A DNA stretch of 63,300 nucleotides, counting the filler, from Hyphochytrium catenoides (Eukaryota; Protista; Hyphochytriomycota), in NCBI GenBank assembly GCA_900088475.1. It is 9 parts of 9 records of this genome, joined end to end, with 100 filler letters (N's around TTAATTAATTAA, not from the genome) between each part and the next. Parts side by side here need not be neighbours in the genome. Positions count along the whole stretch, not along the records: positions 32,912 to 50,629 come from FLMG01000952.1; 8 more parts are not named here. One strand, written 5' to 3'. This document shows, one piece after another, positions 1 to 63,300 of this stretch. Position 1 is the stretch's first letter. Every line of letters begins with the position of its first letter. The position numbers and the translations under genes are program-made. The notes beneath the pieces were generated by a model. The model ran no database searches, was not told the DNA's origin, and saw only the letters and a list, made by a program, of their open reading frames with translations.

Positions 1-3000
1 GAGAGAGAGAAAGAAAGAGAGAGAGAAGGAGAGAGAAAGCGGAGTAGCGGAGAGACCATCTGCGAAAGAAGAGCGGGAGAGACTATGAAGAGACAGAGAA
101 AGGGAATGGAGAGACAAGAGAGACGGAAAGGGGAGCAAGACTAAGAAGAGAGAGAGGCTGGCGGAGGGAAGAAGGGCGCATCACCGTGAGGCAAGAAGAA
201 AGATCAGAGACAAAGTGACCAAAGGAGAAGGAACACAAAGGACGAAAGATGAACTTCAGGAAAGACAGATGTCGACAGCCATTTTCTATGAAGTGTGCAG
301 GAAAAGAAGGACATTAAGGAACAAACAGAGAGAGAGAGAGAGGGAGATAGAGATAGAGAAAGAACGGTCGGTCCACGAATGATAAACGAAAGGCAATGAA
401 GAGATGAACGTCATCATTAGGGAGAGGAAGTGCACGATGAATAAAGGAGAAGAGAGAAAAGAAAGAGGGAGAGGAATGGCAACCAGAGCGAGGAAAGGAC
501 AGACAGAGAGAAGAAGTGACTTGGAGAAAAAGGAAGAGAGAGCAGACCTCTCAAGAGAAGAGAGACTGGCGACCGAGAGAGAGAGGGAGAGAGAGAGGGA
601 CATCAACATATTAAGGGTTCTCTTCTCTCTCTGTCACATTGGTCCCTTATATAATGATCAGAAAGGCGATGAAGCAAGAAAAGCAAAAGGAGTGAGAGAG
701 AGAGAGCGTCTGATTCTTGTCATCCAGTAATGTCTTTCTTCTCTCTCTCTCTCTCTTTTCCCTTATCCCTCCGGACTTTAAAGGAGAGATAGAGAGAAGA
801 GGCTGAGAATTAACTTCTCTATTCTCTTTCAGGTGGTAGTTCTGCTCTTTCTCTCTCTTGACCGAGACTTCCTTTCTCCCTCTTGTCCGAGAGAAGTTCT
901 CTCTCTCCTCGGCGCCCGTTGTGTTTCTCACCTTCGCTTCTCTCTCTTCTCAAGCACTCCAACAATTCAAAAGATAAGACTTTAAGCCCCAGGATAAGCA
1001 GTCTTTTGAAATCAGAACTCTTTCTCTCCCTTTTCCTCTCTCTTTTTCTTTTTATGACTCCGCTGCTGAAAGTGTAGACACAGACAAAGTCTTCCTTCTT
1101 CCTCAAAACTTTTTCTCTTTCTATCAACTCTCTCTCCTTTCCCAATCGTCCTTGCTGCTTAACACTCTCTCTCTAGCGCCGCTGCTCCAGCGCTGGTCCC
1201 AGCAAAAAGCTCAAAGCCCTCTCTCTCTCTCTCTCTCTCTCTCTCGCGTCCACAAGAACCTAAAGCATCACTCTTTCGCTATTTCTCTCTCTCCCCATGG
1301 TCTCTCTCTCGTCAATAATCGCGCCCGTCTTGTCTTTAATGAAAGAAGGAACTCTCTCTCTCTCTCTCTCTCTCCATCCTGTCTCCTCGCCCTTGCTGCA
1401 CTGATCTAAAGATTACCAGTCCCAGACGCAGAAAAATCCACCAGAATCTCTCTCTCTCTCTCTCTCTCGTCTCCCCGGCGTTGCTGCTCTGGCCTAAATA
1501 AAATCTGCCCAGACCCAGAGAAGTCCAACGACGTCTCTCTCTCTCTCTCTCCGCCGCAACCACACGGCAGTGAATCATCTGTCAAGCGTCCCACAGTCTG
1601 CCTCCTCTCTCTCACTGTCTCTCTCTTTCCACTCCAATAACTCATGCGTCTCCACAGCTAGAGCTTTCCCTCTTTTCGCGTCTCCCTCTCTCCCTTTCCA
1701 TCTAGTTCTATCCAGTTTCTCAGTCTAGCCAAGATTGCTTCAAATGAACCCACTCTTACCTCTCTCTCTCTCTCTCTCTCTCTTTCCTTTCTCTCTCTCC
1801 CCCTCTCTCTTTCTTTCTATCTAGAGAAGAGTATTAGCTTCTTTCTTCCGCCTTCGCGTTTTTGCGCTACCTCGTTCGTTGTTCACAGAACTCCAACCTG
1901 GCGGTTAAAAAGGTATGGAAGAGGGAGAGAGAGAGAGAGAAATAGAGAGGGATCTCTTGGAGAAAGAATGATCTGATGTTCTCTCTCTCTTTGTCTCTCT
2001 CTCTCTCTCTCTCGGGTTTGTTCACTGCTAGGATTGTCCTCATCACCCGATAGAAGGCAAAAAGCTGCCTAATCAAATGTCTCAGTCCAAGAATGAGAAG
2101 AGAGGCCTCGTCCCTCTCTGTCTTCTCTCTCCTTCTTTACTTGAGTCACTGATTCCCTTTGTCTCTTAGAATGAGAACAAGACGGGCCTCATCTGTTTTT
2201 CTTTGTTGTTCACTGTTTCCCGTTCTCTCTCTCTCTCTCTCCCTCTCTCTCCTTCTCTCTCACTCTCCTTATTCAACTATCTTTCCCTTCTTCATGTGAC
2301 ACTTTCTTCCTCTCTCTCTCTCTCTCTCTCTCTGTCTGTCTATCTGTCTATCTATCAATATGAACTGACAAGAGCTCCGTTTTCCGCAAGTGCCAAGATC
2401 ACATCCATCACCTGACAGCGTCCAGACCTGGCGGCAGAGAAGAGACAAAGCCATCTTTTAGGTAGTCAAGAGAAACTTTCTCTCTCTTTTTCTCTCTCTT
2501 TCTCTCTCGCGCACACATAATGAGAGAGAGTGAGCATGCTGCAATGGTCTGAAAGACGCTATCCCCGGACTACTTTAGGAAGAACTCTTCCTTATCTCGT
2601 CTCTTGCTCCTCCTGTCCAACACTTGCCTCTCTTTCTTCTCTCTTTCTCTCTCTCTCCCGCTCTTTCTCTCTCGATATCACTTTCTCTTCTCCTGCGAAG
2701 GTCGAAGTTCAATTGTGAAGAGTCACACGGTGGGCGGAGATGCTACAGCTGCCGCAATGGGAGGCGGCGACAGCGCCACCCTTTCTCTCTCTCTCTTCTC
2801 TACCGTCCCATCAGTCTCTTCCACCTGCTACTTGTGTCTCTCTCTCTTCCGACAGTGTCCCGAACTGGCTGCATCCTTTCTTCTCCTGTCCACTGGACAG
2901 GACGTTCCTGTTCTTCTGCCCGTTGATGAAACGACAGTGGAGGAACAATATTTGAAGAGAAGGAGAGAGAGAGACAGGCTGGTTGGATCCACGTCAACAG

Positions 3001-3417
3001 GTGAAGGAAAGATTAGAAGAGGCAGAGAGAAAGAGAGAGAGAGAGATAGCTTATGGGTAGATTTTCCATAAAGAGAGAGAGAAAGAGAGGGGAGAGAGAG
3101 AGCGAAAGAGAGAGGAGTGAAAGAGAGAGAGCGCGAAAGAGAGAGAGAGTGAAAGAGAAGAGAGAGAGCGAAAGAGAGAGAGAGAAAGAGGATGGCTCCA
3201 AGTCTAAGGTATCAGAGAGAGAGAAAGAGCGAAGTGAAGCCATAGATAATACACTGTACAGGACTGTAGAGAGAACACTACAACACAGGATCTGGATGAG
3301 CAGACCTGAGACAGAGCGACCTCTTCGCTACACATAATGTTAGAACGGCGGGGAATAGAGGGAGAGCAAACCATCATCGTTTGCCACCAGACGTGTGTTG
3401 GGACCCAACTGCCAAGA

Positions 3418-3850
3418 TATTATCTTAGGGATTAGCTAAGACTGACATAATGTTAACCGTCCTCTAGGGAACGTTATCTTAGGCTTACTGGACTTCATAG
3501 GCAACATTAGGACACAATTGCGGATTCGCTAGTCCCAGATACCAGATACCGAGGTATTATCTTAGGCTAACGGAAGTCCATAGTTAATACTAGGGCACAA
3601 TTGTGGACTGCTGTACCCCAGACACCAGATATTATCTTAGGCTTCGTAAACTACATAGCTAATATCAGGTGAGGCTACCCAACGTCCAATTTGGGTCCAC
3701 CAATGTATTATCTTAGGCCTATTATAACCCATATCTAACATTAGGATTCTTTCCCAATTGTGCTCCTGATACTTTCGCCAACATTATCTTAGGCCTAGAA
3801 GCCTCTATACCTGTTTTCAGCAAGAACGCTATGTCGCTTATACCTTAGGC
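3418..3850. repeat. Degenerate tandem array of 7 units (54-83 bp period) with conserved box TATTATCTTAGGC
   Basis: Box copies start at 3418, 3472, 3555, 3630, 3706, 3782 and 3838. In units 2-5 the box is followed by 11 variable nt, then CATAG/CATAT-NN-AAYAYYAGG. Confidence 0.85.
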
Positions 3851-5401
3851 GTTGAGGAACTGTCTTGGATATCACTAGATCTGCGTTGTAGGTGTTCAGA
3901 TCAGCTGTCAGTGCCAGCGGTACCACTATAAATGACAGGCTTCTGTGTCTATGCTAATGCCAGTGACAGCTGTAGGCACCAAGCAACAATAATCTCCACA
4001 TTGCCCTACTATTAGGATGGACTGGTGGTTTGGAGAGAAGTACTGTAGAAATAACCAAACATCATCCTATCACCAACCTTTCCTCTCTCTTGCCTCTCCG
4101 TCTCTTTCATCACTTCATTTCGAAGAAATTTGAAGAGCCAGCAGGGAAACATGCACATTCCACCCACTGTCTGCTCTGAATGTGAAGGGCTATCACCTAC
4201 ATTTACTCGGCCCCGCCCTCTATGCGCAAAGGGCCAAGTCGCTTAATGGCGGGTGGCCCCAAAGGCGACAAAAATAGGAGAAACAGATAGGATTTCTTAC
4301 AGTTACAAATAATCTCCATCATATACTGTTCAACTTTCGCCTTATCATAACTAATAAACTCACTTATATCCGACATCAATAGGATGATTTCGTTTAAATC
4401 GGGGTTTTCTTATGTCGAAGCGGTGACGACTGGCCACCCTTCGTTGTGTGGCCCTCTACGTAGGGTCCGTTACACAAGACATGAAGCGTGACAGTCCGAG
4501 TGCCATATCCTCATACATAAAATCAGGTGCCAAGCCACTCGAGGTGTGGTGCAGGGTGGACATCGACTCATTTTTAGGATAGAGGATGATCGAGACAGTG
4601 AGGCGAAAGCCATCCTGGAAGAAGACAGGAGATAAAACGACCAGAGAAGGAGAGCCTCACTTGCAAGACAGAGGAGTGCAAGAGATACCAGAAAATACTA
4701 AATAAGGGATGTTGCAAGGAGAAAGAGTGACTAGAGAGAGGACTGGACATGATAAATGCCTTTCTTTGGCTTTCTACAATCTTTCCAACTCCTTCAATCT
4801 TTCCCTTTGTGGTTTGTGGCCTCTGGTAAAAGCTAAACAGGATAAGGATTGTTTCATCTAAGAAACTGAAGCTATCATCGGAAATATTTCTAGAGTCCTC
4901 AGCACAGTGCAATATTAAGAGGCTGTCAGACCACTACAAGTACTCGTACCCCCGCATTTCTAATAAAATTTAGCCGTTAGCGGTCTTGGCCCCAAATATT
5001 TCCACATTTGTTGTTGACGTTTTTCGCCGGCTGAGGTGGACAAAGANNNNNNNNNNNNNNNNNNNNNNNNNNNNNNNNNNNNNNNNNNNNNNNNNNNNNN
5101 NNNNNNNNNNNNNNNNNNNNNNNGGACAGCGTATACTATGGAGAGGGAGAGAGAGAATACGCCACTAGAAATGTGTATACTTTATATCCTTCCACTGAAA
5201 GCACAAAGGAGCGAGCGAGCGAGAGAGAGAGAGAGAGAGCGCCTAAACCAGCTATTCCATTCCCCAGTCGACCGTTACTGCATTTTTACCTGAAAGAATA
5301 CCTCACCCTGCAAAGCACGCTTAGTATCCGCGGTAGGCCATCACCACATAGTTCTGAAGATAAGCCGGCCAAGCTTATCGCTATGCAGGTAGGCATGTGC
5401 T

Positions 5402-5463
<62 letters not shown>

Positions 5464-5996
5464 CTCTGTCTCGCTCTCTGTCTCTCCCTCTCTCTTTCTT
5501 CTCTCTCTTTCTCTCGTTTCCTTACACCGTCTGGCTTGTTCCTTTCCTATTAATCGTCCGCTCATCCTGATGTCTCTTCCATCTTCAGCCCGTCATCACT
5601 GTGTATCGCACTTTAAAGTGATGATGATGTCCCTTGCTCTCTCTCCCTTCTCCGCCCCCTGACTGTGTACAGGCCCCCTCATCTCTCTCTCTCTCTCTGC
5701 TTTTCTCTCTCTCTTTCCCTCTTCCACTCAATCTGAAAGCATACGGCAGACCGTCTCCTACGGCTTTGGAGTCTCTCTCTCTCCAGAACGTCAGAATTCG
5801 TTTGGCACGCCGACTGTGAGCTTGAACCACGGCAAGCAGCGCGCGCTTTTCTGATTCTTCCCCATCGTTAAACCCTTCTCTCTTCCCTCTTTTTCCTCGG
5901 ATTTGTCGACTCCATCTCTCGCTCTATCTCCCTCTCTCTCTCGCGTCCTGCGATCATTTATCCACCCAGAAAAGGGAAGAAAGCATTGCATCGTCG

Positions 5997-6027
<31 letters not shown>

Positions 6028-6166
6028 TCATTTTTGTGCCTCTTTATCCCACTTTCTCCTTTTCGCGGGGGCAAGTGCAGGATCTGGAATAATTCTACGT
6101 CCTTACTCATAATAAGACTGCTTTTATGCGCCATTGTTCCCGATATCTTCACCAGCACGAGACAGA

Positions 6167-9100
6167 ATGGCTTCTTTAGGGCTTCTTTGTCTCCTGAAGA
6201 GAAAGAAGACAACCCTCCTTGCTCTTGTCGTCTCTCTCTCTCTTCTCCTTCTCTCCTCCAACATTAACTATGGCGCCGCCTCTCCTCTTCTACGCCACCT
6301 GCAGTTCCAGCAGCCGCAGCAACAGGCAGGAGGAGCCGTCATCGGAACAGGAACAACCACGTCTTCCACTGGCTTTGGCTCAGGTTCTACGACAGCGCAA
6401 CAGCAGCCCATCAACAGCGTAGGAAGCGGTGTTTCTTCTTCCGCTTCTCTCCCTGCCGCTGGCTCTTCCACTTCTACCACACAGCAGGTGGGAGGAAGCG
6501 CAACAACAGGAGGAGCCTTTCCTCCTGCTGCTGCCTCTTCGTCTACCTTCCCACAGCAGCAGCAGCAGCAGCAGCCCGTCTCTTCTTCTTCTTCCGTGGC
6601 GACGGGACCGACAAAAACAATCGGAGGCGGAGGCGTCACAACTGGCCAGCAGCAAGCTCTGGGAGCCACGGGCTTCCAGTCTGAACAGCTGCTTGCTGAG
6701 GGAGGAGCAGGAGCAGCAGGAGAGGGAGGAGAGAAGAAAGAGAAAGAGCATCCCAAGACGCCGTTCAGCAGCGGGAAAGACTTCCTCAACACCGTTGTCT
6801 TTCTCTTAGGCTTCACCATTGTCTTGGTCGCCGCGCGGCCGCTAGGAATGTTCTTCCCTCGCTATCTCAAGCTTCCTCTCATCACTGGCTATCTCTTTGT
6901 TGGCATTGCCTGTGGGCCGTTCGTCACGTCTCTTCTCTCGAAAGAGCTGGTAGAGATGCTGTCCAAGTATGTCAACGCGCTGGCTCTGTCTTTCATCTCT
7001 TTCCAAGCGGGACAAGAGATCTACCTTCCAGAGTTAAAGCCACAACTCAAGGGCATTGCCATTCTTCTTGGCTCTCTCTTTGTCGTCACCATGATCCTCG
7101 TCACCACGGTCTTGACATTAGCTGCTGATCCTTTCTTCTATGGCGACTTTAGCGGTCCTTGCAAGCTTGCCATCGCGCTGATGTTCGGCTCTATCGCGGT
7201 GCTGGGCTCTCCAGCAACCGTGATGGCCATCAAGATCGAGTTGGACAGCAATGGGCCGTTCACGAACCTGATGCTTGGCGCCACGATGACTGCAGAGTTC
7301 GTGGTGCTGGTGGCGTTCTCTATCTCTCGCATTGTCTCTTCCATCTATTGCGCAAAGCTTAACATTGACGCTGGCGGCCTGATGTTCACCATGAGCATTG
7401 TCTTTGCTAACATTATCGTGGGCTTGATCATTGGACTCATCATCATCGGGATCTTCCTGATTCCTGGGCCGCCAGGCCATGGACATCACGGTCATGGTGA
7501 AGAAGGACACGATGCAGCAGGAGCAGGAGAGAGAGAGAAAGCTCTCGCCATTGAGATGGAAGATGGCCATCACGCTGGCGCGGGACCAACGGACAAAGGC
7601 ACTTGCTCTCAACGGATCTTTGGCTCTCTCGCGTTCAAGGGATTTCTATGGCTTTTCATGGGCTTTGTCTGGTTCATTGGAACGGAGCTCATCTCTGAGA
7701 CGTCTATTGAGCACTTTGGCCTTGTCTGGGACGTCAAGTTTGAGCCTCTTCTCGTGCTGATGGTTGCCTCTTGTCTGGCTGGCCATTATGTGAAGATCAG
7801 GCACGATATGCACATTATCTTGGACGCTGCGGCGCCATACATGTTCCTGCCGTTCTTCACAATGACAGGCGCAGCGCTAAAGCTCGACCAGGTCCTCGGC
7901 GCTGTGCCGCTGATGTCTCTCTTTGTCGGTCTGCGGATGTTTGCCATCTTCGTCTCTTGCTATCTCGCCGGGCGCTACTTGTTGCGTTTGCCGCCTCATC
8001 AGTATAATAATCTATGGCTTACGCTCACGCCACAAGCTGGTGTGGCACTCGGTCTCGCCAATGAAGTGAAGAATCTGTCCGAAGATCCGTGGGCCGCAGA
8101 GTTTGCCGCCACGATTGTCGCTGCTGTTGTTATCAACCAGATTATTGGGCCTGTGCTCTGCGCGATGGGGCTGAAAAAAGCAGGAGAGAGCGCGGAAGCG
8201 CGGGCGCTGAGAGGAGCAGAAGATGGAGACGATGGTGATCACGATGAAGAAGAAGCGAGAGACATGGTTCCTGGTATGCAGAAGAAGAAAGGCGGCGCAG
8301 GAGGAGGAAAAGCAGGCAGAGATCTCTCCTATTTCCGCGTGAGAAACGCTGTCGTCATCGGACAGACTGACATTGCCTTTGAGATTGCTCTGCAACTCTC
8401 TCTCCAGGGCGCCAAGGTCACTGTTCCTCTCCTGGATGAGGAGAGACAGGCCAGATGGGAGAAGATCAGTGACATTCTGAGAGAAGGCGGAAGAGCCAGA
8501 CAGATCTCTTTCACGAATGACCTCGTTCTGCACCGCACGGCGGGAGAGAGAGAGGGAGAGAAGAGAGAAGGAGAGAGAAGAGGCGCTGTGGACAAGTCTA
8601 CGGACGTCATTGTCTTTACACAGGATCTACAGAAGACACTGGAGCAGTGCAAGATCCTCAAGAGCACTCTCTCTCTCTCTTCTCCGCGCCTCATCGCCGT
8701 CATGGAGCCTTCTCCCGCTGGCGTTGAAGCTCTAAGAGAGTTAGGCGTCCACGTTGTCCAGCCCTCCATCACTCTTGCCAACATTACCACGCGGATTGCG
8801 ATGGTAGGAGAGGAAGACGCGTTCTCTCTCTCTACGGAAACAAGCGCAGCGGATGGTTTCTCTCTCGGTTCATACTTTAGAGCCTCGACCGCCTCTCCTT
8901 ACATGCGTTTCTCAGAGAGAAGAATGTCCATCGGGAGAAATCTTATTGGTTTCCATGGCATTCACTATGGCGTTGTGAGAGAAGCTCTGGAAGACGAAGA
9001 TCTTCTCTCTCTCCCGCCTGCCCGTGTCTCGATGTTTGGTCTGGGAGGAGATGAAGGGACACAGAGAGCCTCCGCGGCATACAAGTTTAGAAGACAGCGC

Positions 9101-9286
9101 TCTTCGCTTACCGGGGGTGGAGGAGAGAGAGAGAGAGGGAGAGACAGCTACTCTCTCTATCGCTCTCCTGCAATGAACGGAGGAAGAAGAAGTGTCCGAG
9201 GAGTGAGACAGATGGCAGCACCTTCTCCTCTTCCTCTCACTACCAAGCCACGAGGAGGAGGAAGTGATCAAGACAGAGAACTCTAA
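6167..9286 (+). CDS. Cation/H+ antiporter (Na_H_Exchanger, CPA2-like) with signal peptide, low-complexity N-terminus and degenerate C-terminal RCK/TrkA_N-like domain
   Basis: Intronless ORF from ATG 6167 with about 12-13 hydrophobic segments. Motifs: LPLITGYLFVGIACGP, ALSFISFQAGQE, GSPATVMAI, FLPFFTMTGAAL, PQAGVALGLA, INQIIGP. A Rossmann-like NAVVIGQTDIAFEIALQL follows the membrane domain. Confidence 0.9.
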   Translation: MASLGLLCLLKRKKTTLLALVVSLSLLLLSSNINYGAASPLLRHLQFQQPQQQAGGAVIGTGTTTSSTGFGSGSTTAQQQPINSVGSGVSSSASLPAAGSSTSTTQQVGGSATTGGAFPPAAASSSTFPQQQQQQQPVSSSSSVATGPTKTIGGGGVTTGQQQALGATGFQSEQLLAEGGAGAAGEGGEKKEKEHPKTPFSSGKDFLNTVVFLLGFTIVLVAARPLGMFFPRYLKLPLITGYLFVGIACGPFVTSLLSKELVEMLSKYVNALALSFISFQAGQEIYLPELKPQLKGIAILLGSLFVVTMILVTTVLTLAADPFFYGDFSGPCKLAIALMFGSIAVLGSPATVMAIKIELDSNGPFTNLMLGATMTAEFVVLVAFSISRIVSSIYCAKLNIDAGGLMFTMSIVFANIIVGLIIGLIIIGIFLIPGPPGHGHHGHGEEGHDAAGAGEREKALAIEMEDGHHAGAGPTDKGTCSQRIFGSLAFKGFLWLFMGFVWFIGTELISETSIEHFGLVWDVKFEPLLVLMVASCLAGHYVKIRHDMHIILDAAAPYMFLPFFTMTGAALKLDQVLGAVPLMSLFVGLRMFAIFVSCYLAGRYLLRLPPHQYNNLWLTLTPQAGVALGLANEVKNLSEDPWAAEFAATIVAAVVINQIIGPVLCAMGLKKAGESAEARALRGAEDGDDGDHDEEEARDMVPGMQKKKGGAGGGKAGRDLSYFRVRNAVVIGQTDIAFEIALQLSLQGAKVTVPLLDEERQARWEKISDILREGGRARQISFTNDLVLHRTAGEREGEKREGERRGAVDKSTDVIVFTQDLQKTLEQCKILKSTLSLSSPRLIAVMEPSPAGVEALRELGVHVVQPSITLANITTRIAMVGEEDAFSLSTETSAADGFSLGSYFRASTASPYMRFSERRMSIGRNLIGFHGIHYGVVREALEDEDLLSLPPARVSMFGLGGDEGTQRASAAYKFRRQRSSLTGGGGERERGRDSYSLYRSPAMNGGRRSVRGVRQMAAPSPLPLTTKPRGGGSDQDREL

Positions 9287-9294
9287 TAAATGAG

Positions 9295-9326
<32 letters not shown>

Positions 9327-9944
9327 AAGTGTCGCCAACTTGTGGCTTATTTTCCTGAGTGCATTTCAAGGTTTATTATTTAGTCCCAATAATACACAGA
9401 GTTACTCCGACAGAAATTCTTCTTTCTTCCCTCTTCTCTCTCTCTCTCTCTGGTGCTACCTCTCCCTTTTTTTCCTTCCTTTCTCCTCTTCTCTCTCTTG
9501 TCTTTTTCTGTTTCTGTCTCTCAATTGCTCATCGCTCTTCTTGCCCTAGCCTGTCAGTGACTCTTTCTCTCTCTTCCTCTCTCTTCAAAACAGCCTTGCT
9601 CGTCTCTCTCTTCTCTCTTTGTGTGTCGTCTCTTCTTCCTCTCTCGCTCTCTCCTCTCTCTCCTCTCTGTAATGTTTCCTTACTTTGACCATCTCGCCCT
9701 AGGATTGGGGCAATCCTGCCTCTCTCCTCTTTCTCTCTTCTCTCTCTCTTCTCTTCTCTCTCTCTTCTCTCTCTTTTTTTTTCTATTTTCGCCTTAATAG
9801 GTTGCGGCTCTTCGTCACCCTGTTCTACTCCTTTTCTCCACTTCTCTCTCTCTCTTTAATCTCCCTCTTCTTTCTCTCTCCCTCTACATGAAGAAAATAT
9901 GTATGTGGCTCCCTCTCCTCTGTTTGTCTCTCTTCTGTCGCCCG

Positions 9945-9979
<35 letters not shown>

Positions 9980-11187
9980 TTTTTATTCACCCTTCTCTCT
10001 CCCTCTCTCTCTCTCTCTCTGTCTCCTTCCTCCGTGGTCTCTCTTCTACCCCAAAATCTTCTTTCTGTCTCCTTTGTCGTTCGCATAGATGTATAATCTT
10101 CTTTCTCTTCCTTCTCAAGTATATCTCTTCGCTATCTTCTTTCCCTCTTTTTGTTTCTCCATCTCCTTCATGCCCCGTCTCCCTCTATCTCTGTCTCTGT
10201 CTTCTCCTTTACTCTCTTCGCTTTTTTCTCTCTCTTTCTTCTCTCCCTCTTTTTTGTCTTTCGCTTTTTCTCTCTCTCTCTCTCTTTCATCGTCTCCCTC
10301 TCCTCATTTCTTTTATTCTTTCTCTCTGATGGCCGTCTATCTATGTAGAACCACTAGATATCGAGAGAAAAGAGAGAGAGAGACATGAAAGAGAGAGAGA
10401 GAGAGAAGAGAAAGAAATAGATCTTCTCCCTCTTCAGAAGATAGACCATTAGATAAGGAGCCATTATATATTGATAAGTAAGAGAGAAGGAAGAAGAGAG
10501 AGAGAGGCGAGCAAGAGCAAAAAGAGATATCAAGAGAGAGAGAGAGAGATAAATCAGAAATAACGATTGTGAAAAAAAATGAGAGAGAAGAAAAGAGCGA
10601 AAAAGAGAAGAGAGGAAAAGAGAGAACCGAAGCAGAGAAGAAGGAGAGAGACATAAATTTAAGCAAGAGAGAAGGGAGCGAGACAGAGATGAACTAGAAA
10701 AGAGAGAGAGAACTCAAGAGAGAGAGAGAGAGAGAGAGAGGTAAGAGAAAAAGTAGTGCGAGACAGAGAACGAGAAAGGAAATCAGAGATGAAGATGTAA
10801 GGAGATATCGGAGAGGAAGAGTTAGAGGGAAGCCTAACAAATAAAGGGAGAAGCTGGCCAACGAGACACTTTTACCCCCAAAATAATAGCGTCAGACTGA
10901 AAATAGCACAGCTCACGAGGATAATACTTTATTCCTTCAGTTGCGTTAGTCATAGATCCCTAAGTATATTCGTTACGAATATCCGGGTAGCTAATCTCGG
11001 TAATTCGTGCTGGTGTGCTGGTCTCTTATGATTCTCACGTCTACTTTTCTTGCCTTCCTGATCTGTGAGAGAGAGAGAGCAAGAGACCAAACACTCTTTC
11101 TCTCAATCTCTCTACTCCCAGCTCTCCCTCTCTCTCTCTCTCTNNNNNNNNNNNNNNNNNNNNNNNNNNNNNNNNNNNNNNNNNNNN

Positions 11188-11199
11188 TTAATTAATTAA
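11188..11199. other. Artificial scaffold linker (TTAATTAATTAA, six-frame stop, flanked by N runs)
   Basis: The identical linker recurs at 18684, 30482, 32856, 50674, 55613, 59035 and 61393. Confidence 0.97.
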
Positions 11200-11653
11200 N
11201 NNNNNNNNNNNNNNNNNNNNNNNNNNNNNNNNNNNNNNNNNNNGAGAGAGAGAGAGAGAGAGAAGGCGAGTGAGAAAGGCGTTTTGGGTTCGTGAGAGAG
11301 AAGGCTGTTCAATTAAACAGAGAAGGAAGAGGGAAGAGAGAGAGGGTATGAGAGAGAGAGGAGACAGTGCTGGAGCGATCCAGGAGAGCAGATAAGAGTG
11401 CGGAAGAACAGGTTACACATGGGGAGAGAGAGAGAAAGAGAAAAGGCTTTAAATGGCAGCCAGGTAGATGTCTAGGAGAGTGAGATGCCTCTCCACACGA
11501 TATATCACAGAGAGAGACAGAGAGAGAGAGAGAGAGAGGCGAGAGAGGCGAAAGAGACAGGGAGAGAGGAGAGTGAGAGAGGAAGAGAGGGAAAGAGACC
11601 ACACGATATGTAAGAGAGTGAGAGAGAGAGAGAGAAAGAGAGGAGAGAGAGAA

Positions 11654-11686
<33 letters not shown>

Positions 11687-11708
11687 AAAAGAGAGATGCC
11701 GCACTTAC

Positions 11709-18292
<6,584 letters not shown>

Positions 18293-19035
18293 CGTCTGCA
18301 GCGTTCTTCAACTTCTAATCTGAAGCTCTTAGAAGCCCAAGACGCATGGGCCTGCCTCCCCGCAGCTATCTCCACATTATCTATCTGTCTCAATGCCTTG
18401 AATCTGCGTGGAGACTTGACAAGAGCTCCATCCGCAGAGATCTTCTCTTCTGCCACATCGCCGACGGGGAGGAAGAAGTTGCAGTGTGGCGTCTTCTACT
18501 TCATCTTTGGTCTGTTCTCTCCTGCCCCTATATTCAGATTATACAGGCAGATCTACAGTGGGGAGTACAACAGAGACGGGAGAAGGAGAAAAACAAGGGG
18601 AGAGAGAGAGTTGTGAGAGAGAGAGAGAGAGAGAGAGAGNNNNNNNNNNNNNNNNNNNNNNNNNNNNNNNNNNNNNNNNNNNNTTAATTAATTAANNNNN
18701 NNNNNNNNNNNNNNNNNNNNNNNNNNNNNNNNNNNNNNNCTAATAAAGGGATTCCACGGTTCTGTTCTCTCTTTTCTCCTCTCTCTCTTCTCCCTCTCTT
18801 CTCTGTGGTCGTAATCTCTCTCCGCTTCCGGTCCTTCCCTCTCCGTTTCTCTTCCACACTCTAATTATCGCTGCTGCGCTGATGTTGTCGTCTCACACAT
18901 CCTACCTTTCTCTCTCTCTCTCTCTCTCCCCCTCTCTCTGTCTCTCTCTCTCTCTCCCTCTCTCTCTGTCTCTCTCTCTCTGTCTCTCTGTCTCTCTCTC
19001 TCTCTCGTCCTCTGTTTCTTCTTGTCGGCCTCCAG

Positions 19036-19407
19036 GACGACCGCACCGATCTTTGATTTCACTGTGAAAGACGCTGCAGGAAATGACTTTCCCTTTGCGA
19101 ACCTGCGAGACAAGAAAGTCATGCTCATAGTCAACTCAGCCACCAAGGTGCCTCCTCTCTCTCTCCCTTCTTCCGCTCTCTCTCTTGCCGCTTCGGGTCC
19201 TGGTTTATTTTGCGATTTCACTCTCTTTCTTGTCTTTTCTCTTCTTTCTTTCCTTTATCTCCTTTCCCCTCGCTCTGCTTTCTCTCCTTCCCTTTCTTCT
19301 CTTTTTCTCTTTCTTTCTCGCGCGTCTTCGCTCTTCCCCTCTCCTTCTCTCTTTTTTCTTTCTCATTTTTTCTCTCCTGTTCTCGCTTTCTATCTTCTCT
19401 CTTATCA

Positions 19408-19454
<47 letters not shown>

Positions 19455-21080
19455 GTCCTCTCTCTCTCTCTCTCTCAGGATGAAAAATACTCTGAGCCTC
19501 AACTGAAGGGCCTCGAGGCGATTTACCAGAAATATAAAGACAAAGGATTCGAGATCATCGCCTTCCCATGCAACCAGTTCGGAGAGGGAGAGCCCGCGCA
19601 GGACGGGAGAGAGACAGAGAGAGAAATGAAAGAGAAATTTGGAGTCTCTTTCCCCATCATGCAGAAGGTAAAATAGACTCAAGAAAGCGGAGAAGAGAGC
19701 TAAGAGAACGGGAGAAAGAGAGAGAGAGAGAGAGAAGGACAGCTAACGAAGGCAACAAGAGGGACAGGACAGCTTAGGCAACATTGAGAGAAGACTATTA
19801 TCGTCCTTCTTCTCTTTTCGTCCTTCTTCTCTTTTCCTCCTCCCCTTCGTTGCTTCTGCCACCTTTTCTTTCTACTCCTTTTCCTCTCCGTTTTACGGCC
19901 TCTTTCCCCCTCACGCCCGTTTCTCTTTTTCTCTCTCTCGCAATCTTTTCTCTGCCTCTCTTCTTTCTCTCAAGATCCTTTTCTCAGCCCTTCTCTCTCC
20001 CTCGCTGTCTGTGTGGTACGTGGGCTTCTCTCTCTTTACAATTCTCCTTTTATCTCCTCGTCGNNNNNNNNNNNNNNNNNNNNNNNNNNNNNNNNNNNNN
20101 NNNNNNNNNNNNNNNNNNNNNNNNNNNNNNNNNNNNNNNNNNNNNNNNNNNNNNNNNNNNNNNNNNNNNNNNNNNNNNNNNNNNNNNNNNNNNNNTTTCT
20201 GTTACCAGGTTGACGTGAACGGAGAGAGCAGCTCTCCGGTGTTCTTATATCTGAAGAAAGTGACGGACTCGCTGCTGGTGAAGGCGCCAGGACAGCAGAG
20301 AAACGACCTGGAACATGCGGATATCAGGTGGAACTTCACAAAGGTAAAGAAACAATGGCACCAGGAGAGGGAAGAAGAGAGAGAGAGAGCGAGAAGAGGG
20401 GGAAGGCGGAGCGCAGGGAAAAGGGAGAGAGCAGGGAAAGAAGCAATAGAGGAGAGAGACAGGAGGAGGGAGAGAGAGGTTGAAAGAAAGAGACAAAGCG
20501 AGGGAAGGAAGGCCATTCGAAAAAGAAAGCGAGAAAGAGAGGCAGAAGAGAGAAGTAAGCCCCGACAGCACGTGGGTCTATAACTATACATAGATAAAGA
20601 CTCATGGAGAGAGAGACATGGAGAGAGGAAGGAGAGAGAGAGCCACGGAAAAGGGTCACCGCGCCTATCGTGCTCTATGATTGCCCTCAAAACTGTGATA
20701 GCGCTAACAACAAGTTCCCTCTACCTATTTCTTCCGCCTCTCTCTCTCTCTTTCTCTCTGTGTATGTCTCTCTCTCCCTCTTCCCCCTCCCCCTTTCACT
20801 CCTCCCCTCCCCTTTCTCTTTATTCTCTCAATCTCTCTGCCCTTCACCTTCCGTCTCTATCTCTTCCCTTTTCCCTGGGGCTGACTGTCTCTCTGTCTCT
20901 CTCCTCTAGTTTCTCCTGATTGACGGCATTCCTCGGAAGCGCTTTGCCTTTGACATGGAGCCTGCAGAGTACGAAGTTTTCATCGCCCACGCTCTTCAAG
21001 ATCCTGAAGGATTTCTAAAGGAACACTCTCTAGAGAAAGTCCAGGCTGTGGAAGCCACCAAGGTGCCCATGATTGGCTAG
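19036..21080 (+). CDS. Glutathione-peroxidase-fold protein (first exon not identified)
   Basis: Exons 19036-19147, 19479-19667, 20209-20343 and 20910-21080 (GT-AG, phase 0). Motifs: IFDFTVKDAAG, KVMLIVNSATK, GFEIIAFPCNQFG.GEP, FPIMQKVDVNG, IRWNFTKFLL. Confidence 0.9.
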
Positions 21081-22726
21081 ACGTAAGACTTCGAGAGAGA
21101 GAGAGAGACAGGAAGAGAGAGAGAGAGAGAAAGAGAGAGGAGGAGTAAGGTAGAGGTAGCAAGAAGGACAATAGTGTGTGGGACGAGGCCAAGGAATGGC
21201 TGCTAATAAGCTTGGTTTGCTCTTTTCTGCCGTCCTCTGCCGCAATTTTGGCCTAAGTAACAATGATTTCCTTCATGGTCAAGCCATTATGCTATTCTTC
21301 CTTAGTAGGAGACCAGAGAGCCAGCAGAGAGAGAGAGAGAGAGCGAGAGAGACAGAGGAGAGAGACACAGTGAGGGAGAGAAGAGACAAACGAAAGAGGA
21401 GAGGAAGAGGAAAGGACATGCATTTCGCTGTCTCTCCTACATTTGGGGTCACTCCATAAGCGCAGTGCCCGATTCGATTCGGTTAGCTACTGCTGCACAT
21501 TATATTATAGCAGAGCGGGTCAGGAGGCCACATGCGAGATGAAAGGCAGGTCTCTCTCTCTTGTCCCTTGTCAATATTTTTCTGCTCTCTCTCTCTCTCT
21601 CTCTCTGTTTCCCAATTTCTCTCTTTCCTTGTCGCTCTCTCCCTCTGTTCTTCCTATCCTCCCCTTCCCTCAATCTCCTTTTCCCTCTCGCTTCCCCTCT
21701 TTCCCTTCCTTCCTTTCTCTCACTCTTTTTCAGCCTCTTTCGCCCTTCGTGGCACTGCGTGCCCTTTCTCTGCGTCCCCGCTCTAAGTAGTAAGTCAAGA
21801 AGACGATGATGAAGGCAGACAAAACGCAGCTTCTCCACAAGGCTGTTCTCTTCTCCTCTACTAAGTTGCATAATTCCATCCTTTCGAGAGAGAGGGCGCG
21901 AAAAGGGCACTACACTAAGGAAGAGAGAGAAAGCAAGCACGACATGGGCATGTTAGATAGATATATTCGAAAAGAGTCATTAGCCAGGCAAGAAGAATAG
22001 GCTATAGCCCGCCCAAGACCAATTCAGAACAACCAGCGAAAGATGGCTGTCTGTTTCTCCGCCTAAAGTTCTCCTCCTGCAGACGGTTAAAGGCAGAACG
22101 AGGGTTAACCTACAAAAAAATTGTTGCCATTTCCATACGCTTTTCATCTTTCTCTACCAGGATCAAGCGCAATGTTTCTGTCGTGGAGAGGAGGATTAGC
22201 GAGGAGTGTTGAGCTTGACTGCGCTGCTGCTGCTCTCTCACTCCGAGGCGGGAAAAACGTAAGGGTCTTCATCTACTCGCAGGGGCCGACAGTCTTTGTT
22301 CACAGGTCTGTGCTCTTCTTTCTAAGATCCGACGAGGTAAGAAACACCAATCAAAGAGCATGGGACTGGAGAGAAGAGTCAGGAAGTCAGGACCATCTTT
22401 CAACTCCCCACGACTAGTAGAGTCAACTCTGGGATGGCTGACTAACGTTGAAGGACGGAGGGCGGAGGAGGAGGCACAAGGCGAAGAAGAAGGAGAAGGG
22501 AAAGGACAGAAGGATCCGATGGTAGGACCCAAGCGCGGGGCTCGCTTCAGATTCACAACCCACTTCCGGGCTTTAGGCCTTTAGATTTCGGGCTTGGCTC
22601 CTTCCAAGTAGAACCTTCCATGGCGTTGCGCGTTGCCTCTGTAGATTTCGGGCTTTCTCCGCTTGGTTTCGGCCAGTTTCCGCGCTCCTACGAACGGCTA
22701 GTCTACAGTCTCTTGCTTGGGGCTCT

Positions 22727-23145
22727 GTCATAACGTTAGCAAGTCCCAGTACAGTAACGAATAATAGTAAGGAAGAAACTTGTTGCAACTTGCAAAACGG
22801 TACTTGGACAAGTACTATCTCAAGTACAGAAGCTAAAGTTCAATTTAAGTAAGTACGTACATGGACAAGCCCTTGTCATAACGTTAAGGGGTTTTAAGTA
22901 CAGTACGAGTGATAAGGAAGGATATTTGTGCACGCAAACGGTACTTGGGCAAGTAGGTCTACTACTGTTCGAGAACCCAAAGCTATGATAGTACAAGTAC
23001 TTGTACAAGTTATAGTCATAACGTTAGCGATTCCAAGAACAGTAATAATTATGAAGGTCCTTGTGGAAACAAAACGGACTTGTACTTGTACTTATTTATT
23101 GTACAAGCCCTTGTCCAACGTTAGTGGTTACACGAACAGTGATAA
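22727..23145. repeat. Degenerate tandem array of 4 units (98-148 bp period) with conserved box GTCATAACGTTAG
   Basis: Box copies start at 22727, 22875, 23015 and 23113 (GTCCAACGTTAG). Each is followed after 11-12 nt by ACAGTR. Some units also share AAACGGTACTTGG and ACAAGCCCTT; the region is rich in GTAC. Confidence 0.8.
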
Positions 23146-24222
23146 AATAAGGGTCTGTTGGGTGTTGGAAGCAAGGTGTTTGTATATTGTATACTTATAG
23201 TTACTACTAACCAAGTACCCAGAGCTAAAGTGCAAGTCCACGGATAAGTAAAATGACAGAGTAATAATAGAATAACAATTGTAGTTTGTACGAGTACAGG
23301 TAGTAGGAGTGTTTGTAAGTACTTGACTCTAATACTTAGAGAACTGTCCTGGCTGATTGGCTGGTGATAGTGATCGATTACAGTACAGGAAGTGAAGCGG
23401 GGGNNNNNNNNNNNNNNNNNNNNNNNNNNNNNNNNNNNNNNNNNNNNNNNNNNNNNNNNNNNNNNNNNNNNNNNNNNNNNAGAGAGAGAGATGAAGGAGA
23501 GCACACACACAGGAACGGAACGATAACATAATTTGAAAGAGAGAAAGAGCGCGCGCGCGAGAGAGAGAGAGAGCGCTAGAGAGAGAGAGAGGAAAAGGGA
23601 GCGATAGAGGGAGAGAAGAAGAAATAGAGAGCCGGACGGCGCTTAAAATCAAGTGGAAAGGCAGCTAGACAGACAAAGAGGAGAAGGCATGGCAGAACAA
23701 CGTCTACAAAAGTAGAGACGAGAGAGAAATATTCGGGAAGTACAATAGTAAATCCTTTAGAATCAACAGTAGAATTACCGGTTCTACATAAGGAAAAGGG
23801 GATGAGCCTTACCTAAACTCCCCAATTTTGTTTCTCTTCCTTACTTCTCCTTCTTTGTCTTCCTCTCTTTCTTTGTCTTTCTTTCATCCCTTCTCTGTCT
23901 TTCTCAGTTGCTTTTGCTGTTCTCTATATATTATCCCAGAATTTTGAGCACTCCGGCTTTCCGCCTTTCTCTTCACACGGTCTTCTTTTTCTCCTCTCTC
24001 TCTCTCTGTCTCTATTTCTCTGTCTCTATTTCTCTGTCTCTGTCTCTCTGTCTCTCTGTCTCTCTGTCTCTCCTTTCTCTCTCTCTCTCTCTCACTCTCT
24101 CTCTTTCTCTCTCTCTCGTCCCTTCTCCTTCTCCCACTCCCACTAATATACACACACATTCACTCTCTCATGCGCTAAGACAAATATTGTAAGCTCTCCT
24201 ACTTCAAGTTTCGCTAGTGACC

Positions 24223-24577
24223 ATGTTCAATGCCCGGGGAGAGAGAACGGAAGATGATGATGTACGGAAACCCACGTAGAATATGTTCCTTCTCTCTTTC
24301 TTTGTCTTACTTTCTGCTCTTTTCCCTTTCATTGTTTACTGACCTTCGTAAGGAGACGACCTTCTCCCTCTTCTCTCCTTTAGATAGCAATCAGAGACGG
24401 TGATGGCCAAGAGGATACTCTTTCGGCGAAACCGCAGCGTGACGCGGAGAGCTCTCGACTATTCGAAGAGAGTCGGTCTCGCTCTCTTTCTCACTTTCTT
24501 CTCTTCTCTCTCTCTTTGCAGACACACACGGACACAAGACACTCTCTTTCGCTCTCTACCTCACTCTATTGTGTTTC

Positions 24578-24616
<39 letters not shown>

Positions 24617-24951
24617 TCTCTCTCTCTCTCTCTGTCTCTCTCTCTTTCTCTGTCTCTCTGTCTCTCTCTTCTCCCGCCTCTCCTCTCTCTCTCTTCTTTT
24701 CTCTCTGTCTCACTCTATCTCATGTGTCATGATTCCTTTCTTCTATTTTTCTCGCCGTGACTTCAATATAAATTGTCTTCAATACTGCCTCTCTTCTCTT
24801 TGAAGATTATCGAGGAGAAGACAGTCAGGAAACTGGTAGAAATCTAGATGAAGAGAAGAATAGGAGAGAGGAAGGAAGTAATAAGGAGGAATATTCAGGA
24901 GGAGGAGAGAAGAAGGTAGGAACGGTACGTCAGGAGTTGGAGAGAAGGTAG
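24223..24951 (+). CDS. Possible small spliced, highly charged protein (~90 aa)
   Basis: Exons 24223-24261, 24384-24471 and 24806-24951 join in frame across GT-AG introns with pyrimidine tracts (MFNARGERTEDDD|IAIRDGDGQED..|..YRGEDSQETG..). No recognisable domain. Confidence 0.3.
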
Positions 24952-26001
24952 GAAAGACTCCTTCCCAACACGCTCAACAGCAAGTCTTTCTGACCAAGAA
25001 GAGAGAAGAAACGCAGGAGCGAGAGCTAAGGCAAGAAAGGAGAGACGGAAGGTAGGGATGCGAGGGCAGCAGCCGGGGGACGGGAACAAAGAGAAAGAAC
25101 AAGAAGAGAATCAAGAGAGAGAGAGAGAGAGAGAGACAAAGAGCAATGAATCCGGAAACAGAAGAGGGTCCCAACGTCAAGAAGAACATTGCTTGAAAAA
25201 ATTAGAGGCCACCGCTGGTGGCGGTTTGTTGCCTTCTTTAGCTCTCTTCCTTGATAGAAGACCCTAGAGTTTGTGCTCAGATGCGGTCTCTTCCCTCTCT
25301 TTCTCTTCTTCTTGCTCTTTTCTCTCCTCCTTCAACGTGGTGCGAGATCTACCTCTGTTCCTGGAATGAGAAAAGTGGGAGGAAGGAGAGGAACGGGAGG
25401 AAAGCGGGGATGTTGTCAATAGATGGCGAACGAAGAGACACTGGTGGGCCATCCAGGCGTCTGTCTCTCTTCTCTCTCTCCCTCTCTGTTGGTCACGGCT
25501 CTAGGAATATCCTCCCATCTTTCTCTCCATTATTATCTTCTTCAATATGCACCAACGAGCTTTCTCCTTCCCCCTTCTTACCTTCTCCCCTTGTCTTCAC
25601 GGTCTCTCTTCCTCGTCGCTCTTCTTCTTACTCCTCTTCCGCTATCTCTTTTCACTTTTATTGATAAAATAGTACTTCTCTCTCTCTCTCTCTCTCTTTG
25701 CCTGTGACTCCGCTGCTTAGTCAGCCTCCGCTCAAACTCTTCTTCTGTCTTCTTTTCCTTCTTCTCTCCATCGATTCCTCCCTATTTTCCAAAGTTCCTC
25801 TTACAAGAGAAGAAGAAGCGCCATCAATACTTTTGCTCCAAAGCCGAGACGGCTTCTCTTCTCTTCTTTTCTCTATCCCACAAATCCCATCTCCCAACAC
25901 ATTGCCTCACTCGTTCTTTTCCTTTACTCTTCTCTCTTCTCTTCTCTCTCGCTTCTCTCCCGCAGTCCTATAGTCCTTGTTTATTTCTCCTACTGCACCA
26001 A

Positions 26002-27096
26002 ATGACGGCCAAGAAGAGACATCAGACATTTTCCTCTTCTCTTCTTTTTCTTCTCTGCTCTTATTTAACCTTATCAGTCCTGGCCCAGCAGCCGAATGTC
26101 GAAGAGACGAAGCTGCAACAACAAGAAAGAGTCTCCTTCTTAGAGTCTCTTTCTCTTCCAAGGTCTTTGCTTTCTCTCGGAAGAAGAGAAGAAGAGAGAA
26201 ACACCGCCGAGTTGTCGCATTCTAATCCAAGGAGCCAACAGGAAGGAGAGAGAATAAGACAAGGAAAGGAAAGAAGACACTTAGCGGTCTCTCCTCCCCA
26301 CGTCCCTCTCAAAGCAGGTCATGAGCCTGCTGTCATGGCTGGTGGCAGAAGAATAGCAAGAAAGCCGCGGTCATACCACCTCAGGGGAAGAGAGAATCCT
26401 AAGAGAAAGAGAGGAGCGCAGAACTCACCATCTGTTCTCTTGAAAGACCAAGAAAAGAGCAAGCAGAAGGTAGCGGAACAAGCTCCAGCAGTAGAAGATG
26501 CAAAAGCTGCTGTTGGGCCACAACTGACGCCTGAGGAGCAGAAGCTAATAGACAAGATGATGAAAATAGATCGTTTGGTAGCGCGAAATAGAGCTCAGGG
26601 AAAAGGCTCTACAGCGGCCGTGGCCCCACCGCCAGCGAAGAAAGCGAAGAAAGGCTATACTTCTCAGCAACAGAAGAAAAAACAGAGCCGCCCACCAGCG
26701 CCACCAAAAGGAACTAAGGAGACGACGACAGGAAAGGGAAAGCAACAAGAGAAGCAACAGCGTCCTTCGCCACTCAGAGGAGAGACAAATCAACAATCAC
26801 CAGAGGCTCAAGTTCCTAAGCAGCCAGAGATATCGCCTGAAGAACAGAAACTTCTAGAGGAAATGGTGGCACAGGAAAAAGCTTTACGGGAGGCTCAACA
26901 AGAAGAGTATCAGAAGATGAAAAGATTGAGAGAGGAGCTAGCTAAGGAAGCGCAGAGGAAAGGCCCGGTGGCAGCGAGGAAAGACGTAGATCCATTAGAG
27001 TTTCCTCCTGTCTCTCCTGCTGCCGGTCAACAAGGGCCAGTGGCCAAGGCTGCACCTTTCGTGCAGTGGCTGGTGGAGTTAAGTAAGGAATCGTAA
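26002..27096 (+). CDS. Putative secreted Lys/Gln/Pro/Glu-rich protein, unknown function
   Basis: 364-aa ORF that is mostly not microsatellite. Hydrophobic signal-like N-terminus (LLFLLCSYLTLSVLA), RSLL..EEER and RRHL motifs, internal repeat TPEEQKLIDKM / SPEEQKLLEEM. Confidence 0.7.
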   Translation: MTAKKRHQTFSSSLLFLLCSYLTLSVLAQQPNVEETKLQQQERVSFLESLSLPRSLLSLGRREEERNTAELSHSNPRSQQEGERIRQGKERRHLAVSPPHVPLKAGHEPAVMAGGRRIARKPRSYHLRGRENPKRKRGAQNSPSVLLKDQEKSKQKVAEQAPAVEDAKAAVGPQLTPEEQKLIDKMMKIDRLVARNRAQGKGSTAAVAPPPAKKAKKGYTSQQQKKKQSRPPAPPKGTKETTTGKGKQQEKQQRPSPLRGETNQQSPEAQVPKQPEISPEEQKLLEEMVAQEKALREAQQEEYQKMKRLREELAKEAQRKGPVAARKDVDPLEFPPVSPAAGQQGPVAKAAPFVQWLVELSKES

Positions 27097-29253
27097 AGGT
27101 CATAAAGTCGAGAGGGAGAGAGCGACGGCACAGAGTGAGAGAAGAGAAAGAGACATGAGTGTCCCTTAGAAGGTCGAATCCTCGCACAACGACTATGGTA
27201 GTTCTCTACAATCAAGAGCGACTCCTAAGAGATATTCTCCTTCCGATCTGAACCCTGCTTAGCCGCTCTCTGACCCCTTACGTTGTAGAGGATAATGCCG
27301 ATCTTCTTNNNNNNNNNNNNNNNNNNNNNNNNNNNNNNNNNNNNNNNNNNNNNNNNNNNNNNNNNNNNNNNNNNNNNNNNNCTCCCTCTCTCTCTCCCTC
27401 CTCTCTGTGCCTCTCTCCTATCTCTCTTTTCTTTCATCTTCTTCCCCTCTTTTCTTCTCTTCTTTTCTCTCCTCAACCTTCGCTGGCAACCTCCCTTTCC
27501 CTCCTTGAAGCTGACACACTGTCAGTTGGACAAAGAAGGACATAGATCAAGAAGTACTTCTTTTTTTGTCTGCCTCAAGGCTGACAGTCATTTGTTTGTC
27601 CTTGATTGTTCTGCAAAGTGCGGGCCTTTTCTCAGGGGGTTTCCTCTGCTGCTCCATTCCTTTCAAACCTACTAGCGCTATCGACTACTAGAGCGCTAAC
27701 AGATAAAGGAGCTCCCGACCATAATGGGAGGGCTCTGTAAGCAACGATGGATTCTTCAACAGCCAGCTAACGAACGACAAAGGATGAGGATTTTTCTCGT
27801 TTGCTCTCTTTCTCGTTATCAGTGGATGTCCGCCCAGCTGTAAACCACGGTTCCCTTTCTCTCTCCTCTTTCTACTACCAGCCCTCGCTCAGCACCCTAC
27901 ATCAACGATTGGTGATGGAAAAAGTAGAGGCAATCCTTCTTCTTCCTTCTCTTCTGCCTTGCCGCCGAATGCTGTTCTTTCTCATCCCATGATTAGGGAA
28001 TACATAGCAAAGGCTGATGAAAGAAGCTGCTATGTCGCTAACTCTATAGAGCTACCTTTATAATCCAACCCAAGGGGAGCAGGGAGGCGGCTAGGGGCTA
28101 AGCTGAGCTATAACCTAACTAATCGGATAAGCAGGCGGATCAGCGAGCTACTATTATCCTCTTACTGGTAATTGAGAAGACGGACTTTCTGCTCACAACG
28201 GACCCCTCCTTCTTCTCCGTGGCCTCTTTGTAAGTAGGAAAGAATAGTGGAGTCTGCAGATCCAGTCGTCAATCAGACGTAAGGTGATACGAAGAGCTCA
28301 TCATACAGACGACAGGAAGACCTAAGAGTTCTTTGAGAGATAGATTGTTGGACGCGTACTATTAACCAAAAGGATCGCTTGTGCCCGTCGTAGAAGAACG
28401 CCTTTGAAGGTAATATAAGAAGCTACTAGGCAACTACTACTACTTGGGAGAAGAAGAAGAAGAAGGAGCAAAGGAGGAATGGAGAGGACGCAAGTAGCAT
28501 CAAAATCTTTGGTTTCGTCAACTGTCTGTCGTCTTCCTCGCTCCTCTACCATCAATACATTCAGAGAAGCGAAGCGATCATAATAGCTAATTTCTCAGCA
28601 ATAATTAGAGGAGAGGAAATGGAAAGCGAGAAGAAAGGCACCAACCAAGGCCATCATCACTCGCTACCAGCAGACCAGCAACAGAAGAAGAAAGAAGAGC
28701 CCTGATGAAGAGGAACACGCGTCAATTGTTTTCCTTGCGCATCACCAACAAAAGAAAATCTGGTGACTGCGAAGGCGTAAAGCCATCGCAATAGGAGGTC
28801 AATCTTTTCTAAATCCGAGTAACATCATCAAGTGAAGAGCAAGCTTCACAAGCTGCCGCCCATTCACACAGTCAAAAAGAACACGAGGCAAAGCTCCCAA
28901 AAAGTCCCAAGAACTCTAGGCTAAGTAGTAATAACTCTTTGAATTAGGTATATTAAGATTTATAACCTCTTGCTTTCTCCTTCATGATGCCTTGGCAGGG
29001 AAGTTCTCTATGGCATCATTTAGTTTCTTATCGGCATCGTGTTGTGGTCATTGGTTGTCTCGGTTGTTGGCAAAGGCTCGGACTCATCACACTCTCCGGC
29101 TTTTCATGAAGAGAATGTGCCACAGATTTTGAAGCGTATTCCTCTTCAGCACTTGGACTCTCCTCTAGCTTGCATGATTGAGCGTGATGATGATGGTCTC
29201 GACGCCACGCCCTCTTCTTCTGCTGCTCAGTCTCCTAGTAGCGTTATTGCCCA

Positions 29254-29450
29254 AAGTTCAACTATGAGGATTCTTTTCCTATTCCGATAATGGTGGCGGC
29301 GGCGGCGATCACGTAGATGAAGAGCGTAGAAAGAAGAGTCCAGGACTTTGTAGCTCTTGCCTCTTCTTCTCTTCATTTTCTTCTTCTGTTTCTTCCGGTT
29401 CTTCTTCTTCCTCTTTTTCCTCCCTTCTTCTTCTTTTCTTCTTCTTAACC
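29254..29450. repeat. Dispersed repeat copy 1, running into a (TTC)n-rich tract
   Basis: AGTTCAACTA..ATTCTT..CGATAATG..GAGTCCAGGACTYTGTAGCYCTTGYCTCTTCTTC is shared with the copy at about 35349 on another scaffold. Confidence 0.6.
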
Positions 29451-30318
29451 TAGTACTCGTGCCAGTGGAAAAAAAAGAAATCGTTCAGAAGGTATCTAAG
29501 CCATTTAATCTTTTCTTGCCGTTTGTGTGTCCAGAGTTTCTTTTCCTGGGAAGAGACTATGAAGGCTAATTATAATGAGACAAGAAAAGCATGAATAAAT
29601 CGGATGAAAGAGCTAAGATATTCTTCAACTCTTCGTCTCCGCCCACTGCCTCCCAAGGACTGGGCCCCTGAGATGAGAGAAAGATGCAATACCTTTGTTG
29701 GTCGAACCTGTCTCCGTTGGCTACGGAGATATGTTCAGACCTGTTATATCCGACCGCATGGATACCCTAGTCACTTTTTTATAGAAGAAGAAGAAGAAGA
29801 AGAAAAAGAAGAAGAGGAAGAAGAAGAAGAATCAACGAAAAGCTATAAAGCTTTGGTCTCTTCCTCAGCTCGATCTTCTCCACGCTCATCATCAGCAGTA
29901 AAGGAAGAATCATCGTCAATCTTCTCAGCAGTAACAAGGGGAGAACGAGGAGAAGGAGGTCTGGTTTTTCACTTCATGAATTTTTCTACGTTATAAACAG
30001 AAGTAAAAGAAGAGGTAAAGGAAGAGGAACAAGAAGAAGGAGGAGAACAAGAGGCAGAAGAAGGAGAAGAAGAAGAGAAATGAAGAGGAGACATTTTGCA
30101 ATCAACAAAAAGGCAACAAAACAGTAATTAAAATAAACCTTATCTTTATAGACACTAGAAACCATTCTGAAAGGATGCATTGTTTTTAGTTATTTGAACA
30201 AACAATTTAACTGTTTAGTCCTCCTCTTTTCAGGAATGTTTAAGTTATGGTTATGAAGTACTACTACTAATGTCTACTAAAGAAGAAGTAAAAGATGAAG
30301 AAAGAAGAAGGAGGAGAA

Positions 30319-30350
<32 letters not shown>

Positions 30351-31867
30351 AAAGAACAAGGAAGGCTATGACGCCTTGGTCTCTTCCTTCCCAACCTGAT
30401 CTCCTCCACACTCATCATCAGTGAAGGAAGAATCATANNNNNNNNNNNNNNNNNNNNNNNNNNNNNNNNNNNNNNNNNNNNTTAATTAATTAANNNNNNN
30501 NNNNNNNNNNNNNNNNNNNNNNNNNNNNNNNNNNNNNCGCCCGCGGCACAGTTCCTGCTGGCCGATTTGAGCTCCCTTGCTCCATGTCTCCGCGCCGCTC
30601 GTCTGCGAGCCGCAGAGTCTCCGCAGCGACGGCCGATACAACAAGCATTCCCATAGTCTTGCTGTATAACAGGCGCGGCCACCATAGAAAGCTCCTCTAC
30701 TTTCTCTATAGCTCTGGCCCCTGTGAACATATGGGTATGAAAGCTATGTTCTCGGAATCAGCAGATTACGGACTTTTAAACGGTATAGCCCTCGAATAAC
30801 CTTATTAACTCCGGAATTAGGTGCCTGAAAATTTACCCCCGAAAACAGGTGGTTTTGTTGTAGTTGACTCGGATAACTGTTATTTTCGATACATGATGGA
30901 AGCCATAGGTGAACATTGGGGACTACATGTACAGTGTGGTGTTGGGACATGTCATGCCAAAACTGAAGACGGCTTTGGAGGAGCAGAACGCGTTGAACTG
31001 TATACAGGGTTCTTAGTTGCCGCCCGATACGCACCTCTCGTACAGGTACATAGTAGATAGACCTTATTACGTATCTTTCTTGGCTCGATGGTGCGGCGAT
31101 TAAATGGCGCCTTCGATAATTCAAAGGTCTAAAAAACCCGACTGGCCACTCTCTCTAAGATAGGAGCATAGTGAGTAGGCGTGGGTCGGTGACAGGAAGC
31201 TTCTACATTGACGGACCCGCCACCTCTGGTTGTTGACTATCAACGACAGATGCCCTGGATTGTGGCTGTGAGCCAGTGAAAGACACAAGTCTTGGTCTCG
31301 TGGAGTTTCGCTCGCGTTTGATAGAGGCAATCAATCTGACTTTCGTGCCGATGCCCTGTTCGCCTGTAGTCAGCTTCACGGTGATGTCTGAACGCAGTCT
31401 CGTGGTCCCGCCGCTCTTCTCTGTTATTGGATTCTCCAGAAGTTTCAACACGATGGAGGAAGAAGAGGGTACCCATCTTCTGTCCCGTATGAAGCATAAC
31501 GGGGCACTGTGGTGACCACCTTCTCTGGTCATAGGTCGTCGAGCCAAATGATAGCGAAGGTGAGGCGCTAACAGATCACATGGCAAGCCGGCGTTCGGGA
31601 TAATAACGGGAGATGATGGTCGCAGTCAAGATTGCAGCATGAACGCACTCCTAGAGCAGTGAGGAGCCCACAAATCATTGGCAAGCAAGCACACCGCCCC
31701 ACCATAAATAGAGGAAGATGATGGGGCGGAGCGGCGGATACTAAAAGGTGTCTTCTTCGGGGAGAATAGTTTTGAGAACTTATTATTACAAAGGCCATAT
31801 TGTATTATAAAGTAGAGTACCTTCGAGACTGGCTACCCTCGTCACTACTATTGAGCCAAACTCTACA

Positions 31868-32809
31868 TCAGTCTCCATTGAACCACTCCTCCTCCTTGTC
31901 GTTCAATCTGATCTTAACACAAAGCTCGCTATAAACAGAATCTGGTATATTACCCCGTAGAAATTGAATTAACGTCCGTCGGTCGAAGTTTGGAGGTCCC
32001 TTCGGAGCATAACCTGGCACGTCCACTTTCTCCTTTAACGACTTATCAGCTTTCTCCGCCAACGTCATTGCTAACATCCACCAATCTACCGTGGGACTTC
32101 CAAAAGTCGCAGAATCTCCACGACGCAAGTCGGTTGGTAAATAGGGAATTGTAGAGTGTGTACGCTCCCCAAAAGGAACAACAACGCTTCCGACGTCAAT
32201 CAAGATGAAGTTCCTTTGGTCAAGACAGATGTTTGAGGGCTTCACGTCCATATATGCTAGACCAAGATCATGCATAAACTGTAACGCTGAGCTGAGCTGA
32301 CTCCAAAACTGGATGACTTCTGGTCCGTGAAGGTGACTGATGTGTTCCATTGTGTCACCATACCTAGGCATTATCAAATACTGCTTCTCCTCTTTGTGAT
32401 GATAGAGCTCGAAGTCACAAATGTTGTCATGCTTTCTACTGCCGAGCACATCGAGAAAATGCACCGCTCGTTTCTTTTCGAAAATTGAAAGAGGTTTGAT
32501 AAGCATTGCCTCTAGTCCGCGATAGCATATAGTCACGGCACTCCCAGGATAGAGCGGACCGTTCAGCTTAAACCCCTTCATTTGCAGATCAACGATAGTT
32601 GTTGTCTCTGGGAGTAAAACCGCCAAGTCGTAAATATCTCCAGCAAGCCGCACGTTCTGCGTCTGAAGGGCGTAAGACAGCTGAGATGAGAATCGAAGTT
32701 CCATTCGACGCATTATTCCTGGCTTCAGTTCCATTTCTCGATAATCCTTGCTGGAACGAATCAGCTTCTCAAAATTAGGCGCGTCTGTACTTGGCGATAC
32801 TGATAGCAA
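31868..32809 (-). CDS. Ser/Thr protein kinase, 5' end cut by scaffold end
   Basis: Intronless ORF. Motifs: MLIK, YLIMPRY hinge, SALQFMHDLGLAYMDVKPSNI catalytic loop, ILIDVGS, VDWWMLAMTL. Confidence 0.85.
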   Translation of the reverse strand: MLSVSPSTDAPNFEKLIRSSKDYREMELKPGIMRRMELRFSSQLSYALQTQNVRLAGDIYDLAVLLPETTTIVDLQMKGFKLNGPLYPGSAVTICYRGLEAMLIKPLSIFEKKRAVHFLDVLGSRKHDNICDFELYHHKEEKQYLIMPRYGDTMEHISHLHGPEVIQFWSQLSSALQFMHDLGLAYMDVKPSNICLDQRNFILIDVGSVVVPFGERTHSTIPYLPTDLRRGDSATFGSPTVDWWMLAMTLAEKADKSLKEKVDVPGYAPKGPPNFDRRTLIQFLRGNIPDSVYSELCVKIRLNDKEEEWFNGD

Positions 32810-35212
32810 CTNNNNNNNNNNNNNNNNNNNNNNNNNNNNNNNNNNNNNNNNNNNNTTAATTAATTAANNNNNNNNNNNNNNNNNNNNNNNNNNNNNNNNN
32901 NNNNNNNNNNNCTCTCTCTCTCTTTCTTTCTTTCTCTCTCTTTTTTTTCTCTCTCTGTCATCTCCCTTTTTCTCCTTGCCTTCTCTCACTTTCCTCTTGC
33001 TGTCTCTATCTCTGTTCTCATATCTTGCTGGTGAGAGCATACCATAGAAGAGAGGACCTTATTTGGCAGCGTAACGTTGTATAATAGATGACACATAGAG
33101 AGAGTAAGAAAGAGAGAGAGACGCTGAGAACTTAAGGTAGAGAGAAGCATAGCCGGCCCTCTCTCAGTCTATCTCTCCCCTCTCTTTCAGTGCGAGGAGA
33201 AACAGCACTATATAAATGCGAGGGACACTTATTAGACTAGCAGCGCCGACCTCTCTTCTCTTTCAGTCAACAGGCTCAAAGCCCCAGGTGATCTTCTTCA
33301 TTGGCTGTCCACTACTGCTGATCCCTTGTCTCTGCAATTCTCTTCTTCTTCCTTCTCTCCTCCTTGTTCAGATCTCTCTTCTTTCTCCTCTCCCCGTTTG
33401 CTTGATAGTTTGAGCTTATCCTCTCTCTTTGTCATCACTCTCTCTTTCAACGAAGTCTAAGCCTTTGGCCTGGCCCACACTTCTGTTTCTTTCCCATCAT
33501 CATTTTGCCCGCGAACCATTAGTCGGGTGTGTCACTGAGAGCTAAGCTACAGAGTCTACGGCCTGTATGGGATGACCCTCCTAACCTGCTAAACTTTGCC
33601 GTGGTTTAGGAGAGTAGGAGGCGTCTGCATGTGGCAAGAGCCACGCACGCGCATAAGCAATCGAGAGGAACATCCTCCGAGCCATTGTTCAAAGTGGAGA
33701 ACGACCTACTTCTTCACGATGAAGCTAGTGCAGCTAGCAGAGCTCTACTTGTGAGTTTTCTTTCACTACGATAGACATAGAGCTTATTATGACGATCATC
33801 CAAGCTGCAGGAAGACAGTGACGTCCTACCGCCAGAGCGGCCGGTCGAGCCAGCTTTCGCACCTACATCGCTCCTTCATCATCTACACAGAAGGTTGAGA
33901 TAATGCTCTAACAAATTGACCGGGTTAAGGATCAACAGGACGACGATGGATTCTTCTCGTCTACTTAGACGCCACAACCAGCTCATGATGCCGTTTATCT
34001 AAGGAGTTTCCCTACCGTCGACATCCTTCTAAGAGAAGATCTTTGCTTCTCCCACCACCTGAGCCTGTCTGTGCACCTTTAACCGAAGATGACACTGCTG
34101 GATGAAGGAAAGAAAGAGAGAAAGAAAGCAAGAGTCAGCAACCTTTAGGTGCCTTCCTCATCAACAACGATAAGGTCTTAGGTCCTCACACCCGAAGACA
34201 TGAGAGCGGTCATCCCTGGGGGAAAACGTTTGAGCACTTATCCTTACTTCTTCTATCGCTTCTCACTCTTTCAGATCCTTCTCTTCTATGAGAGTGCGAC
34301 AGGTGTGCTTCGTCTTCTTTCTCTTCTGCTTCATCCTACCTCATAGCTCGCTTGGGGATATCTATCGAGAGCCAAGACCGTAGTTAGCTCTTGTCTCTTC
34401 AATCACTTCTTTTCGATCTCCATTTCTTCTTCTTCCTCTTCGTCTTCCTCCTTTCGCTTTATTCTTGATCTCCTCGTTTACCTTTCTCCCTTCCGTCCTA
34501 GAGTACTTGTTCTTCCTCTTCATCTTGTTTCTTTTACACCTTCTCCTAGCTTCCCTTCTTTTGAGAAGTGAAAAGTTTAAGCACTTATCCTGACCTTCTT
34601 CCTTTTTCATAGCTGCTCACAGATATAAATCCTTCTCTTCTGGAAGAGCGTAGCTCTAATCTCTTCATTCACTTCTTTTAGTTCTTGGTTTCTTACTTTT
34701 CTGCTTCTTTCTTCTTTCACTATTCTTTATATCCTGGTTCCTTTATTAGCTATCTTTCCTCTTTTCCATCCTCCAGTTGTTCTTCTTCTTCTTCTTCTTC
34801 TTCTTCTCCCTTTATTATATCTTCTCCTATCTTCACTTGTCCCTCATCTTCTCTTTTTCTTCAGCAATTTCCTCTTCTTCTCTTCCTCGTCTTTCTTTGT
34901 TTCTTTCTTCGTGGTTAACCTCTTTTTGCCTTCCTTCCTCTTCTTCTTCCCGTTTCATATCTTCTCCTATCTTCACTACTTAACTTCTTCTTTCGGTCTT
35001 CTTCCCCCTTCTTTCTCTCCTCTCTCCGTCCAACGCCTTCGCTTCTCTCTCCTTCTTCCTCTTCTCTCTTTTGATAAGAATTCTTCTCTTCTTTGCTCAC
35101 TCTTTGTTTCTTTCTTCTCTATATAAAAGTACGTGTGAAAGTAGTATAAGTGTTCTATTATTAGCTACCTACACAAAGGAAAGAAGAGAAGGAGTAGAAA
35201 AACAGGAGAATG

Positions 35213-35260
<48 letters not shown>

Positions 35261-35348
35261 AGCAGGGCCAAAAGCTACGATTATCAATAGATACTAGAAG
35301 TGACGATGAAGAGAAGAGAAGAGAGCACTTCCTAGAGATAAAAGGAAG

Positions 35349-35890
35349 AGTTCAACTAGAATTCTTCTTCCTTTGTCGATAATGAGGGTGGAGAGGAGAA
35401 CGTGTTGAAGACGAGTCCAGGACTCTGTAGCCCTTGTCTCTTCTTCTTCTTCCTCTTCCTCTTCCTCTTCTCCTTCTCCTTCTCCTCTCCTTCTCCTTCC
35501 CCCTCTTGTTGTTGTTCTTCTTCTTCTTCTTCTTCTTCTTCTTCTTCTTCTTCTTCTTCTTCTTCTTCTTCTTCTTCTTCTTCTTCTTCTTCTTCTTCTT
35601 CTCTTCTTCCTCTTCTTTGCCTTCTCCTCCTCCTTCTTCTTCTTCTTCTGCTTCTTTTTCTTCTTCTTCTCTTCTTCCTCTTCTTCGCCTCCTCCTCCTT
35701 CTTCTACTTCTTCTTTCTTGTTCTTCTTCTTTTTCTTCTCTTCTTCCTCTTCTTCTTCCTCTCTTCTTCTTCTCTTCTCTTCTTCTTCTTCTTCTTCTCC
35801 TTTTTCTTCTCTTCTTCCTCTTCTTCTCTTCTTCTTCTCTTCTCTTCTTCTTCCTCTTCTTCTTCTTCTCTTCTTCTTCTCTTCTTCCTT
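35349..35890. repeat. Dispersed repeat copy 2 followed by a long (TTC)n microsatellite
   Basis: Same head as the 29254 copy; near-perfect (TTC)n at about 35515-35600, degenerate to about 35890. Confidence 0.7.
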
Positions 35891-36143
35891 TCTAAACTTC
35901 CTCGTGATTAAAAACTCAAAGAAGGAAGAAAAGGATTATTGATATTTTTCAAAGGAGACATTACGAAGAGTCACAACAGTGCAGCAATTCTATAAAAAGC
36001 ACACATGAAAATATTAGGTTTTTGATGAAGTTGTCATAGTTCTTACCTCTATCCCTGATGTATGCGTATTTTCAATATGGGTTTTATCGCCATAAAATAC
36101 TCTCTTTCAGGTGAAAGAAACGGAGATACGACAAATTGAGGTA

Positions 36144-36241
36144 CAGTAAATGGCAGAAGGCAGAAGGTGTCATATCGCAAATCCTCAGCTTTATCACTCA
36201 TATTATTTGAAATAATACCAATAGGTTGCTGACATTTACTG
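36144..36241. mobile_element. Very small MITE-like element (98 bp) with CAGT termini
   Basis: Left end TA|CAGTAAATGGCAG; right end CTGACATTTACTG (reverse complement CAGTAAATGTCAG, 12/13 match). Internal palindrome TATTATTT-G-AAATAATA. The right flank is AA rather than TA. Confidence 0.5.
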
Positions 36242-37728
36242 AATTGGAAAATGTATGGAGCTGCTGCGGGTGTTGTGATGTGTTTCCTATGTGTCTCACC
36301 CTGACTGATCTTTACCTGATCCTACACCGGTCGGGTATCGTCTATATATACATGCCTGGCGAACTTATCTAAACATATTCCAGACAGCAGACAAATGCAC
36401 CTGTAGCTGGCTCTCTGCTAAGATCTCTTTTTGGCTCTGTCTGATGGCTAGAATATCTCACCACACCTCTGTCTCTGTTTAGTCAACACCTTTCGCCCTC
36501 AAAAATTGAGCGTATATCTTGCCCTCTGTCTCTCCCTTTATAAGCTTTCTCTCTTGATCTTCCTCGTCACTTGAACAGCTTCATTCCCCGGCTGTGTCTC
36601 TTCTGTTTGGCGTGTCATCACAAAGGAAAGGACAGAGGAGAGAAAAGAACACCAGAAACGACTAAGGTGACTCTTCCTCCTTAGAAAGGGAAGAGATATA
36701 CAAGTAACAGAGAGCGAGAAAGAGAGAGAAAAAGAGAGAGAGACAGAGAGAGAGAGACACAGAGAGAGAGACAGAGAGAGAGAAAGAGAGAGAGACAGAC
36801 AGAGAGAGAGAGGGAAAGAATTAGGGAGTGTGTAATAGGAAAGAGAAGGGCTGAAGAGAGAGAGAGAGCCGACTTGACGAGAGAAAGAGAGAGTTGAAAG
36901 TGAGCAAAGAGAGAGAAAGAGGAAGAACTGCAGAGAGAGTGGGGGGAGAGAGAGAAAGGAGAGAGACAGAGAAAGAGAAAGAGAGAATGCAGTGGGAGTA
37001 GAGGGCACCGCTTCATAGCACAAAAGGGAACAGAAAGATACAAGGGGGACAAAATACAGCGGGGAAGATACATCTTGCATAATAAAAGAGAGGGGAGAAG
37101 AGGGCTGAAGTAAGGCCCTAATGGAGATGGAAGAGAAAAGGAGAGAGAAAAGGAAGGAGAGAAAGAGTAAGATAAAAAGAGAGAGAGAGAAAAAGAGAGA
37201 GAAAGAGGAGAGAGAGAGAGAGAGAGAGTTGCCAAAGCTGAGAAGAGGTGGAGAGGTTCTCAATGGAGGACATTGCGGCACGGTAGGCTTGCACAGACGA
37301 CGGAGGAAGGGGCCGACAGAGGTTGTGCCTGCGGTCTGCAAATGAGAGAGAGAAAGCGAGAGAGAAGAGAAGAGAGAGAGAAAAAAAAAAAGGAGAGCGA
37401 TGAAAACCTGCAGAAGGAGGTTGATATTGGCAGTAGAGACAGCAACAACAGAGTCCCGACTGTGGAGGGGGACATGCTGCGATGACAGTGGGCAGATGTC
37501 CTCTCTTCATCGTGTCTCCCTCTCTCTCTCTCTCTCTTCTCTATATATCGTCTTCCATTGATGAGAAGGCAACCCGTCAATGTTGTCCAGTCTGTGCATC
37601 TTTGTCCGCCCTTCTCCTGACCTTCACTACGGCTTGCATTCGTCAGGACGACTGCAGGATGCGAAGCGAAGAACCTTTTGGATTCCCTATCCGGAGCTCT
37701 TGCTCTTCTTCTCCTTCCTTATATTCAG

Positions 37729-37766
<38 letters not shown>

Positions 37767-38481
37767 CCTCTCTCTCTTTCTCCCTCTTGTCCTCCCAAAC
37801 AACAGTGGCAGCGCAATATCCGCCCAGACAGTGGCAGATCAAGCGCATTGATGGTACACTACGTCCGTTCACTGGTCACAAGCACCAGCAACGACGAGTG
37901 GAAGCTAATGACAACCTTCATCCTGCCCGCGTTAACTGCACGATCGTACCCTCTCTCTCTCTCTCTCTTCTCTCTCTCTTTCTCTCTCTCTCTCCTTTTT
38001 AGTCTTCTCTCTCTCTCTCTTGGCTTCAAGGTACTCACAAATCTTGCTCCTTCTATGTCCGTCTTGCTCAATTGGTGGTCATCACTTGATTTCCTCGTCT
38101 TGATTGATGGCCCGAGTGCCCTTCATCCTTTTTCTTCTCTCTCTCTCTCTCTCTTTTCCTCTCTTCTCTCGCCAATCTCATCCTCCTCTCAGCAGTAAAG
38201 AACCATTTTGAAGAAGCCCACACGCATCATCTCTTCTCTCTTCTCTTCTCACTTTCCAATCTCCCACTTTGGAGTCAACCAGCCCAACAACCCAGAGCAG
38301 AAAGGAAGCTTGTGAGCGAAGGAGAGTCTCCCCCCTCAGGAACCAAGGCGCAATCCTTAAACCCACTGATTGCCCTCGACGGTTCGGCTCTTCCATCCTC
38401 TCTTCTTTCTCTCTGTCTGTCTGTCTCTCTCTCTCTCATCAGCAAGGCTAGACCACCAACAACAGAACAAAGAAAGGAATC

Positions 38482-39731
38482 ATGAAGCTCACCACGACGT
38501 CCAGTCTTCTCTCTCTTATCATTCTCTCTCTCTCTTCTTCTCTCTCCCTCCCCACCGCAGAAGCCCGCTTTGGCCAACAAAATCCGCCAGTTCTTGATGA
38601 GATCAGACAGTGCGCGCCTGCGGGAACAGCAGGCGACATCACCGGGCAACTCTCTACTTTTGCTGGAGAAGCCGTCTCTACTCTTCTCGGAGGCGCGCAG
38701 GAGTGCGCACAGCAGGACCAGGCCGACAAGATCATAGACTTTGCTAAGGCGAACAATCTGCAGGGCTGCGTCGCACCTGCTGTGGCTTTCAGACAGGCGG
38801 AGAAGAACGTGGATCCGTTCGCCAATGCTAATCCTTGCTCCAAGATCTGCGACAGATTGCCAAAGATGAGGAGCTGCTAGGGTCTGTGCAAGCCTTTGAC
38901 CCGGCGTGCAACTTGGACCAGTTCTTTGCTGATAATCCTGATCAAAAGGCCAACTTTGACCTGCAGAAGGGCGCCGCAGGAGCTGGAGGTGCGGCAGTTG
39001 CTAACAATCTAGCTGCAGAAGAAGGAGGAGAAGACGCAGCCGATCTAGCTGCGGATGGCGCCGCCGGAGCAGCTGCTGCTGAAGATGCAGCGGCAGCCGC
39101 TGACGGTGCAGCAGCAGCCGCAACAGAGGCTCCAGCTGCCGCAGCGGCAGGCCAAGGCAAGTTGGCAAAGGTCAAAGACATCATTGCCAAGGTCAAGCAA
39201 GTGAAGGGGAAAGTCAAGGATATCATACAGAAAGTCAAAGCAAAGAAAGCTGCTGCACAAGACGCTGCAGCAGCGACAGAGGCCGCGGTAGCAGCACAGG
39301 ATGCTGCTGATGCTGATGCTGTCACAGAGGCCGCTGCTGCTGATAACGCAGCCGCCGCTGATGATGCCGCTGCGGTGACGGAGGCCGCCGTAGCTCAGGA
39401 CGCTGCTGCAGCCGCTGAGGCTGTGACTGAAGCCGCAGCCGCAGGAGAAGCAGCCGAGCAAAAGAAAGGTGGGAAGCTTGCTAAGGTGAAGAACGTGCTG
39501 AAGGGTCTCAAGGGTAAACTGGCCAAGCTGAAGGGCCTCAAGGGCAAGCTGGCCAAGCTGAAGGGCCTCAAGGGCAAGCTGGCAAAGCTGAAGGGGCTCA
39601 AGGGCAAGCTGGCAAAGCTGAAGGGACTCAAGGGCAAACTTGCCAAGCTGAAGGGGAAGCTAGGAAAGCTGGGGAAGCTAGCGAAGCTGGCTAAGCTCGG
39701 AGGAAAGCGTGCTCTCCGTTCTGAGGTCTAA
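38482..39731 (+). CDS. Secreted protein: Cys-containing RFGQ domain, acidic Ala-rich spacers and cationic amphipathic Lys/Leu segments; one frameshift at about 38862
   Basis: The ORF track splits it into 38482-38880 and 38835-39731. One extra A in CCAAAG gives a continuous ..KICDRLPKDEELLGSVQAFDPAC.. (about 416 aa). Signal peptide, 6 Cys, and repeat copies that differ only at synonymous sites. Confidence 0.8.
39501..39650 (+). repeat. Coding 30-bp tandem repeat x5 encoding KGLKGKLAKL
   Basis: Units start at 39501, 39531, 39561, 39591 and 39621; all differences are at third codon positions. Confidence 0.95.
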
Positions 39732-40964
39732 GAGAGAAAAGAGAGAGAAGGGAGTTCCTCTCTCTTCTCTTCTCTTCTTTCTCTCTCTTGAAGTTGGTTC
39801 ACTTTTTTCACTCTTCATCAGGTCTTTTTCCATCATCATCAAAACATCTCTTTGTTTTTATACCAAGATCTATGGCAGAGAGAGACAAGAGGCTGGCCTG
39901 CTTTCCCCTTTCTTTCCCAAGAAAGAAGAAAGTTCAGTCACTCTTCCCCTTTCTCTCTCTTTGTCCATAGAGAAGAAGAAGAAGAATAGTTATCTTCTTG
40001 CTTTTGCTTCCTTCTGTCTTTTACTAAGAANNNNNNNNNNNNNNNTTAAAGCCTTGGCTTCGAACTCTTTCTAGACTGGCTTTCCCCTGATGTGCTGATC
40101 TTGTCTTCCTTCTCACTCATTCTCTCACTCTCTCTCGGCTTGTTTTCTTGTCTGTCTCTCTTTCTACCTTCCTTTCATCTCTGTCTTTCTCCCATGCACC
40201 AGCAGAAAGAAGAGTCGACCGAGTGCATATTCTTGCTGCTGAGAGCTTCTTTCTTGGGTGCTCCAAATGAGGAGAAACATCATCATTCTTGTGCAGGTAG
40301 TAGGAGAGAGAGAGAGAGACAAGGAAGAGAGAAGAAAGGCAAAGAGAGAGAGTGTTATAAAAAGGAACGATGTCAGAGGAAGGTAAAGAGAAAGAGAGAG
40401 AAGAGATTCAACGTAATAAAGCCGCTGCCTCATTAGAAAGGAAGACCGAAAGAAACAAGTTATTGGCTCCTCTTCTGAAAGGTCTGCGTGCTTCCTTTGC
40501 TTCGGCTTTACTCTAGATCTCTCTCTTCCTCTTTGTCTCTTTTTTCTGTCTCTCTCTCTCTTTGTCTCCATGTCTCTTTCCTACTTCTTTTTTGAGAAGG
40601 ATAAACGGCGGAGGGTTCATCAGACTCTGCTCTCTTTCTCTGCATAGTCTCTCTCTGGCTATCTCTCTCTCTCTCTCTGGCTCTCTCTCTCTCTCTCTGG
40701 CACTGTCTCTATCTCTGGAACTCTCTCTCTCCCTCTTTTATACTCTCATCTCTCTCTGTGAGCCCGAATCATTGCCGCAGTGCTACGTGGGAAATGTTGT
40801 TGGTCTATTAGAGAGGCTGGAAGCTAAAAGACTGCCAAGAAACGCTTCTTTCTTCTTCTTCCTTGTCTCATCCTGATCTTCTTCTTCTCTCACACCAGCC
40901 AAACGCTCCTCAAGGATCCTTATCACTTTTGTTCTTCCCTCTCCCATCGTTCTCTCCCTCACTT

Positions 40965-41027
<63 letters not shown>

Positions 41028-41085
41028 CTCTCTCTCTCTCTTCTGCTCTTAGCTCTTCTGTCCAAGAGAGAGACACTTGCTCCTA

Positions 41086-43029
41086 TTACTGAGGCGCTAC
41101 CTTGACGATGCTGCTGCTAGAGTTCCGTCTCAGACTGCCGTTCTTCTGTCTAACGTACCGATTGTATGGCTCCAGCAGCATCCGATAGACTTCCTCCTCC
41201 ATCGGGCCGAAGAAATCATCAGATGGAGAAGAGGCAGAGGAAGAGAGAGCGTCAATCTTCCCCAGAATCGCGTTCCGCAAGCTCTGCACGACGTTGATCT
41301 CATACTGAGAGCCCACTGCCACGTACAGAGCACCTATCTCCTTAATGATAGCGTCTCTCTTCTCTCTCTTCTCTTCCCCTTTCAACCTCTCGACAGCTTG
41401 GATGAAGAGAAGATTCTCCACGCAGAACTCTTTCACGGGATACTTCTTGAAGCTCTGCGCTGTCTCCCGTTGGACGAGAAGAGCACGGAGCTCTGCTGTG
41501 GATCTCACAGTCCCGTGTCCAACATGATGGTGAGAAGAAAGAGAGAACGCGCCGTTGACTGGAACTCTCTTCTCTTGTTCACTCTCTCTCTTCTCTTCTC
41601 TCTCTCTTTCGTAGGACAATCTGACAGGGCTCACCGTGGCGTACCACATATACGTGAGAGAGGCTCCAACATAGGCAAACTGCCCGATAGAGAAGGCATT
41701 CTCTCTTGCGTCCAAGGGCAAACCTGTGGCGGCTGTGGCCATCGAGTTCAGAGGCAGTCCCATGGAGAAAAAGAAGAAGATCTGCTTCCAGTTTTCACTG
41801 AGATTAAAGGCGTCGTCCATGTTCCGGATGAGGAAGGCGAAGATGGCGTTGAGAGAGAGAAGAGACCACCAAAGCACGCGGAAGAGGACCTGATTGATGG
41901 AGAGAGAGAGAGAGAGAGAAAGACAGGCGTCCGTTTAGTAGACAGAAGAGCAGAAGACACGACGAAGAAGAAGAAAAGTGGCGAGAGAAGAGCGGCTTCT
42001 TTCACCTTTGAGAAAGAGGAAAGGACAAAAGTGAAAGAGAGAAGGAAAACGCAAGGAGGAGGGACAGGCATTTCCTTGGGAGAGAAGAAAGGGGTGTAAC
42101 ATGAAGAACAGTGATTACTCAGCGAAGAGAGAGAGAGAGAGAGAAAGAAGCGAAAGAGAGAGAGAGAAAAAAGAAGCGTAAGAGAGAAAAGAAGAGAGAG
42201 AGAGAAAAGAAGCGTGAGAGAGGAAAGAAGAGAGAGAGAGAGAAAAGAAGAGAGAGAAAGAGGACGAGAGAGGAGAAAAAGAGAGAGAGAAGAGGAGGGA
42301 GAGAGAGAGAGAAAGGGAGAAAGGGAGAGAGACAGAGTGAGTTGAAAATGTGGCAAAAGTGGGAGGGAATACGCAGAACTCACTCCTCCAGCCTCTGCCC
42401 TGTAGATCAGGCACTCCGCATCCCTCAGCTGTGCTCCCAGGTCCACGCCTCCCACTGAGAGCTGCACAGCAGGGACAATGAAGGTAAGGATGCCTCCCAA
42501 CAGAAGCATTCTCTTCAAGAAAGAGTCAGACACAAGGAAGGTATGGGACGTAAACCAGTCTCTCTTCTCTTGCTGTTGCTTCTTCTTCTTCTCTTCTTCT
42601 TCTTCTTTCCCGGCAGTAGCCGCATTCTTCTCTTTCTCTCCTTCTCCTCGGTGTAGATCTTCAGCTCTCGTGCCTTGCTGCCTGGACATAGAGCGCTGCA
42701 GACTGTAGATGAACCAGGCGCGGAAGAGCTGCAGCGCCGCGCCGCAATAGAAAGGGAAGAGATCAGCCCACGCCAGGAGAATGTACAGCCAACAGGGACA
42801 CTGCGGGGAGATGATAGGGATTAAGAGAGAGATGACATAGAGACTGGAGCCCAGCTGCGTGGGTGATGGAGAGAAACGCTGGCGTGGCGTTGACGGGAAA
42901 GACGGATCTTCTTAGCCAAAGCAGGTAACAGAGGATCGGGCCGGAGATGCAGACAAAGACGAGAAGCGTCACAGCCAGAGGCAGAGCCCAGGAGTCGCTA
43001 GCATCGATGAAGGCTGCTGTCTTTGTCAT
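41086..43029 (-). CDS. 7TM-RGS protein (multi-pass membrane domain plus C-terminal RGS domain); one frameshift at about 42850
   Basis: Exon 43029-42384 (frame switch near GCTGGGCTCC), GT-AG intron 42383-41890, exon 41889-41086. TM region: LWLRRSVFP, PCWLYILLAW..LFRAWFIY, DDAFNLSE. RGS domain: FKKYPVKEFCVENLLFIQAV, LYVAVGSQYEINV, FGPMEEEVYRML..PYNRY. Confidence 0.82.
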
Positions 43030-43684
43030 GTTCTCTCTCTCTCTCTCTCTTTGTCTCTTTGCTCTCTCTCTCTCTCTCTCTCTCAGCAAGGTTGAGCTCT
43101 GTAAGGCTTATGAGTAGCTTTCTTCTCCTCCGCGGTCACTCGTCACTCATCCTGTCTTTTTCGTCTCTGCCCTCGCGTTCGTTCTGAAGACAAAAGCTTC
43201 ACTCTCTGCTGTTTGGACGGTGGTGGCTTGGCCGTCTCTTCTTCTTCTTCTCTCTCTCTCTCTTTCTTTCTCTCTTCTTTCCTCTAATAGTGGAACGCTT
43301 GGGGCAAAGGAAAGAGCGGGAGCGATTGAGGAAGAGATGGCGGTCAAGGAAAGAGAGAAACCACGGAGGTCAAGAGAAGAAGAGAGATCTACGGGGAATA
43401 AGGAGGAAGAGACAGAGTGAGGGTTTATCCTAGGAAAAGAAGTAGAAGGAGGGAGAGACAAGATATGCTTTGGGGCCAAGTTATCATCAATAATTCCTCT
43501 CTCTTTCCTTTCCTCTCTCTTCTCTCTCTCTCTCTCTTTCTTCCTTCCCGCGGGCCGCCTCTTCTTTCTTCCGTCAGCCTATCTTTCTAACGCCGTTACT
43601 GCTAAGTAATAGTAGGGAGGACCTTCCTCCTACTCTCAACCTTTACCAATAGTTGAGAGAGAGAAATGAAACGGAAAGAAAGGG

Positions 43685-43740
<56 letters not shown>

Positions 43741-45015
43741 GACAGACAGAGAGACAGACAGAGAGACAGAGAAAGACGGAGACAGAAGACACAAGGAAGG
43801 GAGAGAAAGACAGACAGACAGGGACAGACAGAGACAGAAGACACAGAGGGAGAGAGAGACAGACAGAGACAGAGAGACACAGAGATAAATAGGGAGGAGA
43901 TCGGAAGAGAGGCAGGACACGGGAGAGAGAACAGGAGAGAGTGACAGAGAGATGAGAGAGACAAGAAAGGAGAGAGAGACAAGCAAGAGAGACGAAGAGG
44001 ACGAAACGAAGGAGAGAGACACTGAGGGTCTTGTAAGGTGTTGCGTGGGGTCGCGTGTCCCTTCACCACCGTCCCTTCACAGGTCTTTCTCTCTCTCTTC
44101 TCTCTCTCTCTCTTCTCTCTCTCTTTCTTCCTCTCTCTCTCTCTCTGTCTCTCTCTTTCTCTCTCTGTCTCTCTCTTTCTCACTCTCTCTCTCTCTCTCA
44201 GCCTCACCTTCTCTAAGTGTCTCTCTTTCTCTCCCTGTCTCTCTCTCCTCTCTCTCTCTCTCCCTCCGTGGGGCTGTTAGACACACTCAGGAGAGACAGT
44301 TACGGCCGCTGTCTTCCGTTGCGCTGGACCTTCCCCTCTGTTTTGCCTCCCACATTGTCTGTTATTATCTATGGCCATTCAGCAGTTAAAGGGATCAAAA
44401 GGGTCATGATGGCTGTCAAGGATATAGATGTCTCGTCTTGAGATGTCTTCTCTCTCTCTCTTCTCTCTCTCTTTCTCTCTTGCTTTCTCTCTCTCTTCTC
44501 TCTCTCTCCCGCTGACGACTGCTGGGTTTCGGAACTCCCTCTGTCTTCCTTGTTCTCTCCTTTCTTGCTCACCTTCCACCTTCCCTTTTCCCCTATCTTT
44601 GGTCTCTCGTCAGCTCCCAATCTCCCACTCTCTTTTCTTCCATCACCATCCCTCCCAAGCTCTCTCGCTCTCTCTCGCTCTCTCTCACTCTCACTCTATC
44701 TCTCATCCTTTTCTGTCTCTCCTGAGTCCATGGGACCCTATCTCTCTCTTCTCCCTCCGTCGCCGTTTCCCTTCTTCCATCCTATTACTAATACATATTT
44801 CCTTGGACTGTCCCAAGGTGGAGAGGAGAGAGAGAGAGAGACACAGACGTTGTGCTCTCCCTGCTCTTCTCTTTTTCTTTCTTTCTCTCTCTCTTTCTTC
44901 TCACTCACACCGACATCCCCCCGCCTGGCTCCCTGCTGACAGGCGTCACTCGCCTAGGACTTCTTTCTGGGTAACGATGGGTCATGGCTCCTTGAAGGCT
45001 GTGATCTCTTACAAC

Positions 45016-45059
<44 letters not shown>

Positions 45060-45458
45060 GAGAAGAAAGAGAGAAAGACTGGCCAGTTATCCGTTATATA
45101 CTCCTCAGCCTCTTCTCTCTCCCTCGGCGGATGATGAAGGAGGGCTGTACCCTTCTTTTCTCCTCTCACCAGCCAAAAGGCTCGACGAGAAGAGAGAGAG
45201 AAAAAGAGGAGAGAAGAGAAAGAGAAGAGAAATCGGTTCTCACTTCTCTTTCCCTCGCATCTTCGAACTTCCTTCCCTGCTTCTCTATCGTCCAAATTTT
45301 TGCCTCAACTGACATCTCTTTCTTGCTTAGAAACCCTAGCACTTGGGCCTCACGCTCGGCGCCGTATTGACGTCTCTCTCCCTGCTCATTTTTCTCTACT
45401 TTTTCTCAACTGCATTGTCCTCTTTTTCTCAATAACGTGAGCTCTGTCTCTGTCTGGA

Positions 45459-47625
45459 TGATGATGCAGTTCAATGAGTCGCCGCTGCATTGGAAGATCC
45501 TCATCGCGCTGCAGTTGCTCTGGCTCTTCAGCACGCCAATCCGGAACGTGTATCTCTATACTTTGACAGTCAACTTCCTGCCTGTGACCGTGCACAAAGG
45601 CGCCAATGTAAGCTTCATTTCAGAGACAGAGTTCTTGACGTGCTCGGCTGTCTGGGCGATAAAAGACGGCCTTGGTGGGACGTTTGCCCGCATCCGACAC
45701 GGGAGCTGTGACGCTGATAGCTCTGGACAGTACCTGGTGGCTCATCCTCATGGATATCTGACGAACATGCTGAAGAGAGTGCTCTCTCTCTCTCCTGAGG
45801 CTCAGGTCAAGGTTGAGATTGACGTCCCAGAGCTCAAAGCTGCGTACTCTGCCTATCTTGGCAATGTCCTGAAAGAGTCCAACTATCTCTCGAAGGTAAA
45901 CAAGACCATGAACGATCCTCTCTCGTCGGCGCCGCTCACCTACTGGGGCAACTACCAAGGCTTCTATCTGGACGCCAACAAGGAGGTGGAAAGACTGAAA
46001 GAGGTCGTCCGGAGACTGAGATATGTGAAGACCTGGGAAGATCCGACCACGTCCTACGGCCGGCCGGTGATTCATGACAATGTCTTCCGTGTGGCAAGCT
46101 GCATGAATGAGACTACCGCCGCGGCGGCTGGTGGGGAGAGAGACTGCAAAGATCTTCTTCCCATGCAGGACATCGTGCGGAGCTTCGTGGGAACGGTGGA
46201 AGGCTACGCTTTCAATGCAGCGCTGGGCATGCCGTCTCTCTGCCAAGAGAAGAAGATGCTGCTAGATACACAGCGAGAAGCTTCTGCTTTCAATCCCAAT
46301 CTTCCAACCCCCCAAACGTTCCTTGCAGTCCTGATAGATCACTGAGCAGACGTCTCTCTCCTTTGCTTTCTCCTCTTTCTGCTGCATTCTCCTGCTCCGC
46401 TTTCTACAATCCCTAGGTCCTGGGCCTTGGTGCCGCTAACGAGGTGAGTATGAGCTCAGTGATCAAGGCTTGTCTCTTCGGACAGACGCAAAAGTGCCAG
46501 AACATCGTGCAGTACTCAAGGGACAACGTAGAAGCCGTGTACGCGTCTCTCAACTACCTTCTCATCTTCGTCCAGCACGCTCTATGGGCGTACGTCATGG
46601 CTTCTCTCTTCTGCAAGCTGCAGATGCTCAGAAAGTGCATCGCTGCCGGCATTGTCACCTCAAGCGAGCTATGGACCTGCAGGATGGGCTGTGCCCTTGA
46701 CATTTACTGTCAGCTGTACTACGCACTAGGCGCTGTTGGCCGCCTGGCTGTAGCAATGCCTATCGTTCTGAGCCTGGCCAACATGATCACCAGGACGTGC
46801 GATGCGCTTGCATTTGGAGAGGAGAGCCTGATAACCCAGTATAAAAGCTTGTATGAGGGAGCTGCGGACCACGAAGATGGCAGTCAACAGGGAGGAGAAG
46901 GGGGAGGAAGTAGTAGTCGTCTCAAGTTTGGAGAGGTGCTGAAGCTTCTCTTCTGGCTTGCGTTCTACAGCTCTCTGGCTGTGGAAGTCCTGACCACACC
47001 GAACGCCGTGATGGACCTTGCTTGGTACCGGCAGCGCTATCCCAGCATCATCCGCTCTTCCTTCCGCTTCGTGCTGACCTCTCTCTCTATGATAGCCTCT
47101 GCCACGCTTCTGCGCGGGACCACGCTCTTTGGCGTCCCAGTAGACAGCAACCTCTTAGCCATTGTTATCTTTATGCTCCTGGTGCAGGCCACTATAGGAC
47201 GGAACAAGGTTCTGAGGAAGAAGTTTCCAATCTCTGGCGCTGTGGGCGATTATCTATCGGCTGAAGGCGTTAAAGACGCCTTCCTGGTCGATGCTTCGCT
47301 GCAGCATCAGGAGACTGAGGGAAAGAGAAGAATAGGCACGAGGTTCGAGGTATTGGTCGCCTTTGCAGGCGTTTATCTATGGCCTCAGAGCTATGGAGCA
47401 GCCGTTATAGGCCCCAACTCGCTGCGCCACGCCGATGACGCCGATGAAGCAGCAGCAGGAGCGGGAGGAGGAAGCAACGGGTCAGAGACGGCCGTCTCTT
47501 CGTCAGCTGGAACTGCTGCTGAGACTAAGGAGCCAACCAGGACGGATGGAGAAGGGGAGAAACAGAAGAAGAAGGAGGCACCAGGGTCATCGTCGTCTTC
47601 TATAAAGGCAGGTTATCTCTATTAG
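45459..47625 (+). CDS. Multi-pass membrane protein of unknown function, probably two exons
   Basis: ORFs 45437-46345 and 46444-47625 are separated by a pyrimidine-rich stretch ending in CCCTAG (acceptor about 46416, phase 0). The donor is uncertain (possibly GCA|GTCCTG at 46328). One N-terminal TM, a Cys-containing luminal region, then about 5-6 TMs. Confidence 0.65.
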
Positions 47626-48483
47626 TGAGTCTAACTAAGCCCAAAGGCTGAATATACTGAGCGAGAAGAGCATCCCAGCCCGTAGATAGTCCTATAGCTC
47701 ACCATCGTCTAGCTGATAGCTTGCGCTTCTCGTCTTATGATAGAGCTCACAGTTATTCCTTGCAAGAAGCTGGACGATCCTTTGGCGTTGGTTGCAGGTC
47801 TTTCGCTTTGTTCGGCTGGCTATCAGACGCTTGAATCCTTTCTCTTCCAACTGCGCCCAGCAGTGTCACGGCTCGATCGAAAAACCTGTGTACCGCTGCC
47901 TCGGGCCCAGCTTTGCCACTCTCTCAAAAAGAGCCTCAGCCCTCGTCGTAGAGCTCAGTGCTTGGCCATAATGCTGAAAAGACGCACTTCCTCATGTGTA
48001 GAGCTATGGGTCTAGGGATGGAAAAGGATAGAATCCTTTCTGAACAGCTCTGGGAAGCAGAGAGTGGTGCCGTTCTTGAGCAGAAAGGAATGTATCTCAG
48101 AGAGTGTGAGGCGTTCCTAGTGAAGATATAGCTCCTGCTCTCCCATGCTAAACGTGGACGAAGGACTAGCACTTGCTACTGTCAGGCCAGCTCCCAACCC
48201 CATCCACACCAGGCCGGACACAGATTGGTCTTGTGAGGCCATGAAGACGACGAAGAGATAGTGGCCGGTAGCTCCTAACCAGAGAGCAGAGGCTCACGGC
48301 AGCTGCGAAGGCTTGCAGGGAGCTGATGATGAGATGACAGATGCGTTCTATAGCTCTTCCTGCGGCAGTACAAAGTGGCAGGATGAGATAATGAAGTTCC
48401 CTACTAAGTACTATAAAGCCTAACTATGCCAAGCTATGCAGGTGAGCTGCAGAAGACGAAGAAGAGGGATGTATGCTCCAAGG

Positions 48484-48514
<31 letters not shown>

Positions 48515-48584
48515 CAGAGAGAGAGACAGAGAGAGAGACAGAGGGAGAGACAGAAAGAGAAAGAGAGAGTGAGACAGAGAGAGT

Positions 48585-48649
<65 letters not shown>

Positions 48650-49629
48650 AGAAAGAGGGAGAGAGAGACAGAGAAAAGAGTGACAGGCGCTCATTCGCAG
48701 AGTCACCAAGAGATGCATCGTCCTAAAGGACTGAATCGACAGGTATAAATGGTGGTCAGGTGGGAAGGGAAGTCGGGAAAGAGAAAGAGTTTCACCAGGA
48801 GAAGCAAGAACATACTCCTCAGAAGAAGGACAGAAATATAGATAAAGAGAAGAGTTCTCAACCTCTCACCGCCTGCCTATCTGTGGACATGAGCCTAGCC
48901 TGCAGCTGAGACCGGATAGTGGCCTAGTCAGTAGAGCAACGAGTGTTAGGCAGTAGACGCCGCTGTTAGGTGCAGGCTCTGGCAGAATAAGCTGAAGAAG
49001 GCTCTCTCTATAGACGATGTCCTGACCACTCCGAAAGTGACGACGGTCACAACCATGCATGCCCCTTAACCTGTTAAATGCCGTGGTTCCCAAGCTCATG
49101 GCTGCTGTTTCCATGGGATTCTATTGAAGGCTGCTCTCTTGATGAAGCTGTGGCGACACCCGTTAGCACCTTGCAAGGACATGCCGATGGCACAATAGCA
49201 ACCTCTTTGGCTCTAATGCCACTCGTTCGGATGCTGCCAGGAGCAGCATGTGAAGGGCAGAGAAGCTTATCCTGAAGATGTGCGTACGAGAGCCTCTATT
49301 CATCCTAGTCTCAACGGGCTACCACGGTGGGGCGTGTTTCTCCTATTATTATAAAGGTAGCTAGTAGAGGGCGCGCAAGAGCCAGAGGTCTACACATTGA
49401 AGCCTGATGAAGAAAGGAAGGGCAGCGATCTAGAGCTCGAAGGGCAGGCAACCGGTGACGTGCGCCACAGCTTCTTACCTACTAGGACTAGGCTTAGCCT
49501 TTGAAAGGTATGGCGGCGTTATCTTTTTACTAGTGCTATTGAAGTCAGTGCGCTATCTGTCAAAGAGGAGTCATCCATGTGGACAGCAGATCGGGCTCAA
49601 GATGGCTGGTAAGACTTCCTACTTCTCAT

Positions 49630-50589
49630 TCAAGGGCTTGCACCGCAGCTGCTGCAGTATTGACCAGTTCCATTGCTGATCCTGCATCGCGTGCAGAACC
49701 AGCCGTCAATCAGGGAAAGCGCCATTTGTTCCCCCTCTGCCTGTATCTTAGCTTGTATGTAAGCTGCGTCCAGTCTCTCTCTTTGACCTGCAGCAATGAT
49801 AGCGTTGAACTGCTGGGTCAGCGCGTTGTCTCGTGATAATGGCATCATTTCCCTCTCCAGCTTGAAAGGAAGCTGGATCTTTAGCCGGTTGCAGGTGCTG
49901 CTGTACTCTCCGAAGGACTCGTCCGGGTTCATCAGTAAAATGTAGAAGAGAAAGTCGTACGCTCCTTTCCGAGTGAGTATAGGGATACGTGCCTGCGTGA
50001 CCACGCCAGGGATGGTCACCAAGCCCAAGACGGGTGTTGGCGGTCCTGTTTGCGTTTGAATGACAGTGACATACTCAATATTCAGTCCTTTGTAGAGGGC
50101 CTCCAAGTCCTCGGGAGTGCCAGTGTCTCCCATAGCATTATTATACTTCTGTGGCTCCCAGTAGCCGCTTCGATAAGGCGACAGTGACGCGTCGACGGCA
50201 GTGAAAAAGATGTCAAAGAACTGGTTGAATAGCGCCGTGGGTCGGCGGTGACTGTCGACAAAAGAAGAAGAAGGCCCGGAGTACTGCTGAGCTGTTGCAC
50301 GCAGAGGATGGCTGCTACTATTATGATGTTGCTGCTGGGTTGGTGGTGGTGGTGGATACGCCATCGGCGCCCCGGCAGTAGCAGCAGGAGCTGCAGCCGA
50401 AGTAGTCACGCTAAGTGCAGGCGGTGCTGAGGGGATGATGGTGGTGCTAGCGCCGGCCGCTGCTGATAGAGAGGCGTTATTCTTGGCCACCCTCGTCCCA
50501 CAGTTCGGGCAGAAGTTGGGCACCGCATTAGCAGCTTCTCCTCCTGCTGCTGCTGCGACGCTGTATGAGCAGGACTGGCACGTCCACAT
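49630..50589 (-). CDS. Protein with N-terminal zinc ribbon, Pro/Ala linker, conserved-looking central domain and C-terminal RanBP2-like zinc finger
   Basis: Intronless, 319 aa. WTCQSC..NFCPNCG; FNQFFDIFFTAVD..GYWEPQKY..IPILTRKG..NPDE; WFCTRCRISN..YCSSCG. Confidence 0.8.
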   Translation of the reverse strand: MWTCQSCSYSVAAAAGGEAANAVPNFCPNCGTRVAKNNASLSAAAGASTTIIPSAPPALSVTTSAAAPAATAGAPMAYPPPPPTQQQHHNSSSHPLRATAQQYSGPSSSFVDSHRRPTALFNQFFDIFFTAVDASLSPYRSGYWEPQKYNNAMGDTGTPEDLEALYKGLNIEYVTVIQTQTGPPTPVLGLVTIPGVVTQARIPILTRKGAYDFLFYILLMNPDESFGEYSSTCNRLKIQLPFKLEREMMPLSRDNALTQQFNAIIAAGQRERLDAAYIQAKIQAEGEQMALSLIDGWFCTRCRISNGTGQYCSSCGASP

Positions 50590-52640
50590 GACGACGATGA
50601 TAATAACCTCTTCTTCTGTTGCTGACGGCNNNNNNNNNNNNNNNNNNNNNNNNNNNNNNNNNNNNNNNNNNNNTTAATTAATTAANNNNNNNNNNNNNNN
50701 NNNNNNNNNNNNNNNNNNNNNNNNNNNNNCGCAGAAAGACAGAGAAACAGGAGACAAAGAGTGAAAGAGACAGAGAGAGAGAGAGAGACAGAGAGAGATG
50801 CGAGAGAAGTAGAGAATTTGCAAAATTGTATTAAGCAAAGAAGAGAGAGGGCGGTTGAGGCCTGGGTTAGAGTCCCTACCGTCACAGACGAGGAGGAGGT
50901 CGCAATCACCGTCAGAAAGGTGGGAGACAGAGGAAGAGTAGAGAGAGTTGTCTCTGCCTCTCTCTCTTCGGCGGACTAGAACTGAACCTTTTTGAACATC
51001 GTTCATCGTCTTCCCCTCTAAGGTCCCTACATAGCAAGAGTAGATGGGGTTAGGGAGCAGAAAAGTTGTGGGTTCCTAGAGGGATGACCCGCAGAAGGAC
51101 TCGACAGGGTAGGCATAGAAGAAAGAAAGAGAAAGAGAGAGAGAATGAGAAAGAGAGAGAGAATGAGAAAGAGAGAGAATGAGAAAGAGAGAGAGAGAGA
51201 GAGAGAGAGAAANNNNNNNNNNNNNNNNNNNNNNNNNNNNGAGAGAGAGAGAGAGAGAGAGAGGGGAGAGTGGGAAAGAGAGAGATCGCTGGAGAGAGGT
51301 TACCTATTTGGAAGGGAGCAGAGGACCACAAGCGGCTCCGAAGCGCCAAGAGAGGCTAGTCTCTCCCTAGCCCGGCCTCTCCCTTCTAGACAACAGACAT
51401 CGCCCGAGGACGAGGCAGAAGCCGGGTAGAGGAAAGGTCCATCTTTATCTCCTCCAGTCTCCGTCCGTAGGCTGCTAACCTTCGGCTCCTGCAGCGACGG
51501 TGGACGGAGGGGAGCCCGGCCTGTGCGTCGGACGGAAGGTTACTCTCCATCCTCCTTTCTCCTTCTTCCTCTCTTCGCGCTCCTGAGCTCCAGGCTGCAC
51601 TCCAAGCTCTTGTGCCTCTGTCTGTGTCTCTCTCTGTTCGCTGTCTCTCTCTTCTGTCTCTTATCATCACTCTCTCTCTCTCTTCTGTCTCTTATCATCC
51701 TTCTTTCTCTCACTCTCTCTGTCTGTCTCTTTGTCTGAAAATCTTTACCCGGAGATCTTCAGAATCTCTCACCCAGCCCTATAAAATCCATCGTACGTAC
51801 ATGTAGTGCCGAACTTCGTTGTGAATATACTCCGTAGTAGATTATTTAGCGTTGCTGACTGTACAGATTGCCGTTAGCCGCTAACAGAGCAAGACAGATA
51901 ACCTCCAGGAGCGGAAACAACCAAACGTCATCACCACTCGCTTCTTTCTGCTGAAGCGCAGCAGCGCTCCTACCGCTGGTGCCGCTGCTGCGCGCCGCCA
52001 CCACCAATCGTCGTCACCTTCTCCCGCCCCTGCAGTCGCCGACGTCCTCCTACTTGCCGGTACTTCTGCTTCTTTCTATTACTCCGAGAGAGGGTTATAC
52101 TACTGTTTCTGTGCAACCCTTGAAGAATGTAAAACTCTCCGATGAAAAGAGAACAACTTCGTCAACCTCCTCCTCTTCGCTTCTTCTTCATCATCAAGAG
52201 CACTTATTAGCTCTTTTTTTTTTTGGCAGCAGAAGCCGACATATTGTGTCCCATCATGCGTCAATTACTTCCCGGATGAGGTTCTAGAGTAAGTACGTTT
52301 TTGAGAAAGAAACTTCCATGATGCTGAAAAGCCCTGCGGCCATGGACGCGTCATCAAACTTTGCGGCGGGCAAATTGTGGGTAAGAATGTCCCCAAACAC
52401 ACGGCGGCATCAGAACACCAGGTTCACGGTGAATTTTGAGCATGGAGTCGCACTTATTGCCTCCTTTTTCATTGAGCTCTGCAATGATGGCAACGAGGAC
52501 GGTGGCGGCTGCAGGAGCTGAAGGAAGTGACAATAAGGATGATCGATAATACTTCTTCACCGGGAGGCAGAACAAAGCAACAACAGCCGCGTTAGAACGA
52601 CGCTCCCCTGCTGATGGCGGCGGAGGGGTTGCTGTATGTA

Positions 52641-53067
52641 GAAGGGCGGCCCCACAGGTGGATCACTACCAAAATCCCAATAGCTTTTAGGTGGTTATGA
52701 AATATTTAGTGCTTCAAACACCATTTTAATCCTCTCGCTGAGCTCTTTCCGACGATCCCGGTCGATTGTAAAACTTCGTCTTGGTTGTTGAGATATAATC
52801 AATTAGATTTATTAGTAAATGTATGGGAAACCTTCACAAGTGGATCACGAAAGAAACATAGATTTCAAGCTGAGTATGGGGGAAGGATGTCAGTGAGTGG
52901 CATAACGCAATATAATAAGGTATTCAGTCTGTAAAATACCTTATGTTCAAACGAGGAGGAAGAAATCTGTCAGCAGCCAGAAAGGTCTTACTGAAATGAA
53001 GTCTAGAAAATAATTATTTTGTTGATCCACGTGTGGGAGGAGTGATCCACTTGTGAGGGCGCCCTTC
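52641..53067. mobile_element. MITE / non-autonomous Tc1-mariner-type DNA transposon (427 bp)
   Basis: Left TA|GAAGGGCGGCCCCACAGGTGGATCACT; right AGTGATCCACTTGTGAGGGCGCCCTTC|TA (24/27 inverted match). TA on both flanks, AT-rich non-coding interior. Confidence 0.85.
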
Positions 53068-54084
53068 TAGGTATGGCTTTTTGCCACTTGAGACATCCAA
53101 AGTAAGTTCATGGGCACGCTAGTCAGTTATCAAGCCTCTGATCTCACTTAAATGATCTTTGTTGGGGTGATGGATGATGGGAAAGGGAAGTTCAACTAGC
53201 GCTCACCCACCCCCTGTCACCCCAACCTAGCTCACAGTAGTAAACCCACATGTCCTATGTGGTTGATGACGTTCGGCCGATACCACTTCGAGACTGCTCA
53301 CACACATCTAACCTCCAATCGTGCGTACTGCGGTAGTGTCCGAAAAGCCTCCCACCCATCCTCCCATCCCCAAAAGTCATGACCTATCTTTTCCTTCACT
53401 TTCTTGGCGACAATCAGGGGAGGCCCTGTTTCCTGTTTCCTACTTCTCTCTCTCTTTCTCTCTTTTTCTCTCCTTCTCTCTGTCTCTCTCTCTGTCTCTC
53501 TNNNNNNNNNNNNNNNNNNNNNNNNNNNNNNNNNNNNNNNNNNNNNNNNNNNNNNNNNNNNNNNNNNNNNNNNNNNNTCTTGTCTTTCTTCTCTCCTCTA
53601 TTAGGTCAAGCAGCAGGGCATCAGTTCATTATGCTCGCCCATCACCCCCCTCCCTCCCGGCCCCGTGAGGATGCGATGCTACTGATCAAGGAGTTTCCCT
53701 TCTCTGCTTATCTATTTCTCTCTCTCTCCCCAGTATTCCCTGTCTGTGTCTCTCTCTTTCCCATGCTCATTCTGATGGTCCTCTCCTTGGTTCATGCATG
53801 ATATAGAATGCCGCCAACATAGAAGACTATCAAGATAGAGAGGAAAGCGAGGTAGAGGACAGAGAGAGAGCCAATGACGAGAGCAACATTCACGAGGAAA
53901 GCAGCGTAAACCCTGCCCTTCCCATCTTTCGCGTACTGTCTCTCTCTTGCCATTCGCCAATTTCCTCTCTTCTCGCTTGTGACGCCGCCATCCTTCTAAG
54001 GGCAAAAGCGGAAGACAAGGTTCAGAGGCAAGGGCGCGGAAGAGAAAGGAGAGAGAACCAGTAGGAAAAGCTCTAATATTAACT

Positions 54085-55568
54085 ATGAGAGAACGCGTGA
54101 AGAAGTCGAGCGATGATCTCAAGCAGCAGAATGCTGCCCCAACTTCTCTCTCTCTTGCCTCTTCTGCCGGAGGATCGATGCTCTATCCTAAGCTAGTCTT
54201 TATGTTCTACTACGGCGGCATGGCCCTTGTTGCTCCTTATTTTAATCTCTTCTATAAGTCGAAAGGGTTGTCAGGACAGCAGATTGGCATTCTTCTCTCT
54301 CTCTCTCCATTTATTGGTATGGTGGCAGCGCCTACTCTCTCTGCTCTGGCAGACAGAAGTGGCAAGCGACAGCTTGTTCTCTCTCTCTGCATCGTTATCT
54401 CCTGCTCGATGCGCGTGGTGCAGAGCATGACGAACGATTTCTATCAGTTGATGCTGCTCGTGGTCTGTGGAGAGCTTGCTGGATCAGGAGTGGGGCCTAT
54501 CATCGATGCCAGTACGTATTGACCTCTTTCTTTCTCTCTCTGTCTCTCTTGCTCTCTGTCTCCTCCTATTTCTCTCTCTCTCTCTTTCGCTGTCTCTCTC
54601 TCTCTCTCTCCCTCTGTGTTTCTCTTCCTCTCTCTGACCCTCTGTAGAATGGCTCTTTCTCTCTCACTTCTCTGGGTTGGTCTCACTTTGGATCGCTAAA
54701 ACGAGGGCCATGGTCTTTCTCTCTCTTCATTATCTGGTCCCTTTCTTGATGTATGCTGAGTCCTCTTCATGAGAAAGGCTCCTTTCCACCCATTGTCTCT
54801 TTTGGATGATTATACCTCTTAACGTTTTCTTTGTTTTCCTCTCTCTCCGTATCTCGCTCCTTTCTCTCTCACTCTCTATCACACACTCTCACACGCTCTC
54901 TCTCTCTCTCTTTCTCTCTCACTTTCTCTATTCTAAGTCACGTACAGCCTATTAGATAACCCTGAAGACTATGGAAAGTCCCGTCTCTTTGCCTCCATTG
55001 GCTGGGGCGGACTAGCTCCGTTAGCTGGGAGCATCATCGCGAGAGAAGGAGTGGAGAAAATGTTCCCTATCCAGGCCATTGTTCTCTCTCTGGCCATCTT
55101 CTTCGTCATGAGGTAGGAAAGAAGAGAGAGAGAAAAGAGGGACAATGTCTCAGTGTGTCTCTCTCATCCTCTCTCTCTCAGTCTCTCTCGGTCTTGCTCT
55201 CTCTCTCTCTGAGTGCGTCTGTGTCTCTCTCCTCTATTGATTCGACATCATCAGGGAATCGCAGACGTGGCCAACACGGCGTGTGTCCCTCTCTCTTTCT
55301 TCTTGCGAGTTCGGTCCCTGCCTCTCATGGCTCTCTCTCTCTCTCTCTTCCCTTCGTTACCTCTCTCTTGCTTTTCCGTTCTCTCTCCCTCTCTCTCCTT
55401 CATATCTGCCTCTCTATCTGCCAGAATCCCCTCATCCAAGCCAAAGCCTCCGACGAGCCCAACGTCCTCAGCCTCGCCGGCAGTAGATGGTAGGGCAGGA
55501 GAAGCTCCTCCAGCTCCACAGGCAGGACTTGTCGCAGAGCTGCTCCCCATCGTCAGAAAGCCAACCAA
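54085..55568 (+). CDS. MFS transporter, MFSD6 / MFS_1_like type; 3' end cut by scaffold end
   Basis: Exons 54085-54511, 54938-55112 and 55425-end. Motifs: KLVFMFYYGG..PYFNLFYKSKGLSGQQIG, SALADRSGKR, PIIDAITY, DYGKSRLFASIGWG. Confidence 0.88.
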
Positions 55569-56218
55569 NNNNNNNNNNNNNNNNNNNNNNNNNNNNNNNN
55601 NNNNNNNNNNNNTTAATTAATTAANNNNNNNNNNNNNNNNNNNNNNNNNNNNNNNNNNNNNNNNNNNNCAAATGTTAGGGTCGCATTAATCACTTGACGC
55701 TAGCATAGTTATAGGGCCTGATCCCGATTTACCTACTAGGAAGTTCCCTCTGCTTGAGAGCTACCGAGGAGAGTCTTAGCCTTTCTCTGACCAGTGATCT
55801 AGGGTTTATCAAGCAGCAGCAGCAGAAACACAGAAGGATATCAGAGACTGAGAGACCCTGTACTCTCATGAGAGCTCTGTCTCTTACTCACTCCTTCCTT
55901 GCAGCACGGATTATGATGTCACTCATAGGCACACTCTGGTTTGGAACAGAAGGAGTCGCTACTATTAGGCTTTCTCTACCTCTCTTCCTCGCCCCCCTTT
56001 TACTTCTTTCTCTTCTCTAAGGTGGCGTTTTCTTCAAGAAGTGGTTGCACCAAGAGACAGCTCCCAGCTACATTCTTGGTATGTATATTCAATAAAATAA
56101 AGAATCTGTAGTGTAAACGCAGAAAGCAAATAGAGTGATGTTAGTTCTATGTTCTCTCCATCTATTTATCTTTCTTCTCTCTTGCTCTCTTTGCCGCCCT
56201 ACCCCTTCTCCTCTCTGT

Positions 56219-56691
56219 TTGACCCATTATTCTCAACTCGATCCTTCCTCCAGCAGCGTTCTCTCTCTTGCTATGTATGTTCATAGAGGAAGCCGCCCCC
56301 CTCTTCCTTATTTCCTTCTCATTCTTCCCCACTTCAACACAGCTTCTCTGACAAAGAGACATGGAGAAGAGGAATGACGAGAGGAAGAAGAGAATAAGAA
56401 GAGAACGACAGAAAAGGATGAATAATAGCGCGAGAGAGAGAGGAAGAGAGATTGACTCATCATTCTCAGCTCGATCCTTCCTCCAGCAGCGTTCTCTCTC
56501 TTGCTATGTATGTTCATAGAGGAAGCCGCTCCCTCTCTTCCTTATTTCCTTCTCATTCTTCCCCACTTCAACACAGCTTCTCTGACAAAGTGACATGGAG
56601 AGGAGGAATGATGAGAGGAAGAAGAGAAGAAGAAGAATAAGAGAAAGACAGAAAAGGATGAATAGTAGCGCGCGAGAGAGAGGAAGAGAGA
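56219..56691. repeat. Direct tandem duplication, two copies of about 233 bp
   Basis: Copies start at about 56219 and 56452 (TTGACYCATYATTCTCARCTCGATCCTTCCTCCAGCAGCG...) with scattered substitutions. Confidence 0.9.
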
Positions 56692-56907
56692 CTAAACAAA
56701 GCTGACACAGTAGGTTGGATTTACTTCCTGCGTTTCTCTTCTTCTTCTCCTTCTTCCCTTCGTAGACCTAGCTCGCCCTCCACCATCTCTCCTCGTAAAG
56801 TCGCTCTCTCTTTCATTCTTTTGCTCTTCATGGATTATGGCTTTAGCAATCGGAAAGAAAAGAAAGAGACAAAGGAAGAATTGAAAGAGCGGAGATTTTT
56901 CTTGTTG

Positions 56908-57672
56908 CTAGGCTGCTGCTGCGGCTACACCTGCTGCGGCTTTTGCGACTCTTACGACTGCCGCCTTGGCTTCTGCTAGGGTTGGTATCATGTCAAAATC
57001 CACATTATTCAAAATATATGCGGGCTGCAGCAGGGGAACCCCGTCAGCCGGCGGAGACCCTGGTCCTCCTTGCCTGGTCATAAGGTCGTGCAGGGCAAGA
57101 ATTTCAGGGTCTTGAAGGTTGGCAAAAGGAGAGGTATTTGGGGCCTCCTGTGGAGAGGCAGCAGCACCTGAAGTGTCATCATCAGGTCTCCCCCGCGCAG
57201 ACGAGGTCGAGGCCCCTTCCCCGGACGGGTCTCCTCTCTGCATTGTCCGCCCTTTGTGAGAAGCGGCAGATCTCCTTTGAAAGAATGCTTCTTTCTGTTT
57301 TGTCCGCTCCTTGTTGGGAAAAGGAGCAGATCTCCTTTGACGAAAAAAGGGTGAAGCTGGCCGGTGAGCACTAGGAACATGCGTTGAATAGGGAAAGCGG
57401 GATTTGAGAATCCTGCCTCGAAGAGAAGGAGAAGAAGAGAAAGCAGAAAAGCGACTACTATTGTCTCTCTCCGCGTTTCCCTTTTCGTGCGTACTGTCAC
57501 CAGTCAGAAAGCGAGACGAGGTCCAGGAGAAGAAGGGGGAAGACGCTGAAGAGAGAGAGAGAGAGTTTTCTTGGGTCGCGACGCTAATGGAGGAGGAAGA
57601 CACCAGAAGAAACAAGACAGAAGAACGTAGGAACAGGAAAAGAAGGAGACAAGAGCAGCGTCTACTATCCAT
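56908..57672 (-). CDS. Putative secreted protein, unknown function
   Basis: 254-aa ORF with hydrophobic N-terminus, RFLT..NAER and SLRGRIL motifs, an internal FF(R)QRRSA duplication and an Ala-rich helical C-terminus. Confidence 0.65.
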   Translation of the reverse strand: MDSRRCSCLLLFLFLRSSVLFLLVSSSSISVATQENSLSLSSASSPFFSWTSSRFLTGDSTHEKGNAERDNSSRFSAFSSSPSLRGRILKSRFPYSTHVPSAHRPASPFFRQRRSAPFPNKERTKQKEAFFQRRSAASHKGRTMQRGDPSGEGASTSSARGRPDDDTSGAAASPQEAPNTSPFANLQDPEILALHDLMTRQGGPGSPPADGVPLLQPAYILNNVDFDMIPTLAEAKAAVVRVAKAAAGVAAAAA

Positions 57673-57986
57673 CTTTCTCTTCCCCTATTACTGAAAGCTT
57701 CTAAGCTTATTCTCACGCAGGAGAAGGGAGAGAGATAGAGTGTTTGAAATAGTAAGATAGCCCGCGTGGGAGAGAGAAAGAGACCTGGCAACACGCACAA
57801 GACAAAGGGTAAAAGCTACGTGAATTGGAGAATGCTGACTGGAAAAGTATGGAGACGAGAAAGAGAAGGTTTCCTCTTCCTGATGGGAAAGGGAGTTGTG
57901 CCGAGAGGTGTAGACGGAGGGCAAACAGGAGAGGCAGATGAGAAAGCACAAAGAGGAAGCAGCAAGGAAGAACGGCAGAGAGAGAG

Positions 57987-58019
<33 letters not shown>

Positions 58020-58639
58020 NNNNNNNNNNNNNNNNNNNNNNNNNNNNNNNNNGAGAGAGAGAGAGAAAGGGGAAGGGGGAGGTGGCTGGGCGAGGGAGAA
58101 AGGGAGAAGAGAGGGAGAAGATAGAGAGAGGGACGTTTGCGAAGAACAGTTTTACTTTATTCTATTCGGGTTTTATTATTAGTGTTGTTCGCTAGTATAA
58201 AGGATTATAGCTACTACTACTAGCTACTAAGAAGTAAAAGAAAGAGTAGAAAAGGAATAAAGGAAGACGGGGAAGAAGAGGAGAAAGAAGAGGGAGAAGG
58301 AGGCGAAAAGAGAAACAAGGAAAGCTGTAACTTGCTGTAATGCCTTGGCAATTAAGACGAGTGGACTATAAAATATTAGACATCACGTGGTACCAGCCGC
58401 AGAGAAACGGAAAAGAAGAAAGACCATCGAAATACAGGAGATAAACGGCGTCGAAGAACGTGATGAAAATTGACCAAAAAATGGCACACGCCCCAGATGC
58501 AGAGAGTAAGACAGAGACAAAACCAGGGAGAATTAGCAAGGACGTTGACGAGACAAAACAGTACTCGTAAAAGTCCCAAGGAGTCTTACTATCAGGGGTG
58601 GGCAATTAGGGGCACTCTCTCAGCATTGGCCATAGGTTC

Positions 58640-58910
58640 ATAACTTTCTGTGAGTTAATTCCAAGGTAAATAATTTTTGTGTTTGTGTCAATTTTCGCTG
58701 GAGTTAATTCTGGCAAGTTATAATTAGTTTCGGTTGTAGTTAAATTGGCAGGTCTTGAGGTGGTCTGGGCAAGGTAAATTCCCGTAAGCGTCGAAAACTA
58801 AAATTAAATTAGAGTTAATTATTTTTAGCCATAATTTTCGGAAATTGACAAAGAAGTTCTCGTCAGCTAAAATACGACCTGTAATTATTAGAGTTAATTC
58901 TACTAGTGTA
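58640..58910. repeat. AT-rich island with repeated GAGTTAATT and CAAGGTAAAT motifs (probable transposon remnant)
   Basis: GAGTTAATT at 58652, 58701, 58812 and 58891; CAAGGTAAAT at 58662 and 58770. Confidence 0.5.
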
Positions 58911-59286
58911 GTTGTAGTTCTAGCTGGCCTTCCTTTTTGTTATCCTGGCAAATGACAATAACGCCCCTTCCTCACTTTAATCATCATCTGNNNNNNNNNN
59001 NNNNNNNNNNNNNNNNNNNNNNNNNNNNNNNNNNTTAATTAATTAANNNNNNNNNNNNNNNNNNNNNNNNNNNNNNNNNNNNNNNNNNNNTAGCCCAGCG
59101 CTGACTACTCCTCTAACGTCTCTCCTAGTGATCTCTCCGTCTCTCTGCGGAATAAGGCGCTCAGCAGGAGTTCATCCTCCTGGGTGCTGACTTTCCTTCT
59201 CCACTTCAGTCTCATCACTCCAACCTTCTTCCTCTCTCTCTCTCTCTCTCCCTCTCCTTTTTCTCTCTCTCTCTTCTTTGTTCAGC

Positions 59287-60570
59287 ATGGACTTCGAGGA
59301 GCAATTCTGGTCTAAGGTAGTGAATGCTCGCCCGGATGCTGAAGGTTGGGTCCTCTTCTACAGCACGGACGTGATGCTCGCTGACCTGGACATCAACCGC
59401 CATGTCAACAACCTTGTGCCGCTTCGCTGGTTCCAGGCATGTCTGTCTGTCTCTCTCTCTCTCGCTCACACTCTCTCTCTCCCTCTCTCACACTCAGTCT
59501 CTCTCTCTCTTTCTCTCCCTCTCTTTGCATTTTGTCACGCGATCCAGTCCGAATAGTTCCGACAGCCATTTCCCTCGTCGCTTTTTCCCAATCGGTCTCT
59601 CCTTCCTCCTGTGCCACCATTGTCCCTCTCTGTCTCCCCTTTGCCTCTCTCTCTCTCTCTCTCTCTTCCCTTACACCGTTCTACTTCCTCTCTATCGCGT
59701 CTCCCAGGAGGCTCGAGTCCATTTCTTCCATGCTGTCATGGCCAAGAGCGCTGAGGCTTTCTTCGCTGTGGTGGGAGAGACAAGCTGCCGGTACCGGAGA
59801 GAGATTTACTTCCCGGATAGAATGGGTGAGTAACGCGGAAGGAAGAAGGATAGAGAAAGGGAGGAGGCAGCAGGGAAAGGGGAGCGGTATCTCTCTCTTG
59901 GGGGCAAAAGTGCTTCGTTGGTGACGTGACAGGAGATACATCGAACGGAGAAAGGGCTCGGGTTCTTGTCTAAAGAGAGAGAGAGAGACGGAGAGAAAGA
60001 GGAGAAAGACAGAAGCACTAGGTGGCCAATAGGTGGCTGGACAGTAGGAGAAAAGCGCAGGGATACGGCGAGCGGAAAGAGAATGAAAGAGAGAGAGCAC
60101 TAGAGCGATAGAGACGGAACATCGTAGAGGCAGGCATCAGCTCCCGCAGTGAAGATCTGTGATAATACGTTAGGATAGACCTCGCTAACCTCCGCGCCTG
60201 TGTCTTCCTTGTATCTCTCTTTCTCTGTCTTTCTCTCTCTCTCTCTCTATGTTTCTTTCCTCCTGTTCCCCGTCCCGCGGTCTGTCCCTTAGACTGTTAC
60301 CTAAGCTTGCACAGCATCAGCCGTACCTCTGTGACCCTGAACTTCAAAGCACAGAGCCAAGCGCAGGGTGGCGCTGTCTGCATCACTGGACAGTGCCGCG
60401 TTGTCTGCGCGGAGGATGGGACGAAGGCTCCTCTGCCGGAGTCTGCAGTGCGAGCCATGAGAGCCGTGTTTGGACGGGAAGGAGAGGAAGAAGGAGGAGA
60501 ACTGCAGGATAAGAAGCCAAGAGAAAAGAGGACAGCAGATCAAGCGTCTCAGATATCGTCAAAGCTTTGA
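59287..60570 (+). CDS. Hot-dog fold acyl-CoA thioesterase (4HBT/YbgC-like), peroxisomal
   Basis: Exons 59287-59436 (GC donor, CAG|GCATGT), 59708-59825 and 60293-60570. Motifs: DLDINRHVNN..WFQEAR, CRYRREIYFPD, ISRTSV. C-terminal SKL is a canonical PTS1. Confidence 0.88.
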
Positions 60571-60873
60571 TAGCTATAGCGCTGAAGCTGTAGGATGAAG
60601 AACTTGTGCGGATTGTTTGCCGTCGCCAGTCCCATTTATTTCTCTCTTACTCTCTCTCTTGCTCTACCTGTGCCAAGTTTCTTCTATCTCGCAGCTCTTT
60701 GGAGGGCTGAACTGCTCTATTGTCCCGAGCTGTTGCCAAGGTTCATTGACCTACTCCTTGCTCTTCCAAGCAAGAAGGAAGAAAGGAAAACAGAGACTGA
60801 GGAAGAAGCGGGAAGACCTTGGCAGCCGAAGCTCCAAATCATGAGAGATTAGAGACNNNNNNNNNNNNNNNNN

Positions 60874-60910
<37 letters not shown>

Positions 60911-61449
60911 TTTTTTTTTGTCCTTTCTGCGCTCGATCCAAGGGCCTCCATCGCTAGTAATCCTAAGTAAAGCTTGAGGCCCTCAAGCGCCTGCCTGGCA
61001 CTGCCTCAAGCAGAAGTGAAGAGAGGAGGCGGTCTCAAGCGTGACATCTGCAAAAAAAAATCTTGAGAATGAGGGTTGAGACTCTAGGATCTCCTTATTT
61101 ATTCGCATACTCTCATAGAGTCTATCCGTATTACCTTATAATGAACTGAGTGACAGTCCGTAGACACTAATGTATCCTTGGGAGAATGAGTCATTGACCT
61201 TTAAGGGCTGGATCATTCAAAGGAATTAGAGGCTGCTGGAATTTGTCGTTTTGTAGAGTGCGAGGCGTTAGCGGTTATCTTTAGTGATTGATTGGACTTG
61301 GGCCTTGTTGTCGTTTCGTTCTGATCCTCTCCCTCCCTCTCTCTCTCTNNNNNNNNNNNNNNNNNNNNNNNNNNNNNNNNNNNNNNNNNNNNTTAATTAA
61401 TTAANNNNNNNNNNNNNNNNNNNNNNNNNNNNNNNNNNNNNNNNNNNNA

Positions 61450-62264
61450 GTCGACCTTCATGACCAGATGCGACTGGCGCGGTATTCTGTTCACCGGGTC
61501 TTCGCGTTCAAGAAGTGGTAAGCTGCTTGGCACATTGTCTGTATGCAGCTTCTTAACTCCAAGCTCGTTTCCTCTACCAGGTACAAGCAAATTTTTCTTG
61601 GTCTCTTTGACCTGGCAACTACAAATGCGTACATCTTCTGGCGGACCAAGTACTCAAAAAAAGGGACGCGCAATCACTTGGATCATGCCGAGTTCCTCAT
61701 CCAGCTATCCCAGGGATTAGTTCGTATGACTCCGCAGCGTCTGTTCAGACAACTTATGCGTAGGACCAGGTCTCGTACGGCAACAAAGATACTGGGAATT
61801 CCCGGTTTATCTCAAGCCCGACAAAGGGAGACCACAGACTCACGCGCAACGAAGTTGCAAGTGATGGCCAGCCCGTGCGGAAGAACTGCGTCCTCTGTTG
61901 GGCAGCGCATAAGAAGCGAGTAAGGACCCGGTTTGGATGCGCTGTTTGTAAAGTGGGACTCTGTCGTGAAGCGAATGACACCACAGGAGCGACCTGTTTC
62001 TTGCTATACCATGACAAGTGAGTCGGCTGTGAAGCGCATGCTGCATCACAGTTTGGACAACACTAGTTCGGTGTTACAAGAAGCTGACACTCTCTCTCTA
62101 TCCTTTGTTGCAGATTTGAATGTCAGAGAAAAAAGATGAAAGACGCTTTGCGGCGTAGACCTTTCGACAGTCCTAGCTCTGATTCCTCTGATGACGACGA
62201 AGGTGAAGTGTATGGAATTCGTAGGTCAGCTAAGAAGAGGATGCGCTTTGAGGAGGAAGTCTAG
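61450..62264 (+). mobile_element. piggyBac-family transposase, C-terminal part (5' cut by scaffold start), spliced
   Basis: Exons 61450-61517, 61581-61719, 61764-62017 and 62114-62264. VDLHDQMRLARYS..KKWYKQIFLGLFDLATTNAYI contains the third catalytic Asp region. Cys-rich domain RKNCVLC..GCAVCKVGLC..CFLLYH; basic NLS-like tail. Confidence 0.88.
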
Positions 62265-62326
62265 ATTAACTGCCAAATCATTATGGTCGTCATGACGGTT
62301 AATTGGAGGAGGATAAGTAATCCACC

Positions 62327-62776
62327 TTATTCAGTGATCAGCGCAAGATATCCCCCTTCCCCTATTACAAAGCATCGTGGACAGACATCTCGTGAGGTAC
62401 AGTGACAATTTTCTGATAGCAGTTCTTTCAGCGGTAATCTGATACAGTCCAATATCTTGCCCTGGTTTCCACGGCCCACATAGCCTTCGGACTTTGCTAG
62501 AATGTGGTAGATTTGGTTCCGTAGACGTCTCGACAGGACTCCTCCGTCCAGATAGATGCCATCGTCCTCCTGCTTGTTACGAATATCGCTCAGAAAGAGC
62601 CCATCCAGGCTTCGAGCCTTTAGATCCTGACAGCATATAAGCCTTCTGGTCTTTCTTTCTCCCTCGGGCAACCCTTGACAAGCAGGAGAGCTCCTTTTAC
62701 GGATCTCCCTCAAAATGGCAGCTCGTAGCTCTCCGATGTTCCATCCTCCAGCTGGCATGTTTTGAACAATGGGCAC
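62327..62776 (-). CDS. Convergent ORF next to the piggyBac transposase, with a possible P2X7-C-terminal/nanor-like motif; upstream exons unresolved
   Basis: RRLRNQIYHILAKSEGYVGRGNQGKILDCIRLPLKELL plus Cys clusters (CC, CHC, CPRC). Its stop codon is 62 bp from the transposase stop. Confidence 0.55.
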   Translation of the reverse strand: MPIVQNMPAGGWNIGELRAAILREIRKRSSPACQGLPEGERKTRRLICCQDLKARSLDGLFLSDIRNKQEDDGIYLDGGVLSRRLRNQIYHILAKSEGYVGRGNQGKILDCIRLPLKELLSENCHCTSRDVCPRCFVIGEGGYLALITE

Positions 62777-63300
62777 TGAGCAATAAGACCATGGTCATCT
62801 CTTCCCTCGCTCCCAGATATTTCTACGGAAAAAGTCTTGTTGACCGATACGGCCGCATGCTGGTTCTCCTGACCCTGTTCTCCGTCGTCCTCGCTCATCA
62901 TCCTTACTCCTTGTACGTCGGCTGGTCTGCTGTGTCCGGGGCGCCCGTCGTGTATGCTCCTCCTCCGCCACACTACTCCTGCCTGCTGATGCTTATTTAT
63001 AAAGCGATTACCTGTCTCCAAAATCAACGAGGACGTCACAACATTATGATCCTCCTTGTGTTCAGAAGGCGAAGAGCTGTCTACGAGAAGAAGGCGAAGA
63101 GCTCTTCCTCAGCGTGACAAGGAAGAATGCACCTCGTTCGGATGAACTCGTTCTTCATTTTTGCTGGCTGCTCCGGCCACTGTCGCTGTTGTTGATGGTG
63201 GTGGGATGGGAGTAATAGCTATAGCCCCAAAGGGTCCAGTTTTTGCAGTTTTGCCCTTGGCCTTCAGGTCAAGGGTCTGAAACGCGAAATTGTGTGTGTG

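Follow-up and report, generated by a model that had tools for sequence, protein, structure and literature searches.

The window, i.e., the whole stretch of DNA that was analysed, comprises 63,300 nucleotides from Hyphochytrium catenoides, filler included, and the gene described here lies on its plus strand at 38482-39731. All segments quoted in the initial annotation were found there in the same order and at the same coordinates, namely the signal peptide, the six-Cys domain, the acidic spacers, the cationic segments, the (KGLKGKLAKL)x5 array and the terminal GKR-ALRSEV. Just 5' of the start codon, in the promoter or 5' leader region, a CT-rich pyrimidine tract was read directly at 38385-38440 (+); it is weak evidence for a promoter, since CT/GA-rich non-coding DNA pervades the piece. 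The start codon and the signal peptide (residues 1-28) occupy 38482-38565 (+). This leader is hydrophobic, rich in S and L, and ends with AEA before RFGQQ (junction ...PTAEA/RFGQQNPP). It aligns with the signal peptides of the homologues, which end A-x-A before RFGQE. The secretory leader described earlier is indeed there. The Met at 38482 is the sole ATG in the whole 416-codon reading, and an in-frame stop lies 30 nt upstream. Behind the leader follows a head of approximately 135 residues with six Cys. Part 1 of the head (residues 29-128, five of the six Cys, frame 1; phmmer, alignment A1) is located at 38566-38865 (+), and part 2 (34 residues, ELLGSVQAFDPACNL...DLQK, the sixth Cys, second frame) at 38868-38969 (+); between them, at 38865-38867 (+), there is a frame break with a one-base length difference relative to other runs of the same species. 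The tail consists of the C-terminal 253 residues. It begins with an acidic Ala/Gly/Asp/Glu block of 62 aa (38970-39155, +; net -10), followed by basic block 1 of 31 aa (GKLAKVKDIIAKVKQVKGKVKDIIQKVKAKK, GKLAKVKDII...KAKK; 39156-39248, +; net +10, KK at the end) and by an acidic Ala/Asp/Glu/Thr block of 70 aa with approximately four TEAA...AV periods (39249-39458, +; net -15). The last, basic block 2, is 90 aa long (39459-39728, +; net +33, QKK at the start and GGKR-ALRSEV at the end) and contains 34 K/R, 23 Leu and 17 Gly. It reads QKKGGKLAK..., then five exact KGLKGKLAKL units encoded by five tandem 30-nt units (39501-39650, +), then KGKLGKLGKLAKLAKLGGKR-ALRSEV-stop. Within it, the GGKR at 39699-39710 (+), read directly, holds the sole Lys-Arg in the protein, six residues before the stop codon TAA (39729-39731, +). 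The gene is single-copy within the 17.7-kb piece; a 10-kb contig of X1, a sequencing run of the species, matches 39617-39649 and hints at a paralogue. A DUF7514 neighbour gave no match in the word search, and in the ESM Atlas only fungal DUF7514 clusters at low scores (0.75-0.79).

In the window the gene is in two frames and not in one continuous ORF. Frame 1 runs from 38482 to 38880 (132 aa), the remainder is read in the other frame (38835-39731), which lacks any ATG, and both are open only at 38832-38880. The single precursor proposed earlier is thus present in all its segments, but the window splits these over two frames, with the break near 38865. The break is polymorphic. Two other runs of the same species, X2 and X3, gave contigs with one extra base behind 38865, which results in a single ORF; X2 is another sample and has a depth of approximately 340. 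Run X1, which is probably the assembly's own data, shares the one-base-shorter form of the window. The best homologue, P0002, aligns straight through the break and places a single residue there, and part 2 of the head is approximately 90% identical to P0002. Errors in the assembly or the reads may account for the break, and, as the copy in the reference strain is frame-broken, the tail is possibly not made there. An intron in place of the frameshift was considered, since right-phase GT..AG candidates exist, but no splice joint was present in any run, and the one-base difference in other runs and the colinear homologue alignments rule it out as well.

The locus is a real gene encoding a secreted protein, secretion itself being what the leader points to. 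The repeat peptide is clearly kept by purifying selection. Tandem Repeats Finder reported a period of 30 nt in 5.3 copies with 93% match, and the five 30-nt units differ at five sites, all third codon positions, through at least seven substitutions, every one of them synonymous. Synonymous changes make up 27% of the possible single changes in the repeats, and an all-synonymous outcome has a probability of approximately 1e-4 under neutrality. Allelic differences, 14 in total, comprise 10 synonymous and 4 non-synonymous changes. The synonymous ones occur on both sides of the break, two of them in part 1 of the head, while all four non-synonymous ones fall in the acidic spacers, two in block 1 and two in block 2. 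Acidic block 1 also shows a 3-nt length variant. The RNA trace of the gene is one identical stretch of 95 nt in a single soil metatranscriptome contig.

Sequence comparison places the head in an unnamed but widespread family of secreted proteins, and all members with a named organism come from fungi. A phmmer search of 1.84 billion representatives gave 79 matches at E<=1e-3 and six at E<=1e-10, the best with 1.7e-34 and 63% identity. Twenty representatives were looked up, and all 14 that carried an organism name were fungal, covering chytrids, Blastocladiomycota, Olpidium, Glomeromycota, rusts and Agaricomycetes. Members include Spizellomyces punctatus SPPG_07501 (XP_016605146.1), Catenaria anguillulae ORZ31867.1, Panaeolus cyanescens PPR02626.1 and Entrophospora CAH1759143.1. 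Since all organism-named relatives of the head are fungal, the host is, on this evidence, a fungus and not, as the initial annotation had it, a protist. The mature N-terminus of the family, (R)FGQ[EQ]N, is fixed and follows the signal peptide or an RR/KR site, and this junction was present in most representatives. Its motifs are LL..(A/G)..C.QQD.AD.IID, AEKN, EL.G..Q..DP and C...P.N.EL.G, with a conserved Cys pair (alignment A1). Our protein carries ECAQQDQADKIID, AEKN and ICDRLPK-x-EELLG, i.e., the core motifs and the Cys pair, and part 2 of its head lies within the family motif ELxG..QxQDP. Only two of its six Cys are conserved across the family (alignment A1). The signal peptide, the RFGQQNP mature start, the motifs, the Cys pair and an Ala-rich linker after the domain are shared with the family, whereas no other member was found with an alternating acidic and K/L-repeat tail. 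The homologues keep the head and vary the C-terminal half, which holds Cys modules or N/G/Q-rich or A/T/S-rich linkers. Four of them (P0013, P0061, P0041 and P0051) have a Lys/Arg-rich C-terminal stretch of their own, which closes the chain in three of the four and is accompanied by neither acidic spacers nor cut sites. A basic tail thus recurs as an appendage of this head. A basic RR-x-L tail resembling the GGKR end, a feature chosen post hoc, was present in 4 of 76 family representatives.

The head is predicted to be a disulfide-containing helical bundle. The homologue region P0002:24-165, which is 61% identical to our protein, was modelled as six helices with pLDDT of 89.5. Searches with our protein and ten homologues gave no Pfam family and no PDB match, either by sequence profile or by Foldseek. 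VIA-align returned only generic helical bundles (Z<=6.3), with plant invertase/pectin methylesterase inhibitors at Z 5.1-5.4, and the ESM Atlas, queried by features and shape, only unnamed fungal clusters. The word search with the N-terminal piece gave no matches in the length window of 73-231 aa, and a metagenome scan with the N-domain protein as query gave no confirmed loci. A saposin/amoebapore-like or elicitin-like six-Cys domain was rejected, since the spacing of the Cys differs and no more than two of them are family-conserved.

The tail is, as far as sequence searches can tell, species-specific or lineage-specific and without detectable relatives: no matches were obtained in the word search for the tail region, nor in a metagenome scan with a degenerate DNA pattern for the K/L repeat. 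Eight residue types make up 92% of the tail, and the C-terminal half has 9 charge runs against 35.9 +/- 4.1 in shuffles. The protein had been described as self-neutralised. Acidic block 1 and basic block 1 do cancel exactly (-10/+10), but the second pair does not (-15/+33), and the mature chain has a net charge of +11. AlphaFold2 in single-sequence mode predicted helices for basic block 1 (pLDDT 87-90) and basic block 2 (pLDDT approximately 86-89), and the tail as a whole was modelled as long helices that do not pack into a defined tertiary structure (pTM 0.25). Hydrophobic moments at 100 degrees, i.e., alpha-helical, were compared with 2000 composition-matched shuffles. The moment of basic block 1 was 0.39-0.44 (z 1.2-1.4; 10-12% of the shuffles were as high), and that of basic block 2 was 0.12-0.30, below the shuffle mean (z -0.6 to -1.0). 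The cationic amphipathic helices proposed earlier are therefore retained as predicted helices but not as amphipathic ones, the moment being not significantly above shuffles in either basic block. The resemblance to designed membrane-active K/L peptides holds for composition (PMC7915940) but not for period and helical moment; the strongest periodicity of the natural K/L repeat lies at 140-145 degrees. Three other classes were rejected for the tail. The Thr spacing in acidic block 2 is 16-17 and not the 11 of type I antifreeze proteins, the Gly spacing (3, 7, 3, 7) is not collagen-like, and the C-terminus is not hydrophobic, which speaks against GPI anchoring.

Dibasic sites are few, one KR and two KK, and none of them falls within the repeat array. 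The KK sites follow basic block 1 and precede basic block 2 (...AAEQKK/GG at the junction with acidic block 2). No KR, RR or KK was found between the five repeats, and no dibasic site at either border of acidic block 1, neither towards the head nor towards basic block 1 (...AAAAAGQ/GKLAK). Kex2 requires Arg at P1, so KR is the sole canonical site and KK a poor one. A cut at KR removes only six residues, ALRSEV. The initial annotation took the protein for a polyprotein with dibasic sites, which does not agree with repeats that lack cut sites. It also took GKR for an amidation signal. Peptidylglycine alpha-amidating monooxygenase (PAM) is reported to be missing throughout fungi, chytrids included (PMC6529398), so no amidation is expected, and the KR cut would free nothing beyond the last six residues. 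The earlier observations were on the whole partly confirmed and the interpretation built on them partly supported.

We favour tentatively, with slightly less than even confidence, a protein that stays whole, with the polycationic tail holding it on anionic surfaces. The conserved head would be the working part. The tail would be a helix-prone, low-complexity extension grown by tandem duplication, in which acidic Ala-rich spacers alternate with Lys-rich blocks. Both Lys-rich blocks, the terminal Lys/Leu/Gly one with +33 and the smaller one with +10, could serve within one uncut chain as an electrostatic anchor. Its anionic targets would lie outside the cell and might be polyphosphate, extracellular DNA, acidic polymers of the wall or the surface of neighbouring microbes. 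The acidic Ala-rich helices would act as spacers and partly shield the charge while the protein passes through the secretory pathway. A Kex2-type protease may trim the chain at the KR near the end, with six residues lost. This anchor reading is preferred because the relatives of the head are modular, release sites are lacking, and the Leu/Lys pattern shows no adjustment to an amphipathic alpha-helix. As the head is without known function, it is an argument from architecture only. Against it stands the exact -10/+10 cancelling together with KK at two block borders, which has the look of a charge-masked precursor; in addition, peptides very rich in Lys and Leu can act on membranes even when their amphipathicity is not ideal. 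The cell-coat or adhesive polyampholyte named earlier as an alternative comes closer to the anchor reading than the antimicrobial precursor does, while the silaffin-like alternative is rejected. Silaffin-like proteins have Ser/Lys-rich peptides with phosphorylatable Ser and come from silica-forming organisms; here one Ser, within the six C-terminal residues, is all that the basic blocks contain, and the head family is fungal.

Release of antimicrobial or cytolytic peptides from a precursor, neutralised by the acidic blocks until cleavage, is weakly supported and in our judgement rather unlikely. Basic-residue proteases would cut in the late Golgi or after secretion, Kex2 using the KR and yapsin-like enzymes a KK or a single Lys, and the 31-aa and ~80-aa cationic segments would then permeabilise anionic membranes of competing microbes. 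The signal peptide, the predicted helices, the strong purifying selection on the repeat peptide, KK after basic block 1 and before basic block 2, and KR near the end are all consistent with this. So are the K/L/A/G composition, like that of designed (KLAKLAK)n and (KLGKKLG)n (PMC7915940), and the acidic/basic alternation with a cancelling first pair, as in the net-charge-balance idea for defensin and frog precursors (PMC7073735). However, the repeats abut without cut sites, and none lies on either flank of acidic block 1, towards the head or towards basic block 1; KK is poor for Kex2, and amidation is not expected if PAM is absent from fungi (PMC6529398). The helical moments do not exceed shuffles, basic block 2 reaching 0.12-0.30 against 0.69 for (KLAKLAK)2, and basic block 2 is not neutralised, since its +33 faces only -15 in the spacer. 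The large conserved head is also odd as a pro-region, its relatives carrying non-peptide C-terminal modules. A more specific form, which we regard as unlikely, is a natural analogue of the lytic Lys/Leu peptides made by design, i.e., a charge-masked pro-protein on a conserved scaffold, cut by basic-site proteases other than Kex2, whose 31-aa and ~80-aa polycations would kill competing bacteria or other microbes; the fungal host would in that case probably be early-diverging.

In a self-associating structural or adhesive polyampholyte, which we find quite unlikely, the tail would be the material itself and not an anchor for the head, and opposite blocks of neighbouring chains would pair by complex coacervation or helical bundling into an extracellular matrix, a glue, or the coat of a spore or cyst. 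The extreme blockiness (9 charge runs where 36 are expected), the restriction to eight residue types and the long predicted helices with pTM of only 0.25 agree with this, and block polyampholytes do coacervate, Lys/Gly-rich proteins with acidic partners forming marine cements. The mature chain is, however, unbalanced at +11, the tail is without Tyr/DOPA, Ser-phosphate or Cys cross-linking motifs, the gene is single-copy in the piece, and no relatives of the same design were found. That the tail is a recent run-away repeat expansion in an Ala-rich linker of a decaying or neutral gene, a pseudogene in the sequenced strain, is improbable. The frame break in the window and X1, the lack of relatives of the tail, and the non-synonymous changes and 3-nt indel in the acidic spacers could be taken as signs of decay, but the repeat-unit substitutions are all synonymous, as are 10 of the 14 allelic differences, on both sides of the break. 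The frame is moreover open in two other data sets of the species, one at full depth, and the break itself may be erroneous.

If the tail is an anchor, it shows surface targeting of a widespread, unstudied fungal secreted domain and offers a handle on the role of the head. If peptides are released, the locus would provide fungal cationic peptides from a source and a precursor design that are both new; to our knowledge, a charge-masked precursor of this kind has not been described in fungi. Two findings hold in either case. One is an unnamed secreted family whose mature N-terminus is fixed, for which a confident helical model was obtained and which matches neither a Pfam entry nor a known structure; the other is a repeat peptide maintained by selection. 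With the amphibian dermaseptin/magainin precursors and the defensin pro-pieces the protein shares the signal peptide, an acidic segment before a cationic one, a charge-cancelling first pair and Gly-Lys-Arg near the end. Unlike them, and without sequence relation to them, it begins its mature chain with a predicted folded head of 135 aa. Its cationic segments, 31 and ~80-90 aa long, are not immediately preceded by KR/RR, and their helical amphipathicity is not above chance. KEX2-processed repeat proteins (KEPs) must by definition contain three or more repeats with KR/RR/KK between them (PMC6339444). Our protein resembles those of the alpha-factor, Rep1 and Ece1/candidalysin type in secretion, tandem peptide repeats and some dibasic sites, but its five KGLKGKLAKL units abut without KR/RR/KK and so fall outside the KEP definition. 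With the designed (KLAKLAK)n and (KLGKKLG)n peptides it has in common the K, L, A, G alphabet and the strings KLAKLAKL and KLGKLGKL; the designed peptides have a 7-residue (3+4) period and a moment of 0.69, whereas the natural sequence follows a 10-residue (3+3+4) and then a 3-residue period, with moments of 0.12-0.30.

The gene at 38482-39731 (+) was read directly in two frames. The first runs from the ATG at 38482 to a stop at 38880 (132 aa) and encodes an S/L-rich hydrophobic leader ending in AEA, followed by RFGQQNPP... with five Cys. The second, on the same strand from 38835 to the TAA at 39729-39731 (298 codons without any ATG), supplies the sixth Cys and then Ala/Gly/Asp/Glu, Lys/Val/Ile, Ala/Asp/Glu/Thr and Lys/Leu/Gly blocks, the last with five exact KGLKGKLAKL units and the end GGKR-ALRSEV. 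All elements listed in the initial annotation were recovered in its order and at its coordinates, but in the window they do not form one continuous chain. The two open frames overlap only within 38832-38880. Logan contigs from four runs were compared with 38300-39900. Run X2, a different sample of this species with a depth of about 340, and run X3 have contigs with one extra base behind 38865, so that the two frames become one; run X1, at depth 23 and perhaps the assembly's own data, has the same form as the window. No splice joint was seen in the contigs of the four runs over this interval, and the alignment with P0002, the best homologue cluster representative, is colinear through the break and sets exactly one residue against the X by which our scripts read the chain through; searches and folding took the two frame pieces separately. 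Together, these observations argue that the break is either a polymorphic length difference of one base or an error in the reads or the assembly. An intron was ruled out by the missing splice joint, the longer X2 and X3 form and the P0002 colinearity, and a programmed event by the run contigs and the same colinearity.

The five 30-nt units, picked up as an array by Tandem Repeats Finder (93% match), vary at five sites, every one a third codon position. They differ by at least seven substitutions, every one of them synonymous, where 27% of the possible single changes are synonymous; such a result has a probability of roughly 1e-4 under neutrality. Between the window and X1, X2 and X3 there were 14 single-base differences. 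In the proposed frames 10 of these are synonymous and occur both before and after the break, and the four non-synonymous ones all fell within the acidic spacers. Since repeat and allelic substitutions are mostly synonymous and the array was detected, we judge the locus, on its sequence, to be a real, constrained gene. The sole RNA evidence was a contig from a soil metatranscriptome, identical over 95 bases (38551-38645) and diverging from the window afterwards.

The head domain (38566-38969, +) had no match in Pfam, in a length-limited word search or in a PDB sequence profile search. Exhaustive phmmer with residues 1-128 returned 79 cluster representatives (P0001-P0079) at E<=1e-3, the top two at 1.7e-34 and 2.4e-33 with 63% and 61% identity. 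Twenty representatives were looked up, and all 14 that carried an organism name were fungal. Carriers included chytrids (Spizellomyces, Phlyctochytrium, Polyrhizophydium, Dinochytrium, Entophlyctis), Blastocladiomycota (Allomyces, Catenaria, Paraphysoderma), Olpidium, the Glomeromycota Entrophospora, the rust Austropuccinia and the Agaricomycetes Panaeolus and Sphagnurus. The mature N-terminus (R)FGQ[EQ]N is invariable, reached directly behind the signal peptide, as in our gene, or via an RR/KR propeptide site in about half of the representatives. The family also keeps one Cys pair and the motifs C.QQD.AD.IID, AEKN and EL.G..Q.QDP. AlphaFold2 gave a confident six-helix model for P0002:24-165 with a 40-sequence alignment (pLDDT 89.5, pTM 0.84). 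With this model Foldseek found no PDB match below E = 1, VIA-align over 48,161 chains found generic helical bundles only (best Z 6.3, under the tool's noise bar for helical proteins), and the ESM Atlas gave unnamed fungal clusters only (TM 0.72-0.74). Because its named homologues are fungal and the Pfam, PDB and fold searches gave no named match, the head is a conserved fungal domain, predicted to be secreted, without known function.

Net charge is -7 in the head (135 aa), -10 in acidic block 1 (62 aa), +10 in basic block 1 (31 aa), -15 in acidic block 2 (70 aa), +33 in basic block 2 (90 aa) and +11 over the mature chain (388 aa). Charged residues of the tail fall into 9 runs vs 35.9 +/- 4.1 in shuffles. 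AlphaFold2 on the tail as a single sequence drew two very long helices (pLDDT 75, pTM 0.25), that is, the tail is predicted to be helix-prone without a fixed tertiary fold. It is not common to the homologues: P0002 is similar through ...TEAPAAA and then has two Cys-containing modules, and the C-terminal halves of others consist of N/G/Q-rich or A/T/S-rich linkers and different Cys modules. Four homologues have a Lys/Arg-rich C-terminal stretch of their own without acidic spacers, at the very end in P0013, P0061 and P0041 and K-rich near the end in P0051. Neither a word search with the tail (region 95-287) nor a degenerate DNA pattern run on JGI metagenomes gave a match. The tail is an unusual design without detectable relatives, seated on a fungal scaffold that is itself recognisable and accommodates many kinds of appendage. 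At 39617-39649, 33 repeat bases were matched by a 10,253-nt X1 contig and a 1,151-nt X2 contig with K/G/L-coding flanks; the X1 match hints at a paralogue with a similar repeat in the same genome. Read in frame +2, the K/L repeat DNA (39459-39700) gives a peptide rich in Q/A/G/E, with a composition resembling that of the acidic spacers; this may point to an origin of the repeat through a change of frame in linker-type sequence.

Among the neighbours, a gene at 41086-42911 (-) with an RGS (regulator of G-protein signalling) domain (Pfam E 1.3e-11) is split over at least two frames and therefore has one or more introns. A 319-aa ORF at 49630-50589 (-) contains DUF7514 (E 5.7e-07), flanked at both ends by CxxC pairs of zinc-ribbon-like look; a word search found no relatives, and its nearest Atlas clusters were fungal with low scores (0.75-0.79), rated by the tool as leads only. 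From the named homologues of the head and these two neighbours, the organism was assigned to the fungi. Two adjoining long ORFs without Pfam match, 45437-46345 and 46444-47625 (+), may be exons of a single gene, and the latter has the look of a multi-pass membrane protein. At 35402-35911 there are long poly-T and (TCT)n-type tracts, and at 40031-40045 a 15-N assembly gap; intergenic DNA throughout 32912-50629 is rich in CT/GA dinucleotides, and its GC and AT skews flip sign in several-kb blocks.

The initial annotation interpreted the gene as a self-neutralised precursor releasing amphipathic KLAK-type peptides at dibasic sites, and this interpretation held only in part. No KR, RR or KK separates one repeat from the next, the head from acidic block 1, or that block from basic block 1; KK occurs behind basic block 1 and ahead of basic block 2, and the single KR stands six residues before the C-terminal end. 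Kex2 requires Arg at P1, which leaves one canonical cut, taking off ALRSEV; this speaks against a dibasic-site polyprotein. The amidating enzyme PAM is reported missing throughout fungi, chytrids included (PMC6529398). Self-neutralisation applies to the first pair of blocks, which cancel exactly (-10/+10), but not to the second (-15/+33). Hydrophobic moments (100 degrees, 11-18-residue windows, 2000 shuffles) were 0.39-0.44 for basic block 1 (z +1.2 to +1.4, a level reached by 10-12% of shuffles) and 0.19-0.28 for the 79-aa core of basic block 2 (z -0.6 to -1.0), which is below the shuffle mean and does not bear out amphipathic helices; all 90 residues of that block gave 0.30 (11-residue window), 0.21 (18-residue) and 0.12 over the whole. 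Leu occupies positions 3, 7 and 10 of the 10-residue repeat, so the hydrophobic stripe turns about -80 degrees per unit, and the strongest periodicity was at 140-145 degrees. A basic [KR]R-x(0,1)-L motif, chosen post hoc, stands in the last 12 residues of 4/76 family representatives vs 0.25% of inner windows; its carriers P0008, P0013, P0030 and P0075 have otherwise unrelated C-terminal halves. This recurrence, with the P0002 end ARSLRAN (counterpart at 39699-39728), suggests that GGKR-ALRSEV may be an inherited family feature, and the motif may be the family's C-terminal processing or sorting signal.

We tentatively rank highest an intact secreted protein whose polycationic tail would bind anionic surfaces, with a helical, block-charged spacer bearing the conserved head. 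Next, and unlikely, comes a precursor that releases cationic peptides and masks their charge until then. A self-associating matrix or adhesive polyampholyte is doubtful and stands third, and a decaying or neutral repeat expansion, set beside the synonymous substitutions, is improbable and last. As for known systems, the gene falls outside KEPs, KEX2-processed proteins defined by three or more repeats with KR/RR/KK sites between them (PMC6339444), since its repeats follow each other without such sites. Under the net-charge-balance idea for peptide precursors (PMC7073735), its first block pair is alike and its second unlike. The tail segments resemble the synthetic membrane-active (KLAKLAK)2 (moment 0.69 at 100 degrees) in composition, but not in design.
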